NCBI GenBank assembly: GCA_944329365.1
Contig: CALVIC010000001.1
Span: 25,120-89,119, forward strand
Direction of reading: 5' to 3'
Origin: an uncultured Bacilli bacterium
GTDB lineage: Bacteria; Bacillota_I; Bacilli_A; RF39; UBA660
DNA length: 64,000 bases
The translations under genes and the position numbers were made by a program. The notes below the pieces were generated by a model. It had not been told where the DNA came from and searched no databases. It was given only the letters and a program-made list of their open reading frames with translations. Below, piece by piece: positions 1-64,000 of the stretch. Within the stretch, counting starts at the first letter, position 1, and every line of letters begins with the position of its first letter.

Positions 1-1121
1 CGAAGATTTTAGCCGAAGCAATCAGCGATTATTATAATAATTATAGTAGTAATGCTCATAGAGGCGATTACCAAATGAGTATTAAGGCAAGTTCGATGTA
101 TGAAAGGACTCGTGAACTTACGAGAAGACTTTTAAACGCGGATAATGCTAGTGAAATTGCGTTTACTAGTGGTTCAACTGATTCAATTAACAAGATTGTT
201 TTTGGCTATTTCAGGTATCATTTGAAAAAAGGCGATGAAGTTTTACTTACAAAGAGTGAACATGCTTCAACTTTACTTCCATGGTTTGAACTGGCCGATG
301 AGCTTGGTCTTTCTATTAAATATATTGATCTTGATGATAATCATGAAGTAACTATAGATAATGTTAAAAGAGCGATTACTTCTAAGACTCGGGTTATTTC
401 TATTGCTCACGTCAGTAATGTAATGGGGGATATTAGACCTATTAAGGAGATAAATAAAATAGCCCATGAAAAGGGAATTTTAGTTCTAGTTGATGGGGCT
501 CAAAGTGTGCCACATATGAAGATAGATGTTAAGGATTTAGATATTGATTTCTTAGCTTTTTCCGCTCATAAGATGTGTGGTCCAACTGGAGTTGGAGTTT
601 TGTATGGTAAAAGTGAGCTTTTAAAAGAACTTCGGCCAATTATTTTTGGCGGAGGCATGAATGCGGATTTTAGTACAGATGGGACGAGAATCTATAAAGA
701 GATGCCAGATAAGCTTGAGGCAGGTACACCAAATGTTGCCGGGGTTATCGGTTTTGGATATGTAATTGAATATTTGATGAATATTGGTTTTGATAAGATT
801 CATGAATATGAGAAAGAACTTAAGAAATATGCGGTTTCAAAACTGAAAGAAAACCCTAATATTACGATTTACAATGAAAATAGTGAATCTGCAGTTATAG
901 CTTTTAACTATGAAGGTATTTTCCCACAAGATGTGGCAATTTATCTCGATAAATACAATATTTGTATTAGGGCAGGTAATCATTGTGCGAAGATTTTAAA
1001 AGAAGAGATTCACAAGAAGAATACGTGTAGAGCTAGTTTATATTTTTATAACACTAAAGAGGAGATTGATAAGCTAGCCGAAGTACTTGCAAATCCTAAT
1101 ATTAAAAACGAGATTATTTAA
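1..1121 (+). CDS. sufS: cysteine desulfurase, SufS/Csd-like class V aminotransferase. 5' end lies outside the window; the reading frame is open from base 3.
   Basis: Frame open from the window start (…KILAEAISDYYNNYSSNAHRGDYQMS…, the SufS N-terminal motif). Class V aminotransferase signature FSAHKMCGPTGVGVLYGK containing the PLP lysine. Confidence 0.8.
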   Translation, partial: KILAEAISDYYNNYSSNAHRGDYQMSIKASSMYERTRELTRRLLNADNASEIAFTSGSTDSINKIVFGYFRYHLKKGDEVLLTKSEHASTLLPWFELADELGLSIKYIDLDDNHEVTIDNVKRAITSKTRVISIAHVSNVMGDIRPIKEINKIAHEKGILVLVDGAQSVPHMKIDVKDLDIDFLAFSAHKMCGPTGVGVLYGKSELLKELRPIIFGGGMNADFSTDGTRIYKEMPDKLEAGTPNVAGVIGFGYVIEYLMNIGFDKIHEYEKELKKYAVSKLKENPNITIYNENSESAVIAFNYEGIFPQDVAIYLDKYNICIRAGNHCAKILKEEIHKKNTCRASLYFYNTKEEIDKLAEVLANPNIKNEII

Positions 1122-1208
1122 TTTCGTTTTTTTTATGGATAATTTTTATATTGTATGTTATTATTTATGTAATATTAATTAAAATATTTTATGATGGGAG
1201 AGTTATAT

Positions 1209-2249
1209 ATGGTAAAACCAAGAAAGTTACAAAAAGGCGATACTGTTGCGATTGTAAGTCTTTCAAGTGGAATGGCAGGTGATGATTTATTTAAGCATAG
1301 ATATGAACAAGGTAAAAGAAGACTTGAAGAAGAGTTTGGTTTAAAGGTTGTCACTATGCAAAATGCTTTAAAAGGTAGTGATTATCTTGCAAAACATCCA
1401 GAAGCCCGGGCTGAAGATTTTATGAATGCTATAAAAGATAAAAAAATAAAAGGAATTATATGCAATATTGGTGGGGCTGATACGGTTAGATTACTACCTT
1501 ACATTGATTATGACCTTATAAAAGAAAATCCAAAAGTTTTTATGGGATACTCTGATACAACGGTTAATCATTTTATGATGTATAAAGCTGGAGTTACTTC
1601 ATATTATGGTCCATCGGTGATGGGTGAGTTTGCAGAAAATTATGAAATGCATGATTATACAAAAAAGTATGTTAAAGAAGTGTTATTTCAAAATAAAGAA
1701 AATATTAAAATTTCTTCTAGTCCAGAGTGGACAAGTGAATATTTAGATTGGGCAAATGCTGAATATGATAACGTAAAAAGAAAAATGAATAAGGAAAAAC
1801 ACGGATATGAAGTTTTACAAGGACAAGGTATTTGTGAAGGCGAATTATTGGGTGGATGTTTTGATGTTTTTCCGATGTTTATTGGAACAGATATATGGCC
1901 TAAAAAGGAAGAGTGGAAAAGTAAAATATTGTTTTTAGAAACTAGCGAAGATGAACCAGAACCTGATTATATCGAATATTATTTACGTAATTTAATTGCT
2001 CAAGGTATAATTGATGAGATTAATGGAATTATTGTAGGTAAACCTCAAAATGAAAAATATTATGAAGAATATAAAGAGGTATATAAAAGACTTATTTCTG
2101 AAGAAGCAAACAGGCCTGATTTACCAATTTTATACAATGTTAATATTGGCCATACAGCACCTATGTGCATATTTCCAATGGGACAAAAAGTGAGAGTTGA
2201 TTTAGAAAAAAAAGAAATTGTTTTTCTAGAAAAACCAATGAGTGATTAA
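1209..2249 (+). CDS. LD-carboxypeptidase / S66 peptidase (LdcA/MccF-like)
   Basis: Overall similarity to the S66 family (…GYSDTT… nucleophile region). GGGAG RBS 10 nt upstream of the ATG at 1209. Earlier in-frame ATGs at 1191 and 1194 lack an RBS. Confidence 0.7.
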   Translation: MVKPRKLQKGDTVAIVSLSSGMAGDDLFKHRYEQGKRRLEEEFGLKVVTMQNALKGSDYLAKHPEARAEDFMNAIKDKKIKGIICNIGGADTVRLLPYIDYDLIKENPKVFMGYSDTTVNHFMMYKAGVTSYYGPSVMGEFAENYEMHDYTKKYVKEVLFQNKENIKISSSPEWTSEYLDWANAEYDNVKRKMNKEKHGYEVLQGQGICEGELLGGCFDVFPMFIGTDIWPKKEEWKSKILFLETSEDEPEPDYIEYYLRNLIAQGIIDEINGIIVGKPQNEKYYEEYKEVYKRLISEEANRPDLPILYNVNIGHTAPMCIFPMGQKVRVDLEKKEIVFLEKPMSD

Positions 2250-2353
2250 TTATTGAATTTAAAATAAATGATTTGCTAAAAAAAACTTGTTACAATATGA
2301 TATGAACCGTTTTTTGTTTATAAAGAAAAATTCTATTGTAGAACTAGGAAGAA

Positions 2354-2434
2354 TGTGTTACAATGTATATAGATGAAGGAAACTTCATATAATAAAAAGG
2401 GAGTACTTAAGCATTGCCTAAAGTACTTGCTCAA
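2354..2434 (-). repeat. Composite intergenic repeat, copy 1 (minus orientation). Conserved core is the reverse complement of CCTTTTTTATTATATGAAGTTTCCTTCATCTATATACATTGTAACACA, preceded on the minus strand by the hairpin AGTACTT/AAGTACT.
   Basis: 46/47 nt identical to copy A (50600-50646) in reverse complement. Confidence 0.7.
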
Positions 2435-2763
2435 AAAGTTTTTTTGTTTAAGTACTTAATCTATAAAAGATTGAGTACTATTTTTTTATACATAGAATCA
2501 TTAATGAAACTATTAATAAAATGATGATTATTACTTGAAAAGTAATTAAAAAATCCTTTTTGTTCATAAAACATCAAGTCTCCTTCTATTTGAAGTAGGC
2601 AAGTACTCAAGACAGTTAAAGTATTCCCTAAAGAAAATTATACCAAACATTTGTTTTGTGTGCAAGCACTTTGGACTTTGAAACCAACATGTTTTAAAGT
2701 ATAAATTTATAGCAGTGTCATATAGGTAAGAAAAAATTATTTTAAATTTTTCATTTTTTTATA

Positions 2764-2793
2764 TTGACAAGTGTATGAAAATACACTTATAAT
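2764..2793 (+). promoter_or_regulatory. Sigma-A-type promoter TTGACA-18 nt-TATAAT. The spacer is a perfect 7-4-7 palindrome AGTGTAT-GAAA-ATACACT, a likely operator.
   Basis: TTGACA 2764-2769, palindrome 2770-2787, TATAAT 2788-2793, RBS GATGGTGG, ATG at 2809. Confidence 0.6.
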
Positions 2794-2808
2794 GTAGATG
2801 GTGGTTAT

Positions 2809-3483
2809 ATGGAAGTTAATAATCCAAAATATAGGAATCAAGGTATTCACGTTGTATGTAGTATTTTTACTGTCGACAAAGGAGAGACAAAAGTTTTACT
2901 TATTAGAAGAAAGAATGAACCTTTTAAAGGAATGTGGGCTTTAGTTGGCGGGGCTTTATACAATGATGAAGAGTTAATCGATGGCTTAAAGAGAGAACTT
3001 AAAGAAAAGACTGGAATCGAAAATATTCATTTGGAAATGGCAAATGTTTATAGCAGGATTGATAGATCACCAGTTATGAGAATGGTTGCCATTTCTTATA
3101 TTGGAATAGTTGATAAGAATAAGCTTTCAATTTTAAAAGAGACTTTAAAAACTGTTGATTGTGATTGGTTTCCTTTAGATAGAATTCCGAAACTTGCTTA
3201 TGATCACAATGAAATATTAGAGGATGCGGCAAAGTTACTAAAAGAGAGAATAAAAAAGACAGATATGCTTAGGTATTTATATCCATCTGGATTTACAATG
3301 CCGGAGATTCAAAAGGTTTATGAAAGTATTTTAGGTGTTAGCTTTGATAGAAGAAATTTTAGAAAAAAATTACTTAGTTTAGGTTTTATAAAAGAGACTA
3401 ATAAAACAGAAAGGTTTGAGGGAAAGAAACCCGCTAAGATATATGAGTTTAAAAAACAAAATGAGATAAAAAGTATTTTTTAA
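2809..3483 (+). CDS. NrtR-like transcriptional regulator: N-terminal Nudix domain with a degenerate Nudix box, plus a C-terminal winged-helix domain
   Basis: Nudix fold with box G-x5-E-x7-RELKEKTGI, where the second catalytic Glu is replaced by Lys. The C-terminal part of about 70 aa is basic and helical, the typical architecture of ADP-ribose-sensing NrtR regulators. Confidence 0.6.
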   Translation: MEVNNPKYRNQGIHVVCSIFTVDKGETKVLLIRRKNEPFKGMWALVGGALYNDEELIDGLKRELKEKTGIENIHLEMANVYSRIDRSPVMRMVAISYIGIVDKNKLSILKETLKTVDCDWFPLDRIPKLAYDHNEILEDAAKLLKERIKKTDMLRYLYPSGFTMPEIQKVYESILGVSFDRRNFRKKLLSLGFIKETNKTERFEGKKPAKIYEFKKQNEIKSIF

Positions 3484-3538
3484 CTTTTTTATTCCAGCGT
3501 GAAGTGTAACTTTGTACACATGTATTAAGGAGGATAAA

Positions 3539-4048
3539 ATGTTTGTAGTAGTTAAAAAGAATAGTGATTCCTTAAATATGTTTAAGAGAAAATTTAATGA
3601 TAATTTTAAAGTCTGTGGTGATGTACTTTTAGCTGGTTATGATTATGATATTTATAAGGATGATGATTTAACTTTAGTAATAGATTATGATAGTGAAGAT
3701 TTAAAATTACTAAAATATACGATTATGGAAGGAGCTTGTGAATATAAATTTTGTGATGTAGTACTAAGGTTAAAAAATAAATATGGAAATGATTTTCTAG
3801 GGAAGCTTTCTCGTTATATGAGGTTTTCGGCTGTTATAAGTGATGGGAAACTTTCAGGAGCGGTGTTTACAGAAGGAAATGTTGATTTTAAACTTTTGTA
3901 TAGTAAAGTAGGAAATATGGAAATCTTTTCTGATAGTGAAGATTTAATGAATTATACTGTAAGTGGTTTTAATGATATAATTAAAGTAAATTTTGTTCCT
4001 AATTTTGGAAAAATTGAAAACGGGAAAGTAAAGTCTTTAATTAGATAA
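3539..4048 (+). CDS. hypothetical protein, paralog A of a tandem pair (about 170 aa)
   Basis: AAGGAGG RBS. Shares blocks with the next ORF: M-F-VV-K/R-N, FKV, GYDYD/GWDYD, LV-I-Y, KLS-YM-FSA-v. Confidence 0.6.
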   Translation: MFVVVKKNSDSLNMFKRKFNDNFKVCGDVLLAGYDYDIYKDDDLTLVIDYDSEDLKLLKYTIMEGACEYKFCDVVLRLKNKYGNDFLGKLSRYMRFSAVISDGKLSGAVFTEGNVDFKLLYSKVGNMEIFSDSEDLMNYTVSGFNDIIKVNFVPNFGKIENGKVKSLIR

Positions 4049-4102
4049 TTTTTGTTCTTTAATAAAGTGTAATTTTATACACATAAAACAGAAGAAGAAA
4101 AA

Positions 4103-4624
4103 ATGTTTGCAGTGGTTAGAAGAAATGATTATAGTAAGGAAATCATAAGAAAAAAATTTCGTTATGGAAGATTACAAGATGAGTTTAAAGTTTATGACGA
4201 TATATATGTTTATGGATGGGATTATGATGTTTATGAAATTGATAAGACATTAGTAGTGATTAGTTATAATAGAGATTTATTTTATCTAAAATATGGTAAG
4301 TATGGTGATAGTTCTCGCAGGATTATCAAAAAAATTATTTCAAAAGATAGTGAACTTGGTTTGTTAAAACTTAGTAAATATATGAATTTTTCAGCGGCAG
4401 TTTTAAAAGATAAGTTACTTTGGGGATATTCATACGGAAAAGTTAATGATCATGGATGGCCAGATCTTTGTTATTGTAACTTAGGTGGTAAGGCGGAGAT
4501 GTATGCGGATAATATAGGTTTAACTACAGAATTTTTAGGTAAAGATGATAAATTAGTTTATTTATATAGTAAAAACGGTTTAAATATATATGAAAAAGGT
4601 AAACATAAAGTTTTAAAAAAATAA
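4103..4624 (+). CDS. hypothetical protein, paralog B of the tandem pair
   Basis: Same conserved blocks as 3539..4048 and a similar size. Confidence 0.6.
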   Translation: MFAVVRRNDYSKEIIRKKFRYGRLQDEFKVYDDIYVYGWDYDVYEIDKTLVVISYNRDLFYLKYGKYGDSSRRIIKKIISKDSELGLLKLSKYMNFSAAVLKDKLLWGYSYGKVNDHGWPDLCYCNLGGKAEMYADNIGLTTEFLGKDDKLVYLYSKNGLNIYEKGKHKVLKK

Positions 4625-4642
4625 TTAGAAAGGAAATTAAAA

Positions 4643-5755
4643 ATGAGTTTAGAAAGACAACAAGGTATTATAGATGGAATTAATAAAATAATTTTAGAAG
4701 TTGTTGACGATGCTGCTAAAGAATATGCAAACGATGCTTTTGCTAAAGTGATAAGTGATGAAGAGACTTTGAAAAAAATGATGGATATGTTAAAAAATAA
4801 ACTTTCAGATAAAGTTTCCACAGAACTGGACAGAAAAGTAACTGATTATATTAATAGTAATAATATAGCTTCGAGGTTAACAGATACTGTAATAAATAAA
4901 CTTAAAGATTATGGCTCAGGAACTGTCCCTCTAGTAAAAATTGTTAAGCTCAACGATACGGAGATTGGAAGAAGTGGAAAAGAATATTTTCATAAATCAT
5001 TTGATTCTATTCTTTCTTGTGTATCGTTAGATGATCCGGTTATGTTAGTTGGCCCAGCTGGAAGTGGAAAAAATATAGCAGTTTCCCAAGTGGCAGAAGT
5101 TCTTGGATTAGATTTATATTATACGAATAATGTTTCGAATGAATTTAAACTTACTGGTTTTATAGATGCTGGCGGAAGATATCAAGAAACAGAGTTTTAT
5201 AAAGCATTTAAAAATGGGGGATTATTTTTCTTAGATGAAATTGATGCTTCAGACCCTTCTTCTTTAGTAGTAATAAATTCAGCTTTGGCAAATGATTATA
5301 TGGCTTTTCCGAATGCAACTATCGACAAAAATCCGAAATTTAAATTTATATGTGCGGCTAATACTTTTGGCAAAGGTGGGAATTTGGAATATATTGGAAG
5401 AAATATTTTAGATGCAGCAACTTTAGATAGGTTTGATACAATTTATTTTGATTATGATAGAGATTTAGAGAGGGCGTTATATCCAAATGATGATGTTTTG
5501 AATTTTATGTGGACTTTTAGAGAGGCGGCTGATAATTTGAATATTCATCATATTGTTTCAACAAGGTCAATAGGTAAAGTTTATAAAAAGTATATAAATA
5601 AAATTCCTTGTGAAGAAATATTACTTAGTAATGTAATTAAAGATTTAGGAGAAGATGATTTAGAAATGATGATAGGCAAGATGAGGGAGTTACATAGTTA
5701 TATTGAGTATAATGATTTTTATAAAAAAATTAAAACGCTTAAGTTAGGAAGATAA
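4643..5755 (+). CDS. MoxR/CbbQ/CobS-like AAA+ ATPase (AAA_5 type) with an unusual Walker A, GPAGSGKN
   Basis: Walker A GPAGSGKN (Asn at the Ser/Thr position). Walker B LFFLDEID. Sensor-1 FICAANT. MoxR-type arginine-finger motif ATLDRFD. N-terminal extension of about 140 aa. Confidence 0.7.
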   Translation: MSLERQQGIIDGINKIILEVVDDAAKEYANDAFAKVISDEETLKKMMDMLKNKLSDKVSTELDRKVTDYINSNNIASRLTDTVINKLKDYGSGTVPLVKIVKLNDTEIGRSGKEYFHKSFDSILSCVSLDDPVMLVGPAGSGKNIAVSQVAEVLGLDLYYTNNVSNEFKLTGFIDAGGRYQETEFYKAFKNGGLFFLDEIDASDPSSLVVINSALANDYMAFPNATIDKNPKFKFICAANTFGKGGNLEYIGRNILDAATLDRFDTIYFDYDRDLERALYPNDDVLNFMWTFREAADNLNIHHIVSTRSIGKVYKKYINKIPCEEILLSNVIKDLGEDDLEMMIGKMRELHSYIEYNDFYKKIKTLKLGR

Positions 5756-5783
5756 TACGTATAAATTTGATAAGAAAAATTTT

Positions 5784-6638
5784 ATGATGTTTTACGAATT
5801 TAATTCAATTAATGAATTTTGCAGGTTTATTTTAAATACACCAATTAATTATAGTGTTTTTTCTGAACCGGCAAGTGTTGTTGATTATGAAGAATTTACA
5901 GGGACAAAAAATTTTGAGGAAGCAATTAATCTTTTAAAATACGGAGATAGCTATCAGATTGAAAATTTTAGGTTTTTAAAGAAAAATTTTGATAATCTTT
6001 TGAATAGTAAAATTAATAGAAATCAGGAATTTAATTATTATATAGGTTATGCTCCAAATGTAAAAGCATATTTAGAGGGAAGTCCGCTTAATATGCTTTA
6101 CAAAGAAAGAAGAAAAGAAACAAAAGTTTTAGATATTTATTTTAATTGTTCATGTAGTGCGAAGACAGATATTTTAGCAATTTACAATAGGGGAGCAATT
6201 ACACTTTCTTTTATAGATTATTTGGAACGGATTGGTTATTTTGTTTCTCTTCATTTAACGGAAATGAGTTATGCTTCTCAGGAAAAATTTTATGTAGAGT
6301 TTAATTTGAAAAACTACGGGATGAGGGTAAATATATCAAAGCTTTGTTTTCCGATGTGTCATTCATCATTTCTCCGAAGATGCATTTTTAGACTTCAAGA
6401 AGTTACACCTGATATAACAGAAAAATGGAGATTTGGTTATGGACGTCCTTGTGAGAAAAAAATGATGGATGGATGGCTTAGTGATATTTTTAAGATTAAA
6501 GATAATTATATTATAATTCCAACGCCGCAAGAAATGGGAATAGAAGGAAAAGATATTCAAAGTGACGCTAAAAATTTCTTTAATTATATAGGAAAATATT
6601 ACGATGACCTAACATATCAAAAGGTTAAAAGTAAATAA
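5784..6638 (+). CDS. hypothetical protein, possible partner of the AAA+ ATPase. Contains a degenerate MIDAS-like motif VLDIYFNCSCS and a Cys/His-rich C-terminal part.
   Basis: Co-oriented, 29-bp gap after the ATPase. No recognisable family from sequence alone. Confidence 0.45.
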   Translation: MMFYEFNSINEFCRFILNTPINYSVFSEPASVVDYEEFTGTKNFEEAINLLKYGDSYQIENFRFLKKNFDNLLNSKINRNQEFNYYIGYAPNVKAYLEGSPLNMLYKERRKETKVLDIYFNCSCSAKTDILAIYNRGAITLSFIDYLERIGYFVSLHLTEMSYASQEKFYVEFNLKNYGMRVNISKLCFPMCHSSFLRRCIFRLQEVTPDITEKWRFGYGRPCEKKMMDGWLSDIFKIKDNYIIIPTPQEMGIEGKDIQSDAKNFFNYIGKYYDDLTYQKVKSK

Positions 6639-6724
6639 TTTTCTTTTTAAAGTTGAAGTTTTAGTATTTAAAGAAAAACAAAAGGGACGGTTTAACATTA
6701 TATATTTAGAGAGGAGAATGATAT

Positions 6725-7702
6725 ATGTCAAAATTTAGGTCGTTAACAGAAAATGAAATGAAAGAAATGTCAAAGTATGGGTTTGGAAAGATACCAAAGG
6801 TTACTGATTTTGCTATTTTATCTGGTATTTCAGGCAATTATTTGACAAAAGAAGAATATGATGATTTGGATAGAAGAAGAGAGAAAGATAGGTATCGTTG
6901 GTTACTTTCTTCTGATATTTGTGTTTATCATAGCTATGTTAATGATAAAGGTGAAGTTTTGGAATGGGGCCTTAGTCATTCTTTTCCAGCAGCGGTTGAT
7001 AGAAAGGGCAATATTACTTATGCTATATGTAATGAACCTGGTTACGGAATACGTCCGGTTACTGTTTTGAATGAGGATATTGCGATAGGTGCTAATATTA
7101 TTGACGAAAATATTATGGAAAATGAGAAATTTTTGGTTTTACAATATGGAGAATATATTAGAGATGTAGTAGATGAAGATTTAAACTATTATTTAGATAA
7201 GGAGTTAGATGAAGGAAATATTTTTAAAACTTCTAAAGAATATTATCCATATTGGCGTTATTATGATGAAAAAGAATCCTATTTTAGAAAAAGCACAAAT
7301 AAAAATTTTCAAGAGTATTTATTTAATGGGAAAAAATTTGTAGTTGTTAGAACAAATAAGAACAGTTTGAATATCGGTAATAAATTACATGATGATAGAA
7401 GAATAGAACCTGATAAATCTTATTGGTTAATGGTTGAGCCTATTCAATGGACACTTTATACGGATAATAATTTGATGGTTGCTGATGAGGTTTTACTTTG
7501 TGGTGAAGATAGTAGAGATTGTTTTGGTCATTCTCCATATAGACCTAGATATGATTTTGAGAATAGTGGTAATATGAAGATGGATAATTATTTAAATAAA
7601 GTGTTTGCAAAAGATATTATTCCTAGTAATTCTTTATATAAAAAAGAATTCCCTAGGGATAGAGATAGTTATAAAAAATTAGTTAAGCTTTTAAATAATT
7701 AG
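6725..7702 (+). CDS. hypothetical protein (325 aa, no signal peptide)
   Basis: Long intact ORF in the same operon orientation. Terminator-like hairpin at about 7723-7760. Confidence 0.5.
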   Translation: MSKFRSLTENEMKEMSKYGFGKIPKVTDFAILSGISGNYLTKEEYDDLDRRREKDRYRWLLSSDICVYHSYVNDKGEVLEWGLSHSFPAAVDRKGNITYAICNEPGYGIRPVTVLNEDIAIGANIIDENIMENEKFLVLQYGEYIRDVVDEDLNYYLDKELDEGNIFKTSKEYYPYWRYYDEKESYFRKSTNKNFQEYLFNGKKFVVVRTNKNSLNIGNKLHDDRRIEPDKSYWLMVEPIQWTLYTDNNLMVADEVLLCGEDSRDCFGHSPYRPRYDFENSGNMKMDNYLNKVFAKDIIPSNSLYKKEFPRDRDSYKKLVKLLNN

Positions 7703-7806
7703 ATATAAAAATTTTTAGAAAAAATATGAAGATGGATTTTTAGAAGATTCATCTTTTTATAATGCTTTAATAGAACAAAAAATAATTTTCTTTTTTTAAT
7801 TTTATA

Positions 7807-7859
7807 TTGACACGGTGTCAGAAGAGATATATAACGAGAATGTAATTGACATAATGTCA
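7807..7859 (+). promoter_or_regulatory. Promoter TTGACA-17 nt-TATAAC with two operator-like palindromes: TGACAC-G-GTGTCA (7808-7820) and TGACAT-A-ATGTCA (7847-7859)
   Basis: Perfect 6-1-6 inverted repeats overlapping the -35 box and lying between the -10 box and the RBS of the TetR-family gene. Confidence 0.55.
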
Positions 7860-7871
7860 GGAGATGATTAA

Positions 7872-8474
7872 ATGCACAATGACTTAAGAAAAAATGAAAT
7901 AGTAAATGCTTGTATGAAATTATATGACAAGTATCAGTTTAAAGATATTACGATGAAATTAATTAGTGAGGAAACATCTTTTTCAAGGCCTTCAATTTAC
8001 AATTGTTTTGAAACAAAGGAAGAGATATTTTTAGCTTTATTTGCCAAGGAATATGATGAATGGAGTGATGAGGTTAAAAGTATTTATGATGAAAACGATG
8101 TTCTTTCAAAAGATGAATTTGCGAGAAAGCTTGCTTATTCAATGAAAGATAGAGAAAGGCTTTTAAAATTACTTTCCATGAATATGTATGATTTAGAAGA
8201 AAATAGTAGAATGGAAAGGCTTGTTGAGTTTAAAAAATCATATAAGGAAGCTGTTCATTCAGTGAAGATGTGTTTAGAAAAGTTTTTCCCAGAAATGAGT
8301 GAGGAGAATATTACTGAATTTTTATATTCGTTTTTCCCATTTATGTTTGGCATATATCCTTATACAGTAGTTACAGATAAGCAAAGAGCGGCAATGGAAA
8401 AGGCAGAAGTTAATTATAAATATTATTCTATTTATGATATGGCTTATATGGGAATTAGAAAGTTACTCGGGTGA
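7872..8474 (+). CDS. TetR/AcrR-family transcriptional regulator
   Basis: N-terminal HTH ITMKLISEETSFSRPSIYNCFETKEEIF. Size about 200 aa. Confidence 0.8.
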   Translation: MHNDLRKNEIVNACMKLYDKYQFKDITMKLISEETSFSRPSIYNCFETKEEIFLALFAKEYDEWSDEVKSIYDENDVLSKDEFARKLAYSMKDRERLLKLLSMNMYDLEENSRMERLVEFKKSYKEAVHSVKMCLEKFFPEMSEENITEFLYSFFPFMFGIYPYTVVTDKQRAAMEKAEVNYKYYSIYDMAYMGIRKLLG

Positions 8475-8477
8475 TTT

Positions 8478-8924
8478 ATGAAAAAGATAATATTTATAGT
8501 TTTAGGAATAATTTTATTAATATTTTTAATTTTTGTTTATGCTAGTTTTAAAAATAATAAAGAAGAAGTGGAGGACGAGATGATAATAAGAGTTAGTTCA
8601 GGCGATAATGTTATTACATTTGAACTCAATGATAGCAAGGCGGCTAAAGATTTGTACAGTCAGTTACCACTTGATTTAGAAGTTTCTGATTTTAGTACAA
8701 ATGAAAAAGTTTTTTATCCAGAAAAGTTAGATGCTTCAGATGCCCCATTTGCAAAAGGTGGTAAAGGAGTATTTGCTTATTATGAACCTTGGGGTGATGT
8801 TGTAATGTTTTATGATGATTTTAGTTCAAATAATGATTTGTATGAACTCGGAAAAGTAATTGATGGCGTGGATATGATTGAAAATTTAAGTGGTAATATT
8901 GTAATAGAAAAGGTAGAAGGGTAG
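8478..8924 (+). CDS. membrane-anchored cyclophilin-like fold protein (PF04126-like)
   Basis: N-terminal TM helix followed by a motif pattern (VFYPEKLDA…YYEPWGDVVMFYDDF) typical of the cyclophilin-like family. The gene starts 4 bp after the TetR gene. Confidence 0.55.
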   Translation: MKKIIFIVLGIILLIFLIFVYASFKNNKEEVEDEMIIRVSSGDNVITFELNDSKAAKDLYSQLPLDLEVSDFSTNEKVFYPEKLDASDAPFAKGGKGVFAYYEPWGDVVMFYDDFSSNNDLYELGKVIDGVDMIENLSGNIVIEKVEG

Positions 8925-8932
8925 GAGATATT

Positions 8933-9064
8933 ATGATTACAAAGAAAGCTTTAGAAAATCACGATTCAATTTTTGAAGGGGTTAAATATGCCCCAGCTGG
9001 CGGAACTAAAGAGATAAAAGAGGCGATAGAAAGGATGAATATAAATGAAGACGAGCTTTTATAA
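8933..9064 (+). CDS. small hypothetical protein (43 aa)
   Basis: AGGAG RBS 6 nt upstream of the ATG. Not in the ORF track because it is below the length cut-off. Confidence 0.3.
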   Translation: MITKKALENHDSIFEGVKYAPAGGTKEIKEAIERMNINEDELL

Positions 9065-9160
9065 GAATATTGTAAATATGATAAACGAGACTAAATAGTT
9101 TCGCTTTTTTATTTAAAATTTGTATATTTTGGAATTTTACTATATAATTATGGTGTGGTG

Positions 9161-10084
9161 ATGGGGATGAAAAAATGTGCACTTGTGTGTAATCCTAATA
9201 GTGGACACAATAAAAAGAAGCCGATTATCGAAAAAATGATAGATGTATTAAAAGATTATGATTATGAGACAGAAGTTTATTATACGAAGTATTCTGGTCA
9301 TGCAAAGAAGATTATCATGAGTTTAAAGGACGATATTGATTTAGTTGTATCACTTGGCGGCGATGGAACTTTCAATGAGGTTGTAACAGGTAATTTTAAG
9401 AGACCAAAAAAGCTTCTTTTATCACATATTCCACTTGGAACGACTAATGATTTGGGGGCAATTTTTGGTCTTGGAAAAAATCCAATTACAAATTTAAAAA
9501 TGATCTTAGAAGGTACAGTAAAAGGTATTGATATATGTATGATTAACGATCAACCTTTTGTGTATGTCGCAGGTCTTGGAAAATTTACGGACGTGGCTTA
9601 TAATACGCCAAGAAAACTTAAGAAGAATTTTGGTTATATGGCTTATATGTTTAATGCTTTAAAGTCATTTAATCAGAAGACTCATTTATTTGAGATGAGT
9701 TACGAGATTGATGGAGAAGTTTATACTGGTCTTTATTCTTTTGCTCTTGTTTGTAATGCGAGAAGGATGGCTGGAATAAATGTCTTTCAAGATGTAAAAA
9801 TGGATGATGGAAAGTTTGAAGTTTTATTTTCAAATATTACAGCCAAAAAGGATATTATAAAGAGTTTATATTATTTTAAGGCTAATGGAATTAAAAATGT
9901 TCCAGGATTTTATTTCTTTAGAACTGATAATTTAAAAATTAGACTAAAAGATTATCCAAAAAATAATTGGTGTATAGATGGGGAGAAGCTAAGAGATAGA
10001 AGTTTAATTTTCGACATTAAGATTGTTAAGGGTCTTGAGATGCTTTTACCTAATAAAGAGCTTAAGAATATATTTATATCATAA
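9161..10084 (+). CDS. diacylglycerol kinase-family lipid kinase (DgkB/YegS-like)
   Basis: Catalytic-domain motifs VSLGGDGT and PLGTTND. Start uncertain among GTG 9155, ATG 9161 and ATG 9167. A TATAAT at 9143-9148 suggests a short leader. Confidence 0.7.
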   Translation: MGMKKCALVCNPNSGHNKKKPIIEKMIDVLKDYDYETEVYYTKYSGHAKKIIMSLKDDIDLVVSLGGDGTFNEVVTGNFKRPKKLLLSHIPLGTTNDLGAIFGLGKNPITNLKMILEGTVKGIDICMINDQPFVYVAGLGKFTDVAYNTPRKLKKNFGYMAYMFNALKSFNQKTHLFEMSYEIDGEVYTGLYSFALVCNARRMAGINVFQDVKMDDGKFEVLFSNITAKKDIIKSLYYFKANGIKNVPGFYFFRTDNLKIRLKDYPKNNWCIDGEKLRDRSLIFDIKIVKGLEMLLPNKELKNIFIS

Positions 10085-10149
10085 TTGCTTTTTGATTATA
10101 TTTTTGGTATAATTGAAGAGCTTTTTAACGAAAAAGAAAGGAGACGGAA

Positions 10150-11796
10150 ATGAGTAAAATTAAAATTTTTGCGCTCGGTGGTTTAAACGAAGACGGGAAA
10201 AATATGTATGTTGTCGAAGTTGACAAGGATATATTTGTTTTCGATGCTGGTTTAAAGTATGCCGATGATAAGATGTTAGGAGTCGATTATATTATTCCTA
10301 ACTATGATTATATTAAAGATAATATTAAAAGAGTAAAAGGAGTTTTTATAACTCATGGTCATGACAATTATATGGGAGCTTTGTGTGATATTTTAAAAGA
10401 GGTTCCTGAGCTTAAGATTTATGGTACTAAATTTACTTTGGAGATTATCAAGGATGAGCTTGAAAGTGATGGTATTAAGAGTAATAATTTAATAGAAATT
10501 ACACCACATAAAAAGATCGATTTTGGTAAAAATAGTATTTTCCCAATAACTGTAACTTATATGATTCCAGATGCGGTTGGATATGTTTTATATACTCCAG
10601 ATGGGGCAATATTCTATACGGGTAATTTTGTGTTTGATCCAACAATGCTTGGTCCTTACAAGATGGATATTGGAAAACTTGCTTATGTTGGTAAACAAGG
10701 TGTTTTATGTTTACTTTCTGAGTCACTTTATGCGGAGAAGAAAGGATTTACTTCACCTAACCATAGGGCGGCTGATGCGATAAGCGAGGTTATTAATAAT
10801 CACGATGGAAGAATTTTACTTAATATCGATCAAACGCAAATTTATAGAGTTCAAGAATTATTTAATGAAATTAAACACACTAAACGTAATGTTGTTATTT
10901 TAGGTAAAAGAATGGAACAAAATATTTTAAAGGCAATTAATATGAAATATGTCAATTTTGATGCCAAGAGAATTTGTTCGATTAAACATGTAAATGACGA
11001 AGGAATTATCGTAATTATTTCTGATGAAAGAGAAAGACCTTTTTCTAATTTAAAAAGAATTGTCAGAGGTTATGATAAGTTCGTAACGATTACTGATAAA
11101 GATACTTTTGTCCTTGTTTCACCAATCGATGATGGAATGGAAGGAACAGCGACAAAGATTTTAGATACTTTAGCTAGAATTGGTGTCGATACTATTGTTT
11201 TAGATAAGCGTAATTACTTATCACATCATGCTTCATCAGAAGATTTGATGCTTATGATTGATTTAATGAAACCAAAATATTACATGCCAGTTATTGGTGA
11301 GTATCGTCAACAAGTGGCTAATGCGAATGCGGCTAAACAGATCGGAATGAGATGTGATCATATTTTACTTAAGTTGAATGGTGATGTTGCTTATTTCGAA
11401 AATGGTGAACTTGTCGATAACGATATGAAAGTGGCAGTAGATGATATTTTAATTGACGGACTTTCTGCTGGAGATGTTGGTGATTTAGTTATTAAAGATA
11501 GAGAGTTACTTAGTGATAATGGTATTGTCATTATTACGGCAACTTTGGATAGAAAAACAAAGGAAATTTTAGCTGGACCAGAGGTTTTAACAAAAGGTTT
11601 TGTTTATGTTCGTGATAATATAGATTTGATTAAAGAGGTCGCAAAAATTTCTGAAGAGGTTATTAATAAAAATGTCAAAGGAAATTATGTTGATTTCAAT
11701 AAAGTTAAATCAGGTATTAGGGATAAGGTTGGAAAATACTTATATGAAGAGACCGAGTGCAAACCAATGGTAATAATTGTCATAGGAGAAGTTTAA
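10150..11796 (+). CDS. ribonuclease J-family protein (metallo-beta-lactamase plus beta-CASP) with a degenerate motif II, HGHDNY instead of HGHEDH
   Basis: Full-length RNase J architecture. The motif-II Asp and His are replaced by Asn and Tyr. Confidence 0.75.
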   Translation: MSKIKIFALGGLNEDGKNMYVVEVDKDIFVFDAGLKYADDKMLGVDYIIPNYDYIKDNIKRVKGVFITHGHDNYMGALCDILKEVPELKIYGTKFTLEIIKDELESDGIKSNNLIEITPHKKIDFGKNSIFPITVTYMIPDAVGYVLYTPDGAIFYTGNFVFDPTMLGPYKMDIGKLAYVGKQGVLCLLSESLYAEKKGFTSPNHRAADAISEVINNHDGRILLNIDQTQIYRVQELFNEIKHTKRNVVILGKRMEQNILKAINMKYVNFDAKRICSIKHVNDEGIIVIISDERERPFSNLKRIVRGYDKFVTITDKDTFVLVSPIDDGMEGTATKILDTLARIGVDTIVLDKRNYLSHHASSEDLMLMIDLMKPKYYMPVIGEYRQQVANANAAKQIGMRCDHILLKLNGDVAYFENGELVDNDMKVAVDDILIDGLSAGDVGDLVIKDRELLSDNGIVIITATLDRKTKEILAGPEVLTKGFVYVRDNIDLIKEVAKISEEVINKNVKGNYVDFNKVKSGIRDKVGKYLYEETECKPMVIIVIGEV

Positions 11797-11875
11797 GACT
11801 TCTTTTTTTGACGAGTTTTAGAAGTGTAAAACTTCTTTTTTAAATGAATATGATAAAAGGAAAGGAGTAGTTTTT

Positions 11876-12295
11876 ATGAAAAATATTTTTAAATTAGTAA
11901 AAAATAAAGTGTTTACGGTAGCTGAAGGTTTAGTAAAAGGCGGAAAAAGAGAAGAGTATGTCATTAATGGAATGAATTTGGTTTCACCGGAAAAAGCAGA
12001 TGAATGGGTGAGATTTGTAGATTCGGCTTTAACAGGAAGTGAATATAATGATGGATATTATGTGATGAAAGGTGATTTAAAATCTGAAGTTATTTTGGAA
12101 AATGTTTTAGATGGTTTAGTTATGATAGACCATGGTTATTCTTTTTGGGAGGTTGATAAGGTGCTTAGAATGTACAGTCAAGGAGAAGAACTTAGATTTA
12201 TCCGAAGGTGTTTAATTAAATTTAGTTTGTTGGGTGATGACTATTTAAAATATTTAAGCGGAAATGAGACTGTTAAAGTAAAGACTTTAAAATAA
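11876..12295 (+). CDS. hypothetical protein (139 aa)
   Basis: Intact ORF with an AAAGGAAAGGAG-type RBS region. Confidence 0.5.
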   Translation: MKNIFKLVKNKVFTVAEGLVKGGKREEYVINGMNLVSPEKADEWVRFVDSALTGSEYNDGYYVMKGDLKSEVILENVLDGLVMIDHGYSFWEVDKVLRMYSQGEELRFIRRCLIKFSLLGDDYLKYLSGNETVKVKTLK

Positions 12296-12355
12296 TATTT
12301 CTTGAAGAAAATTAATAAATGTGATATTATCTAATGGAAGAAATGAGTTGATTTT

Positions 12356-13765
12356 ATGTTAGTACCAAATGCTTTAGAGGAAAAAAAGAGAACAGGAAAT
12401 GAAGTAAAGATAAGGAAATACGAGATTAATCCAAATTATAAGACTTTAGGTGCTGGAAAAAGTTATTTTGTTAAAACTTATGGTTGTCAGATGAATGTTC
12501 ACGATAGTGAAAATATAAGAGCTATGCTGGAAGAGATGGGTTATAAAGAAGCTTCTAATATGGAAGGGGCCGATTTGATTTTACTTAATACTTGTGCGAT
12601 TAGAGAAAACGCGCATAATAAAGTTTTTGGTATGCTTGGAAGGATTAAACATTTGAAGGCGGAAAAACCTAATGTAATGGTTGGTCTTTGTGGGTGTATG
12701 GCTCAAGAAGAATCTGTTGTTGATGAGATTTTAAATCGTTATAAGTGGATGGATTTTGTTTTTGGAACCCATAATTTGGATAGGCTTCCCGAAGTTTTAC
12801 ATAATTCAATTTTAAAGAAAAAATTAGAGGTTGAGGTATATAGCTGTGAGGGTGATTTAATCGAGGATATGCCGGTTAAACGCGATAGTAAGTATAAAGC
12901 GTGGGTTAATATTATGTATGGTTGTGACAAATTTTGTACGTACTGTATTGTACCGTTTACAAGAGGTAAGCAGAGAAGTAGAAGGCCGCATGATATTTTA
13001 ATGGAAGTAAGAAGGCTTAAAGAAGACGGATATCAAGAGGTTACTTTGCTTGGTCAAAATGTCAATGCTTATGGTAAAGATTTAGGTAATTACGATATGG
13101 GTGATTTACTGCGCGATGTTGCCGAGATTGGTATTCCAAGAGTTCGTTTTATAACTTCACATCCTTGGGATTTTACAGATAAGATGATCGAGGTTATTGC
13201 CAAATACGATAATATTATGCCTTATATTCATCTACCACTACAGTCAGGTTCGGATAGAATTTTGAAATTAATGGGAAGACGATATACAAAGGATAGTTAT
13301 TTAAAGCTATTTCATAAAATTAAAGATACAGTTCCTAATGCGACAATAACGACAGATATTATAGTTGGTTTTCCGGGAGAAACTGAGAAGGATTTTCAAG
13401 ATACTTTAGATGTAGTTAACGAGTGTCAGTACGAATCAGCGTTTACGTTTATATTTTCTCCAAGGGTTGGGACACCGGCTGCGAAAATGAAGGATGATAC
13501 TTCTTTAGAAGAAAAGGAAGATAGGCTTCATAGACTTAATAAGGTCGTTAATAAATATTCAAGGAAGGCCAATGATAAGTATTTAAATAAAGAGGTTAAG
13601 GTTTTACTTGAAGGTGTTTCGCTTAAGGATGAAAGTATGCTTATGGGATATACGGAAGAGATGAAGCTTGTTAATGTACGTGCGCCTAAGGAAATGATTG
13701 GAAAGATAGTCCCAGTTAGAATAATAGATGTTAAAACTTGGAGTTTAGATGGAGAGATGATTTAG
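12356..13765 (+). CDS. miaB: tRNA-i6A37 methylthiotransferase MiaB (radical SAM MTTase)
   Basis: N-terminal MTTase domain YFVKTYGCQMNVHDSE. Radical-SAM CxxxCxxC motif CDKFCTYCIVP. TRAM-like C-terminus. Confidence 0.9.
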   Translation: MLVPNALEEKKRTGNEVKIRKYEINPNYKTLGAGKSYFVKTYGCQMNVHDSENIRAMLEEMGYKEASNMEGADLILLNTCAIRENAHNKVFGMLGRIKHLKAEKPNVMVGLCGCMAQEESVVDEILNRYKWMDFVFGTHNLDRLPEVLHNSILKKKLEVEVYSCEGDLIEDMPVKRDSKYKAWVNIMYGCDKFCTYCIVPFTRGKQRSRRPHDILMEVRRLKEDGYQEVTLLGQNVNAYGKDLGNYDMGDLLRDVAEIGIPRVRFITSHPWDFTDKMIEVIAKYDNIMPYIHLPLQSGSDRILKLMGRRYTKDSYLKLFHKIKDTVPNATITTDIIVGFPGETEKDFQDTLDVVNECQYESAFTFIFSPRVGTPAAKMKDDTSLEEKEDRLHRLNKVVNKYSRKANDKYLNKEVKVLLEGVSLKDESMLMGYTEEMKLVNVRAPKEMIGKIVPVRIIDVKTWSLDGEMI

Positions 13766-13857
13766 TCAAAACGATTGGTTTTGGCTTTTTTTCATATTTA
13801 CCTTGTAAATACTCGTGAAATTTGTTATATTATTCTTAAGAGTAGGAGCTTACAAAT

Positions 13858-15189
13858 ATGAAGGATAAGAAAAATACGAAAATTTCAGATTTTGTTTCAA
13901 AGGTTGAAGACGGAACAAATGAAGCTTTTGATAGGGTTACAGATTCCCTTATGGATGAAGATGCAGTAGAAGCGGATGGAAATTTTAATTATACTGATAT
14001 TGTTACAAATACAAAAGAGGAAAAGATGCGAAAACTTCCTTGGATAGTTGCGATAGTTTTAATATTACTTATTGTTTTATCTTTTTGTGCGTTATTTTTT
14101 CAAAGTAATCCAAAGACTATTTTTGTACGAGCAATCGACGGTCTTTTTAATGGAATTACCAGTAAAATAGGTGATAATGCTTATGATATCGTAAATGGTA
14201 ATTTAGATTTGGAATATGTTATTCACGGCGGTGAAAATAGTAATTTAAATGATGAGATTAGTAAGATAAAGTGGCAAGCAGATTATTCTTTAGATGTGAC
14301 TAATAACAGAGCTTATGCAAATATTACTGGCGATAATGGTGAAGGAGAACTTAATTTTAGGGTTTATAATGATGAAGATGATAAGTTTATAAAAGTAAAT
14401 AATGTCATGGATAATTATTTAAAGGTTAATAATGGACATTTTAGTTTAGATATTTTAAATAATTTTGGCGATGTAAGTACTTTGCTTGAAGGAATTAATC
14501 AGGCTTTTGACAAGGCGATTTCTCCGGAAAAAATTACTCGCAGTAATAAAACAATAAATGTAAATGGGGAGAATATTAAAGCTTATGAATCAAAGTTAGT
14601 TATCGACGGTAATAATAAGGAACGATTTAAAGAGTCTTTTATTAATTCTTTAACTTCTAATATAGATTTTATTACTTCTTTGAAAAAAATTAGAGATGCA
14701 AATGTATTAGATGGGCAAATGAGCCGGGATAATTTAGAAAAGATTATTGATGATATGGGAAATATTGAAGTCATTCTTTATACAAGAGGTGATGATCATT
14801 ACTTGGTAAAAATGGATTTCACTTGGGATAATGGTAGTTTTTCTTTAATTAAAAATAATAACGAAAATTATGATTATGTTTTAAAAATTGATAATAGAGA
14901 AACTAGTGGTAATTTAAAGATAAGTAATAATGACAATAGTCATAATATTGAGCTTTCAGTTAAAGAGATGGAAGACGGAAAAGTCTTAGTTACGCAAAAT
15001 ATTAAACTTGATTTAAGAACTAATAATAATGGAAAATTTGAAAATGTCGATACGAGCAATTTTACTGAGTATGAGAATATGAGTGATGTCGATAAATTTA
15101 ATTTACAGACGAATATTGTAGCGAATCCAGTTGTTTCAAAATTAGTTTCGGCTGGACTTGAGATAAATTTGGATGAGTGGTTTAAATAG
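13858..15189 (+). CDS. hypothetical single-pass membrane protein with an Asn/Asp-rich extracytoplasmic domain
   Basis: AGGAG RBS. One TM helix, LPWIVAIVLILLIVLSFCALFF. Confidence 0.5.
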   Translation: MKDKKNTKISDFVSKVEDGTNEAFDRVTDSLMDEDAVEADGNFNYTDIVTNTKEEKMRKLPWIVAIVLILLIVLSFCALFFQSNPKTIFVRAIDGLFNGITSKIGDNAYDIVNGNLDLEYVIHGGENSNLNDEISKIKWQADYSLDVTNNRAYANITGDNGEGELNFRVYNDEDDKFIKVNNVMDNYLKVNNGHFSLDILNNFGDVSTLLEGINQAFDKAISPEKITRSNKTINVNGENIKAYESKLVIDGNNKERFKESFINSLTSNIDFITSLKKIRDANVLDGQMSRDNLEKIIDDMGNIEVILYTRGDDHYLVKMDFTWDNGSFSLIKNNNENYDYVLKIDNRETSGNLKISNNDNSHNIELSVKEMEDGKVLVTQNIKLDLRTNNNGKFENVDTSNFTEYENMSDVDKFNLQTNIVANPVVSKLVSAGLEINLDEWFK

Positions 15190-15246
15190 CCACTTTTTTG
15201 TGTATTTTTCTTTGAAATTGCATATCTTAAAGTGAGGGGTGATATA

Positions 15247-15783
15247 ATGGCATCTTATAAAGAAATAGTGACTAAGGCGATTATCGGAAAAGGAAAAAAG
15301 CATTTTAAGGATAAATATACAATTGAAGCTGAGCACACACCGACGACAATACTTGGGTGCTGGGTTATAAATCATCAATTTAAAGGATACAAGTCAGGCG
15401 ATAAAATTGGGGTCGATGGTTCTTTTGATATAAACATTTGGTATTCTTATGACGATGATAGTAAAACAGCTGTAATTAATGAAAAGATCGAGTACAATGA
15501 TTTGTTTAATGTAAGGGTCCGCGATAATGCTGATTTATCTGGTGATACCGATATTATTGTTAGGTCTTTGAAACAGCCAACGTGTTCTTCTGTTAATATC
15601 GAGGATAATAACAAGGTTTCTTTCGATATTGAAAAGGAACTTGGGGTTGAAATTGTTGGAGAGACAAAGGTTAAAATTGCTGTGGAAGAAGATGAGGAAC
15701 CTTGGGATGAAATAGTCGACGATGTAAGTGATGATACTTTAAAAGAAATAGATGAAAATGTCGATGAAAATTATATAAATTAA
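15247..15783 (+). CDS. cotE: spore coat morphogenetic protein CotE-like
   Basis: N-terminal blocks YKEIVTKAIIGKG, ILGCWVINH and DINIWYSY match the B. subtilis CotE pattern. Acidic C-terminal tail. Conserved position downstream of miaB. Confidence 0.7.
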   Translation: MASYKEIVTKAIIGKGKKHFKDKYTIEAEHTPTTILGCWVINHQFKGYKSGDKIGVDGSFDINIWYSYDDDSKTAVINEKIEYNDLFNVRVRDNADLSGDTDIIVRSLKQPTCSSVNIEDNNKVSFDIEKELGVEIVGETKVKIAVEEDEEPWDEIVDDVSDDTLKEIDENVDENYIN

Positions 15784-15936
15784 GCGTTCATGTTTGAATG
15801 CTTTTTATTTTTGTGGTTTAGTTATTTGGGTAATTTAGAAATTGAATAATATTTAATAAAGCCTGGTTTTACACCAGCCAACAACGCGAATTATAACAAT
15901 CAAAGAGGTTTATCGGAAATCGCGCCAGATAGTTAT

Positions 15937-16542
15937 ATGCCGCTTGAGATACATTATGGAAGAAAGCAGGCAGAAGAACTTGTAAAGTATTTGAATTTAA
16001 TAAAAAGGAAAACGCTTATTTTAGTAAGTTCTTATAATAGAACTTTAGAAACTTTAGAGATTGCTTTTAAAAATATGCATGGAGATTATAAGGTAGAGGT
16101 TAGAGATGAACTTCACGAAATTAATTTGGGGGTTCACTTTGCAAGAACAAAGGAAGAAATTTTGGAACTTTATCCTGTTAGTGGTAAAAATTTTTATATG
16201 GCAAAGAAATTTTTTCCTAATGCAACTTGTTATATAGGTGGTGAGTCTCAAAGAAAGGTTAAATATAGAGTTTATAATATAAGTAATTATATTATGGAGA
16301 AGTCTTTGGAATACGACAATGTATTTGTTGTTGCTCACGAGATGGTTAATAAATGGATTTATTATTGGATTAATGATGAGCAAGAGCTTAATCATGATAT
16401 GAAAAATTGTGAGGTAATAAGGGCTAATGGTAGAAATCGTGGAAAACCATTATTTAATCCGCAGACTTTTGTTCCGAAGGGATATATGATAGATATAAAT
16501 GAATATATTCATCAAAAGCAGAATAAAGTTAAAAGAAGGTAG
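15937..16542 (+). CDS. histidine-phosphatase-like protein lacking the N-terminal RHG catalytic region. Possibly a truncated gene or pseudogene.
   Basis: C-terminal …VVAHEMV… block of the phosphoglycerate-mutase-like fold. The upstream in-frame region has no start codon back to the stop at 15847. Confidence 0.35.
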   Translation: MPLEIHYGRKQAEELVKYLNLIKRKTLILVSSYNRTLETLEIAFKNMHGDYKVEVRDELHEINLGVHFARTKEEILELYPVSGKNFYMAKKFFPNATCYIGGESQRKVKYRVYNISNYIMEKSLEYDNVFVVAHEMVNKWIYYWINDEQELNHDMKNCEVIRANGRNRGKPLFNPQTFVPKGYMIDINEYIHQKQNKVKRR

Positions 16543-16558
16543 TGTTATACAAAAAAGG

Positions 16559-16587
16559 TTGACAGATGCCTTGCTATATGATAAAAT
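16559..16587 (+). promoter_or_regulatory. rpsP promoter TTGACA-17 nt-TAAAAT
   Basis: TTGACA 16559-16564, TAAAAT 16582-16587. Confidence 0.5.
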
Positions 16588-16610
16588 CGTTTAAGAAATG
16601 GAGGGATATT

Positions 16611-16889
16611 ATGGTAAAAATTAGACTTATGAGAATGGGTTCAAAAAGAAAGCCATTTTATAGAATAGTTGTTGCTGATGCGAGAACTAAGAGAGATGGA
16701 CAATATATTGAACTTGTTGGTACTTATAATCCAGTAATGGATCCAGCTGAAATTAAAATTAACGAAGAAGTTGCTTTAAAGTGGCTTAAAGATGGAGCTG
16801 TGCCAACTGATACTGTAAAGAGTTTATTTACAAAAACTGGAATTAATAAAAAATTCCACGAGATGAGAATGAAAAAAGATAGTGAGTAA
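16611..16889 (+). CDS. rpsP: 30S ribosomal protein S16
   Basis: [30 protein letters not shown]…, GGAGGG RBS. Confidence 0.95.
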
Positions 16890-16892
16890 TTT

Positions 16893-17135
16893 ATGGATTT
16901 AGAGAAGCTTACAGATTTTATGGTTAAGGGTTTGGCTAAGAAACCAGATTTAGTTTCAGTAAAACTTTTCGACGATGAAGATTTGATTACGATTGAGGTT
17001 TTAGTTAGCAAGGATGATATCGGAATTGTGCTTGGGCATGACGGCGTTAATGCTAAGGCAATAAGGACGATAGTTCAATCTAGCAGTTTAGCTAAGCTCG
17101 GTAAACCGGCAAAGATTAACATAGAGTCTTTTTAG
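16893..17135 (+). CDS. ylqC: KH-domain RNA-binding protein YlqC-like
   Basis: 80-aa KH fold with GxxG-like motif GIVLGHDG. Conserved position after rpsP. Confidence 0.8.
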   Translation: MDLEKLTDFMVKGLAKKPDLVSVKLFDDEDLITIEVLVSKDDIGIVLGHDGVNAKAIRTIVQSSSLAKLGKPAKINIESF

Positions 17136-17199
17136 GCTTTATGTTTTTTGTTTACTAAAAAAGTTTATTGTGATATATTTAAATAGAGGAGGGCCAGAT

Positions 17200-17574
17200 A
17201 TGAGAAAAGGGTTTACTTTAGTTGAATTACTCGCCGTAATTATTATTTTGGGTATTATTCTTTTGATTATTGTTCCAAATGTTGCCGGTATTTTAAATAG
17301 GTCACAAGAAAGGTTAAATGAGGAACAGATAAGAGAGATTGAATCAGCAGCTAAGCAGTGGGGTCTTAGAAATTTAAATATTAAAGATAATAAACCTTAT
17401 AAAGGTGGCAATGTAATTAGTTATGTAACAATTGATACTTTGCAAAAAGGGGGATTTTTAGAGAATAAGGATGTAAGAGATTTGACTGATAATAGTGATG
17501 TTTCTTTGAATACAAAAATTTGTATAAGTTATGATAATAATCAGTTTATATATGAATATGGTGGTGATTGTTAG
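17200..17574 (+). CDS. prepilin-type N-terminal cleavage/methylation-domain protein (ComGC/pseudopilin-like)
   Basis: Class III signal MRKGFTLVELLAVIIILGIILLII (G|FTLxE). GGAGGG RBS. Confidence 0.8.
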   Translation: MRKGFTLVELLAVIIILGIILLIIVPNVAGILNRSQERLNEEQIREIESAAKQWGLRNLNIKDNKPYKGGNVISYVTIDTLQKGGFLENKDVRDLTDNSDVSLNTKICISYDNNQFIYEYGGDC

Positions 17575-17949
17575 ATGAAGAAGGGTTTTACTTTAATCGA
17601 ACTTTTAGCAGTTATTGTATTGCTTGGGGTAATTGTGACAATTATTACTTCTTCGGTAATTTCCACGATGAATAAATCAAAGGCATCTTTATCTGATACC
17701 CAAATAGAGACAATTGAGAATGCGGCAAGCAGATGGGCAACGCTTAACGCTGATAAGATTCCAAGTGAGAATGGAAAGTATGTGGATGTATCTATAGATA
17801 ATTTGGCAAGTGACGGTTATTTAGATGCTTCTGATTTAGAAAATCCTAGTAATGGGAAGAAGCTATGCGGTTATGTGCGAATAACTTATGTAAATAATGA
17901 TACTTATAAAAATCAGTTTAATTATGATTTTCATGAGAAAAGCTGTTAG
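17575..17949 (+). CDS. second pseudopilin (prepilin-type N-terminal domain)
   Basis: MKKGFTLIELLAVIVLLGVIVTI. Start codon is adjacent to the previous stop. Terminator hairpin AGCTGT/ACAGCT plus T-run at 17941-17970. Confidence 0.8.
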   Translation: MKKGFTLIELLAVIVLLGVIVTIITSSVISTMNKSKASLSDTQIETIENAASRWATLNADKIPSENGKYVDVSIDNLASDGYLDASDLENPSNGKKLCGYVRITYVNNDTYKNQFNYDFHEKSC

Positions 17950-17970
17950 CCTGTATATTACAGCTTTTTT
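17941..17970 (+). terminator. rho-independent terminator after the pseudopilin pair
   Basis: agctgttagcctgtatattacagctttttta. Confidence 0.6.
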
Positions 17971-18006
17971 ATTTTGTGGTATAATAATCTAAAGTTTGGA
18001 GGAAGA

Positions 18007-19053
18007 ATGAAGAAGATAATTTTGTTTTTAAAAAAATTGTGGTATATGTTTATAGGTTTATTTCGGAAAAATAAAAAAACTTTGGATAAAGTGGAATATA
18101 GTGAATATACGGAATCTTTTGAGAATAAAAGTAGGACAGGAAGTTTATCTGGTACTAGTCAAAACAATGCGAATAAGTTTTATTTTGATAAGATGATTTT
18201 CCTTACTATTCCAATGATTATTTTGTGGGCATTATTCGATAAAGAAAAGAAAGTTAAGGTTTACCGAAATATGCCTGAACAAGATGTAGTAATTCCAAAT
18301 TTAGAAGGTAATTTAAAGAAGCTTGAAATTGATAAGGAAGAGGTTTTAAAAAATAAAGAAGATTTGGCAAAGGCAAAAAAGCTTGCTGATGATAAAAAAG
18401 ATAATTTATCTAATAATTTGTCAAAAAATAACTTACAAAGCAATTTAAAACAAGCAAATAGTATAACTAACTTTAATCAGGTAAAAAGAGAAAATATTCC
18501 ATTTAAAGTTTCTAGGTCACTAAAACCTAAAGTGATGATAGGTCCAAAAGATATGCTTAAGGTTGAGCCGATTAAACTTGGGGAAGCATTAGAAATTCAA
18601 AAAGCTAATGATGATGATATTGTACTTCAAAGGAATAGGCTAAAAAAGAATAGGGGACTTATGGCTATCGATAAACTAATGGCAGGAGTTTTAACAGTGC
18701 CTTTAATTGGAGTTTTAGGTATAAGTTATATTGGTAAAGCTTTTAGACAAGTTAAAATAAACAATAGGCTTAGTATGGCTTTGGGTGAAGTTAATGATAA
18801 TAGTTTAAAAGTAAGAAGAATTAATCCATTTATGTTTTTTAGTAAAAAGAGGACAGAGAAGTTTACAAATAAATTACAGATGAGTAATTTAATGGGAACT
18901 CAGAGACTTAGAACTGGTATTTTTAAGAAATATGGTAGTCAAAATAGGACAAATAGCTTTAAAAATGTGGTTAATAAAATAGATAATTTAGAGGATAATT
19001 TAAAAAAAGGCCTTTATAAAAAACAAAAAGGTAAAGTAAAGGTTTTAAAATAG
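18007..19053 (+). CDS. hypothetical membrane protein, Lys/Asn-rich with coiled-coil character
   Basis: GGAGG RBS. Extended -10 TGGTATAAT at 17975-17984. Two predicted TM segments. Confidence 0.5.
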   Translation: MKKIILFLKKLWYMFIGLFRKNKKTLDKVEYSEYTESFENKSRTGSLSGTSQNNANKFYFDKMIFLTIPMIILWALFDKEKKVKVYRNMPEQDVVIPNLEGNLKKLEIDKEEVLKNKEDLAKAKKLADDKKDNLSNNLSKNNLQSNLKQANSITNFNQVKRENIPFKVSRSLKPKVMIGPKDMLKVEPIKLGEALEIQKANDDDIVLQRNRLKKNRGLMAIDKLMAGVLTVPLIGVLGISYIGKAFRQVKINNRLSMALGEVNDNSLKVRRINPFMFFSKKRTEKFTNKLQMSNLMGTQRLRTGIFKKYGSQNRTNSFKNVVNKIDNLEDNLKKGLYKKQKGKVKVLK

Positions 19054-19099
19054 AATATGATGTTATATTCTATTTTTTTTGCCATTTTTTTAAATAGAA

Positions 19100-19260
19100 G
19101 TATGTTTGTAATTATAGAGACAATCGAAAGAGACGATTTAAAGTGGAATCAAGAAATACAAATATTTAGTATGGGTGGTAGTCGTATTTTTTTGGAAACT
19201 GATTAAAAAATGAAGGTTTGTGATTTATTTAAAGAAGTGGCTGTGTATTAGGTGATGACA
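19100..19260 (+). pseudogene. remnant of a DacA/PBP5-family (S11) D-Ala-D-Ala carboxypeptidase gene, about 160 bp
   Basis: Nucleotide-level similarity to the intact dacA at 25540-25720 (…ATTTAAAGTGGAATCAAGAAAT…ATGGGTGGTAGTC…GAAACTG…). The fragment translates to …SMFVIIETIERDDLKWNQEIQ…SMGGSRIFLET* with deletions and stops. Confidence 0.65.
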
Positions 19261-19377
19261 AAATCAAATTTTAAATTAAGCATAGTTAGAAATGCAGAAT
19301 GTGATTAATCAAGTGATTATTTGATTTTTTTTAATAAAAGTGTATAATAGGTGCATATTTAAAAGGGGCGTGAGCAT

Positions 19378-20490
19378 ATGGATTTATTAAATAAAAACAC
19401 TGAAAAACTTGCTAGTCAATTAGAAAGATTAAATATAAAAAAATTTTGTTTAACTGGGGCTGGTAATTCACTTATGTCAGGATATTCTGCAATTTTTAAG
19501 ACTGTGCCTTTATTTAAAAGAAATCCTTATTTAACCGCAATTTTCTCTAAACATAATATAGAAATTATTGCTACTCATTTTGCCCGCATTCAAAACAATA
19601 ATGATGAACATATACATGATTATTTTCAAAACAATATTAGTGAACGTGAAATGTATAGATATAATAGAATTGATACTTTAAAACCTGATACGCCTGTTGT
19701 CGATATGACGGCGGATGAAATAGATAAATATTATCCAAAGAATCCGATTCCGAATCGTCATTTTAAGGATTTGGTTTTAACTAGAGAAGAGGGTAGATCT
19801 AATATTTTAGTTTATATTGGGGCGACTGGTTCTTTTCTAGATAATATAACAAGAGATGGTTTTCCAAAAATTATTAGTGGTTTTAAAAGAGATTATATTT
19901 CGATATCTGCTATTTTAAAGGAAATTCAAAGTAGTAATCGTTATAATGATACAAATACTCAAGTATATTTAGTTGGTATTCCAAGGTATATGGGATTGCA
20001 AATAACGGATATTCTTATTAATGGTCATTTAAAAGAAATTGCTGAAAATTATGCAAATGTAACTTATGTTGAACCTATTAAGGCGCAATTATTCTATGGA
20101 TCAAAGCCTGATGTTCATTTAAATGCAGAGGAATATTTAAATTTAAATAATTCAATAATGAAAAGTATTGACGATAATTATATTGCCGTTATGGCTAAAA
20201 TTGAAATTGATCGGTTCTTGTTTAATTTAAATAAGACTATTGAAACTTTGGTTAGGGAAACAGTAGATAATGATGCTGAAGATAAGATTTCTATTATGAG
20301 TGAAATAGCTGAAAGAAGAATTACTGAATTTTTAAATGGGACTATTGATAAATATATATCACTTATGGCAGCTGAAAACAAAGATATTTCTAAATTTTTA
20401 CAAGAAACAAAAATGTATATAAATGATAGATTTCCTTATGATTTTTATTACGTTGGTAAAGAAAACGTTAATCAATTAATTATTAGATAA
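19378..20490 (+). CDS. SGNH/GDSL-like hydrolase-family protein. Block I is GNSL and block V is DVHLNAEEY.
   Basis: Motifs FCLTGAGNSLMSG and KPDVHLNAEEY resemble SGNH blocks I and V. Confidence 0.45.
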   Translation: MDLLNKNTEKLASQLERLNIKKFCLTGAGNSLMSGYSAIFKTVPLFKRNPYLTAIFSKHNIEIIATHFARIQNNNDEHIHDYFQNNISEREMYRYNRIDTLKPDTPVVDMTADEIDKYYPKNPIPNRHFKDLVLTREEGRSNILVYIGATGSFLDNITRDGFPKIISGFKRDYISISAILKEIQSSNRYNDTNTQVYLVGIPRYMGLQITDILINGHLKEIAENYANVTYVEPIKAQLFYGSKPDVHLNAEEYLNLNNSIMKSIDDNYIAVMAKIEIDRFLFNLNKTIETLVRETVDNDAEDKISIMSEIAERRITEFLNGTIDKYISLMAAENKDISKFLQETKMYINDRFPYDFYYVGKENVNQLIIR

Positions 20491-20503
20491 AGGGGGAAAA
20501 AAC

Positions 20504-21562
20504 ATGGCTAAAGTTAGTATTATAATACCGGTTTACAATGCTGAACCTTATATTGAAACATGTCTTAATAGTATATTAAGTCAATCGTTTAAGGACTATG
20601 AAGTTATATTGGTAAATGACGGAAGTAAGGATAACAGTTTAAATAAAATAGAAAAATATGTTTTAAATCATAAAAATTTTAAATTATTTGTAACAGAAAA
20701 CAATGGAACTGCTGTAGCGAGAAATATTGGGTTAGATGCGGCTACGGGTAAATATATAAAATTTATCGATGCAGATGATAGCTTTTATTCTATGACAAGT
20801 TTAGAGGATATGGTTTCTGTAGCAGAAGAGTATAAATTAGATACTGTAATTGGTAAATATTATTCTTATATTAAACTTTTGGGATTAAAAATAGATTTAA
20901 AAGATGCGTGGAATACTTCCGGATTAACTGAAGAAGGACTATATCAAACGAAGGAGAATAAGTCTGTTCCTTTTATGGAAATGCCAAATGTTGGTAATAA
21001 ACTTTTTTCACGTAATATAATTGGCAATATGAAATTTCCGGCTGGATATAAGTGGGAAGATTTAGCTGTAGTTCCTGCTTTAATTGCAAGAAGCGAACAA
21101 TTTTATTATATAAATAAACCAGTATATAGTTATAGAATGAGTTTATATAATACAACGATAAAAGACTGTTTATTTGCTAATGATATATTTCAATTTTTTG
21201 AAGTATATGAAATGCTAAAAAATAATTTAGGTGATGTTGAACCTATATTTGAAGAAGAATTGAAAAAATTATATGTGGTTCATGGCTCTTTAAAATATTT
21301 AAATAGTTCTTTATGGATAAATATGACACCAGGTGAAAAAAGAAAGATTTTTAGGGACTATATAAATTTAATGGAGCTTATGTATCCAAAATATAATGAA
21401 AGTGATTTGTATAAGGACTACGTTTCTTCTGGACTGGCTTGTATTTTACAAAAATATGTTAATTTATTAATAGGAAAATTTGAAATAAAAAGTGATATAA
21501 ACGAATTAAAATTAAATATAGATTCTGATAGAAAATTAATAAAAAGTAAAACATCTAAATAA
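20504..21562 (+). CDS. family-2 glycosyltransferase
   Basis: N-terminal VSIIIPVYNAEPYIETCLNSILSQSF…VNDGSKDNS and D-x-D motif DADD. Confidence 0.8.
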   Translation: MAKVSIIIPVYNAEPYIETCLNSILSQSFKDYEVILVNDGSKDNSLNKIEKYVLNHKNFKLFVTENNGTAVARNIGLDAATGKYIKFIDADDSFYSMTSLEDMVSVAEEYKLDTVIGKYYSYIKLLGLKIDLKDAWNTSGLTEEGLYQTKENKSVPFMEMPNVGNKLFSRNIIGNMKFPAGYKWEDLAVVPALIARSEQFYYINKPVYSYRMSLYNTTIKDCLFANDIFQFFEVYEMLKNNLGDVEPIFEEELKKLYVVHGSLKYLNSSLWINMTPGEKRKIFRDYINLMELMYPKYNESDLYKDYVSSGLACILQKYVNLLIGKFEIKSDINELKLNIDSDRKLIKSKTSK

Positions 21563-22364
21563 AAGATGTTTTATTATATAAGAGGTAATAATTTTGAACT
21601 ATATATGGAGACATTTTACTTTTAAAATATGTTTTTCTAAGAAAAAAATTTTTAAAAAGAGTAATTTCATTTTTTGAATTGCTCTTTTTAAGTGAAAGAT
21701 ATGTTTTTAACTATTTTTCATTTCTAAGTAGTTTAAAAATAATTTTAAGTTTGGAACAACTTTAGGAACAAATTCTTTATTTTTTATTATATTACGAGAT
21801 ATTGTAAAATGTGAAAAGATTGTAATAATTATAAGATAAATGTATGTGTTTATCTTATATTTAAAGTGGGAAAGTTGGTAAAATAATTTTTTGTGTGTTA
21901 TAATTAATTATAAATGTATTTATGATAGCAAAAAAACAATAAATAAAAATTTTGTTAAATTTAAAATAAGGTAAAATTGAATAAAATGATATATATATGT
22001 TATATCGTAATGATAACCAAATGTTATATTTGAATTACCTGGACAAAATAATATTACTTTCAGACATTCTTAAGATTATTTTTAGACTTCTGTGATATTT
22101 TTAAGTTGATAGATTCTAAAATTCTAAAATTTGAAGGTAATTTTTTTGAAGATAATGAAAATTTTAGCTGTAATTTTTGTTTTATCAATTGTGGTAGCTT
22201 GTTTAGAAGTTTAAATCGATGATTATTTATGTTTAATTGGTGTAGGCATTCACGGATGGAACGGTAGTTGTACTACAAAAAAATGTTAAGGAAACTATTT
22301 ATTAGTTATACTTTGGCATTTATCTTATTTTATACTTATTTTTAATGTTTAAGGGGTTTTAATT

Positions 22365-23249
22365 ATGAAAATTTTTGTAAAGCGTAATAAATTTTTATTA
22401 ATTTCATTATTAATTATATTTTTGTGGGTTTTGATTTCTTTAATTCAGTATAAATTTGATTTTGAAAATTTAAAAGAGTCTTCTATTAAAAATTTAGAAT
22501 ACTGCGTACAAAATCATAGTGATGATTTTTGTGACAGATTTTCAGTAGCTGTAATGCCAGATACTATTTCAATGTTTTTTCAACTAATTATTAATTATTC
22601 TTTAAGAATTTTTACTTTCTTTGTATATCCGATTTTAATTATTATATCTGTAACATCAGGTATTTATGGAATGGTTAAATCAGGAATGTTTAAAAATGTT
22701 TTGACAAGAATGACATATAAAAATTATATATCTAAAGTTTATTTATCCTCTTTAAAAAATTTAATAATACTTCCGTTTTTTTTGATAATTCTTTTTATTG
22801 GCTCTTATATTTTGGCAGGTGGTAATTTAATAATTCCAACAGAGGAATCAAGCTTTATATCTCAAGAGTATTTAAATAATTTAGTTGTTTTTGGTTTAGT
22901 TTATGTTCTTAATATTTTTCTTCTTAATTTATTTATAATTAATATAAGTTATATATTTACAATAAAAAGTAATCATTTTGTGTCAGCTGTAATTGGTTCT
23001 TATTTATGTTTTTGGATTATTTGGATAATTTTAGAAGCATTTGTTGGAGTGTTTGTTCAAAATGTGTTTAATGTTAAATTACTAACGAATTCTTTGAACT
23101 TTTCGGCTTTTTGGGTTTATGACCATGTAATTAGTTTGCCATTTATGGTACTTTTCGCTTTAAGTTTAGTCATTGTTTCGACAATTGGTGTTTATTTAAT
23201 CGTCCGAAATAAGGAAAGGGTTGTTTTAAATGCGGAAAGAAGTATTTAA
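22365..23249 (+). CDS. polytopic membrane protein, putative permease subunit of a three-gene ABC exporter
   Basis: About 7 hydrophobic segments. Overlaps the next gene. Confidence 0.5.
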   Translation: MKIFVKRNKFLLISLLIIFLWVLISLIQYKFDFENLKESSIKNLEYCVQNHSDDFCDRFSVAVMPDTISMFFQLIINYSLRIFTFFVYPILIIISVTSGIYGMVKSGMFKNVLTRMTYKNYISKVYLSSLKNLIILPFFLIILFIGSYILAGGNLIIPTEESSFISQEYLNNLVVFGLVYVLNIFLLNLFIINISYIFTIKSNHFVSAVIGSYLCFWIIWIILEAFVGVFVQNVFNVKLLTNSLNFSAFWVYDHVISLPFMVLFALSLVIVSTIGVYLIVRNKERVVLNAERSI

Positions 23250-24645
23250 TAAGTTTATTAATTCATGGGTATTTAAAATTATAATATCAATTTCAATCAT
23301 TGTGACAATATTTGCCGTGACAAATTATGGACTTAATAAGTCATATGCTGTGGCTTTGCAAAGCATTTTAAGCTCGTCAGTTTATATAGTTTGCGGACTA
23401 TTTCTTCCATTATTTGTGACAACAATTAATATATATAACATTTTTAATAATAACTATTTTTTTAAAATAAGGCTCGGTTCAAAGCAAAATGAGATTAAAG
23501 AGTTACTTAAATGTAGTGTTTATGCAAACAGTATAATGTTTTTTGTTATATTTTTACTTTTATTTGTATTTTTAAATTTGTCTTGTGCTTCTAATTTAGA
23601 ATTTATGAATAGTTATCAATTTTATAATATTCCAAATATAATTTATATAATTTTTTATATTGTAAGGCTATACGCAATAATGATAGTAGTTTCTTTATTT
23701 AATAGTTTTTTATTAGAAAAATTTTCTACAAAAGTAGTAATAGGTTTAAATATAGTTTTTTATGGCATCTTTTTCGATTATAATTATGTACCATTTACAG
23801 ATGGAAGAACATCTATTCTCGATACATCCCCACTTATTTTTGAGTATTTACAATTAAATTCATATTCTACATTTTTAACTGAAATTTTATGTTCTATTTT
23901 TGCTTTGTTACTTCCGATATTATTGTTAAATATTCTTTTAAATTTAAATGTGAAAAAAAGTGATGTAAATAGTTTTAAATATGTGGTGTTAAATGATACT
24001 GAATATACGATTAGAACTAAGAAATTTATATTAATTTTCTATTTTGCTTATTTAATTATATATTCATTGATTAAAATTTTTGTGATGAATTATAATGATA
24101 ATGGTTTTAACGTTGTTTTAGGATTAAATGCGGATATTAACGATAATTTTTTAAATGTTATTTCATTTTTCCTTAATGTTTTAGTGTTTGTTATGCTTGG
24201 GACAATGTTATTTGTGAAAGATTTATCGAAAAACAAAAGTAATATTTTTTTAAGGATAAATAAAACAAAATGGACTATTTTAAAGATTATATCTATAATA
24301 ATTCAGTTTGCCATTTTACTGGCGGTTGGTTATTTAGTTACTTTCACTATATTTAGTTTGTTTGATAAGATGCCAGATAATACTTTATTACTTTATTTTA
24401 CAAATTTAACCATATTTATTTTGCTTGAACTTTTTATATTGATTTTAATATATGGAAATGTTATTTTAAAATTGTTAATAGGTTTAGGTTTGATATTATT
24501 ACTTTGTTTTAACTTAATAGGGGTTGTAAGTATGACAAATTATATTTGGTATTTAGTGGTTTCTTTAATTATTATGATTATATTTGCGATTATGATTTTT
24601 AGAAAGAGAATTTATAAACTGTTTGAAAGTGAGGCTTTTAGATGA
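23230..24645 (+). CDS. polytopic membrane protein, second putative permease of the ABC exporter
   Basis: At least 10 hydrophobic segments. Translationally coupled to both flanking genes. Confidence 0.5.
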   Translation: MRKEVFNKFINSWVFKIIISISIIVTIFAVTNYGLNKSYAVALQSILSSSVYIVCGLFLPLFVTTINIYNIFNNNYFFKIRLGSKQNEIKELLKCSVYANSIMFFVIFLLLFVFLNLSCASNLEFMNSYQFYNIPNIIYIIFYIVRLYAIMIVVSLFNSFLLEKFSTKVVIGLNIVFYGIFFDYNYVPFTDGRTSILDTSPLIFEYLQLNSYSTFLTEILCSIFALLLPILLLNILLNLNVKKSDVNSFKYVVLNDTEYTIRTKKFILIFYFAYLIIYSLIKIFVMNYNDNGFNVVLGLNADINDNFLNVISFFLNVLVFVMLGTMLFVKDLSKNKSNIFLRINKTKWTILKIISIIIQFAILLAVGYLVTFTIFSLFDKMPDNTLLLYFTNLTIFILLELFILILIYGNVILKLLIGLGLILLLCFNLIGVVSMTNYIWYLVVSLIIMIIFAIMIFRKRIYKLFESEAFR

Positions 24646-25277
24646 AAATTAGGTTAATAAATGTGTCAAAAGAGTTTAAAAAAGTTCCTGTTTTAAAGAA
24701 TGTAAATTTAGAATTTGAAGAGGGGAAGATATACGGTTTTGTTGGGCGTAATGGTAGTGGTAAAAGTGTTTTACTTAAAATAATGTGTAACTTCTATGAA
24801 CCGACAACAGGCGAGGTTTTATATGATGGTGTAGATATTGTAAAAGCGAAAACATATCCTCCAGAAACTAGAGCTTTAATTGAATCACCTTCTTTTCTTC
24901 CTGATCTTACAGGCTTTGAAAATTTAAAGTTACTTGCCGCAATTCAACATAAAATAAGTGATGAAGATATAGTTAAAACATTAAAGCTTGTAAATCTCGA
25001 TGATGAAATGAATAAAAAATATAGTAATTATTCACTCGGTATGAAACAAAAACTTGGTATTGCCCAGGTTTTAATGGAGAATCCCAAAGTAATTATTTTA
25101 GATGAGCCATTTAATGGAGTAGAGAACGAAACAGTAAAGAAACTGAGAAAGGTTTTATTAGATGAAAAAGAAAAGGGAAAGATAATTATTTTAGCTTCGC
25201 ATATTAAAGATGATATTGAAGAACTTGCCGATGTGGTTTACGAAGTTGATGCGGGTAATGTAACGGAAAGAAAATGA
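24642..25277 (+). CDS. ABC transporter ATP-binding protein (211 aa) with a degenerate signature motif
   Basis: Walker A GRNGSGKS, Walker B IIILDEP, H-loop ASH. The signature reads YSLGMKQK instead of LSGGQ. Confidence 0.75.
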   Translation: MKIRLINVSKEFKKVPVLKNVNLEFEEGKIYGFVGRNGSGKSVLLKIMCNFYEPTTGEVLYDGVDIVKAKTYPPETRALIESPSFLPDLTGFENLKLLAAIQHKISDEDIVKTLKLVNLDDEMNKKYSNYSLGMKQKLGIAQVLMENPKVIILDEPFNGVENETVKKLRKVLLDEKEKGKIIILASHIKDDIEELADVVYEVDAGNVTERK

Positions 25278-25344
25278 ATTTGAAATAGGGTATAAAAGTT
25301 ATATTCTATTTTTTTTGACATATTTTTTATTAGAGGCGATGTTA

Positions 25345-26496
25345 ATGAAAAAAATACTGATATTATTAATGATAAATTTTCTTTTTATTCCAGTTGTTTC
25401 GGCTGAGGACTTAAAACTTGCCGAAAATGCAAAATCGGCAATTTTAATCGAAGCTAGTACGGGAGAGATTTTATTTGAAAAGAATGCGGATGAGAGGTTA
25501 GTGCCTGCAAGTATGACAAAAATGATGAGTATGCTTGTGATTATCGAGGCGATTGAAAACGGTGATTTGAAGTGGAATCAAGAAATTCAAGTGAGTGAGA
25601 ATGCGTCTAGCATGGGTGGGAGTCAGATTTTACTCGAAACTGGTGAGAAGATGAGCGTTCGTGATTTGTTTAAAGGGGTTGCGATTGCGTCTGGTAATGA
25701 TGCGGTGGTGGCTTTGGCTGAGGCGGTTGCGGGAACAGAGGATGCGTTTGTGCAAAAGATGAATGATAAAGCTAAAGAGCTCGGGCTTAAAAATACTAAT
25801 TTTAAAAACCCGCATGGGCTTGATACAGCTAATCATTATTCGAGTGCGAGGGATATGTCGTTAATTGCTAAAGAACTTGTTAAACATGAAAAGGTTTTAG
25901 AGTTTACATCGGTTTATGAGGATTATTTAAGAGAAAATACGGATAGAAAGATTTGGCTTGTTAATACAAATAAGTTAGTGAGATTTTACGATGGTGTAGA
26001 TGGTCTTAAGACTGGATTTACCGAAGGGGCAGGTTATTGTTTGACGGCAACGGCGAAAAAGGATGGAATGAGAGTTATCGCGGTTGTCATGGGCGAGGCT
26101 GACAGTAAGATGAGGAATCAAGAGGTTAGCGAGATGTTAGATTATGCTTTTGCTCAATATAAGCTCGAAAATTTGCTTGAAGATGGATATTATTTGGGAA
26201 AGTATAAGGTTTATAATGGTAAAGATGAGTTTGTAACGGTTATTCCAAAGGATGGGGCGACGATTTTGAGAAAGAAAGGGGAAAAGAGTTCAAAGGCAAC
26301 TTATGAAGCTCTTGTTTATGAGCTTAAGGCTCCACTTAAAAAAGGTGATATAGTTGGGTTTTTAAAGATAAAAGAAGATGGTAAAATTATAAGGAAAGTT
26401 AAACTTACGGTTGATAAAGATGTGAAGAAGGCAAATTATTTGGAACTACTTGGAAGAAATATTAGAGATATGGTAACTGGAAAAATTAGTATTTAG
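25345..26496 (+). CDS. dacA: D-alanyl-D-alanine carboxypeptidase (PBP5/DacA, S11)
   Basis: Signal peptide, SxxK motif ASMTK, SGN, KTG. Terminator at 26589-26618. Confidence 0.9.
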   Translation: MKKILILLMINFLFIPVVSAEDLKLAENAKSAILIEASTGEILFEKNADERLVPASMTKMMSMLVIIEAIENGDLKWNQEIQVSENASSMGGSQILLETGEKMSVRDLFKGVAIASGNDAVVALAEAVAGTEDAFVQKMNDKAKELGLKNTNFKNPHGLDTANHYSSARDMSLIAKELVKHEKVLEFTSVYEDYLRENTDRKIWLVNTNKLVRFYDGVDGLKTGFTEGAGYCLTATAKKDGMRVIAVVMGEADSKMRNQEVSEMLDYAFAQYKLENLLEDGYYLGKYKVYNGKDEFVTVIPKDGATILRKKGEKSSKATYEALVYELKAPLKKGDIVGFLKIKEDGKIIRKVKLTVDKDVKKANYLELLGRNIRDMVTGKISI

Positions 26497-26765
26497 AAAA
26501 TTTATTTTTAGTTTGTTTTAAGAATTTTCGAATAAATTAAATGAGGTAATAATTTACTGTAATAAAATTTTTTAGTTGTTTACTAATTAGAAGTTATATT
26601 ATAATGACTTCTTTTTTATTTGATTTTTACAATAAACATGTTAAAAAAAGTACATAGTAAATATAATTTAAGAAGCGGGATTAATTCTTTAATATGTCTT
26701 TTTTTTACCCTTGTTTATAGAAGGGAAATTTGTTATAATTATTAGTAACCGTATGAGGTGGTTAG

Positions 26766-27041
26766 ATGTATAGAATGTATAAAATGTATAAAATGTTAGA
26801 TGATAGGATCGTTTTTTTAGTAAACGATGCAATTAAAGGAGAAGCTGAGTTTAGAAAGGCTAGCGAGGATGTACTGGATGTTTTTCATATTTTTGTGGAT
26901 GATGAATATCGTGGTCAAGGAATTGCTAATACTTTTATGGATCTTTTGGTTAAATACTGTGAAATGTATGATTACAAAATGAAGTGTTCTTGTCCTTACG
27001 CTAAAAAGTGGATGGAAAAACACGGAAAGGAGATAGTATGA
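26766..27041 (+). CDS. small GNAT-like N-acetyltransferase (YjdJ-like, about 90 aa)
   Basis: …VDDEYRGQGIANTFMDLLVKYCEMYDYKMKCSCPYAKKWMEKH pattern. The 5' end carries a 3x ATGTAT(A/G)AA 9-bp tandem repeat (MYRMYKMYKM), so the true start may be the ATG at 26793. Confidence 0.55.
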   Translation: MYRMYKMYKMLDDRIVFLVNDAIKGEAEFRKASEDVLDVFHIFVDDEYRGQGIANTFMDLLVKYCEMYDYKMKCSCPYAKKWMEKHGKEIV

Positions 27042-27589
27042 AAAAGTATTTAAAGGTTATTTTGATGGTAGTAGGGATTCTTGCCTTGATTGGTATATGT
27101 TTTTTGCTTTATTTTAATTTAACTTATATTAGTAAAGAGCGGGTTCGAGATAGTATTGCTTCAGAAATGAATGTAGATGTTTCTGATTTGCATTTTAGTA
27201 GTATAGACTTGGAGATGGATGAACATATTTATGAGGCTGAGGTTTATTATCAAAATAGGGAATACGAATTTAAGATAGATGCCCGAGATGGAGATTTAGT
27301 GTATACTAATTATGTTAAGCCAAATAATTCAGTCAATAACAAAAATAATAATTCTAACAATGAGATAAATACTAATGATGAACTGACTATTGATGAGGCA
27401 AAAGCTTTGGTTTTGAAAGAAAATAATTTGAGTGAAAGTGACGTTGTTTTTTCAAAGCCCGAAAGTGATTATGATAATAATATGCTTATTTATGATATTG
27501 AATTTATTTATAACAATACAGAATATAATTATGAGGTTAGAGCAAGTGATGGCCAAATAATTAGTTTTGAACAAGATAGTGTTCACTGA
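27038..27589 (+). CDS. membrane-anchored protein with two PepSY-like domains
   Basis: AAAGGAG RBS. N-terminal TM helix. Two repeats of the …YEAEVYYQNREYEFKIDARDGDLV… / …YNYEVRASDGQII… type. Confidence 0.6.
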   Translation: MKKYLKVILMVVGILALIGICFLLYFNLTYISKERVRDSIASEMNVDVSDLHFSSIDLEMDEHIYEAEVYYQNREYEFKIDARDGDLVYTNYVKPNNSVNNKNNNSNNEINTNDELTIDEAKALVLKENNLSESDVVFSKPESDYDNNMLIYDIEFIYNNTEYNYEVRASDGQIISFEQDSVH

Positions 27590-27654
27590 GGTATTAGCTT
27601 AATTGGTTAATACTTTTTTATAGTTTGAAGGTTGTAGCAAGAAGGTAGATATAG

Positions 27655-29154
27655 GTGTCGAAGGTTTTAGATGGTGTTTTAGGTCAAGCAATTGGCGAGG
27701 CAATGGGAATTCCTCTTAAATTTAGGGAGAGAAAAACTCTTTTTGAAAGTCCAGTTACCGAGATGGTAGGTAATGGTAGTTATAATGTACCTAGTGGAAC
27801 TTGGGGATGTGTAACTTCTTTTACTTTGGCGACAATGGATTCAATTATTAAGGCTAAAGGTTTAAATTATGAAGATTTGACTTTGAGATTTTGTGATTTT
27901 ATGGAAAAGAATGAATATACAGCTGCAGGTGAGGCTTTTGATATTCCAAGGACTTCTAAAAAGGCTTTACAGAGTTATTTGAAAAAAAGAGTGGTTTTTA
28001 ATGGTTCGACGACTGATAATGGAAATGGTTCGCTTTTGAGAATGCTACCGATTGCGATATATTCTTATTATGAGATGTTTGATGACGATGAACTTTATGA
28101 TGCAGTAAAGAAGGCTTCAATGATTACGAATGCTAGTGATGTTTGTGTTATGGGCTGCTTTATTTATTGTAAATATGTTCATTTGATTTTAGATGGAGCG
28201 GATAAGTTTTCTAGTTATAGATATATCAAAGATTTAACTTATGCAAAGTTTACAGCTGATGCTAAAAGGTGTTATAAAAGGTTTTTGATGACGGATTTTG
28301 ATAAGATGGATATTGATTATATTAGATCATCTGATTATGTGGTCGATACTTTGGAAGCTGTAATTTGGGTTATTTTAAATACTAATTCTTTTGCTGAAGC
28401 GGTCGTCGGAGCGATTAATTTAGGGGGAGATACTAGTACTATAGGCGCACTTACGGGGGCGCTTGCCGGAATTATTTATGGTTACGATGATATTCCACCG
28501 GAGTTTATTAGTGGAATTAAAAATCGAGATTTGGTTTTGAATGTGGCAAAGGATTTTGAGAAAAATGTTAGAGAACGGGTTATGAAGTATGATCAAGAGT
28601 TTAAAAATCAATATGGAGTAATTTTAGGAAATAACAAGGTTTTGTTTATCAAGACAGAGATGAACTCAAATATTTATGGTGTCGATAATCGTTATTTAAA
28701 GATTGCTCGGAAGGCTAATTATTTATATGGAGTTACAGTTGTAGTGTCAGCTTGTCAGAGTATGGACAAGAAGCTATTAGACCGAGATTTTGAGCTGATA
28801 GATGATTGTTTTGACGAGGATTATGAAATTTATTATATGGGAGTTGCTAGTGGGGCTTTGCTTGGAATTCAATATGAATGCGATAATTTAAATATTCGAA
28901 AGATGATGCTTGTTAATACTCCTTTAACAGTTAATTTGCACAAAACTAAAGAGGGAATTGAAAAATTTGATGGCGAGTTGTTTTTGATTTATGGTGATAA
29001 GGATTTGTCGGTTAATTATATTCCGCTTATAAAGGAGTATGAGAGTGATAAAGTTAAGATTATAAAGTATAAGGGTCAAGATCATACTTTTAATAGAGGA
29101 AATGAGTTTTTAAATTTACCGTTTTTGTATTTGATCAAGTCGTTAAAAAAATAG
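27655..29154 (+). CDS. ADP-ribosylglycohydrolase-family domain fused to a C-terminal alpha/beta-hydrolase-like domain
   Basis: N-terminal 320 aa carry ARH/DraG-like motifs (GQAIGEAMG…, …GDTSTIGALTGALAGIIYG). C-terminal 180 aa carry a GVASG motif and …GDKD…H…. GTG start assumed after the GAAGGTAG RBS. Confidence 0.55.
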   Translation: MSKVLDGVLGQAIGEAMGIPLKFRERKTLFESPVTEMVGNGSYNVPSGTWGCVTSFTLATMDSIIKAKGLNYEDLTLRFCDFMEKNEYTAAGEAFDIPRTSKKALQSYLKKRVVFNGSTTDNGNGSLLRMLPIAIYSYYEMFDDDELYDAVKKASMITNASDVCVMGCFIYCKYVHLILDGADKFSSYRYIKDLTYAKFTADAKRCYKRFLMTDFDKMDIDYIRSSDYVVDTLEAVIWVILNTNSFAEAVVGAINLGGDTSTIGALTGALAGIIYGYDDIPPEFISGIKNRDLVLNVAKDFEKNVRERVMKYDQEFKNQYGVILGNNKVLFIKTEMNSNIYGVDNRYLKIARKANYLYGVTVVVSACQSMDKKLLDRDFELIDDCFDEDYEIYYMGVASGALLGIQYECDNLNIRKMMLVNTPLTVNLHKTKEGIEKFDGELFLIYGDKDLSVNYIPLIKEYESDKVKIIKYKGQDHTFNRGNEFLNLPFLYLIKSLKK

Positions 29155-29221
29155 GCTTATCATGGCTTATACTTTTTATATTATGTAAAATGTGTTATTA
29201 TTGATTTAGGAAGTGATACTG

Positions 29222-29743
29222 ATGGAAGAATATATGCCGGATGTTTATGGAAAAAGTATATATACAATCGATTATACTAAGCTTTTAAGCCGTGGTATAA
29301 AGTGCCTTTTGTTTGATCTCGATAATACGATTGTTCCTTCACATGAGAATGTCCCTCCTAAAAAGGCTAAAGAGTTGTTTACGAGTTTAAAACAAAAAGG
29401 TTTTAGGGTTATTATATATACTAATAGTCCAATGATTAGGCTTCGGGGTTTTAAAAATTATTTTGGAGTCGATGGGGTCAGTAGTGCGTTTAAACCGTTT
29501 ACTTATAAGCTTAAGAGATTACTTAAGAAGTACAATCTTACAGCTAGCGAAGTAGCTATTATTGGTGATCAGTTGATGACTGATGTAAAGGTTGGAAATA
29601 AGGTTGGGATTACAACGGTGTTAATCGAACCTATTTCGAAAAAGGATTTTGTTTTGACGAGGATAAATAGACGTTATGAGAGAAAAGTGATGAAAATTCT
29701 TCGAGACCACGATTTGTTTTGTAAAGGAAGGTATTATGATTAA
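29222..29743 (+). CDS. yqeG: YqeG-family HAD phosphatase (subfamily IIIA)
   Basis: Motif I LLFDLDNTIV. Conserved pairing with yqeH. Confidence 0.8.
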   Translation: MEEYMPDVYGKSIYTIDYTKLLSRGIKCLLFDLDNTIVPSHENVPPKKAKELFTSLKQKGFRVIIYTNSPMIRLRGFKNYFGVDGVSSAFKPFTYKLKRLLKKYNLTASEVAIIGDQLMTDVKVGNKVGITTVLIEPISKKDFVLTRINRRYERKVMKILRDHDLFCKGRYYD

Positions 29744-30698
29744 GTGTTTGGGTTGCGGGGCGACAATGCAGTGTGAGGATAAGAATAAGGAAGGTTATAC
29801 TAGAAGTTTAGATAACAAGTTTTGTGAGAGATGTTTTCAGATAAAACATTATAATAAACATTCATTTATAGATGCCGACGGCAAGAGGTTTTTAGAGAAT
29901 GTCAAAGAGATAGAGAAGACTGGTGATTTGGTTTTATTAGTGACGGATTTTTTGAATTTTGATGATATTTCAAAGTTTAAGATAAAAAATCCAGTTATCT
30001 TAGTAATAACCAAACGTGATATTATGCCAAAGTCATTTTATGAAGAGAGATTTTTGAATAGTATTAAATGTGATTTGAATGTAGTAGGCAAGATTTTGGT
30101 TTCTTCTAAAAATAATTATAATTTAGATGCACTTTTAGAGATGATAAATAAATATAAGAGGAGTAAGAATGTTTATGTTGCTGGGTTTACGAATGCGGGT
30201 AAGTCTAGCTTGATAAATAAATTTTTAAAAAATTATGGAAATAGGGCTGAAGAGATTACGACTAGTATTTTACCTTCAACGACTATCGATTTAAATTATA
30301 TAAGTATTATGGACGATCTTGTTTTAATCGATACACCTGGACTTATAGATGAGGGAAGTATTTATAATTTAGTTAGTGGCGATGAACTGGGCCGTATTAT
30401 TCCAAGGAGAGAGATTAGACCGATTATTTATCAGATTAAATCTTTACAGACGGTAGTTATAGATAAGTATGCAAGTTTATATTTGGACGATAATAATATT
30501 ACTATTTATATGTCTAATGATTTGCAAATTAATAGATTTTATAAGGAACGGTCTACCGATAATTTTAAATATTATGATATAGATGTTTTAGAGGGGTCTG
30601 ATTTGGTCATAAAAGGTCTTGGCTTTATTAGATTTAAAAAGAGTGGTAAGGTTAGGTTAGGTTTGCCGAGGGGTGTTTTATATACTTTTAGAAAATAA
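29736..30698 (+). CDS. yqeH: ribosome-biogenesis GTPase YqeH (circularly permuted GTPase with N-terminal zinc ribbon)
   Basis: CLGCGATMQC…CERCF zinc ribbon. G4 TKRD precedes G1 GFTNAGKSS. Terminator at 30710-30738. Confidence 0.85.
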   Translation: MIKCLGCGATMQCEDKNKEGYTRSLDNKFCERCFQIKHYNKHSFIDADGKRFLENVKEIEKTGDLVLLVTDFLNFDDISKFKIKNPVILVITKRDIMPKSFYEERFLNSIKCDLNVVGKILVSSKNNYNLDALLEMINKYKRSKNVYVAGFTNAGKSSLINKFLKNYGNRAEEITTSILPSTTIDLNYISIMDDLVLIDTPGLIDEGSIYNLVSGDELGRIIPRREIRPIIYQIKSLQTVVIDKYASLYLDDNNITIYMSNDLQINRFYKERSTDNFKYYDIDVLEGSDLVIKGLGFIRFKKSGKVRLGLPRGVLYTFRK

Positions 30699-30955
30699 TT
30701 TTGGAAGATGCATATTATAAGAAATGATATGCTTTTTAAGTTATTTAAAAAAAGCTGTGTTCAACTTTATGACTGATAAGAAAACATAACTATACATATC
30801 AACAAATATAAGGATAATTTAAAACAGACTGTCTGTATAAAAGCTCAATGATATTGTCCCTCAGTCACAAAGTATAACAGGACCTTAAAAAAAATGACTT
30901 TTTTAAAGTAATCATTCCGACTTTTTTAAATTCAAAACATGACTATTTTAAAACT

Positions 30956-32086
30956 ATGATTTATACTTTGCTTTTAAGTATAAAACCGGATAATATGGAG
31001 TATGTCACTCTTGATGATGAGGTATTAAGACAGCAAGCTATAGATGATCCTAAGTTGTTTTTGGAGGAACATCCGGCACCTTTGCTTGTAGATGAGGCGC
31101 AATATGCACCAAATTTATTTTCTTATATTAAAATGAAGGTTGACAGAAGTGATGAAAACGGAATGTATTGGCTTACTGGTTCACAACAATTTCATCTGAT
31201 GAAGAACGTGTCTGAGTCTTTAGCTGGTAGAGTTGGCATAGTTAATTTAAATAGTTTTATGTATTCGGAAATTAAAAGAAATACATCTAAGGCTTTATTT
31301 GATCCATTAAATTTAAAAAAAGCAGAAAAAATAGATGTTAATGAATTATATGAACTTATATATAAAGGTGGAATGCCCGCACTTTATAAAAATAGTAATA
31401 TTAATCCTAATATATATTTTCAAGGTTATTTGGACACTTACATTTCAAGAGATGTGAGAGAGCTTACAGGGGTGGGTAATGTAGACTCTTTTAAGAAGTT
31501 TATAGTTAGTGTGGCATCAAGAACTGGAGAACAATTAAATTATTCTGCTTTGGCAAATGATGCAGGAATAAGTGTGCCGACGGCTAAATCTTGGTTTTCA
31601 ATTCTTACTTCTACAGGGCTTGTTTATTTGCTTGAACCTTATATGTCATCAGAGTTAAAGAGAATTACACATATTCCTAAAATAATTTTTATGGATACTG
31701 GTCTTGCTTGTTTTTTGACCGGATGGGATAGTCCCCGAGAGTTGCAGCTTAGTTCTAGCTCAGGTCATTATTTGGAGACTTATATCGTAAGTGAAATAAT
31801 AAAATCTTATAACGCTAGAGGAATTAGGCCTAATCTGTCATATTATAGGGATAAAGATAAGAATGAAATAGATTTAATTTTTTATAAAAATAATACACTG
31901 TATCCATTTGAAATAAAGAAGACGGCTTCACCAAATAAATCTATGATAAAGAATTTTGATTTGCTTTCTAAAGTTAATAAAAAGGTGGGTACTGGAGGAA
32001 TTATTTGTCTTTATGATGATTTAATGCATTTGGATGAAAATAATTATATTATTCCTGTTTCATCAGTTATCAATGGAAAAGATTAA
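30956..32086 (+). pseudogene. DUF4143-type ATPase (AAA_14 family) lacking its N-terminal Walker A segment, probably a 5'-truncated remnant
   Basis: Begins at the Walker B region (LLVDEAQYAPNLF). The in-frame upstream sequence hits a stop at 30905 with no Walker A. No RBS. Confidence 0.5.
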
Positions 32087-32189
32087 TTTTTAATAGAAAT
32101 CTAATTTGTTTAAATTTATGATTTCTTTTTTATTTGTGATGTTTGAATAATCGATGGTTTGTGATAAAATTATAGTAGGTGATGAATAT

Positions 32190-33962
32190 ATGTTAGGGGC
32201 AATAATAGGTATCGAGGAAGATACAGTTTTAGTTAAACTTAATATTGATCTTAATAAATTTCAAAATTTAGTTAATTTGCACGTGGTAATGGAAGATGCG
32301 AACGACATGCTTGTCGGAGAAATTGTCGATATCAAAGATGGCATGGCTTATGTAAATTTAATGGGGCAAATTATCAACAATGAGTTTGTTTTTGGGGTTA
32401 TGAGAAAACCTTCTTTTGGAGCTTCAGTTAAACTTATTTCAAAGGAAAAGATTCCGATGATTATAAGTGTCGATAATCCTTCTGAGAGAAAAGATGTATT
32501 TATCGGTGAGAGTCCAATTTATCCAGGGGTTAGAATTGGGTTTAATATAAATGATTTTTTTGCTAATCATTTTGCGATATTTGGGTCAACTGGTAGTGGA
32601 AAGTCTTGGGGAGTTGCGAGACTTGTTCAAAGTATTTTTGATAAGAGGTCAACGGTTGCTTACAGGGCTAGTATTTTTATTTTTGATGCATATGGTGAGT
32701 ATCATGCGGCTTTTAAGACTTTAAATGAGAAGGTACCAGAACTCAGTTTTAAGGCTTATACGACTAATACGAATATATCTGATACGGAACTTTTAAAGAT
32801 TCCTCTTTGGCTTTTGACAACTGATGATATTGCCTTGCTTTTAAATGCTGAATCAACAAATCAACTTCCTATTATTGAAAAGGCACTTAAGTTAGTTGGG
32901 GTTTTTGCGAGAGATGAGGAAGAGGTTATTAAACAAAAGAATGATATTATTGCGAGGGCTATTTTAGATATTTTGTCTTCTGGTAAGAATTCTTCGCAGA
33001 TAAGAGATCAGATTTTTTCAATTTTATCAACTTATCATACAAAGGATTTAAATTTAGAGACAACTATTTATCAACCTGGTTATGCAAGACCACTTAAACA
33101 ATGTTTGCTGATTGATGCTTCCGGAAAAATTAGAGAGATGGAGCTTCTTACAAATTTTATGCAGTCTTTTAAAGATGATTCAATTGAGCTTGAGATGCCA
33201 GATGGTTCATTTAAGTATGGACTTGAGGATTTTAAAATAGCACTTGATTTTGCTTTAATCAGTGAGGGCGCACTTACAAGTGATAAGGTATACGATGAAG
33301 ATAATGTTTTAAAGGTTAGACTTCACAACTTGTTAAATGGTGATTATGCAAAATACTTTGAGTGCGATAAATATATTTCGAGAGATGATTATATTAAAAG
33401 TTTATTAATGGCTGATAATGGAAGAAAAGCTCAGATAATCAACTTTAATATCAATTATGTTGACGATAGGTTTGCAAAAACGATTACGAAAATATATTCT
33501 AAGCTATTATTTGAATATGCGAAAAATTTAGAGAGACGAGCTTCTTTACCTTTCCATATTATTTTGGAAGAGGCTCATAGATATGTACAAAATGATAATG
33601 ATATTAATTTGCTTGGTTATAATATTTTCGATAGAATTACTAAAGAGGGTAGGAAGTATGGTGTTTTACTTGGACTTATTTCGCAAAGACCTTCTGATTT
33701 GTCGGAAACTTCAATATCACAGTGTAATAATTTCTTGATATTTAAGATGTTGCACCCTCGTGATATTCAGTATATAAGGGATATGGTTCCAAATATTACA
33801 AATGAAATTGTTAAGAGACTTAGAGTTTTACAACCTGGTAATTGTATTGCGTTTGGAAATGCTTTTCATGTTCCTGTTTTAATTAAGATGGATAAGCCAT
33901 CACCACCACCTTCAAGTAGTAGTTGTGATATTTCTGAAAATTGGTTTATCGATAGAAAATAG
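32190..33962 (+). CDS. HerA/DUF87-like ATPase with a HAS-barrel N-terminus, FtsK/VirB4-type P-loop
   Basis: Walker A FGSTGSGKS and Walker B HIILEEAH. N-terminal HAS-barrel-like region. Start could be the upstream ATG at 32154. Confidence 0.6.
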   Translation: MLGAIIGIEEDTVLVKLNIDLNKFQNLVNLHVVMEDANDMLVGEIVDIKDGMAYVNLMGQIINNEFVFGVMRKPSFGASVKLISKEKIPMIISVDNPSERKDVFIGESPIYPGVRIGFNINDFFANHFAIFGSTGSGKSWGVARLVQSIFDKRSTVAYRASIFIFDAYGEYHAAFKTLNEKVPELSFKAYTTNTNISDTELLKIPLWLLTTDDIALLLNAESTNQLPIIEKALKLVGVFARDEEEVIKQKNDIIARAILDILSSGKNSSQIRDQIFSILSTYHTKDLNLETTIYQPGYARPLKQCLLIDASGKIREMELLTNFMQSFKDDSIELEMPDGSFKYGLEDFKIALDFALISEGALTSDKVYDEDNVLKVRLHNLLNGDYAKYFECDKYISRDDYIKSLLMADNGRKAQIINFNINYVDDRFAKTITKIYSKLLFEYAKNLERRASLPFHIILEEAHRYVQNDNDINLLGYNIFDRITKEGRKYGVLLGLISQRPSDLSETSISQCNNFLIFKMLHPRDIQYIRDMVPNITNEIVKRLRVLQPGNCIAFGNAFHVPVLIKMDKPSPPPSSSSCDISENWFIDRK

Positions 33963-34260
33963 GTATCTAATTGAGATATCTTTTTTTATTGTGGGTAAAA
34001 TAATTTCGAAAATCTACAAGAAAATTAAAAAAATATGTAAACCTCTTGACAAAAAAATGGGGGGGCAATAATGTCAACTTAAGAGGGGGACGAATTTTGA
34101 AATATAAAAAATTCCCAATTAATTGTTAAATGGGAGGGGCATATTTTGATAAATTATTTTTTTGACCATGATTGGGTATGTCAAGAAAAGTGTGTAAGTT
34201 GAGAAATAAGATAAAAAAATCTTGTTTCAAAAACTGACACACTTTATTTTACACTCTCTA

Positions 34261-35214
34261 TTATATTATTTTTGCTTTTGTTTTATCACCTTGATAAATG
34301 TTTCTTTTTACCATTTCTTTATCGATATCATTTAAGACGTTTATTTTTTTAGGAAGCCATAATGGAGCGATTAGTTCTTCTTCCATTGGATCACCAGTTA
34401 GTCTTTGGATAACTATTTTAGGATTTAAATATTCTAATTGTTCACAGACTATATCGACATATTCTTCTTCAGTTAATAGGTGGAATGGCTTTATTTTGTA
34501 TAGCTTTTCAAGTGGGGTATCTTTTAAGACTGACAGCATATGAATTTTTATGCCATCGATGTTTAATTTATTTAAATATTTAACTGTTTCAATCATCATA
34601 TTTTTGGTTTCATATGGAAGACCATTAATGATATGAACAACAGTAAATATTTTTCTTTTTTGGAGTTTTTTGACCATGTCTTCAAAACATTTTAAATCGT
34701 GACATCTATTAATTAGGATAGATGTTTTTTCATGAATTGTTTGAAGGCCTAATTCGACTGTTAGAAATGTTCTTTTATTTAAATCTTCTAAATAGTCTAA
34801 ACATTCATCGGTTATGCAGTCAGGTCTTGTAGCAATCGCAAGGCCAACGACGTTAGGTTGTTTTAAGATTGGTTCGTATTTGGCTTTTAAGTCTGAAACT
34901 GGGGCATAGGTATTTGTTCTTGCTTGAAAATAACCTATGTATTTACTATTTGGCCATTTGCGGTCCATAACTTTTTTAATTGTGTTAAACTGAGTTATTA
35001 AATCTTCTTCGGGGTTGCCACCATATTCACCGCTTCCTGATTTGGAACAATAAATACATCCTGATGTTGATTTAGTTCCGTCGATATTGGGACAGGTAAA
35101 TCCTCCGTTTAGGCTTATTTTACATACTTTTGTGCCAAATTTTTGTTTGAAAAAATAGTCTAATGTATGATATCTTTTATTAGTATTTGAATAAGGAAAG
35201 TTCATTAAAATCAC
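34261..35214 (-). CDS. radical SAM protein, TIGR01212-like (YhcC family)
   Basis: Cys triad CPNIDGTKSTSGCIYC near the N-terminus. The only long minus-strand gene in the 30-46 kb region. Confidence 0.75.
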   Translation of the reverse strand: MILMNFPYSNTNKRYHTLDYFFKQKFGTKVCKISLNGGFTCPNIDGTKSTSGCIYCSKSGSGEYGGNPEEDLITQFNTIKKVMDRKWPNSKYIGYFQARTNTYAPVSDLKAKYEPILKQPNVVGLAIATRPDCITDECLDYLEDLNKRTFLTVELGLQTIHEKTSILINRCHDLKCFEDMVKKLQKRKIFTVVHIINGLPYETKNMMIETVKYLNKLNIDGIKIHMLSVLKDTPLEKLYKIKPFHLLTEEEYVDIVCEQLEYLNPKIVIQRLTGDPMEEELIAPLWLPKKINVLNDIDKEMVKRNIYQGDKTKAKII

Positions 35215-35337
35215 CAGATATTATTATAACAAAAGTTTTTAAATTTGTGAAAAAATAATGAAAATATGTTATTTTTTGTAATTTTCCTTTATATTATAAG
35301 GTTTTTTTGATATAATGACACTGGGAGGTAAAAAAAC

Positions 35338-36984
35338 ATGAAAAGAAAAATACTTAAGGTACTTGGGATATCATTTTTATTTTTTGTTGTACTTAGTTGG
35401 ATTATTCCAACAGGAACTTATTACAACGGAAGTTTAACAACTAATGACGTTGATCCAATAGGAATTATCGACATATTTACACAACCAGTAAATGCGTTTA
35501 TTACTTTTTCATTATATGGAGTAGTATTTGCGGTTATCGGTGGTTTTTATGGAGTTATGGAAAAAACTGGAGCTTTAGATAAAGTTACAGATTGGTTAAA
35601 TATTAGATTTGAAAAAAGAACTAAGTTATTTTTAGCAATAACTGTAATCTTCTTTGCTGTTTTATCTTCAGTAACTGGTTTAATTTTACCATTATTCTTG
35701 TTAGTACCACTTTTTGCGGCTGTACTTTTCAAGATGGACTACGATAAAGTAACGGTTTTAGCTTCAACTGTTGGAGCTTTACTTGTCGGTTCAATCGCAT
35801 CTACTTATGGATTTAATATTTCTGGTTATACTAAGAATTTATTATATCTAGAAGATATGAATACTGAAATATGGGCAAAAGTTATTTTACTTGTTCTACT
35901 GACAGCTGCGCTCGTTATGGTAGTTTTATTTACTGGAAGAAAGAAGAGAGAAGTTGCTGAAATGGCAAGTGTTAGTGGAGCTGAGATTAATGTGAAGGCT
36001 GAGTCTGAAAAGGTTCAAACTAAGGCTTCTACTAAAAAGGAAGAAAAGGCTACAGTAAAAGAAACTAAGAAAGCCACTACAAAACCTGCTAAGAAAACAG
36101 AAAGCAAAACAACTGCTAAAACTACAAAGAAGACAACTTCAAAAACTTCGGGTTCAACTCGTGGTCGTAAGCCTAGTAAAAAGACTAATACTAAAGCTTT
36201 AGCGATTGCTCATGATATTAAAAAAGTTTCTGAGAAGAAAAAGGTTAGTGGAATTCCATTTGTCGTTATTTTGGTTTTAACAATGATTGTGACAATTCTT
36301 GGAATGTATAATTGGTATTATGCATTTGGCATCGATGTATTCAACAACTTATATGACAATGTAATGAATGTTAAAATTGGAGATTTCCCTATTTTTGAAC
36401 ATTTATTTAGTGGTTCAAGTCAATTTGGTTATTGGAGTAATGTCGACTTTATCGCACTTGTGATTTTTGCTTCAATGCTTATTGCATGGCTTTATAAAGT
36501 AAAGGTAAACGACTATATCGAAGCATTTATCGGTGGAGTTAAGAAATGGCTTCCAACTGCAATTTATGCAGTTTTGGCAAGTGTTATTTTCTCCGTTGTT
36601 TATCAAGCATTATCTTCACAAACCGGAACTATTGTTGATACTATTAATGCGAAAATATTTGAATTATCAGATGGATTCAATGTAGTATTTACTGGTGCGG
36701 CAAGTCTTATCGGAAGTTTCTTCTTTAACGATTTATATTATTTACTTTACGATATGTCTTCATTTATCAGTGGATATGATGCAACAACACTTCCAATTGC
36801 TGGTTTACTTGTTCAATCAGTTTATGGTGTTGCAATGTTAATATTCCCAACAAGTGTAGTTTTAATCGCTGGTTTAAGTTTATTTAATGTTTCTTATAAA
36901 CAGTGGATGAAATACATTTGGAAGTTTGCCTTAATTGCATTCTTATTAGTATTACTTGTTTGTGGTATACTTACGTTATTATAA
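35338..36984 (+). CDS. YfcC/DcuC-like polytopic transporter interrupted by a Lys/Thr-rich, histone-H1-like low-complexity insert of about 90 aa
   Basis: TM-rich N- and C-terminal halves. Insert …KKEEKATVKETKKATTKPAKKTESKTTAKTTKKTTSKTSGSTRGRKPSKK… at roughly 35.95-36.22 kb. Confidence 0.6.
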   Translation: MKRKILKVLGISFLFFVVLSWIIPTGTYYNGSLTTNDVDPIGIIDIFTQPVNAFITFSLYGVVFAVIGGFYGVMEKTGALDKVTDWLNIRFEKRTKLFLAITVIFFAVLSSVTGLILPLFLLVPLFAAVLFKMDYDKVTVLASTVGALLVGSIASTYGFNISGYTKNLLYLEDMNTEIWAKVILLVLLTAALVMVVLFTGRKKREVAEMASVSGAEINVKAESEKVQTKASTKKEEKATVKETKKATTKPAKKTESKTTAKTTKKTTSKTSGSTRGRKPSKKTNTKALAIAHDIKKVSEKKKVSGIPFVVILVLTMIVTILGMYNWYYAFGIDVFNNLYDNVMNVKIGDFPIFEHLFSGSSQFGYWSNVDFIALVIFASMLIAWLYKVKVNDYIEAFIGGVKKWLPTAIYAVLASVIFSVVYQALSSQTGTIVDTINAKIFELSDGFNVVFTGAASLIGSFFFNDLYYLLYDMSSFISGYDATTLPIAGLLVQSVYGVAMLIFPTSVVLIAGLSLFNVSYKQWMKYIWKFALIAFLLVLLVCGILTLL

Positions 36985-37049
36985 GAGAAAGTTTAAAATT
37001 TTCTCTTATTTTTTTTGAAAAAATGTTCATAGTAATAATGGTGATTTAA

Positions 37050-38414
37050 ATGAAAAATATTTCTATTTGGCGTGATAAAAAGGTAAATTCGGAGCCTTTT
37101 TTAGATGAGAATATCGAAACAGATATTTTGATAATTGGTGGAGGGATGACGGGACTTAGTACAGCTTATTTTTTGAGAGATAAGGGTTATAAAGTTTGTT
37201 TAACAGAAAAAAACTATATTGGTAATGGAGTTACGACAAAGTCGACTGGAAAGATCACTTATTTACAAGATATACTTAAAGATATAGATAATATTGATGA
37301 TTATATAAAAGCGCAGATTGAGGCATGTAATCTTATAAAAAAAGTGATTATGGAGAATAATATAGACTGTGATTATGAAGAAGTTTATCATTATTTAGAT
37401 AGCGATGATAATAGAAAGATTAATGATTTATATAAGAAAATAAAAAATTATTGTAAGAGGGATGGTGATACTTTAAAAGCTTTAAGTGCGGTTTTTAATC
37501 CATTTAAGTTTTTAATTTCTTTGAAAGAAATATGTTTGAAATCTAATGTTAAGATTTATGAAAATACAGGAATTATAAAGGTTGACACAGATAGATTTAT
37601 TGCTTATACCGGTAAGTATAAAATAAAATTTAAAAATTGTGTTTTGGCAACTCATTATCCTTCACTGGTTAAACTTTTATTTTTGCCAGTTCACTCTTAT
37701 CTCGAAAAGTCATATTTAGGCGCTACAAAGGTTTTTGATAATAAAAAAAGTAGTGGTATTTCAATCGATAAAGATAGTAGGTCATATAGGTATTATAAGG
37801 ATTACTATATTTTTTTAGGTGAGGTAAGTGATACTAGTATGAATTTTAATGTTTCTTTGGATTTTGATAATTTAATAAAAAGGAATATTACAGCTGATTA
37901 TGTTTGGTCAAATAAAGATATCATGACAATTGATCATATGCCATATATTGGAAAAGTTTTAGATAATATTTATATTGGTACTGGTTATAATACTTGGGGA
38001 ATGACTAATGGATTTTTAGCAGGTAGGATTATAAGTGATTTAATTTTAAAGGGAATAAGTGAATTTGGTGATTTGTTTGATCCAAAGAGGTTAACTAAGT
38101 TGAAAGATTATTTGAAATTTCCAATTTTCATGGGAATTAGTGCGAAGGCATTTGTGAAAAGTAGATTAGATGATAATCCATATAAATTAGTGGCTTTAAA
38201 AAAAATAAATAATAAAAAAGTTTTGGTTTATACGGATAAGGATGGTAGGAAACATACGGTGTGCCGAACTTGTCCTCATTTGAAATGCGGGATTATTTTG
38301 AATAAAGTAGAGGAGATTTGGGAATGTCCTTGTCATGGTTCAAAATTTGATATAGATGGTAAGTGTATAGAGGGTCCTAGTAATTTTGATATATCATTTA
38401 AAGAAAATTCTTAG
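37050..38414 (+). CDS. FAD-dependent oxidoreductase fused to a C-terminal Rieske [2Fe-2S] domain
   Basis: Dinucleotide fold ILIIGGGMTGLSTAYFL. Rieske boxes CPHLKC and CPCHGS. Confidence 0.75.
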   Translation: MKNISIWRDKKVNSEPFLDENIETDILIIGGGMTGLSTAYFLRDKGYKVCLTEKNYIGNGVTTKSTGKITYLQDILKDIDNIDDYIKAQIEACNLIKKVIMENNIDCDYEEVYHYLDSDDNRKINDLYKKIKNYCKRDGDTLKALSAVFNPFKFLISLKEICLKSNVKIYENTGIIKVDTDRFIAYTGKYKIKFKNCVLATHYPSLVKLLFLPVHSYLEKSYLGATKVFDNKKSSGISIDKDSRSYRYYKDYYIFLGEVSDTSMNFNVSLDFDNLIKRNITADYVWSNKDIMTIDHMPYIGKVLDNIYIGTGYNTWGMTNGFLAGRIISDLILKGISEFGDLFDPKRLTKLKDYLKFPIFMGISAKAFVKSRLDDNPYKLVALKKINNKKVLVYTDKDGRKHTVCRTCPHLKCGIILNKVEEIWECPCHGSKFDIDGKCIEGPSNFDISFKENS

Positions 38415-38477
38415 AATGGAATATTTTTCATTCTTTTTTTTATAAATTTTTTGTGATAAAATTATAGTGGTGATAGT

Positions 38478-39122
38478 ATGCAACTTGAATTTGATTATAA
38501 GTTAGATGGTGAGACTTATAAGGTAATAGTTACTAAGAAAAACAACAAAAATACATATATAAAGGTTAAAGAAGATTTAACCATTAATGTTTCAACTAAT
38601 TATTTAGCAACAAAACATTATATAAAAGGGTTACTCGATAGTGAACGCGATTATTTGCGCAAAGTTTTGCAGAAGTTAAAGGTTCGAGCAGAAAAAGAAA
38701 CAGATTTCTATTATTTAGGGGAAAAATATGATATAATATGGGTACCATTTAGTAAAGTAGAAGTCGATGGTTTGAAGATTTATGCAAAGGATGAAAAACA
38801 ACTTGAAAAGTGGCTTAAGAAAGAGATGCTTCGAGTTTTTACTGAGAGACTTGAATATAATTATGATTTATTTGACGAAGATATTCCGTTTCCAAAGTTA
38901 AAAATTCGAAGTATGAAGACTAGGTGGGGTGTTTGTAATAAGCGTGATGATTCAGTGACGCTTAATTCTAAACTTATTAAATACGATATTAAAGAAATCG
39001 ATTATGTAATTATTCATGAACTTTCACATTTTGTACATTTTGATCATTCGAAAGATTTCTGGAAGACAGTGAGTTATTATATGCCGGATTATAAAAAGGC
39101 AGTAAAAGTATTAAATGGATAA
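38478..39122 (+). CDS. YgjP-like (DUF45/SprT-like) zinc metallopeptidase
   Basis: HELSH (HExxH) near the C-terminus within a 214-aa fold. Confidence 0.7.
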   Translation: MQLEFDYKLDGETYKVIVTKKNNKNTYIKVKEDLTINVSTNYLATKHYIKGLLDSERDYLRKVLQKLKVRAEKETDFYYLGEKYDIIWVPFSKVEVDGLKIYAKDEKQLEKWLKKEMLRVFTERLEYNYDLFDEDIPFPKLKIRSMKTRWGVCNKRDDSVTLNSKLIKYDIKEIDYVIIHELSHFVHFDHSKDFWKTVSYYMPDYKKAVKVLNG

Positions 39123-39135
39123 GGAGGGTTATTTA

Positions 39136-40353
39136 GTGAAAAAAGTTTTGATTTTAGGAGTTACTATTTTGGTAACTATTTCAATGGCTGTTCCAATGCA
39201 ATCACAGGCTAAAGAAAAAACTCTTGGACAGCTGAGAGCTGAGGCTAAGGCAAACCGTGATGCGTATAACGCGGCTAAAGAACAAAAAGAGATGACTGAG
39301 CAAGAAAGAAATGAGACTACTAAGCAAAAGCAAGAAGTAGAGGCTCAAATTAGTCAAATTCAAAAAGAGGTTACAGAGACTTCTGATAAAATAGTTGAGC
39401 TACAAAAAGATATTGATAAAAAAGATGAACAGATGAAGGATATAATGAGTTTTGTTCAGGTAACTGATGGTGAAAATAATTATTTAGAATATATTTTTGG
39501 TGCTACTTCTTTTACTGATTTTATTTATCGAATATCAGTTGCTGAACAACTTGGAGATTATAACGAACAACTTGTTAAAGAGTACGAGTCGGATGTTAAG
39601 GAACTTGATGAAAAGAGAGAAGAGCTTAATAATAAAAATACTGAGCTTTCAAAGAAAGAAAATGAGTTAAGCCAGTTAGAGGCAAAACTTAATAGTGAAA
39701 TCGAAGAACTTCAAGAAGGTATGATGAGTAAAGACGACGAATATGAGACACTTAATAATATGATTAACTTCTTTGAAAGCAAGGATATATGTACGGAAAA
39801 TGATACAATGTCTTCTTGTCAGCGCAAACTTAACCAAAAAACACCTAGTGGAGGTGTAGATACCTCTGGGACACCAGGGGCTAATGGAACTTATATGCCA
39901 ATAAGAAAAGGACGGGTAACTAGTGATTATGGTTATCGTTCATATGATAATTCGTTCCATACGGGTATAGATTTTTCTGATGGTGTTCATGGAGATTCAG
40001 TTTATCCAGTGGCAACAGGTACGGTTGTAAATATTACTTATCCTAAGAGTCCGAGAGCTTGTGGTAATCATATTGTCTATGTATATCACAATATAGGACG
40101 GGGCTATACAACTTCTTACTGGCATATGACGAGTGTTAATGTAAGATTAGGTCAAACTGTTTATCCTGATACTAGACTTGGTTCTATGGGTGGTCTTCCA
40201 AGTGAAGATAGTTGTGCTGGTGGTACGCATGTTCATTTGAATTTGTTTAATGGTCTTCATACGACCAATAGTGGAAGAATCGATCCACGAATACTTGTGT
40301 CAAATATACCAAGTAAGGGAAAGTATTTTACATCTTATTATGGAAACAGATAG
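39136..40353 (+). CDS. secreted coiled-coil protein with a C-terminal M23 peptidase domain
   Basis: Signal peptide, long coiled coil, M23 motifs HTGIDF and HVHLNLF. GTG start after the AAGGAGGG RBS. Confidence 0.75.
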   Translation: MKKVLILGVTILVTISMAVPMQSQAKEKTLGQLRAEAKANRDAYNAAKEQKEMTEQERNETTKQKQEVEAQISQIQKEVTETSDKIVELQKDIDKKDEQMKDIMSFVQVTDGENNYLEYIFGATSFTDFIYRISVAEQLGDYNEQLVKEYESDVKELDEKREELNNKNTELSKKENELSQLEAKLNSEIEELQEGMMSKDDEYETLNNMINFFESKDICTENDTMSSCQRKLNQKTPSGGVDTSGTPGANGTYMPIRKGRVTSDYGYRSYDNSFHTGIDFSDGVHGDSVYPVATGTVVNITYPKSPRACGNHIVYVYHNIGRGYTTSYWHMTSVNVRLGQTVYPDTRLGSMGGLPSEDSCAGGTHVHLNLFNGLHTTNSGRIDPRILVSNIPSKGKYFTSYYGNR

Positions 40354-40424
40354 GAATCGTCTGATTCCTTTTTGTTTGACAAATTTGTTATTATACTTTT
40401 GTTATATTAGTAAAAGGTGGTATA

Positions 40425-40595
40425 ATGAAAGTAAAAGTTTTTGATGAAAGTCACGAAAAAGATTTAGAAGATGCAATAAATAAGTTTATTTCAGAGGAAG
40501 AGCCGGAGATTATGGACATTAAATTTTCGACGGCTATTGCAATGTTTTCTGAAGAACAAATTTATTGCTTTTCCGCACTTATAGTTTATCGGTAG
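40425..40595 (+). CDS. small protein of 56 aa resembling sporulation-associated Cse60/YteV (DUF2758)
   Basis: AAAAGGTGG RBS. KVKVFDESHEKDLEDAINKF…YCFSALIVYR pattern. Not in the ORF track because it is below the cut-off. Confidence 0.5.
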   Translation: MKVKVFDESHEKDLEDAINKFISEEEPEIMDIKFSTAIAMFSEEQIYCFSALIVYR

Positions 40596-40604
40596 GTGAT
40601 GTTT

Positions 40605-42254
40605 ATGAAAAAAACAGGATTTCTAGCTGGAGCGGCAATTTCGACGATTGGAATTGTTATATGCAAGGTTATTGGTCTTGTATATGTTATTCCATTTTAT
40701 GCGATTATTGGAACGCAAGGCGGGGCTTTATATAGTTATGCTTATTCTATTTATAATATGTTTTTAAATTTGGCAACTTCTGGTATTCCAGTGGCAATGA
40801 GTAAAGTTGTTAGTGAATATAATGAAGTTGGATATTATAATACGAAGGAACGAACTTTTAAAATGGGTCTAAAAATTATTGGACTACTTGGATTAATTTC
40901 GTTTTTAGTACTATTTATTTTTGCTCCACAAATTGCTTATTTGATTATTGGTGATGTTAAGGGCGGGAATAGTGTAGAGGATGTAACGATGGTTATTAGA
41001 GTTATATCGACAGCTATTTTGGTTGTTCCTTTTTTAAGTGTGTCTAAAGGATATTTACAAGGTCATAAAATTATGCAGGTTTCGTCTGTAGCCAATATTT
41101 TAGAGCAAATTGTCAGAGTTATTGTGATTTTGGCAGGAAGTTTTTTAACTTTAAAAGTTTTTAATTTAAGTTTAAATACAGCAGTTGGTGTTGCTGTGTT
41201 TGGGGCAACGGTGGGGGCGTTGTTTGCTTATTTTTATGTTTATGCAAAAATTAGAAAAAGTAAAAGCTTAAATAAGCATGCTAAACCAACGCCGGCAGAG
41301 GTTAAAATAACAAATAAAGATTTAGTAAAGAGAATTATTTTTTATGCTTTACCATTTGTGGCTATTTCAGTTTTACAATCAGCGTTTGTCATGGTCGATG
41401 TGTTTACGGTAGTTAGGGGACTTACAGGTATTGGATATACAACGGAGATAAGTGAGAATGTCCTTAGTGTTATTGCAACATGGGGTTCAAAACTTAACAT
41501 GATTGTCATGTCGATTTCAATGGGAATTGTTATGAGTTTAATTCCAGCTATAGCTTCGGCTTATGCGGTTAAAAATTACGAAGAAGTTAACAGTAAAGTA
41601 AATCAAGCTTTAAAGACTCTACTTTTTGTATGTGTGCCAATGGCAACCGGTCTTTGTTTTTTATCTTCAGCAGTATGGACAGTATTTTACGGTTATAATG
41701 AACTTAATAGTTCGGTATTTAAGTTACTTATTATGTCACAGATTACACTCTCTGTTTGTTCAGTTATGGTTAATGCAAGTCAATCTATGAATAATACTAA
41801 GCAGTCTATTATTGCTTTAGGTGGTTCACTTATCGCCAAGGTTTTATTAAATGTGCCGATGATGCATCTATTTAGTTTAATTGGAATTGAAGCTTATTAT
41901 GCACCTATTGCTTTAAATATTTTAATCGATACAAGTGCGAGTTTGTATTTACTTTATATAGTTAAAAAGGATACAAGAGTAAGTTATTTTAAGACGGTTC
42001 AAACGATTATAAAGATTGTTTTGTGCACGGTTATAATGGTTCTTGTTTTATCTATTTTAAATATGTTTATTCCAAGTTATTCACATTCAAGAATGATTTC
42101 CATTTTGTATATTATTCTTTATGGTATAATAGGGATGATTACTTATTTCTTTGTTGCTTATAAGTCAAAAACAATTGATAATGTTTTTGGTAAGGGATTT
42201 GTACAAAAGGTTTTTGATAACTTAAAGAAACTTAAGAAAAAAACTGTTAAATAG
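40605..42254 (+). CDS. MOP-superfamily flippase (MurJ/polysaccharide-biosynthesis protein-like)
   Basis: About 14 TM helices. N-terminal region typical of MurJ/SpoVB-like proteins. Confidence 0.65.
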   Translation: MKKTGFLAGAAISTIGIVICKVIGLVYVIPFYAIIGTQGGALYSYAYSIYNMFLNLATSGIPVAMSKVVSEYNEVGYYNTKERTFKMGLKIIGLLGLISFLVLFIFAPQIAYLIIGDVKGGNSVEDVTMVIRVISTAILVVPFLSVSKGYLQGHKIMQVSSVANILEQIVRVIVILAGSFLTLKVFNLSLNTAVGVAVFGATVGALFAYFYVYAKIRKSKSLNKHAKPTPAEVKITNKDLVKRIIFYALPFVAISVLQSAFVMVDVFTVVRGLTGIGYTTEISENVLSVIATWGSKLNMIVMSISMGIVMSLIPAIASAYAVKNYEEVNSKVNQALKTLLFVCVPMATGLCFLSSAVWTVFYGYNELNSSVFKLLIMSQITLSVCSVMVNASQSMNNTKQSIIALGGSLIAKVLLNVPMMHLFSLIGIEAYYAPIALNILIDTSASLYLLYIVKKDTRVSYFKTVQTIIKIVLCTVIMVLVLSILNMFIPSYSHSRMISILYIILYGIIGMITYFFVAYKSKTIDNVFGKGFVQKVFDNLKKLKKKTVK

Positions 42255-42292
42255 TTTAAGAAAATGTTAAAATAATTTTAGTAAAGGAGTGG

Positions 42293-43825
42293 ATGAGTTT
42301 GGAACAATTATCATTTATGGAAAAACTTCAGGTTTTGTTTAGTAATATTTTGGCTCATCCTCTTTTTTTAATTATATTATTAATGCCGGCCTTACTACTG
42401 TTGCTTAGGAAGAAACATGGTAAAAAGATTTTTATTGGAGTTTATTTATTAGTTATTATTTTCGTTTTGTTTATCGGAAATGAAGTTATTTTTGAACTTT
42501 TCGATAATATGATGGACGGCTTATTTATGACTCTTTATTTTCCAAATTTTATCACACTTTTTGTGGTTGTCGTTTTATGTTCGATTATCGCTTTGGTTTC
42601 ATTTTTTGATAAGAAGATGTACCGAATAAATAAAATTATAAATATAACTGGTTTTGCAATTGTCCAGTTTATGTTTGTTTTGATATTGACGACAGTTAGG
42701 TCAAATAATATCGATATTTATGCTGATAATGCGCTTTATTCAAATAGTGATGTTTTGACTTTAATGCAGCTTTTAATGGGGGCATTTGCTTTACAGATTA
42801 TTTCAATTTTGATTATTAATGGAATTAATAAAGTTACAGCTATTTTGGATAGAGACCCAAATAAGAAGAATATTTTCTCGAGAATTAAGAGAGTCAAGAT
42901 AGATGATAGTAAGATTGGTTATATAAATGTCGTCGATACGAAGAATCCAAAAAAGACTAAGCTTAAACCATTTTCATTCGATTTAGATAAAATTGAAGAG
43001 GTTAGTGTTAAAAGTAGTAAGGGCGAAAGTCCAAATATATTTGAGAGTGAACCGGCTTTTGCAGTTGATGTTTTTAATGAAAAACCAGTTTTAGAGGATA
43101 CTTCTAACAATAAATTGGAAACTGATGATAACAAGGTTTCAGAAGAAATCAAAGATACTTCGAAGGTGGAAAAGGTTTTGGATAAACCGAAGAAGAAACC
43201 TTCAAAAAAGGGTAAAAAGAAAATAGAACAAAAGAATAACAAGTCAAGTATTACTGGTGACATTTTAACTAAACAGTTAAATAAGATAAAAGAGGTTGAA
43301 GGTTTAGACGGTCTTACAAGTTCAGTAAGTCAGACGATGGATGTATTATCTAAAGAAACAAAAATAGTTAAACCTGAGATTAGAAAGATAGAAAAGAAGA
43401 AAGATGATTTAGAAAAAACGGAAAATCCAGTTAAACCGGTTGTTTCTACTGAGCCAGTCATAAAGAAAATTATTCCACCTGTTTCAAATGATAATTTGGT
43501 AAAACCTGATTTGATGAAACCGATGGAAAATTTTGATAATTACGAGGGATATAATAGTAAGTTTATAAATAAGGCAAATACACTCGCACAAGAGATGTTT
43601 GAGATGGCTAAACCTGAACCAATTAGGGCTTATTCAATCGATAATTTAGATATCATAAATATGCAGCTTACTTTGGATACGGTAATTAAATATAAATTCC
43701 AAAGAGGCGTTAAACTCAGAAGATATGATGAGAGTCCAACTATCGATGATTTGAATATTTTTGATTTTGATAAGCTTATGAAAATTTTACCGAAAAGTAA
43801 GGTTTATAGAAAGATGGGCAAGTAA
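42293..43825 (+). CDS. hypothetical membrane protein with a Lys-rich extracytoplasmic or cytoplasmic tail
   Basis: AAAGGAGTGG RBS. About 5 N-terminal TM helices followed by a charged region. Confidence 0.5.
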   Translation: MSLEQLSFMEKLQVLFSNILAHPLFLIILLMPALLLLLRKKHGKKIFIGVYLLVIIFVLFIGNEVIFELFDNMMDGLFMTLYFPNFITLFVVVVLCSIIALVSFFDKKMYRINKIINITGFAIVQFMFVLILTTVRSNNIDIYADNALYSNSDVLTLMQLLMGAFALQIISILIINGINKVTAILDRDPNKKNIFSRIKRVKIDDSKIGYINVVDTKNPKKTKLKPFSFDLDKIEEVSVKSSKGESPNIFESEPAFAVDVFNEKPVLEDTSNNKLETDDNKVSEEIKDTSKVEKVLDKPKKKPSKKGKKKIEQKNNKSSITGDILTKQLNKIKEVEGLDGLTSSVSQTMDVLSKETKIVKPEIRKIEKKKDDLEKTENPVKPVVSTEPVIKKIIPPVSNDNLVKPDLMKPMENFDNYEGYNSKFINKANTLAQEMFEMAKPEPIRAYSIDNLDIINMQLTLDTVIKYKFQRGVKLRRYDESPTIDDLNIFDFDKLMKILPKSKVYRKMGK

Positions 43826-43916
43826 TGATACTTGTCTTTTTTGTTTGTTTTTGTTGATTAAAATTCTTCAAATATGACCATGATAAACATAGGATATATT
43901 GAAAGGAGAATCATCT

Positions 43917-46214
43917 ATGTTTGGAAATTTTGAGGAAGAGGCGCGTAAGGTTTTAGTGATGGCAAAAAAGGAGATGCACGATCTTAAGCATCCTTATGTA
44001 TCTTCTGAACATTTGCTTTTGGCAATTTTAAAATTATCTTCAGAAATAAGTGATAAGCTTAAAGAGTATGATTTAGATTATAATTCTTTTAAAGCAGAAA
44101 TTATTAAAGTAATTGGAACTGGTTCAAAGCCTAGTGAATGGTTTTTGTATACACCTCTTTTGAAGAGAATACTTGAGAATGCAGTTTGTGATGCAAGAGA
44201 TAACAATAATGGAGTAGTTACAGTAAATCATTTATTCGCTTCACTTTTAGAAGAGGGTGAAGGAGTAGCTATTAGAATTTTAGTTGGAATGGGAATAGAT
44301 ATTGATGAACTTTATGATGATTTTGCCTATAAATTAGTGAGTAAAAGTAGTAATAAGAAATTACTTATAGATGAAATTGGTACTGATTTGAATAAGAAAG
44401 CTATGGAAGGAATGCTTGATCCAGTTACAGGAAGAGATAAAGAAATAAAACGGGTTTTGGAGATTTTGTCAAGAAGGGGTAAGAACAATCCGCTATTAAT
44501 TGGTGAGGCGGGAGTTGGTAAAACGGCGATTGTCGAAGAGCTTGCAAGTATGATTGTCAGAGGTGAGGTTCCACTAAATTTGAGAGGTAAAAGAATTATA
44601 AGTTTGGATATGGCTTCTTCGGTTGCCGGAACAAAATATCGCGGTGAATTCGAGGAGAGAATGAATCAAATTATAAAAGAAATTGAAGAGAATGATGATA
44701 TTATTTTGTTTATCGATGAGATTCATACTTTAGTTGGGGCTGGAGGTGCGGAAGGAGCAATAGATGCTTCTAATATTTTTAAGCCAGCTTTAGCTAGAGG
44801 AAAGATTAGATGTATAGGAGCGACGACGACGGAGGAATATAAAAAGTTTATCGAAAAGGATAAGGCTTTAGAAAGAAGATTTCAAAAGGTTGTAATTGAG
44901 GCTCCAGATGTAAAAACGGTTAAGGATATTTTAGTTAATTTAAAAGAAATTTATGAGGGTTATCACAAGGTAATACTTGGTAATGAAATTCTCGATTTAA
45001 TAATAGATTTATCTGAGAGGTATATGTATAACAGAAGACAACCTGATAAAGCAATCGACATTTTAGATGAGGTTTGTGCGAAAGTAAGTATTAAGGAAGG
45101 AAAAAATTTAAAGGAATATAGACGGTGCAATAAGGAGTTAAAAGATGTTATTGCAAATAAAAAGAAAGCAATTATCGATAATGATTTTGAACTGGCAAGT
45201 AGTTATAAAACCAAAGAATCAAAGCTAATGAACGATATTAACAATTTAGAACTTCTTTTATATAAAAAGAGTCCGAGAAGGGTTACGAAACACGATGTGG
45301 CTGAGGTTGTATGTGAGAAAACGGGAATACCGGTTTATGAACTTTTAAGTGAAAAGAAGACAATTATAAAGAAGTCACTCGATATTTTAAAGAAGAAAAT
45401 TTATGGGCAAGAAGAAGCGGTGAGGGCAGCTTCTGATATTGCAAAGAAAATAAAATTAGGGTTTAACGATAAGTGCTATTCAATGCTCTTTTGCGGTCCT
45501 TCTGGAGTAGGAAAAACGGCCTTAGCAAAAGAACTTGGTAAATGTTTGGCGGGGAATAATGTAATTAGACTTGATATGAGTGAGTATAAGGAGGCGCATA
45601 GTATAAGTAAAATTATTGGCGCGCCACCAGGATATGTCGGTTATGAAGATGTTAGTAATGTTCTAGAGGATATTAGAAATAAACCTTTTTCAGTTCTTAT
45701 TTTAGATGAAATAGAAAAGGCCCACAGAGATATTATTAATTTGTTTTTGGGGGTTTTAGATGAAGGTATAATGAAGGATAGTCGGGGCAATGAAGTTAGG
45801 TTTGACAACGTAGTAATTATTATGACTTCTAATTCTGGTTTTAATGAGATAAATGTCGGTTTTAATAATGAGAATAATTTGGGTTCAAAATTAAATGACA
45901 GTTTTTCTATTCCTTTTATGAATAGGGTGGATAGGGTTATTATGTTTAATTATTTGAAGAAGGAAGATATCGATAATATAATAAACGATAAATTAAAAGA
46001 TCTGAAACACAAATATAAAGATAAAATTACAATAAATATTGGCGATAGTGTTTTAGATGAGATTAGAGAGAAAGCTAATTATAAATTATATGGGGCAAGA
46101 AAAATAAGTAAAATTATTAAGGATGATATTGAAAATAAGGTTATTGATGCGCTTATAAATAATAAGGAAAAGATAAACATTAAAGGTTTAAAGGAGGAAA
46201 ATGTTATTTTATAA
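43917..46214 (+). CDS. ClpC/ClpE-like two-AAA+ ATP-dependent Clp chaperone
   Basis: Clp_N repeats. D1 Walker A GEAGVGKT and Walker B ILFIDEIH. D2 Walker A GPSGVGKT and Walker B VLILDEIEKA. Confidence 0.85.
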   Translation: MFGNFEEEARKVLVMAKKEMHDLKHPYVSSEHLLLAILKLSSEISDKLKEYDLDYNSFKAEIIKVIGTGSKPSEWFLYTPLLKRILENAVCDARDNNNGVVTVNHLFASLLEEGEGVAIRILVGMGIDIDELYDDFAYKLVSKSSNKKLLIDEIGTDLNKKAMEGMLDPVTGRDKEIKRVLEILSRRGKNNPLLIGEAGVGKTAIVEELASMIVRGEVPLNLRGKRIISLDMASSVAGTKYRGEFEERMNQIIKEIEENDDIILFIDEIHTLVGAGGAEGAIDASNIFKPALARGKIRCIGATTTEEYKKFIEKDKALERRFQKVVIEAPDVKTVKDILVNLKEIYEGYHKVILGNEILDLIIDLSERYMYNRRQPDKAIDILDEVCAKVSIKEGKNLKEYRRCNKELKDVIANKKKAIIDNDFELASSYKTKESKLMNDINNLELLLYKKSPRRVTKHDVAEVVCEKTGIPVYELLSEKKTIIKKSLDILKKKIYGQEEAVRAASDIAKKIKLGFNDKCYSMLFCGPSGVGKTALAKELGKCLAGNNVIRLDMSEYKEAHSISKIIGAPPGYVGYEDVSNVLEDIRNKPFSVLILDEIEKAHRDIINLFLGVLDEGIMKDSRGNEVRFDNVVIIMTSNSGFNEINVGFNNENNLGSKLNDSFSIPFMNRVDRVIMFNYLKKEDIDNIINDKLKDLKHKYKDKITINIGDSVLDEIREKANYKLYGARKISKIIKDDIENKVIDALINNKEKINIKGLKEENVIL

Positions 46215-46227
46215 TAGTAAAAAAACG

Positions 46228-48069
46228 CTATATTGCGTTTTTTTCATAATCGATAAAAAAGGTTTTATACCAAACTAAGAATACATAGACAGTCCAAATT
46301 TTACGGCAATTGTTTTTCTTAGAGTTGTAATGATCATCTAACATTTTTAGCAGTTTTTTTTGGTCGAAGAATTCTTTAGTAAAGTCTTGTTTAAACATTT
46401 TTTTGACAATATTATAATACTTTTCTTCTCTAAACCATTTAATGATTGGAACAGGGAAGCCTTTTTTTCTTCTTTTATACCATTCTTCTGGAATTCGTTT
46501 AGAAGCAGCTTTTCTTAAAGCATATTTTGTTGTATCATGAGATATTTTATATTCTGTTTTAATAGAGCTTGCTAATTTAAATACTTCTTTATCAAGTATT
46601 GGTACTCGTAGTTCTAGAGAGTTAGCCATACTCATTTTATCTGCTTTAAGTAAAATATCGTTTGGAAGCCAGAAGTGCATATCTAGGTATTGCATTTTTG
46701 TGACATCATCTTGATTTTTAACTTTATCAAAGTATGGTTTAGTGATATCTTGATATTTTAAATCACTTTTATATTTGTCAGCTAGGATTTTATTTGCTTC
46801 TTTATTATTAAAGATAAAAGCATCGCCGACATAATAGTCTTCAAGTTTAGAACCACCTTTGGTTAAGAAATTTTTACCATGAAAACTTGGGAGTGGTGAG
46901 ACGATAATTTTGATAAATTTCCTAATGAACATTGGTAGTTTTTTGTATTTTTTTAGAGTTTCATCTTCTTTATAGCTTGGGTATCCACCAAATAATTCGT
47001 CTGCACCTTCACCAGATAAGACAACTTTTACATCTTTGACAGCTAATTTTGATAAGAAATAGAGAGGAACAGCAGAGAGGTTGGCTGTTGGTTCATCGGC
47101 ATAATATTGAACTTTATCTATATTATCGAAAAAACTATCCGCATTTATTAATTCATTTTTATTTTCAATGTGAAGTAGGTCTGATAAATCTTTAGCTAAT
47201 GGGACTTCGTTGAAGTCTTTATAATCGAAGCCTACGGAGAATGTTTTGTTTGGCTTTAAATAGGAAACAACATATGATGAGTCAATTCCTCCTGACAAAT
47301 AAGCGCCTACTGGGACATCACTTATAGTGTGATAGTCAATAGATTTTGTAATAGTATTATCTATTTCGTTTACTAAATTATTAAAATCTTGATTTTTAGG
47401 TTCAAATTTTATTTCATAGTATTTATGGGTTTCTATTTTTTTACTTTCTGCATCATAGATGAAATAATGACCGGGCTTTAATTTATAGACATTTTTAAAA
47501 AATGTTTCTTCGAGGACTGATGTTTGGAAAGTTAAGTATGGTTTTAAAGCTTTTTTATTTATTTTTTTCAAAAAGTCTGGATGTTTTAAGAAGCTTTTGA
47601 TTTCCGAACCAAACATAAAGGTGTTTTGCATAGAGCAGTAGTAGAAGGGTTTTTGACCAAAATGATCACGGGCGCCAAATAATTTTTTGTTTTTTTTGTC
47701 CCAAATTACAAAAGCAAACATTCCTCTTATTTTGTCTAAGATTTTTTCGCCATATTCTTCATAACCGTGAAGGATTACTTCAGTATCGGTTTTAGTTTTA
47801 AATATATGTCCTTTTTTTTCTAAATCTGGTTTGATATCTTGAAAGTTATATATTTCACCGTTAAAGCAGATAACAAGAGTATTATCTTCGTTTGAAATCG
47901 GTTGTCTTCCACCTTTTAAATCAATGATGCTTAGGCGTCTAAATCCTAGAGCAATATCGTCATCTTTGTAGTACGATTCATCATCTGGTCCACGATGGGC
48001 AATGGCATCAGCCATGTCTTTTATATATTTTTTATCTTTTTTATTAATATATCCACAAAATCCACACAT
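46228..48069 (-). CDS. asparagine synthase (glutamine-hydrolysing), AsnB/AsnH-like
   Basis: N-terminal MCGFCGY glutaminase nucleophile. SGGIDSS PP-loop. Confidence 0.9.
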   Translation of the reverse strand: MCGFCGYINKKDKKYIKDMADAIAHRGPDDESYYKDDDIALGFRRLSIIDLKGGRQPISNEDNTLVICFNGEIYNFQDIKPDLEKKGHIFKTKTDTEVILHGYEEYGEKILDKIRGMFAFVIWDKKNKKLFGARDHFGQKPFYYCSMQNTFMFGSEIKSFLKHPDFLKKINKKALKPYLTFQTSVLEETFFKNVYKLKPGHYFIYDAESKKIETHKYYEIKFEPKNQDFNNLVNEIDNTITKSIDYHTISDVPVGAYLSGGIDSSYVVSYLKPNKTFSVGFDYKDFNEVPLAKDLSDLLHIENKNELINADSFFDNIDKVQYYADEPTANLSAVPLYFLSKLAVKDVKVVLSGEGADELFGGYPSYKEDETLKKYKKLPMFIRKFIKIIVSPLPSFHGKNFLTKGGSKLEDYYVGDAFIFNNKEANKILADKYKSDLKYQDITKPYFDKVKNQDDVTKMQYLDMHFWLPNDILLKADKMSMANSLELRVPILDKEVFKLASSIKTEYKISHDTTKYALRKAASKRIPEEWYKRRKKGFPVPIIKWFREEKYYNIVKKMFKQDFTKEFFDQKKLLKMLDDHYNSKKNNCRKIWTVYVFLVWYKTFFIDYEKNAI

Positions 48070-48108
48070 ATTTTCACAGCCTTTCTATTATAAATGGTGG
48101 TTTAAATT

Positions 48109-49335
48109 TTATGTCAATTCGTCTTTTTTAGGTGGATATAGTTTATACGTTTTATAATCTTTATTGTATATTCTATTTATCCAAAAGTTTCTAATTAGAC
48201 TACTATCTTTAGGGTTTTTAAGAGTATATTTATATTTTTTGTCTTTAATAAGTTTTAGTGCTTCATTTAAGGTGTCTTTATTATAGATGTATTTTTTTAA
48301 GATTTTTATTGGAGTGTGAAGCCATAAGAATTTATTATAATTATAATCTGTTTTTTCATCTTTATTTAAGATATAGTCATCAACTAGATATTTAGCCATG
48401 TTTAAGCCAGCGGCAGTTGTGAAATAGCTACTTCTTCCTTGTCTGATGTTTATTTCAAATAGTTTAAATGTTTTGTCGCGGTAATCGTATTTTAGATCGA
48501 AGTTAGAAAATCCAACGTATTTTATATTTTCTAAGAAATTTTGAATTGTTTTATATATTTCTTCGTTTCCTTCAGAGATAATGGCTCTATAGTTTCCGAT
48601 TCCATAAGGAGTGTGCTCCTCAAGGATGCAGCGACCTAAACACATCATTTTGACTTTTCCTTCTTTGTTTGAGTAACAGTTTAAAACGTACATGGTGTCA
48701 TCGCCACCTGGGATAAAGTCTTGAACGATTATATGACCGTTATATCCGGATTCGAATATTTTATTTACAACTTTTTTTAGTTCTGTTTCATTACTTATTT
48801 TGTAACTTTTTTCTTTACCTTCAAAGTTTACTTCGGAATAAAGGGTACTGTTTGAAGGTTTTAGGGCTAGAGGATAGGGAATGTCTATTTTTAAGTCCTT
48901 TTGGTTTCCTTTAGTTATGATGAATGTTTTAGGATATGGTAAGTTATATTCATCACACATTTTATAGAACGATTCTTTATCTTCTAGTTTGTCTTTTATT
49001 TCTTTGTTCATAAATGGAAGAACGAAATATTCTTTTAAGGCTTCCATATTATTGACGATAGGATTTGTGTACCATTCCGCGCATGATAATAAGATTAAAT
49101 AATCATATTTTTGTTTATATTCTTTTCCTATTTCAATCATGCTTTTTAGAAATACTTGCTCATCAGTTAAGTTTTTGATTATTTTGAAATCTAAGATTTT
49201 ACTGTTTTGGCATTCTTTTAGAAGAAATGTTCCAACGATTAATGATTTAACATTATATAAGTCATTAAATGAACGGGCTAAACCATAAGCATTGGCATCA
49301 GTTCCAAGAATTACAGGTAGAAATGTTTTTGTCAT
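48109..49335 (-). CDS. ATP-grasp D-aspartate ligase-like enzyme (Aslfm/AslA family)
   Basis: N-terminal LPVILGTDANAYGLARSF and …EYNLPYPKTF… blocks characteristic of the peptidoglycan D-Asp ligase family. Co-oriented and adjacent to the AsnB/AsnH-like gene. ATG at 49335 preceded by AAGGTGA. Confidence 0.65.
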   Translation of the reverse strand: MTKTFLPVILGTDANAYGLARSFNDLYNVKSLIVGTFLLKECQNSKILDFKIIKNLTDEQVFLKSMIEIGKEYKQKYDYLILLSCAEWYTNPIVNNMEALKEYFVLPFMNKEIKDKLEDKESFYKMCDEYNLPYPKTFIITKGNQKDLKIDIPYPLALKPSNSTLYSEVNFEGKEKSYKISNETELKKVVNKIFESGYNGHIIVQDFIPGGDDTMYVLNCYSNKEGKVKMMCLGRCILEEHTPYGIGNYRAIISEGNEEIYKTIQNFLENIKYVGFSNFDLKYDYRDKTFKLFEINIRQGRSSYFTTAAGLNMAKYLVDDYILNKDEKTDYNYNKFLWLHTPIKILKKYIYNKDTLNEALKLIKDKKYKYTLKNPKDSSLIRNFWINRIYNKDYKTYKLYPPKKDELT

Positions 49336-49583
49336 TTTTATCACCTTTTATAAATTATATAACAAAATAAAGGATAAAGCAATAAATGGATGGTTTTGGC
49401 AAGTTAAATTTAGACTTGAATGAGAATGTGGAAAGAATGGAAATTATGTGGAAAAATAAGGAAAAATGTGTAAAAAGATGAGTGTAAAATGACTATAAGT
49501 GTCTAGAAAGTGTCAAAAAATAGTAAAAAAATCATATACAAATGACACAAATTATGTTATACTACCTAATAGGTGATTGAGTT

Positions 49584-57914: not shown

Positions 57915-60270
57915 AAAGTTTTTAAACGATTATATCGATATCAATGGAATTAGTACGCAAAATCTTGCCGATAGATTAGTTTCTGTAGGTAACGAGTACG
58001 ATAGTGTTTCTAAGTTTGTTCCAGCAACTAATTTAGTTATCGGTCATGTTGTAGAATGCGAGATGCATCCTGATTCTAAGAAGCTTCATATTTGTAAAAT
58101 TGATTTAGGTGATGAAATTGTTCAAATTGTTTGCGGTGCGCCTAATATGAGAAAAGGTCTTAAGGTAATCGTTGCGAGAGTAGGGGCTAATCTACCTGGT
58201 GGGGTTATTAAAAAGGCAAAACTTGCAGGATATGAATCAAATGGAATGGTTTGTGCTTTTTCAGAACTTGGTATTCCTCACAAATTTTTAAGAAAGGAAG
58301 ATATCGAAGGTATTTATGAGCTTCCAGAGGATGCACCAGTTGGAGAAGATCCACTTAAGTATTTAGGTTTGGATGACGAGGTTATCGATTTTGATTTTAC
58401 TTCTAACAGGGCAGATATGCTTAGTATGATTGGCATTGCTTATGAAACGGGGGCTGCTTATGAGAAAGATATAAAGCTTCCTGAAAATGAGTGTGAAGAG
58501 ATTGCTGAAGATGTAAACGATATTTATAAGATAGATGTTAAAACTGATAAATGCATGGCCTATTTAGGTAAAATGGTTCGTGGTGTCAAGGTTGGTGAGA
58601 GTCCAGAATTTATTCGCAATAGGTTAATGGCTTCTGATATTAGACCAATCAACAATGTCGTAGATATTAGTAATTATGTTATGCTTGAATATGGCACACC
58701 ACTTCATTTCTTCGATGCTGATAAACTTGGTAATAAGGTTATTGTTAGAAATGCAAGAGACGATGAAGAAATTGTTACTTTAGATGGAATTTCACGAAAA
58801 TTAGATGAAAGTGATATAGTGATTGCTAATGATAAGGAAGCGGTTGCTTTAGCTGGAGTAATGGGTGGCCTTGATACTGAGGTTACAAATGAGACAAAAA
58901 ATATATTTATCGAATGTGCGATTTTTGATAAGACAAGCGTAAGAGTTACTTCAAAGAAGATTTTAAGAAGTGAATCATCTAATAGGTTTGAAAAAGGTAT
59001 TGATCCAAATAGAATTTTGCCGGCTATTAAAAGAGCTGCTTATCTACTTAATAAATATGCTTCAGGCTCAGTTTTAAAGGGAGTTACAGGAGTAGATAAG
59101 ACTAGTAAAGATGATAAGGTTGTTAAGGTTACTTTAGATAAGATTAATAAGGTTTTAGGAATGAATTTAACTAAAGAAGATGTTATAGATTCTTTAGAGA
59201 GACTTAAATTTAAAGTAAGTTTTAAGGATGGAGAATTTACGGTTTTAGTTCCAACGAGAAGACTCGATGTTAATATAAGAGAAGATATTATCGAAGAGGT
59301 TGGAAGAATTTATGGTTATGACAAGATTAAAGGAGTTTTGCCTGAAGTTTCAATTAGATGTGGTGGCAGAAGTAAGCTTGAAGAGATGAACCGGACTTTG
59401 GGAGATAAGCTTATTGGTTTAGGATTAAATCAAGTTTTAACTTATTCACTTTTATCTGATAGACAAAGTTCTTTATTTAATGATGATAAAAACAAGGTTT
59501 ATTTACTTAATCCAATGAGTGAAGATAGAAAGGTTTTAAGGACAACTTTACTTGCTTCTTTACTTGAAGTATTTGAATATAATTATGCTCATAATGCGGA
59601 AAGTGTAAATATTTTCGAAACGGCTTCTGTTTACTTTACTGATGATAATTATAGTGAGAAGCCAAGAATTGCTGGTTTAATGTATGGTGATTATATGGTT
59701 AATGCTTGGGAAGGTGTTAAGGTTTGGGTTAATTTCTATACGTTAAAAGGTGTTTTAACGAGTGTGTTTGATTATTTAGGTTTAGGTAGTAGACTTAAGT
59801 TCGAAGCGGCAGAAAGGAAAGATATGCATCCTTATAGATGTGCGAATATTTTAATTGGCCGTGAGGTTATTGGATATATGGGCCAGGTTCATCCAAATGT
59901 TTGCGATAAAGAGGTTTATGTATTTGAACTTGACACTGATAAGATTATGAATCAAAAGGTTAAGAATATTAAGTATAAAGAATATTCTAAGTATCCTAGT
60001 GTGAGTAAAGATTTAGCTTTCTTAGTGCCGAAAGATATGAAGTCTGAAGATATTTTAGAGGTTATTAAGAGATCTGCAGGAAGACTTTTAAGTGATGCTT
60101 TTGTATTCGATGTTTATGAGGGTGATGGAGTTTCAGATGGAATGAAGTCAATTGCTTATAATTTAACGTTTACAAGTTTTGATAGAACACTTAGTGATGA
60201 AGAAGTTAATAAGATTACAGAAAATGTAGTTAAGAATGTTCATGATAAACTTGGAGTTAATTTAAGATAA
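57901..60270 (+). CDS. pheT: phenylalanine--tRNA ligase beta subunit
   Basis: tRNA-binding N-terminus ([14 protein letters not shown]…), B3/4, B5 and FDX-ACB domains. Overlaps the pheS stop. Confidence 0.95.
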
Positions 60271-60322
60271 AGGGTTTAAAAAGTAAACTCTTTTTTTGAA
60301 TTCTAATGTGTTATTTTTGATA

Positions 60323-60354
60323 TGAAAAAAACCTAAACTTCGACGTTTAGGTTT
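60323..60354 (-). terminator. hairpin AAACCTAAAC/GTTTAGGTTT flanked by an A-run and a T-run. Terminator for tRNA-Cys on the minus strand and possibly pheT on the plus strand.
   Basis: Perfect 10-bp stem with a 6-nt loop. Confidence 0.55.
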
Positions 60355-60366
60355 AATTTACAAAAT

Positions 60367-60441
60367 TGGAGGGCCTAGTCGGATTTGAACCAACGCATCA
60401 GGGAGTTGCAGTCCCACGCCTTACCACTTGGCTATAGACCC
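60367..60441 (-). tRNA. tRNA-Cys (anticodon GCA), CCA end encoded
   Basis: Reverse-complement GGGTCTATAGCCAAGTGGTAAGGCGTGGGACTGCAACTCCCTGATGCGTTGGTTCAAATCCGACTAGGCCCTCCA. Acceptor stem pairs GGGTCTA with TAGGCCC. Anticodon loop CUGCAAC. T-arm GGTTCAAATCC. Confidence 0.9.
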
Positions 60442-60577
60442 ATCTGACAACATATTCATTTTATTATATTTTATTCGTTATGTCAACTATTTATAATATA
60501 TTTTTATTTTGTAATAAGATTGAAATTATTTATTATTTTGTTTATAATATGGGTAAATTTAAAAGGAGGAGTTTATT

Positions 60578-61240
60578 ATGTATGATAGTATATTTGTATT
60601 AATTCCAACTTTTGAACCGTCGCTTAAATTATATAAGGTGTTGGACAATTTAAAAGATGCGGGATTTAAAAATATCATAATTGTCGATGATGGAAGTTAT
60701 GATAAAGCAATTTTTAAGAGGATAAAAGATTATAAAATACTTCGGCACGATAAGAATTTAGGTAAAGGTGAGGCATTAAAAACAGGTTTTAAATATATTT
60801 TTTCTTTAAATTGTGATGGAGTTATTACTGTAGATGATGATTTGCAACAAGATATTTCGGATATAAAAGCGGTAGCTGATAAATTTTTAGAAAGTAGAAA
60901 TGTGGTTTTAGGGGTTAGAACTTTTGATAAAACAGTACCTTTTAAAAGAAGATTTGCAAATAAGAGTGCGGCGTTTATTTTTAATATGAAATATAAAACT
61001 AAAATCAGTGATACGCAAACAGGTCTTAGATGTTTTCCTAAAAAAATTTTAAATGATCTTTGTGAGGTTTCTGGTAGTGGTTTTGAATATGAAATAAATG
61101 TGCTTAAATATTTAGCGGTTAATAATATTCAGGTTGATTTTGTTCCGATTAAAACTATTTACAATGATGAAGTTTCAAGATATAAAGATTTAAAAGATTC
61201 TTATAAAATTATAAAGGCAATTTTTAAGGAGAAAGAGTAA
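60578..61240 (+). CDS. family-2 glycosyltransferase, polyprenyl-phosphate sugar synthase-like (GtrB/CsbB/DPM1-like)
   Basis: VLIPTFEP…IIVDDGSYD, DxD motif VDDDLQQD. Size 220 aa. Confidence 0.7.
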   Translation: MYDSIFVLIPTFEPSLKLYKVLDNLKDAGFKNIIIVDDGSYDKAIFKRIKDYKILRHDKNLGKGEALKTGFKYIFSLNCDGVITVDDDLQQDISDIKAVADKFLESRNVVLGVRTFDKTVPFKRRFANKSAAFIFNMKYKTKISDTQTGLRCFPKKILNDLCEVSGSGFEYEINVLKYLAVNNIQVDFVPIKTIYNDEVSRYKDLKDSYKIIKAIFKEKE

Positions 61241-62929
61241 ATGTATTTAGTTTTATTGTTTATTATTTTAATTGGAGCGATTGCGTTATCTTCTTTATTT
61301 AATAAGAATATAGGTTTTGGTATTTTACTAGATTTGTTTTTAATAATGTTTTTGATGTATGTTTTAGGAATTTTTTTACCTTTAAATATAGCTTTTTATA
61401 TAGTTATTATAATTTCGATAATAGGTTTTATATATGCTTTTTATAAAAAGAAGATAGATAAGGATAAACTTTTTAGTTTTCCTTTATATGTGTTTATAGT
61501 TTTATTTATTATACTAAGTTTGATAAATGTAGGTAAAGGTTTTCATAATGTTGATGAGTATACACATTGGGGTGACATTGTATATGCGATGTTTTATGGA
61601 AACAAGCTATCTGCATTCAATACGCTAGATGGGTGGTATAGCTCATATCCTCCGGCAATTAGTTTATTTCAGTATTTCTTTGTAGAAATGTTAGGTTATA
61701 GTGAAGGAGTTTTATATTTTGCCTATCAGCTATTTGGGCTTTCGTTGATTTTACCTTTTTTGGATAAATTAAAAGGTAAAGTAGGACAATTTATTTTAAT
61801 TTTATTAATTTGCTTATTTTTCCCATTAACTTTATTTGATGATTTTTATAATAGTATTTATGTCGATGCAATGCTTGGCTTGGTGTTTGGTTTTATTATT
61901 GCTTATGCGACATTATACAAAAATTTGAATAAAGCAGATTTATTAATTATAAGTCTTGGTTTATTTATTTTAACCTTGCTTAAAGATGCAGGTTTATTTT
62001 TGAGTTTAATGGCATTTGTATATTTGTGCTTGATTATGAATAAGAATAATAAGCGTAAATATTTTATGAGTGTATTTATGTTCTTACTGTGTATTTTGAT
62101 TGCTAAAGTATCTTGGACAAGTATTTTATATTTTAGTAAAACACCGATAAGACATATGAGTACGTTTTCTTTTTCTTCGTTTTATGATGTTTTAACTGGT
62201 AATAGTGAAGCTAATATGCTTAATATAAAAAATGATTTTTTTCATAATTTTTTTACGATAAATATTTTGAGTGAACCGGTGAAACTTACTTATATTGCTT
62301 TACTTATGGTATTTGTTTTAGTAATTTTCTTTATCTATAGGAAAGAAAATAAAAATAAATGGGCTTTAGGATTTTTATTAATAGGGGCTTTTATTTATAT
62401 GTTTGGTTTACTTATATGCTTTTTATATAATTTTAGCAGTAGTGATGACCCTGGACTCTCTTCTTATAGTAGGTATTCAATTATTTATTTAAATGGTATT
62501 TTGATGTTTATAATTATAAGTTTGATTTATAAATATCACAGTAAAGAGAATTTATTTATTATATTGATTGTAATTGTATTTTTCAATTCTACATCAATAA
62601 ATATTTTTGAAGGAAATTATTCTAGTTCTGAAAATAATTATTATAGGAAGGTAATAAGTAACGTTGATAAAGGTTCAAAGGTTGTCGTGTATTCGCGTTA
62701 TTATCAAAGAGACCGATATGCAAAATACCATTATTTAACAAGACCAATTAAATTATCTGAAGACTGTAAAAAATCATGTATTACATCTGATGAAAATATT
62801 ATAAAGAATAAGGATTACGATTATTTATATGTGGATGATGGTAACTTCATTAAAGTTGATGGTATTAAATTTGAGAATAAGAAGTTTTATAAAGTTAAAA
62901 AAGGAAAACTGATGATATTAAAAAAATAG
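61241..62929 (+). CDS. polytopic membrane protein, putative GT-C-fold glycosyltransferase partner of the GT2
   Basis: Starts 1 bp after the GT2 stop. At least 11 predicted TM helices with a C-terminal soluble part. Confidence 0.5.
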   Translation: MYLVLLFIILIGAIALSSLFNKNIGFGILLDLFLIMFLMYVLGIFLPLNIAFYIVIIISIIGFIYAFYKKKIDKDKLFSFPLYVFIVLFIILSLINVGKGFHNVDEYTHWGDIVYAMFYGNKLSAFNTLDGWYSSYPPAISLFQYFFVEMLGYSEGVLYFAYQLFGLSLILPFLDKLKGKVGQFILILLICLFFPLTLFDDFYNSIYVDAMLGLVFGFIIAYATLYKNLNKADLLIISLGLFILTLLKDAGLFLSLMAFVYLCLIMNKNNKRKYFMSVFMFLLCILIAKVSWTSILYFSKTPIRHMSTFSFSSFYDVLTGNSEANMLNIKNDFFHNFFTINILSEPVKLTYIALLMVFVLVIFFIYRKENKNKWALGFLLIGAFIYMFGLLICFLYNFSSSDDPGLSSYSRYSIIYLNGILMFIIISLIYKYHSKENLFIILIVIVFFNSTSINIFEGNYSSSENNYYRKVISNVDKGSKVVVYSRYYQRDRYAKYHYLTRPIKLSEDCKKSCITSDENIIKNKDYDYLYVDDGNFIKVDGIKFENKKFYKVKKGKLMILKK

Positions 62930-63016
62930 AAATAATAGGAAATGACAAGTAATGTTAAGAAAGCGATTTAGTGAAAATATTACTTTTTTGATATTATAGA
63001 ATTAGTAAAGGTAGTT

Positions 63017-64000
63017 GTGTGTAAAATGAAGAAAGGTCTTGCAGTTTTAATAACAATGATTTTAAGTTTTAGTTTTTTGTTACCTGTGAATGCGGCTGAA
63101 AAGGCAGCCGGTCAATTAAAAAAGGAAGCAGTAACTAGTGGTGATGGACTATATGCTGATCCAGCTGTACAAGGAAGATATGTATTTAAAGGAGTAAACC
63201 CCAATAATTATATAACTATTGGTGATGACGTATACAGGATTATTTCTGTTGAGAGTGACGGCTCTTTAAAAGTTATGAGTACGGTTTCTATTGGAGCTTA
63301 GTGCATTTGATTCATTGGGTGCTAGAGACTCACAAAACAGTAATGATTATTGTTATGGAACACCGATTGATGGATGCAATGTATGGGGAAGTAAGACAAC
63401 GATGCTTGATGTCAGTGGAAATCATGTGACTCAAATGTTACAAGAAGTAAATGGTCCAAAATATGATTTGCCAGATGAAGAAGCATCACTTAATACTTAT
63501 TTAAATGGTGAATGGTATGAAAGTTTAGATGATAATGTTAAAAGTTTAATTGTAGTTCATGATTTTAATGTCGGTCATGTATCAGATACTTAAACATCAC
63601 TTACGGAAAGTGTCAAGGAAGAAGCCGCATATAAATGGAATGGCAAAGGTGGATTAATTAGTGTTACAGATTATGTGAAGGCAAGTATAAATAGTGCCTG
63701 CGATAGTGTGCCTGAATATTCAAGTTCTGCTTGCGTGAGTAACCCTAATTATTTATCATCAGATTCAAATTATTTTCTTATAACGCCTCATAATAGTCGT
63801 GGTGGAGTAGCAAGAAGTTTTGTTCAATCTAATAATCAATTAGAAGGTGGTATAAGTGGAGGTGGTGGCTTAGTTTATCCTACATTTTATATTAAACCTA
63901 ATATTACATTGTCAGGTGCAGGATTAAAATCTGATACATATGTTATTTATGAATATGTTGATTCAGAGAATGATAGCACGCCAACACCTGATACAAATAC
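63017..64000 (+). pseudogene. disrupted gene for a secreted or surface protein. It has a signal peptide, a frameshift near 63279-63301 and an in-frame TAA at 63591-63593, and it continues to the window end.
   Basis: Three consecutive coding segments: frame 2 to 63301, frame 0 from 63291 to 63593, then an open frame 0 from 63594 to the window end (…TSLTESVKEEAAYKWNGKGG…GGISGGGG…). Confidence 0.5.

Follow-up and report, generated by a model that had tools for sequence, protein, structure and literature searches.

Why a regulator of the NrtR type should stand at the head of a set of genes outside NAD metabolism, and how far it belongs together with the atypical AAA+ ATPase encoded downstream, is the question raised by this locus, which we have analysed within a window of 64,000 nucleotides, the whole stretch of DNA under study. 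The explanation that we favour, and to which we give about an even chance of being right, is a two-layer, repressor-controlled operon with an ATPase–VWA-like remodelling cassette. The first layer is constant in the lineage: together with an NrtR/AraR-family repressor it comprises a protein related to DUF6273 and either one or two Ntn proteins that lack the nucleophile. The second is accessory and comprises an AAA_5 ATPase with an invariant GKN motif and its MIDAS-less DUF7192 partner, predicted to be VWA-like. The anatomy of the locus, the homologies, the domain fusions, the statistics and conservation of the operators and the strain polymorphism were observed directly, and the features concerned are:

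2764..2793, plus strand: sigma-70-type consensus promoter, TTGACA and TATAAT 18 nt apart, the spacer being entirely operator 1
2770..2787, no strand assigned: operator 1, AGTGTAT-GAAA-ATACACT, a 7-4-7 inverted repeat with the core GTGTA-N6-TACAC
2809..3483, plus strand: gene 1, NrtR/AraR-family Nudix–winged-helix regulator of 224 aa (Pfam NUDIX and NrtR_WHD), its Nudix box RELKEKTGI degenerate
3503..3520, no strand assigned: operator 2, AGTGTAACTTTGTACACA, core at 3504-3519, centre 28 nt 5' of the p170a ATG
3539..4048, plus strand: p170a, free-standing class-II glutamine-amidotransferase (Ntn) fold, ATG at 3539 after the ribosome-binding site AAGGAGG
4066..4083, no strand assigned: operator 3, AGTGTAATTTTATACACA, core at 4067-4082, centre 29 nt 5' of the p170b ATG
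4103..4624, plus strand: p170b, paralogue of p170a, in the place of the fused N-domain of long-form ATPases
4637..6701, plus strand: ATPase–DUF7192 cassette, present in some strains of the species and absent from others
4643..5755, plus strand: AAA_5 (MoxR/CobS/Midasin-type) ATPase, short form, 370 aa (Pfam AAA_5, phrog_249, PDB)
5784..6638, plus strand: DUF7192 protein of 284 aa, predicted divergent VWA-like fold, MIDAS motif absent
6725..7702, plus strand: p325, fast-evolving, distant DUF6273 relative, member of the constant nrtR–p170–p325 core

The operon consists of six co-oriented open reading frames on the plus strand (2809-7702) separated by gaps of 55, 54, 18, 28 and 86 nt, in agreement with the preliminary description of co-oriented genes with short gaps. 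No terminator-like site was found between 2479 and 9086, and a scan of the surroundings of operators 2 and 3 gave no convincing promoter. The promoter of gene 1 has both its boxes (TTGACA 2764-2769, TATAAT 2788-2793) matching the consensus at 12 of 12 positions, with the top score within 2200-9200, and for nrtR a leader of just some 8 nt is predicted. The inverted repeat AGTGTATGAAAATACACT constitutes the full 18-nt spacer, and thus lies exactly between the -35 and -10 boxes as had been claimed; what had been called a perfect 18-bp palindrome actually has 7-bp arms flanking a non-palindromic GAAA centre. The same promoter–operator layout is present in orthologue loci L087 and L091. Pfam analysis of the operon detected no NAD genes, so that the absence of NAD-salvage genes downstream stands, and equally no ARG, Macro, TIR, SIR2 or other NAD/ADPr enzymes. 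Overall, the earlier sequence observations are partly confirmed, holding with the corrections given here, and the interpretation put on them is supported in part.

The NrtR architecture assigned to gene 1 is evident from matches to Pfam NUDIX (4.5e-15, residues 16-138) and NrtR_WHD (4.8e-20, residues 157-214) and from PDB matches that span both domains; its Nudix box is indeed degenerate, as previously noted, reading G48-x5-E-x7-RELKEKTGI with Lys67 in place of the second Glu of the EE pair. Like Shewanella SoNrtR (PDB 3GZ5; PMC2330246), the regulator begins with a Nudix-like domain whose box is degenerate and ends in a winged helix of the NrtR type, and it shares with the NrtR family a putative palindromic operator overlapping its own promoter, by analogy with which it would probably act as a repressor released by a small ligand. 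On the other hand, similarity to SoNrtR amounts to only ~77 bits (1.3e-20), the score against the NCBIfam equivalog NF050029 is 136 bits, below the cut-off of 400, the downstream genes include no NAD gene, and the equivalent of Arg98, an ADP-ribose contact in SoNrtR, is Val89. The closest solved relative is BtAraR from B. thetaiotaomicron (PDB 5BS6; PMC4666351; 34% identity over 202 residues, E 1.7e-40), and the residues contacting ribose or arabinose, Arg34, Arg86 and His131/His133, are conserved in the window regulator. In contrast to BtAraR, the arabinose-specificity positions F36, F49, V92 and F129 are here N, A, M and Y, arabinose genes are absent nearby and the phylum is another.

These comparisons bear on the reading that an ADP-ribose-sensing NrtR turns on a MoxR–VWA chaperone module upon NAD breakdown, as a response to NAD-depleting stress or to phages. 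The NrtR family does provide a precedent for ADP-ribose as effector (PMC2330246), and Nudix–HTH regulators have been predicted to govern conflict systems in which vWA chaperones take part (PMC9503650, section 3.8); however, the closest solved relative senses arabinose and the SoNrtR Arg98 has become Val, so that ADP-ribose as the effector here, a matter of family precedent only, appears weakened. Moreover, the orthologous regulators head an AAA_28 (NadR-kinase-like) gene, a thymidine kinase or a radical-SAM/dCTP-deaminase cluster: regulator and cargo are thus largely apart in relatives, which the preliminary description had itself named as refuting its reading, and the ATPase–DUF7192 pair is found, with no NrtR, in ~65 other genomes. 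The link between regulator and cassette is therefore lineage-specific and confined to this species group. The promoter and operator of an NrtR-family regulator are seen here reused before unrelated cargo, which cautions against reading 'NrtR' as 'NAD regulon'.

Two additional copies of the operator, located before p170a and p170b, had been overlooked. The exact core GTGTA-N6-TACAC occurs at three sites in 64 kb, all intergenic, where 0.02 are expected, and none of 100 shuffled sequences reached three core sites; the previously suggested tie between regulator and downstream genes is supported through the two extra predicted operators. The core spacing corresponds to GT-N8-AC in a 16-18-bp repeat, different from the typical NrtR operator of 21 bp with a GT-N7-AC core (PMC2330246), the latter spacing being the one found in orthologue L091. 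Among strains, operator 1 varies to TACGCT in L008 and to AGCGTA..TACGCT in L010, and operator 2 has one mismatch in L081 and reads AGTGTAATTTTGTACGC in L107. Operator 1 is kept 5' of nrtR orthologues and occupies the same position in the promoter spacer at 58-61% identity, an arrangement which supports the assignment of the regulator as a putative operator-in-promoter repressor.

The same repeats may be viewed as structural RNA or DNA hairpins, that is, as transcript-stabilising or processing elements and not as protein operators. Site 1 would form a 7-bp stem closed by a GAAA tetraloop, one arm position goes from T-A through T-G to C-G between strains, which is a classic compensatory path, and sites 2 and 3 lie within transcribed intergenic spacers. 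Nevertheless, site 1 sits between the -35 and -10 boxes and would be outside the mRNA because it is upstream of the predicted transcription start, and its promoter position is maintained in the 58-61% orthologues despite incomplete arm complementarity (GTGTA..TACGC) or other spacing. Considering also that an Rfam search with the repeats gave no match and that dimeric NrtR proteins as a rule have operators of palindromic form (PMC2330246, PMC4666351), we regard hairpins as extremely unlikely and treat the three sites as putative operators.

The two genes following the regulator encode paralogues of ~170 aa, as proposed earlier, with 34% identity (E 4e-13). The p170 proteins have the Ntn alpha-beta-beta-alpha fold of the AsnB/GlmS/PurF type and lack its N-terminal Cys nucleophile, p170a starting with MFVVV and p170b with MFAVV. 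This loss is common to inactive AsnB-type N-terminal domains (CarA, beta-lactam synthetase; Pfam DUF3700), from which the Ntn domain under study differs in that it comes without a synthetase, being either free-standing or joined to an AAA+ ATPase by a helical linker. It had also been overlooked that the ATPases of this family have a p170 homologue as their N-terminal domain: the homology is detected against the N-domains of ~580-aa ATPases (HMM E down to 1.5e-6), which themselves match Pfam DUF3700 and GATase_7. In the fused forms ~8-10 residues precede FIAY, with no conserved Cys, Ser or Thr among them, and in four loci (L038, L047, L049, L059) two N-domains and the ATPase make up one polypeptide, collinear with p170a–p170b–ATPase. 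The p170 proteins are free-standing versions of a domain which, in most relatives, forms the N-terminal part of the ATPase itself.

The ATPase itself comprises a helical N-terminal linker, a Walker A motif GPAGSGKN and a Walker B motif FFLDEID. Its earlier assignment as MoxR/CbbQ-like was correct: PF07728 (AAA_5) is matched at 1.3e-11 over the full profile and phrog_249 at 1.8e-54, the PDB matches are Midasin, CobS, NorQ and CbbQ, and the Walker A motif is found at residue 137. The canonical form GxxGxGK[S/T] is absent from the window ATPase and from its 120 close homologues, as GKN is present in 120 of these 120 and in the phage copies as well (GGAGSGKN, GRAGSGKN). Replacement of Ser/Thr by Asn in Walker A could leave hydrolysis altered or absent. 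Taken to its limit, this would make the ATPase a pseudo-enzyme in which, the Mg-coordinating Ser/Thr having become Asn, nucleotide is bound as a scaffold or switch and does not drive a motor, a view consistent with GKN throughout the family members examined, phage copies included. However, FFLDEID and the remaining AAA_5 core are strictly conserved across the family, which argues for a working active site, and Mg2+ coordination by an Asn side chain would still be feasible; a pseudo-enzyme is in our opinion very unlikely.

For the adjoining DUF7192 protein, which lacks a MIDAS motif, a divergent VWA-like fold is predicted, and structural comparison places it closest to the MIDAS domain of Midasin and the VWA domain of NorD. 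The metal site DxSxS...T...D is absent: regarding the degenerate MIDAS-like NxSxS noted earlier, the Asn (N121, at the Asp position) is conserved, but both Ser of NCSCS vary across homologues. Likewise, the protein cannot be termed Cys/His-rich, as it contains 7 Cys and 2 His, and of these the family retains just C192 and H193 without exception. The gene begins at the ATG at 5784 solely because the ancestral start at 5757 reads ACG in this strain.

Compared with NorQ/NorD, CbbQ/CbbO, RavA/ViaA, CobS/CobT and Midasin/Rea1, the locus is alike in that an AAA_5 ATPase gene adjoins that of a predicted VWA-fold partner, and by analogy a chaperone-like remodelling would be the expected activity. It departs from these MoxR–VWA pairs in having GKN instead of GK[ST], a partner without DxSxS...T...D, an Ntn-fold domain carried by or accompanying the ATPase, and no client enzyme gene nearby. 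Phage MoxR–vWA pairs (group 2.2 jumbo phages; PMC7824862) are similarly phage-borne AAA+/VWA combinations with a proposed chaperone role, the pair of Acidianus two-tailed virus acting in tail assembly (PMC7824862); the present family (GKN, DUF7192) is a different one, has no metallopeptidase and, in Kayvirus, is located in an early-type gene block rather than among structural genes. The operon core is thus a further variety of the MoxR–VWA pair, and a formerly undescribed variant; the literature search returned no paper on the ATPase–DUF7192 pair.

Of 69 genome loci ~65 have the two genes side by side, as do 236 records of Staphylococcus phages, and metagenomes contain over 2,000 sequence clusters of the pair. 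Its carriers are gut Bacilli, Eggerthellaceae and Clostridia as well as virulent Firmicutes phages including Kayvirus, and most such relatives have the Ntn-like domain fused once or twice to the ATPase N-terminus. Many bacteria of the human and animal gut thus have the pair, and so do the Kayvirus phages employed in Staphylococcus therapy. Within the species, sister strains L081, L082 and L107 have only regulator, p170 and p325, the last directly after p170, and the cassette junction lies in similar RBS-like segments of ~16 nt. Signs of decay are the change of the DUF7192 start from ATG to ACG and the p170b of L008, broken into 82 and 110 aa. The ATPase–DUF7192 pair is a self-contained module and, in this species, a dispensable add-on.

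From this it may be argued that the genes are merely juxtaposed, the regulator controlling itself, p170 and p325, with the cassette as a phage-derived or horizontally moving insertion that is now decaying; strains without the cassette, the clean junction in RBS-like repeats, the lost start codon and the occurrence of the pair elsewhere without NrtR, also in lytic phages, are all consistent with it. But p170 shares homology with precisely the domain found fused to this ATPase in relatives, p170b stands exactly at that domain's place, and neither a terminator nor a strong promoter lies between the genes. Since p170 corresponds to the ATPase's own detached domain, a random landing beside it is improbable, and we consider mere juxtaposition unlikely.

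The cassette also bears on the stress or defence reading introduced above. In its favour, the cassette is strain-variable, p170 and p325 evolve fast relative to NrtR, and the pair is also found in phages. The ARG-centred predicted anti-ADP-ribosylation systems (Iyer et al. 2022, PMC9503650) likewise have a Nudix–HTH negative regulator heading a vWA-chaperone operon and a module content that differs among close genomes. However, the domains that define those systems or serve as effectors (ARG, phosphatase, Macro, NADAR, nuclease) are absent here, the operon encodes no TIR, SIR2 or other NAD/ADPr enzyme, and the Kayvirus phages bearing the pair have no NrtR-like genes. In PADLOC-DB v2 no match was obtained for p170a, p170b, DUF7192 and p325, the best for the ATPase (E 0.016) was not significant and the regulator had a generic Nudix match only; matches among the neighbours numbered five, equal to their ABC-transporter Pfam matches, and we take them for generic hits to ABC ATPases. 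In ~40 genomes the pair lies among housekeeping genes such as FolD, ABC-F and GlmS, with no enrichment of defence or mobile genes. We regard a NAD-stress or defence module as quite improbable.

For the two-layer operon, we infer repression, effector, contacts between the parts, ATPase activity and client along the following lines. Repressor dimers would hold the three operators and block the promoter, until a ribose- or sugar-containing effector, for which ADP-ribose has family precedent, frees the repressor; the Ntn-like proteins may then serve as ligand- or client-binding adaptors of an ATPase–VWA-like complex that would spend ATP to remodel or load a client, like other MoxR–VWA pairs. As p170 and p325 persist without ATPase and DUF7192 in the three cassette-less strains, the adaptor role would not be obligatory. 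Weighing against this scheme are also the restriction of the regulator link to this species group, the decay of the cassette, the want of a convincing promoter at operators 2 and 3, the short nrtR leader and the Asn of Walker A. A bolder proposal, to which we assign a small chance, is that Ntn-like domain, GKN ATPase and MIDAS-less VWA-like protein form an undescribed, widespread three-part machine, common to virulent Firmicutes phages, Kayvirus among them, and to gut Bacilli, Eggerthellaceae and Clostridia, in which an Ntn sensor of small molecules or peptides would gate the ATPase; here it would be detached, duplicated and placed under a ribose-nucleotide-sensing repressor, and it may serve one party where phage and host compete for a shared cellular target. 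Biochemical handles are offered by the Ntn-like domain, whether fused or split, by the P-loop with its invariant GKN and by the partner without metal site, and control through three operators would make one member inducible and therefore tractable.

The remaining core member, p325, had no Pfam match of its own. A phmmer search yielded 390 remote homologues, and DUF6273 (PF19789) was found in 3 of the 10 scanned (E 2e-7, 8e-6 and 9e-3). In L107, p325 is 75% identical, as against 98% for NrtR.

The stretch at window positions 2764-7702 holds six genes, all co-oriented, whose intergenic gaps measure, in gene order, 55, 54, 18, 28 and 86 nt, and no terminator-like site was found within 2479-9086.

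Genes of the operon (window coordinates, strand, identity)
2809-3483, forward strand, NrtR-like regulator of the NrtR/AraR family
3539-4048, forward strand, p170a, first of two proteins of roughly 170 aa
4103-4624, forward strand, p170b, the second of these proteins
4643-5755, forward strand, AAA_5 ATPase
5784-6638, forward strand, DUF7192 protein
6725-7702, forward strand, p325, the last gene

The operon is flanked upstream by an LD-carboxypeptidase-like gene and downstream by genes for TetR, a cyclophilin-like protein, DAG kinase and RNase J, and these flanks, among which is also a cysteine desulfurase-like gene, are ordinary chromosomal or housekeeping ones. In view of these housekeeping flanks, the lack of an integrase and neighbour Pfam counts with no mobile-element enrichment, the idea that the window holds a prophage or a mobile island was rejected. 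Contigs near-identical to the window come from animal and human gut metagenomes, and the related genomes are mainly those of uncultured gut Bacilli, 'Tenericutes' being a frequent label. The intergenic stretch at 2250-2763 is unusually long (about 510 bp), has no Rfam match and contains a terminator-like hairpin (2451-2479), with AAGTACTT-type repeats in its arms at 2421, 2450 and 2473.

The conserved unit is the ATPase–DUF7192 pair: when one genome per species was scanned, 69 loci emerged, from gut Bacilli, Eggerthellaceae and Clostridia among others, and the two genes are adjacent in about 65 of them, usually with the ATPase first. Kayvirus phages carry the pair in the same order (A3R gp046/gp045; phage K ORF14 and its neighbour), and a DUF7192 search of phages matched 240 records, 236 being Staphylococcus phages. 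The pair is reversed in one Enterococcus phage, DUF7192 preceding the ATPase; the protein downstream of that ATPase was dropped as a DUF7192 homologue, having 19% identity while the real DUF7192 lies upstream. A conserved third partner of the pair was rejected, as clustering of 1,280 neighbouring ORFs revealed clade-level synteny only (FolD, ABC-F, GlmS), and weak matches of a p170 HMM to the FolD-like cluster lying upstream proved non-significant when tested again. FolD, ABC-F and GlmS also lead the Pfam tally of 144 proteins flanking the pair, among which neither defence nor mobile genes are enriched. Together with PADLOC scans of the six operon proteins and these 144 neighbours, which returned nothing specific, this leaves the link to defence raised in the preliminary description unsupported. 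NrtR, p170 and p325 genes stand next to the pair in the window's own species only; in a related locus (L037), a single distant NrtR-like gene is found on the downstream side of the pair. An NrtR–pair link in phages was likewise rejected, NrtR-like genes being present in 31 phage records, none of which is from a Kayvirus. In a related gut genome (L004:8181-10894), a short-form ATPase (304 aa, without the N-domain) and DUF7192 are preceded by an AraC/GyrI-like regulator in place of NrtR, with an RNase J gene nearby, as in the window.

The ATPase belongs to AAA_5 over the full profile (1.3e-11) and to phrog_249, the phage 'CobS-like' family (1.8e-54), its weak PDB relatives being Midasin, CobS, NorQ and CbbQ. 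The atypical Walker A motif noticed earlier, GPAGSGKN, was confirmed and is not a local oddity. Its Asn recurs in 120/120 close homologues as well as in the copies from Staphylococcus, Enterococcus and Clostridium phages, and the sole exception, with GKS, belongs to a second, divergent ATPase–DUF7192 pair in one locus (L043:13714-15588). Walker B (FFLDEID) is conserved too. The 284-aa DUF7192 protein, with a predicted divergent VWA-like fold, had been described as Cys/His-rich, which does not hold (7 Cys and 2 His), and as having a degenerate MIDAS-like motif; the MIDAS is in fact absent, only Asn121 being kept, at the Asp position. Family-invariant residues include R136, G137, C192, H193, R198, R199, E206 and D261. 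The ancestral DUF7192 start (window 5757-5759), 1 nt past the ATPase stop and preceded by an AGGAAG ribosome-binding site, is ACG in the window and ATG in three sister contigs (L008, L010, L011), the start remaining in the window being the ATG at 5784, with a poor ribosome-binding site. In another locus (L072:10001-11700) two DUF7192 genes stand in tandem.

That p170a and p170b are paralogues was borne out (34% identity, E 4e-13), and neither matches Pfam, PHROG, NCBIfam or PADLOC. Most sequences homologous to the neighbouring ATPase are about 580 aa long, versus 370 in the window, and are extended at the N-terminus by some 210 residues; an HMM with p170a and p170b as its only sequences, searched against a library of about 1,000 proteins, matches precisely this extension in some 30 long ATPases (E down to 1.5e-6), with motifs in common along the whole length of the alignment. 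These N-domains match DUF3700 in 13 of 36 cases (best E 5.9e-7) and GATase_7 in 8 of 36, and PF12481 stands in the precomputed annotation of several long-form ATPases. The N-domain profile found nothing among PDB sequences, and the Ntn (class-II amidotransferase) fold is predicted from the Pfam matches of relatives and from structure prediction. In four genomes (L038, L047, L049, L059) two N-domains are followed by the ATPase in a single polypeptide, and because this order is collinear with p170a–p170b–ATPase in the window, we take it as Rosetta-stone evidence that the p170 proteins would work with the ATPase. An extra free-standing Ntn-like N-domain gene (216-aa ORF) is located downstream of the pair in L053, and in a same-species metagenome contig (L008:1454-1976) p170b is broken into ORFs of 82 and 110 aa, by a frameshift or an assembly error.

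The NrtR architecture proposed for the first gene was recovered (Pfam NUDIX 4.5e-15, NrtR_WHD 4.8e-20), as was its degenerate Nudix box, G48-x5-E-x7-RELKEKTGI, with Lys in place of the second Glu of the EE pair; the protein scores far under the NCBI equivalog cut-off for NrtR (136 vs 400 bits). Its promoter, a perfect TTGACA-18-TATAAT, is the top match within 7 kb and has the 18-nt spacer AGTGTATGAAAATACACT. The 18-bp palindrome does lie between the -35 and -10 boxes as described, but it is not perfect, since 7-bp arms flank a GAAA centre. Between the end of the -10 box and the ATG there are 15 nt (window 2794-2811), and therefore the mRNA leader would be only about 8 nt long, beginning at the GGTGG ribosome-binding site; in the orthologous locus L087 the leader is about 30 nt, versus the 8 nt or so predicted here. 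A search beyond the promoter, earlier suggested as a means to define a regulon, gave exactly three exact matches of the core GTGTA-N6-TACAC in the 64-kb window (2771-2786, 3504-3519 and 4067-4082), with a chance expectation of 0.02 and no shuffle reaching three; the two additional cores are both inside the operon, in the spacers preceding p170a and p170b, and allowing one mismatch added no further site in the window. At each predicted operator the distance from site centre to start codon is 28-31 nt. Operators of the NrtR family are palindromic, commonly of a 21-bp GT-N7-AC form (PMC2330246); those of the window are likewise palindromic but do not exactly match this form. Orthologous regulators with 58-61% identity, which come from human gut and other metagenomes, retain this element within the spacer of their own TTGACA/TATAAT-type promoter, which reads TTGACA-AGTGTATAAAAGTACGCA-TATAAT in L087 and has a 17-nt spacer with GT-N7-AC geometry in L091.

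The repeats might instead be hairpins, and a weak argument for this is the symmetric variation of site 1 among strains that share a 100% identical regulator: across window 2770-2787, L008:120-137 and L010:251-268 we find ..GTGTA..TACAC.., ..GTGTA..TACGC.. and ..GCGTA..TACGC.., a series that resembles compensatory change and is odd for a protein operator. However, the position of site 1 within the promoter spacer favours a protein operator over a hairpin. A structured RNA in 2200-4700 was rejected, Rfam giving no hit at thresholds as loose as E 1.

As for the effector of this putative repressor, the nearest relative with a solved structure is the arabinose sensor BtAraR (5BS6; E 1.7e-40, 34% identity), and the ADP-ribose sensor SoNrtR is more distant (3GZ5; E 1.3e-20). 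Residues were mapped in BtAraR numbering, a mapping which reproduced the published residues. The sugar contacts common to both sensors (Arg34, Arg86, His131) are conserved, whereas the arabinose-specific hydrophobic residues of BtAraR are not, and Val89 stands at the place of SoNrtR Arg98, an ADP-ribose contact. The ligand likely contains ribose or a sugar; ADP-ribose is possible but unproven as the effector, and the NAD/ADP-ribose idea for the operon as a whole is unsupported.

Comparison of strains indicates that the link of the regulator to the pair is local and that the cassette is dispensable. In L081 and L082, of the same species, whose NrtR is 99% identical, and in L107, where it is 98% identical, the operon consists of nrtR, one p170 gene and p325; nrtR and p170 are each preceded by an operator, and both ATPase and DUF7192 are absent. 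In a DNA alignment the additional sequence of the window falls at 3550-4064, the p170a body, bounded by operator-RBS segments that are duplicated, and at 4637-6701, the ATPase–DUF7192 cassette, bounded by RBS-like segments of roughly 16 nt that resemble each other. The identity of p170 and p325 falls to 75% where NrtR holds 98%. Because p170 and p325 persist without the cassette, and given the marks of decay, these data show that the ATPase layer is optional in the window's lineage. The separation of regulator and downstream genes, which would speak against their association, is largely seen: where orthologous regulators have this promoter-operator, the genes behind them are different ones, being AAA_28, thymidine kinase with AAA_28, or a radical-SAM-containing cluster. 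In L087:7708-8823 and L094:7662-9376 this is a 371-aa AAA_28 protein (NadR-kinase-like) with an extra C-terminal domain, whose gene overlaps the preceding one and in L094 is preceded by thymidine kinase; in L091:7732-11037 and L095 the regulator is followed by a P-loop protein, a radical-SAM protein, two tandem dCTP-deaminase-like proteins and a histidine phosphatase, which looks like a nucleotide-modifying cluster. With respect to p325, no family is matched directly, a word-indexed search gave only two close relatives, and exhaustive phmmer gave 390 remote ones, with DUF6273 in 3 of 10 scanned; its distant homologues occur in unrelated gene contexts.

From this anatomy and from family precedent, the operon would be held off by dimers of the repressor bound at the three operators, and a ribose-containing metabolite would free them. 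The fusions suggest that the Ntn-like proteins may be modules through which the ATPase binds a ligand or client. Judging from the conserved pairing and the fold, the ATPase may remodel or load a client together with the VWA-like DUF7192, in the manner of NorQ/NorD, CbbQ/CbbO, RavA/ViaA and CobS/CobT; no client candidate is encoded near the operon. Each part is of a known kind (NrtR-family regulator, AAA_5/MoxR-type ATPase, VWA-like partner, inactive Ntn domain), and there is no evidence for an unusual mechanism. The combination of an Ntn domain that is either fused with the ATPase or split off as a separate protein, an invariant GKN P-loop and a MIDAS-less partner, in gut bacteria and virulent Firmicutes phages alike, is not described in the literature searched. 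This literature contained no papers on DUF7192 and mentioned DUF3700 in plant proteomics lists only, and conflict-system surveys discussing MoxR–vWA say nothing of a partner with an amidotransferase fold. Nudix–HTH regulators are predicted to head operons with vWA chaperones in ARG-centred systems (PMC9503650), whose defining ARG enzyme is absent from the window operon. The ATPase–DUF7192 module is widespread, unstudied and tractable.

Downstream of the operon, between the cyclophilin-like gene and DAG kinase, a strain-level indel sets window 8924-9155 apart from L008:6280-7929 and L011:4340-6640, which have carboxymuconolactone-decarboxylase-like and flavodoxin-like reductase genes, and in L011 also an amidohydrolase, that the window lacks. 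Unrelated to the operon, the window also contains a T-box leader (56564-56762, forward strand; 128 bits) and a tRNA gene (60370-60441, reverse strand).
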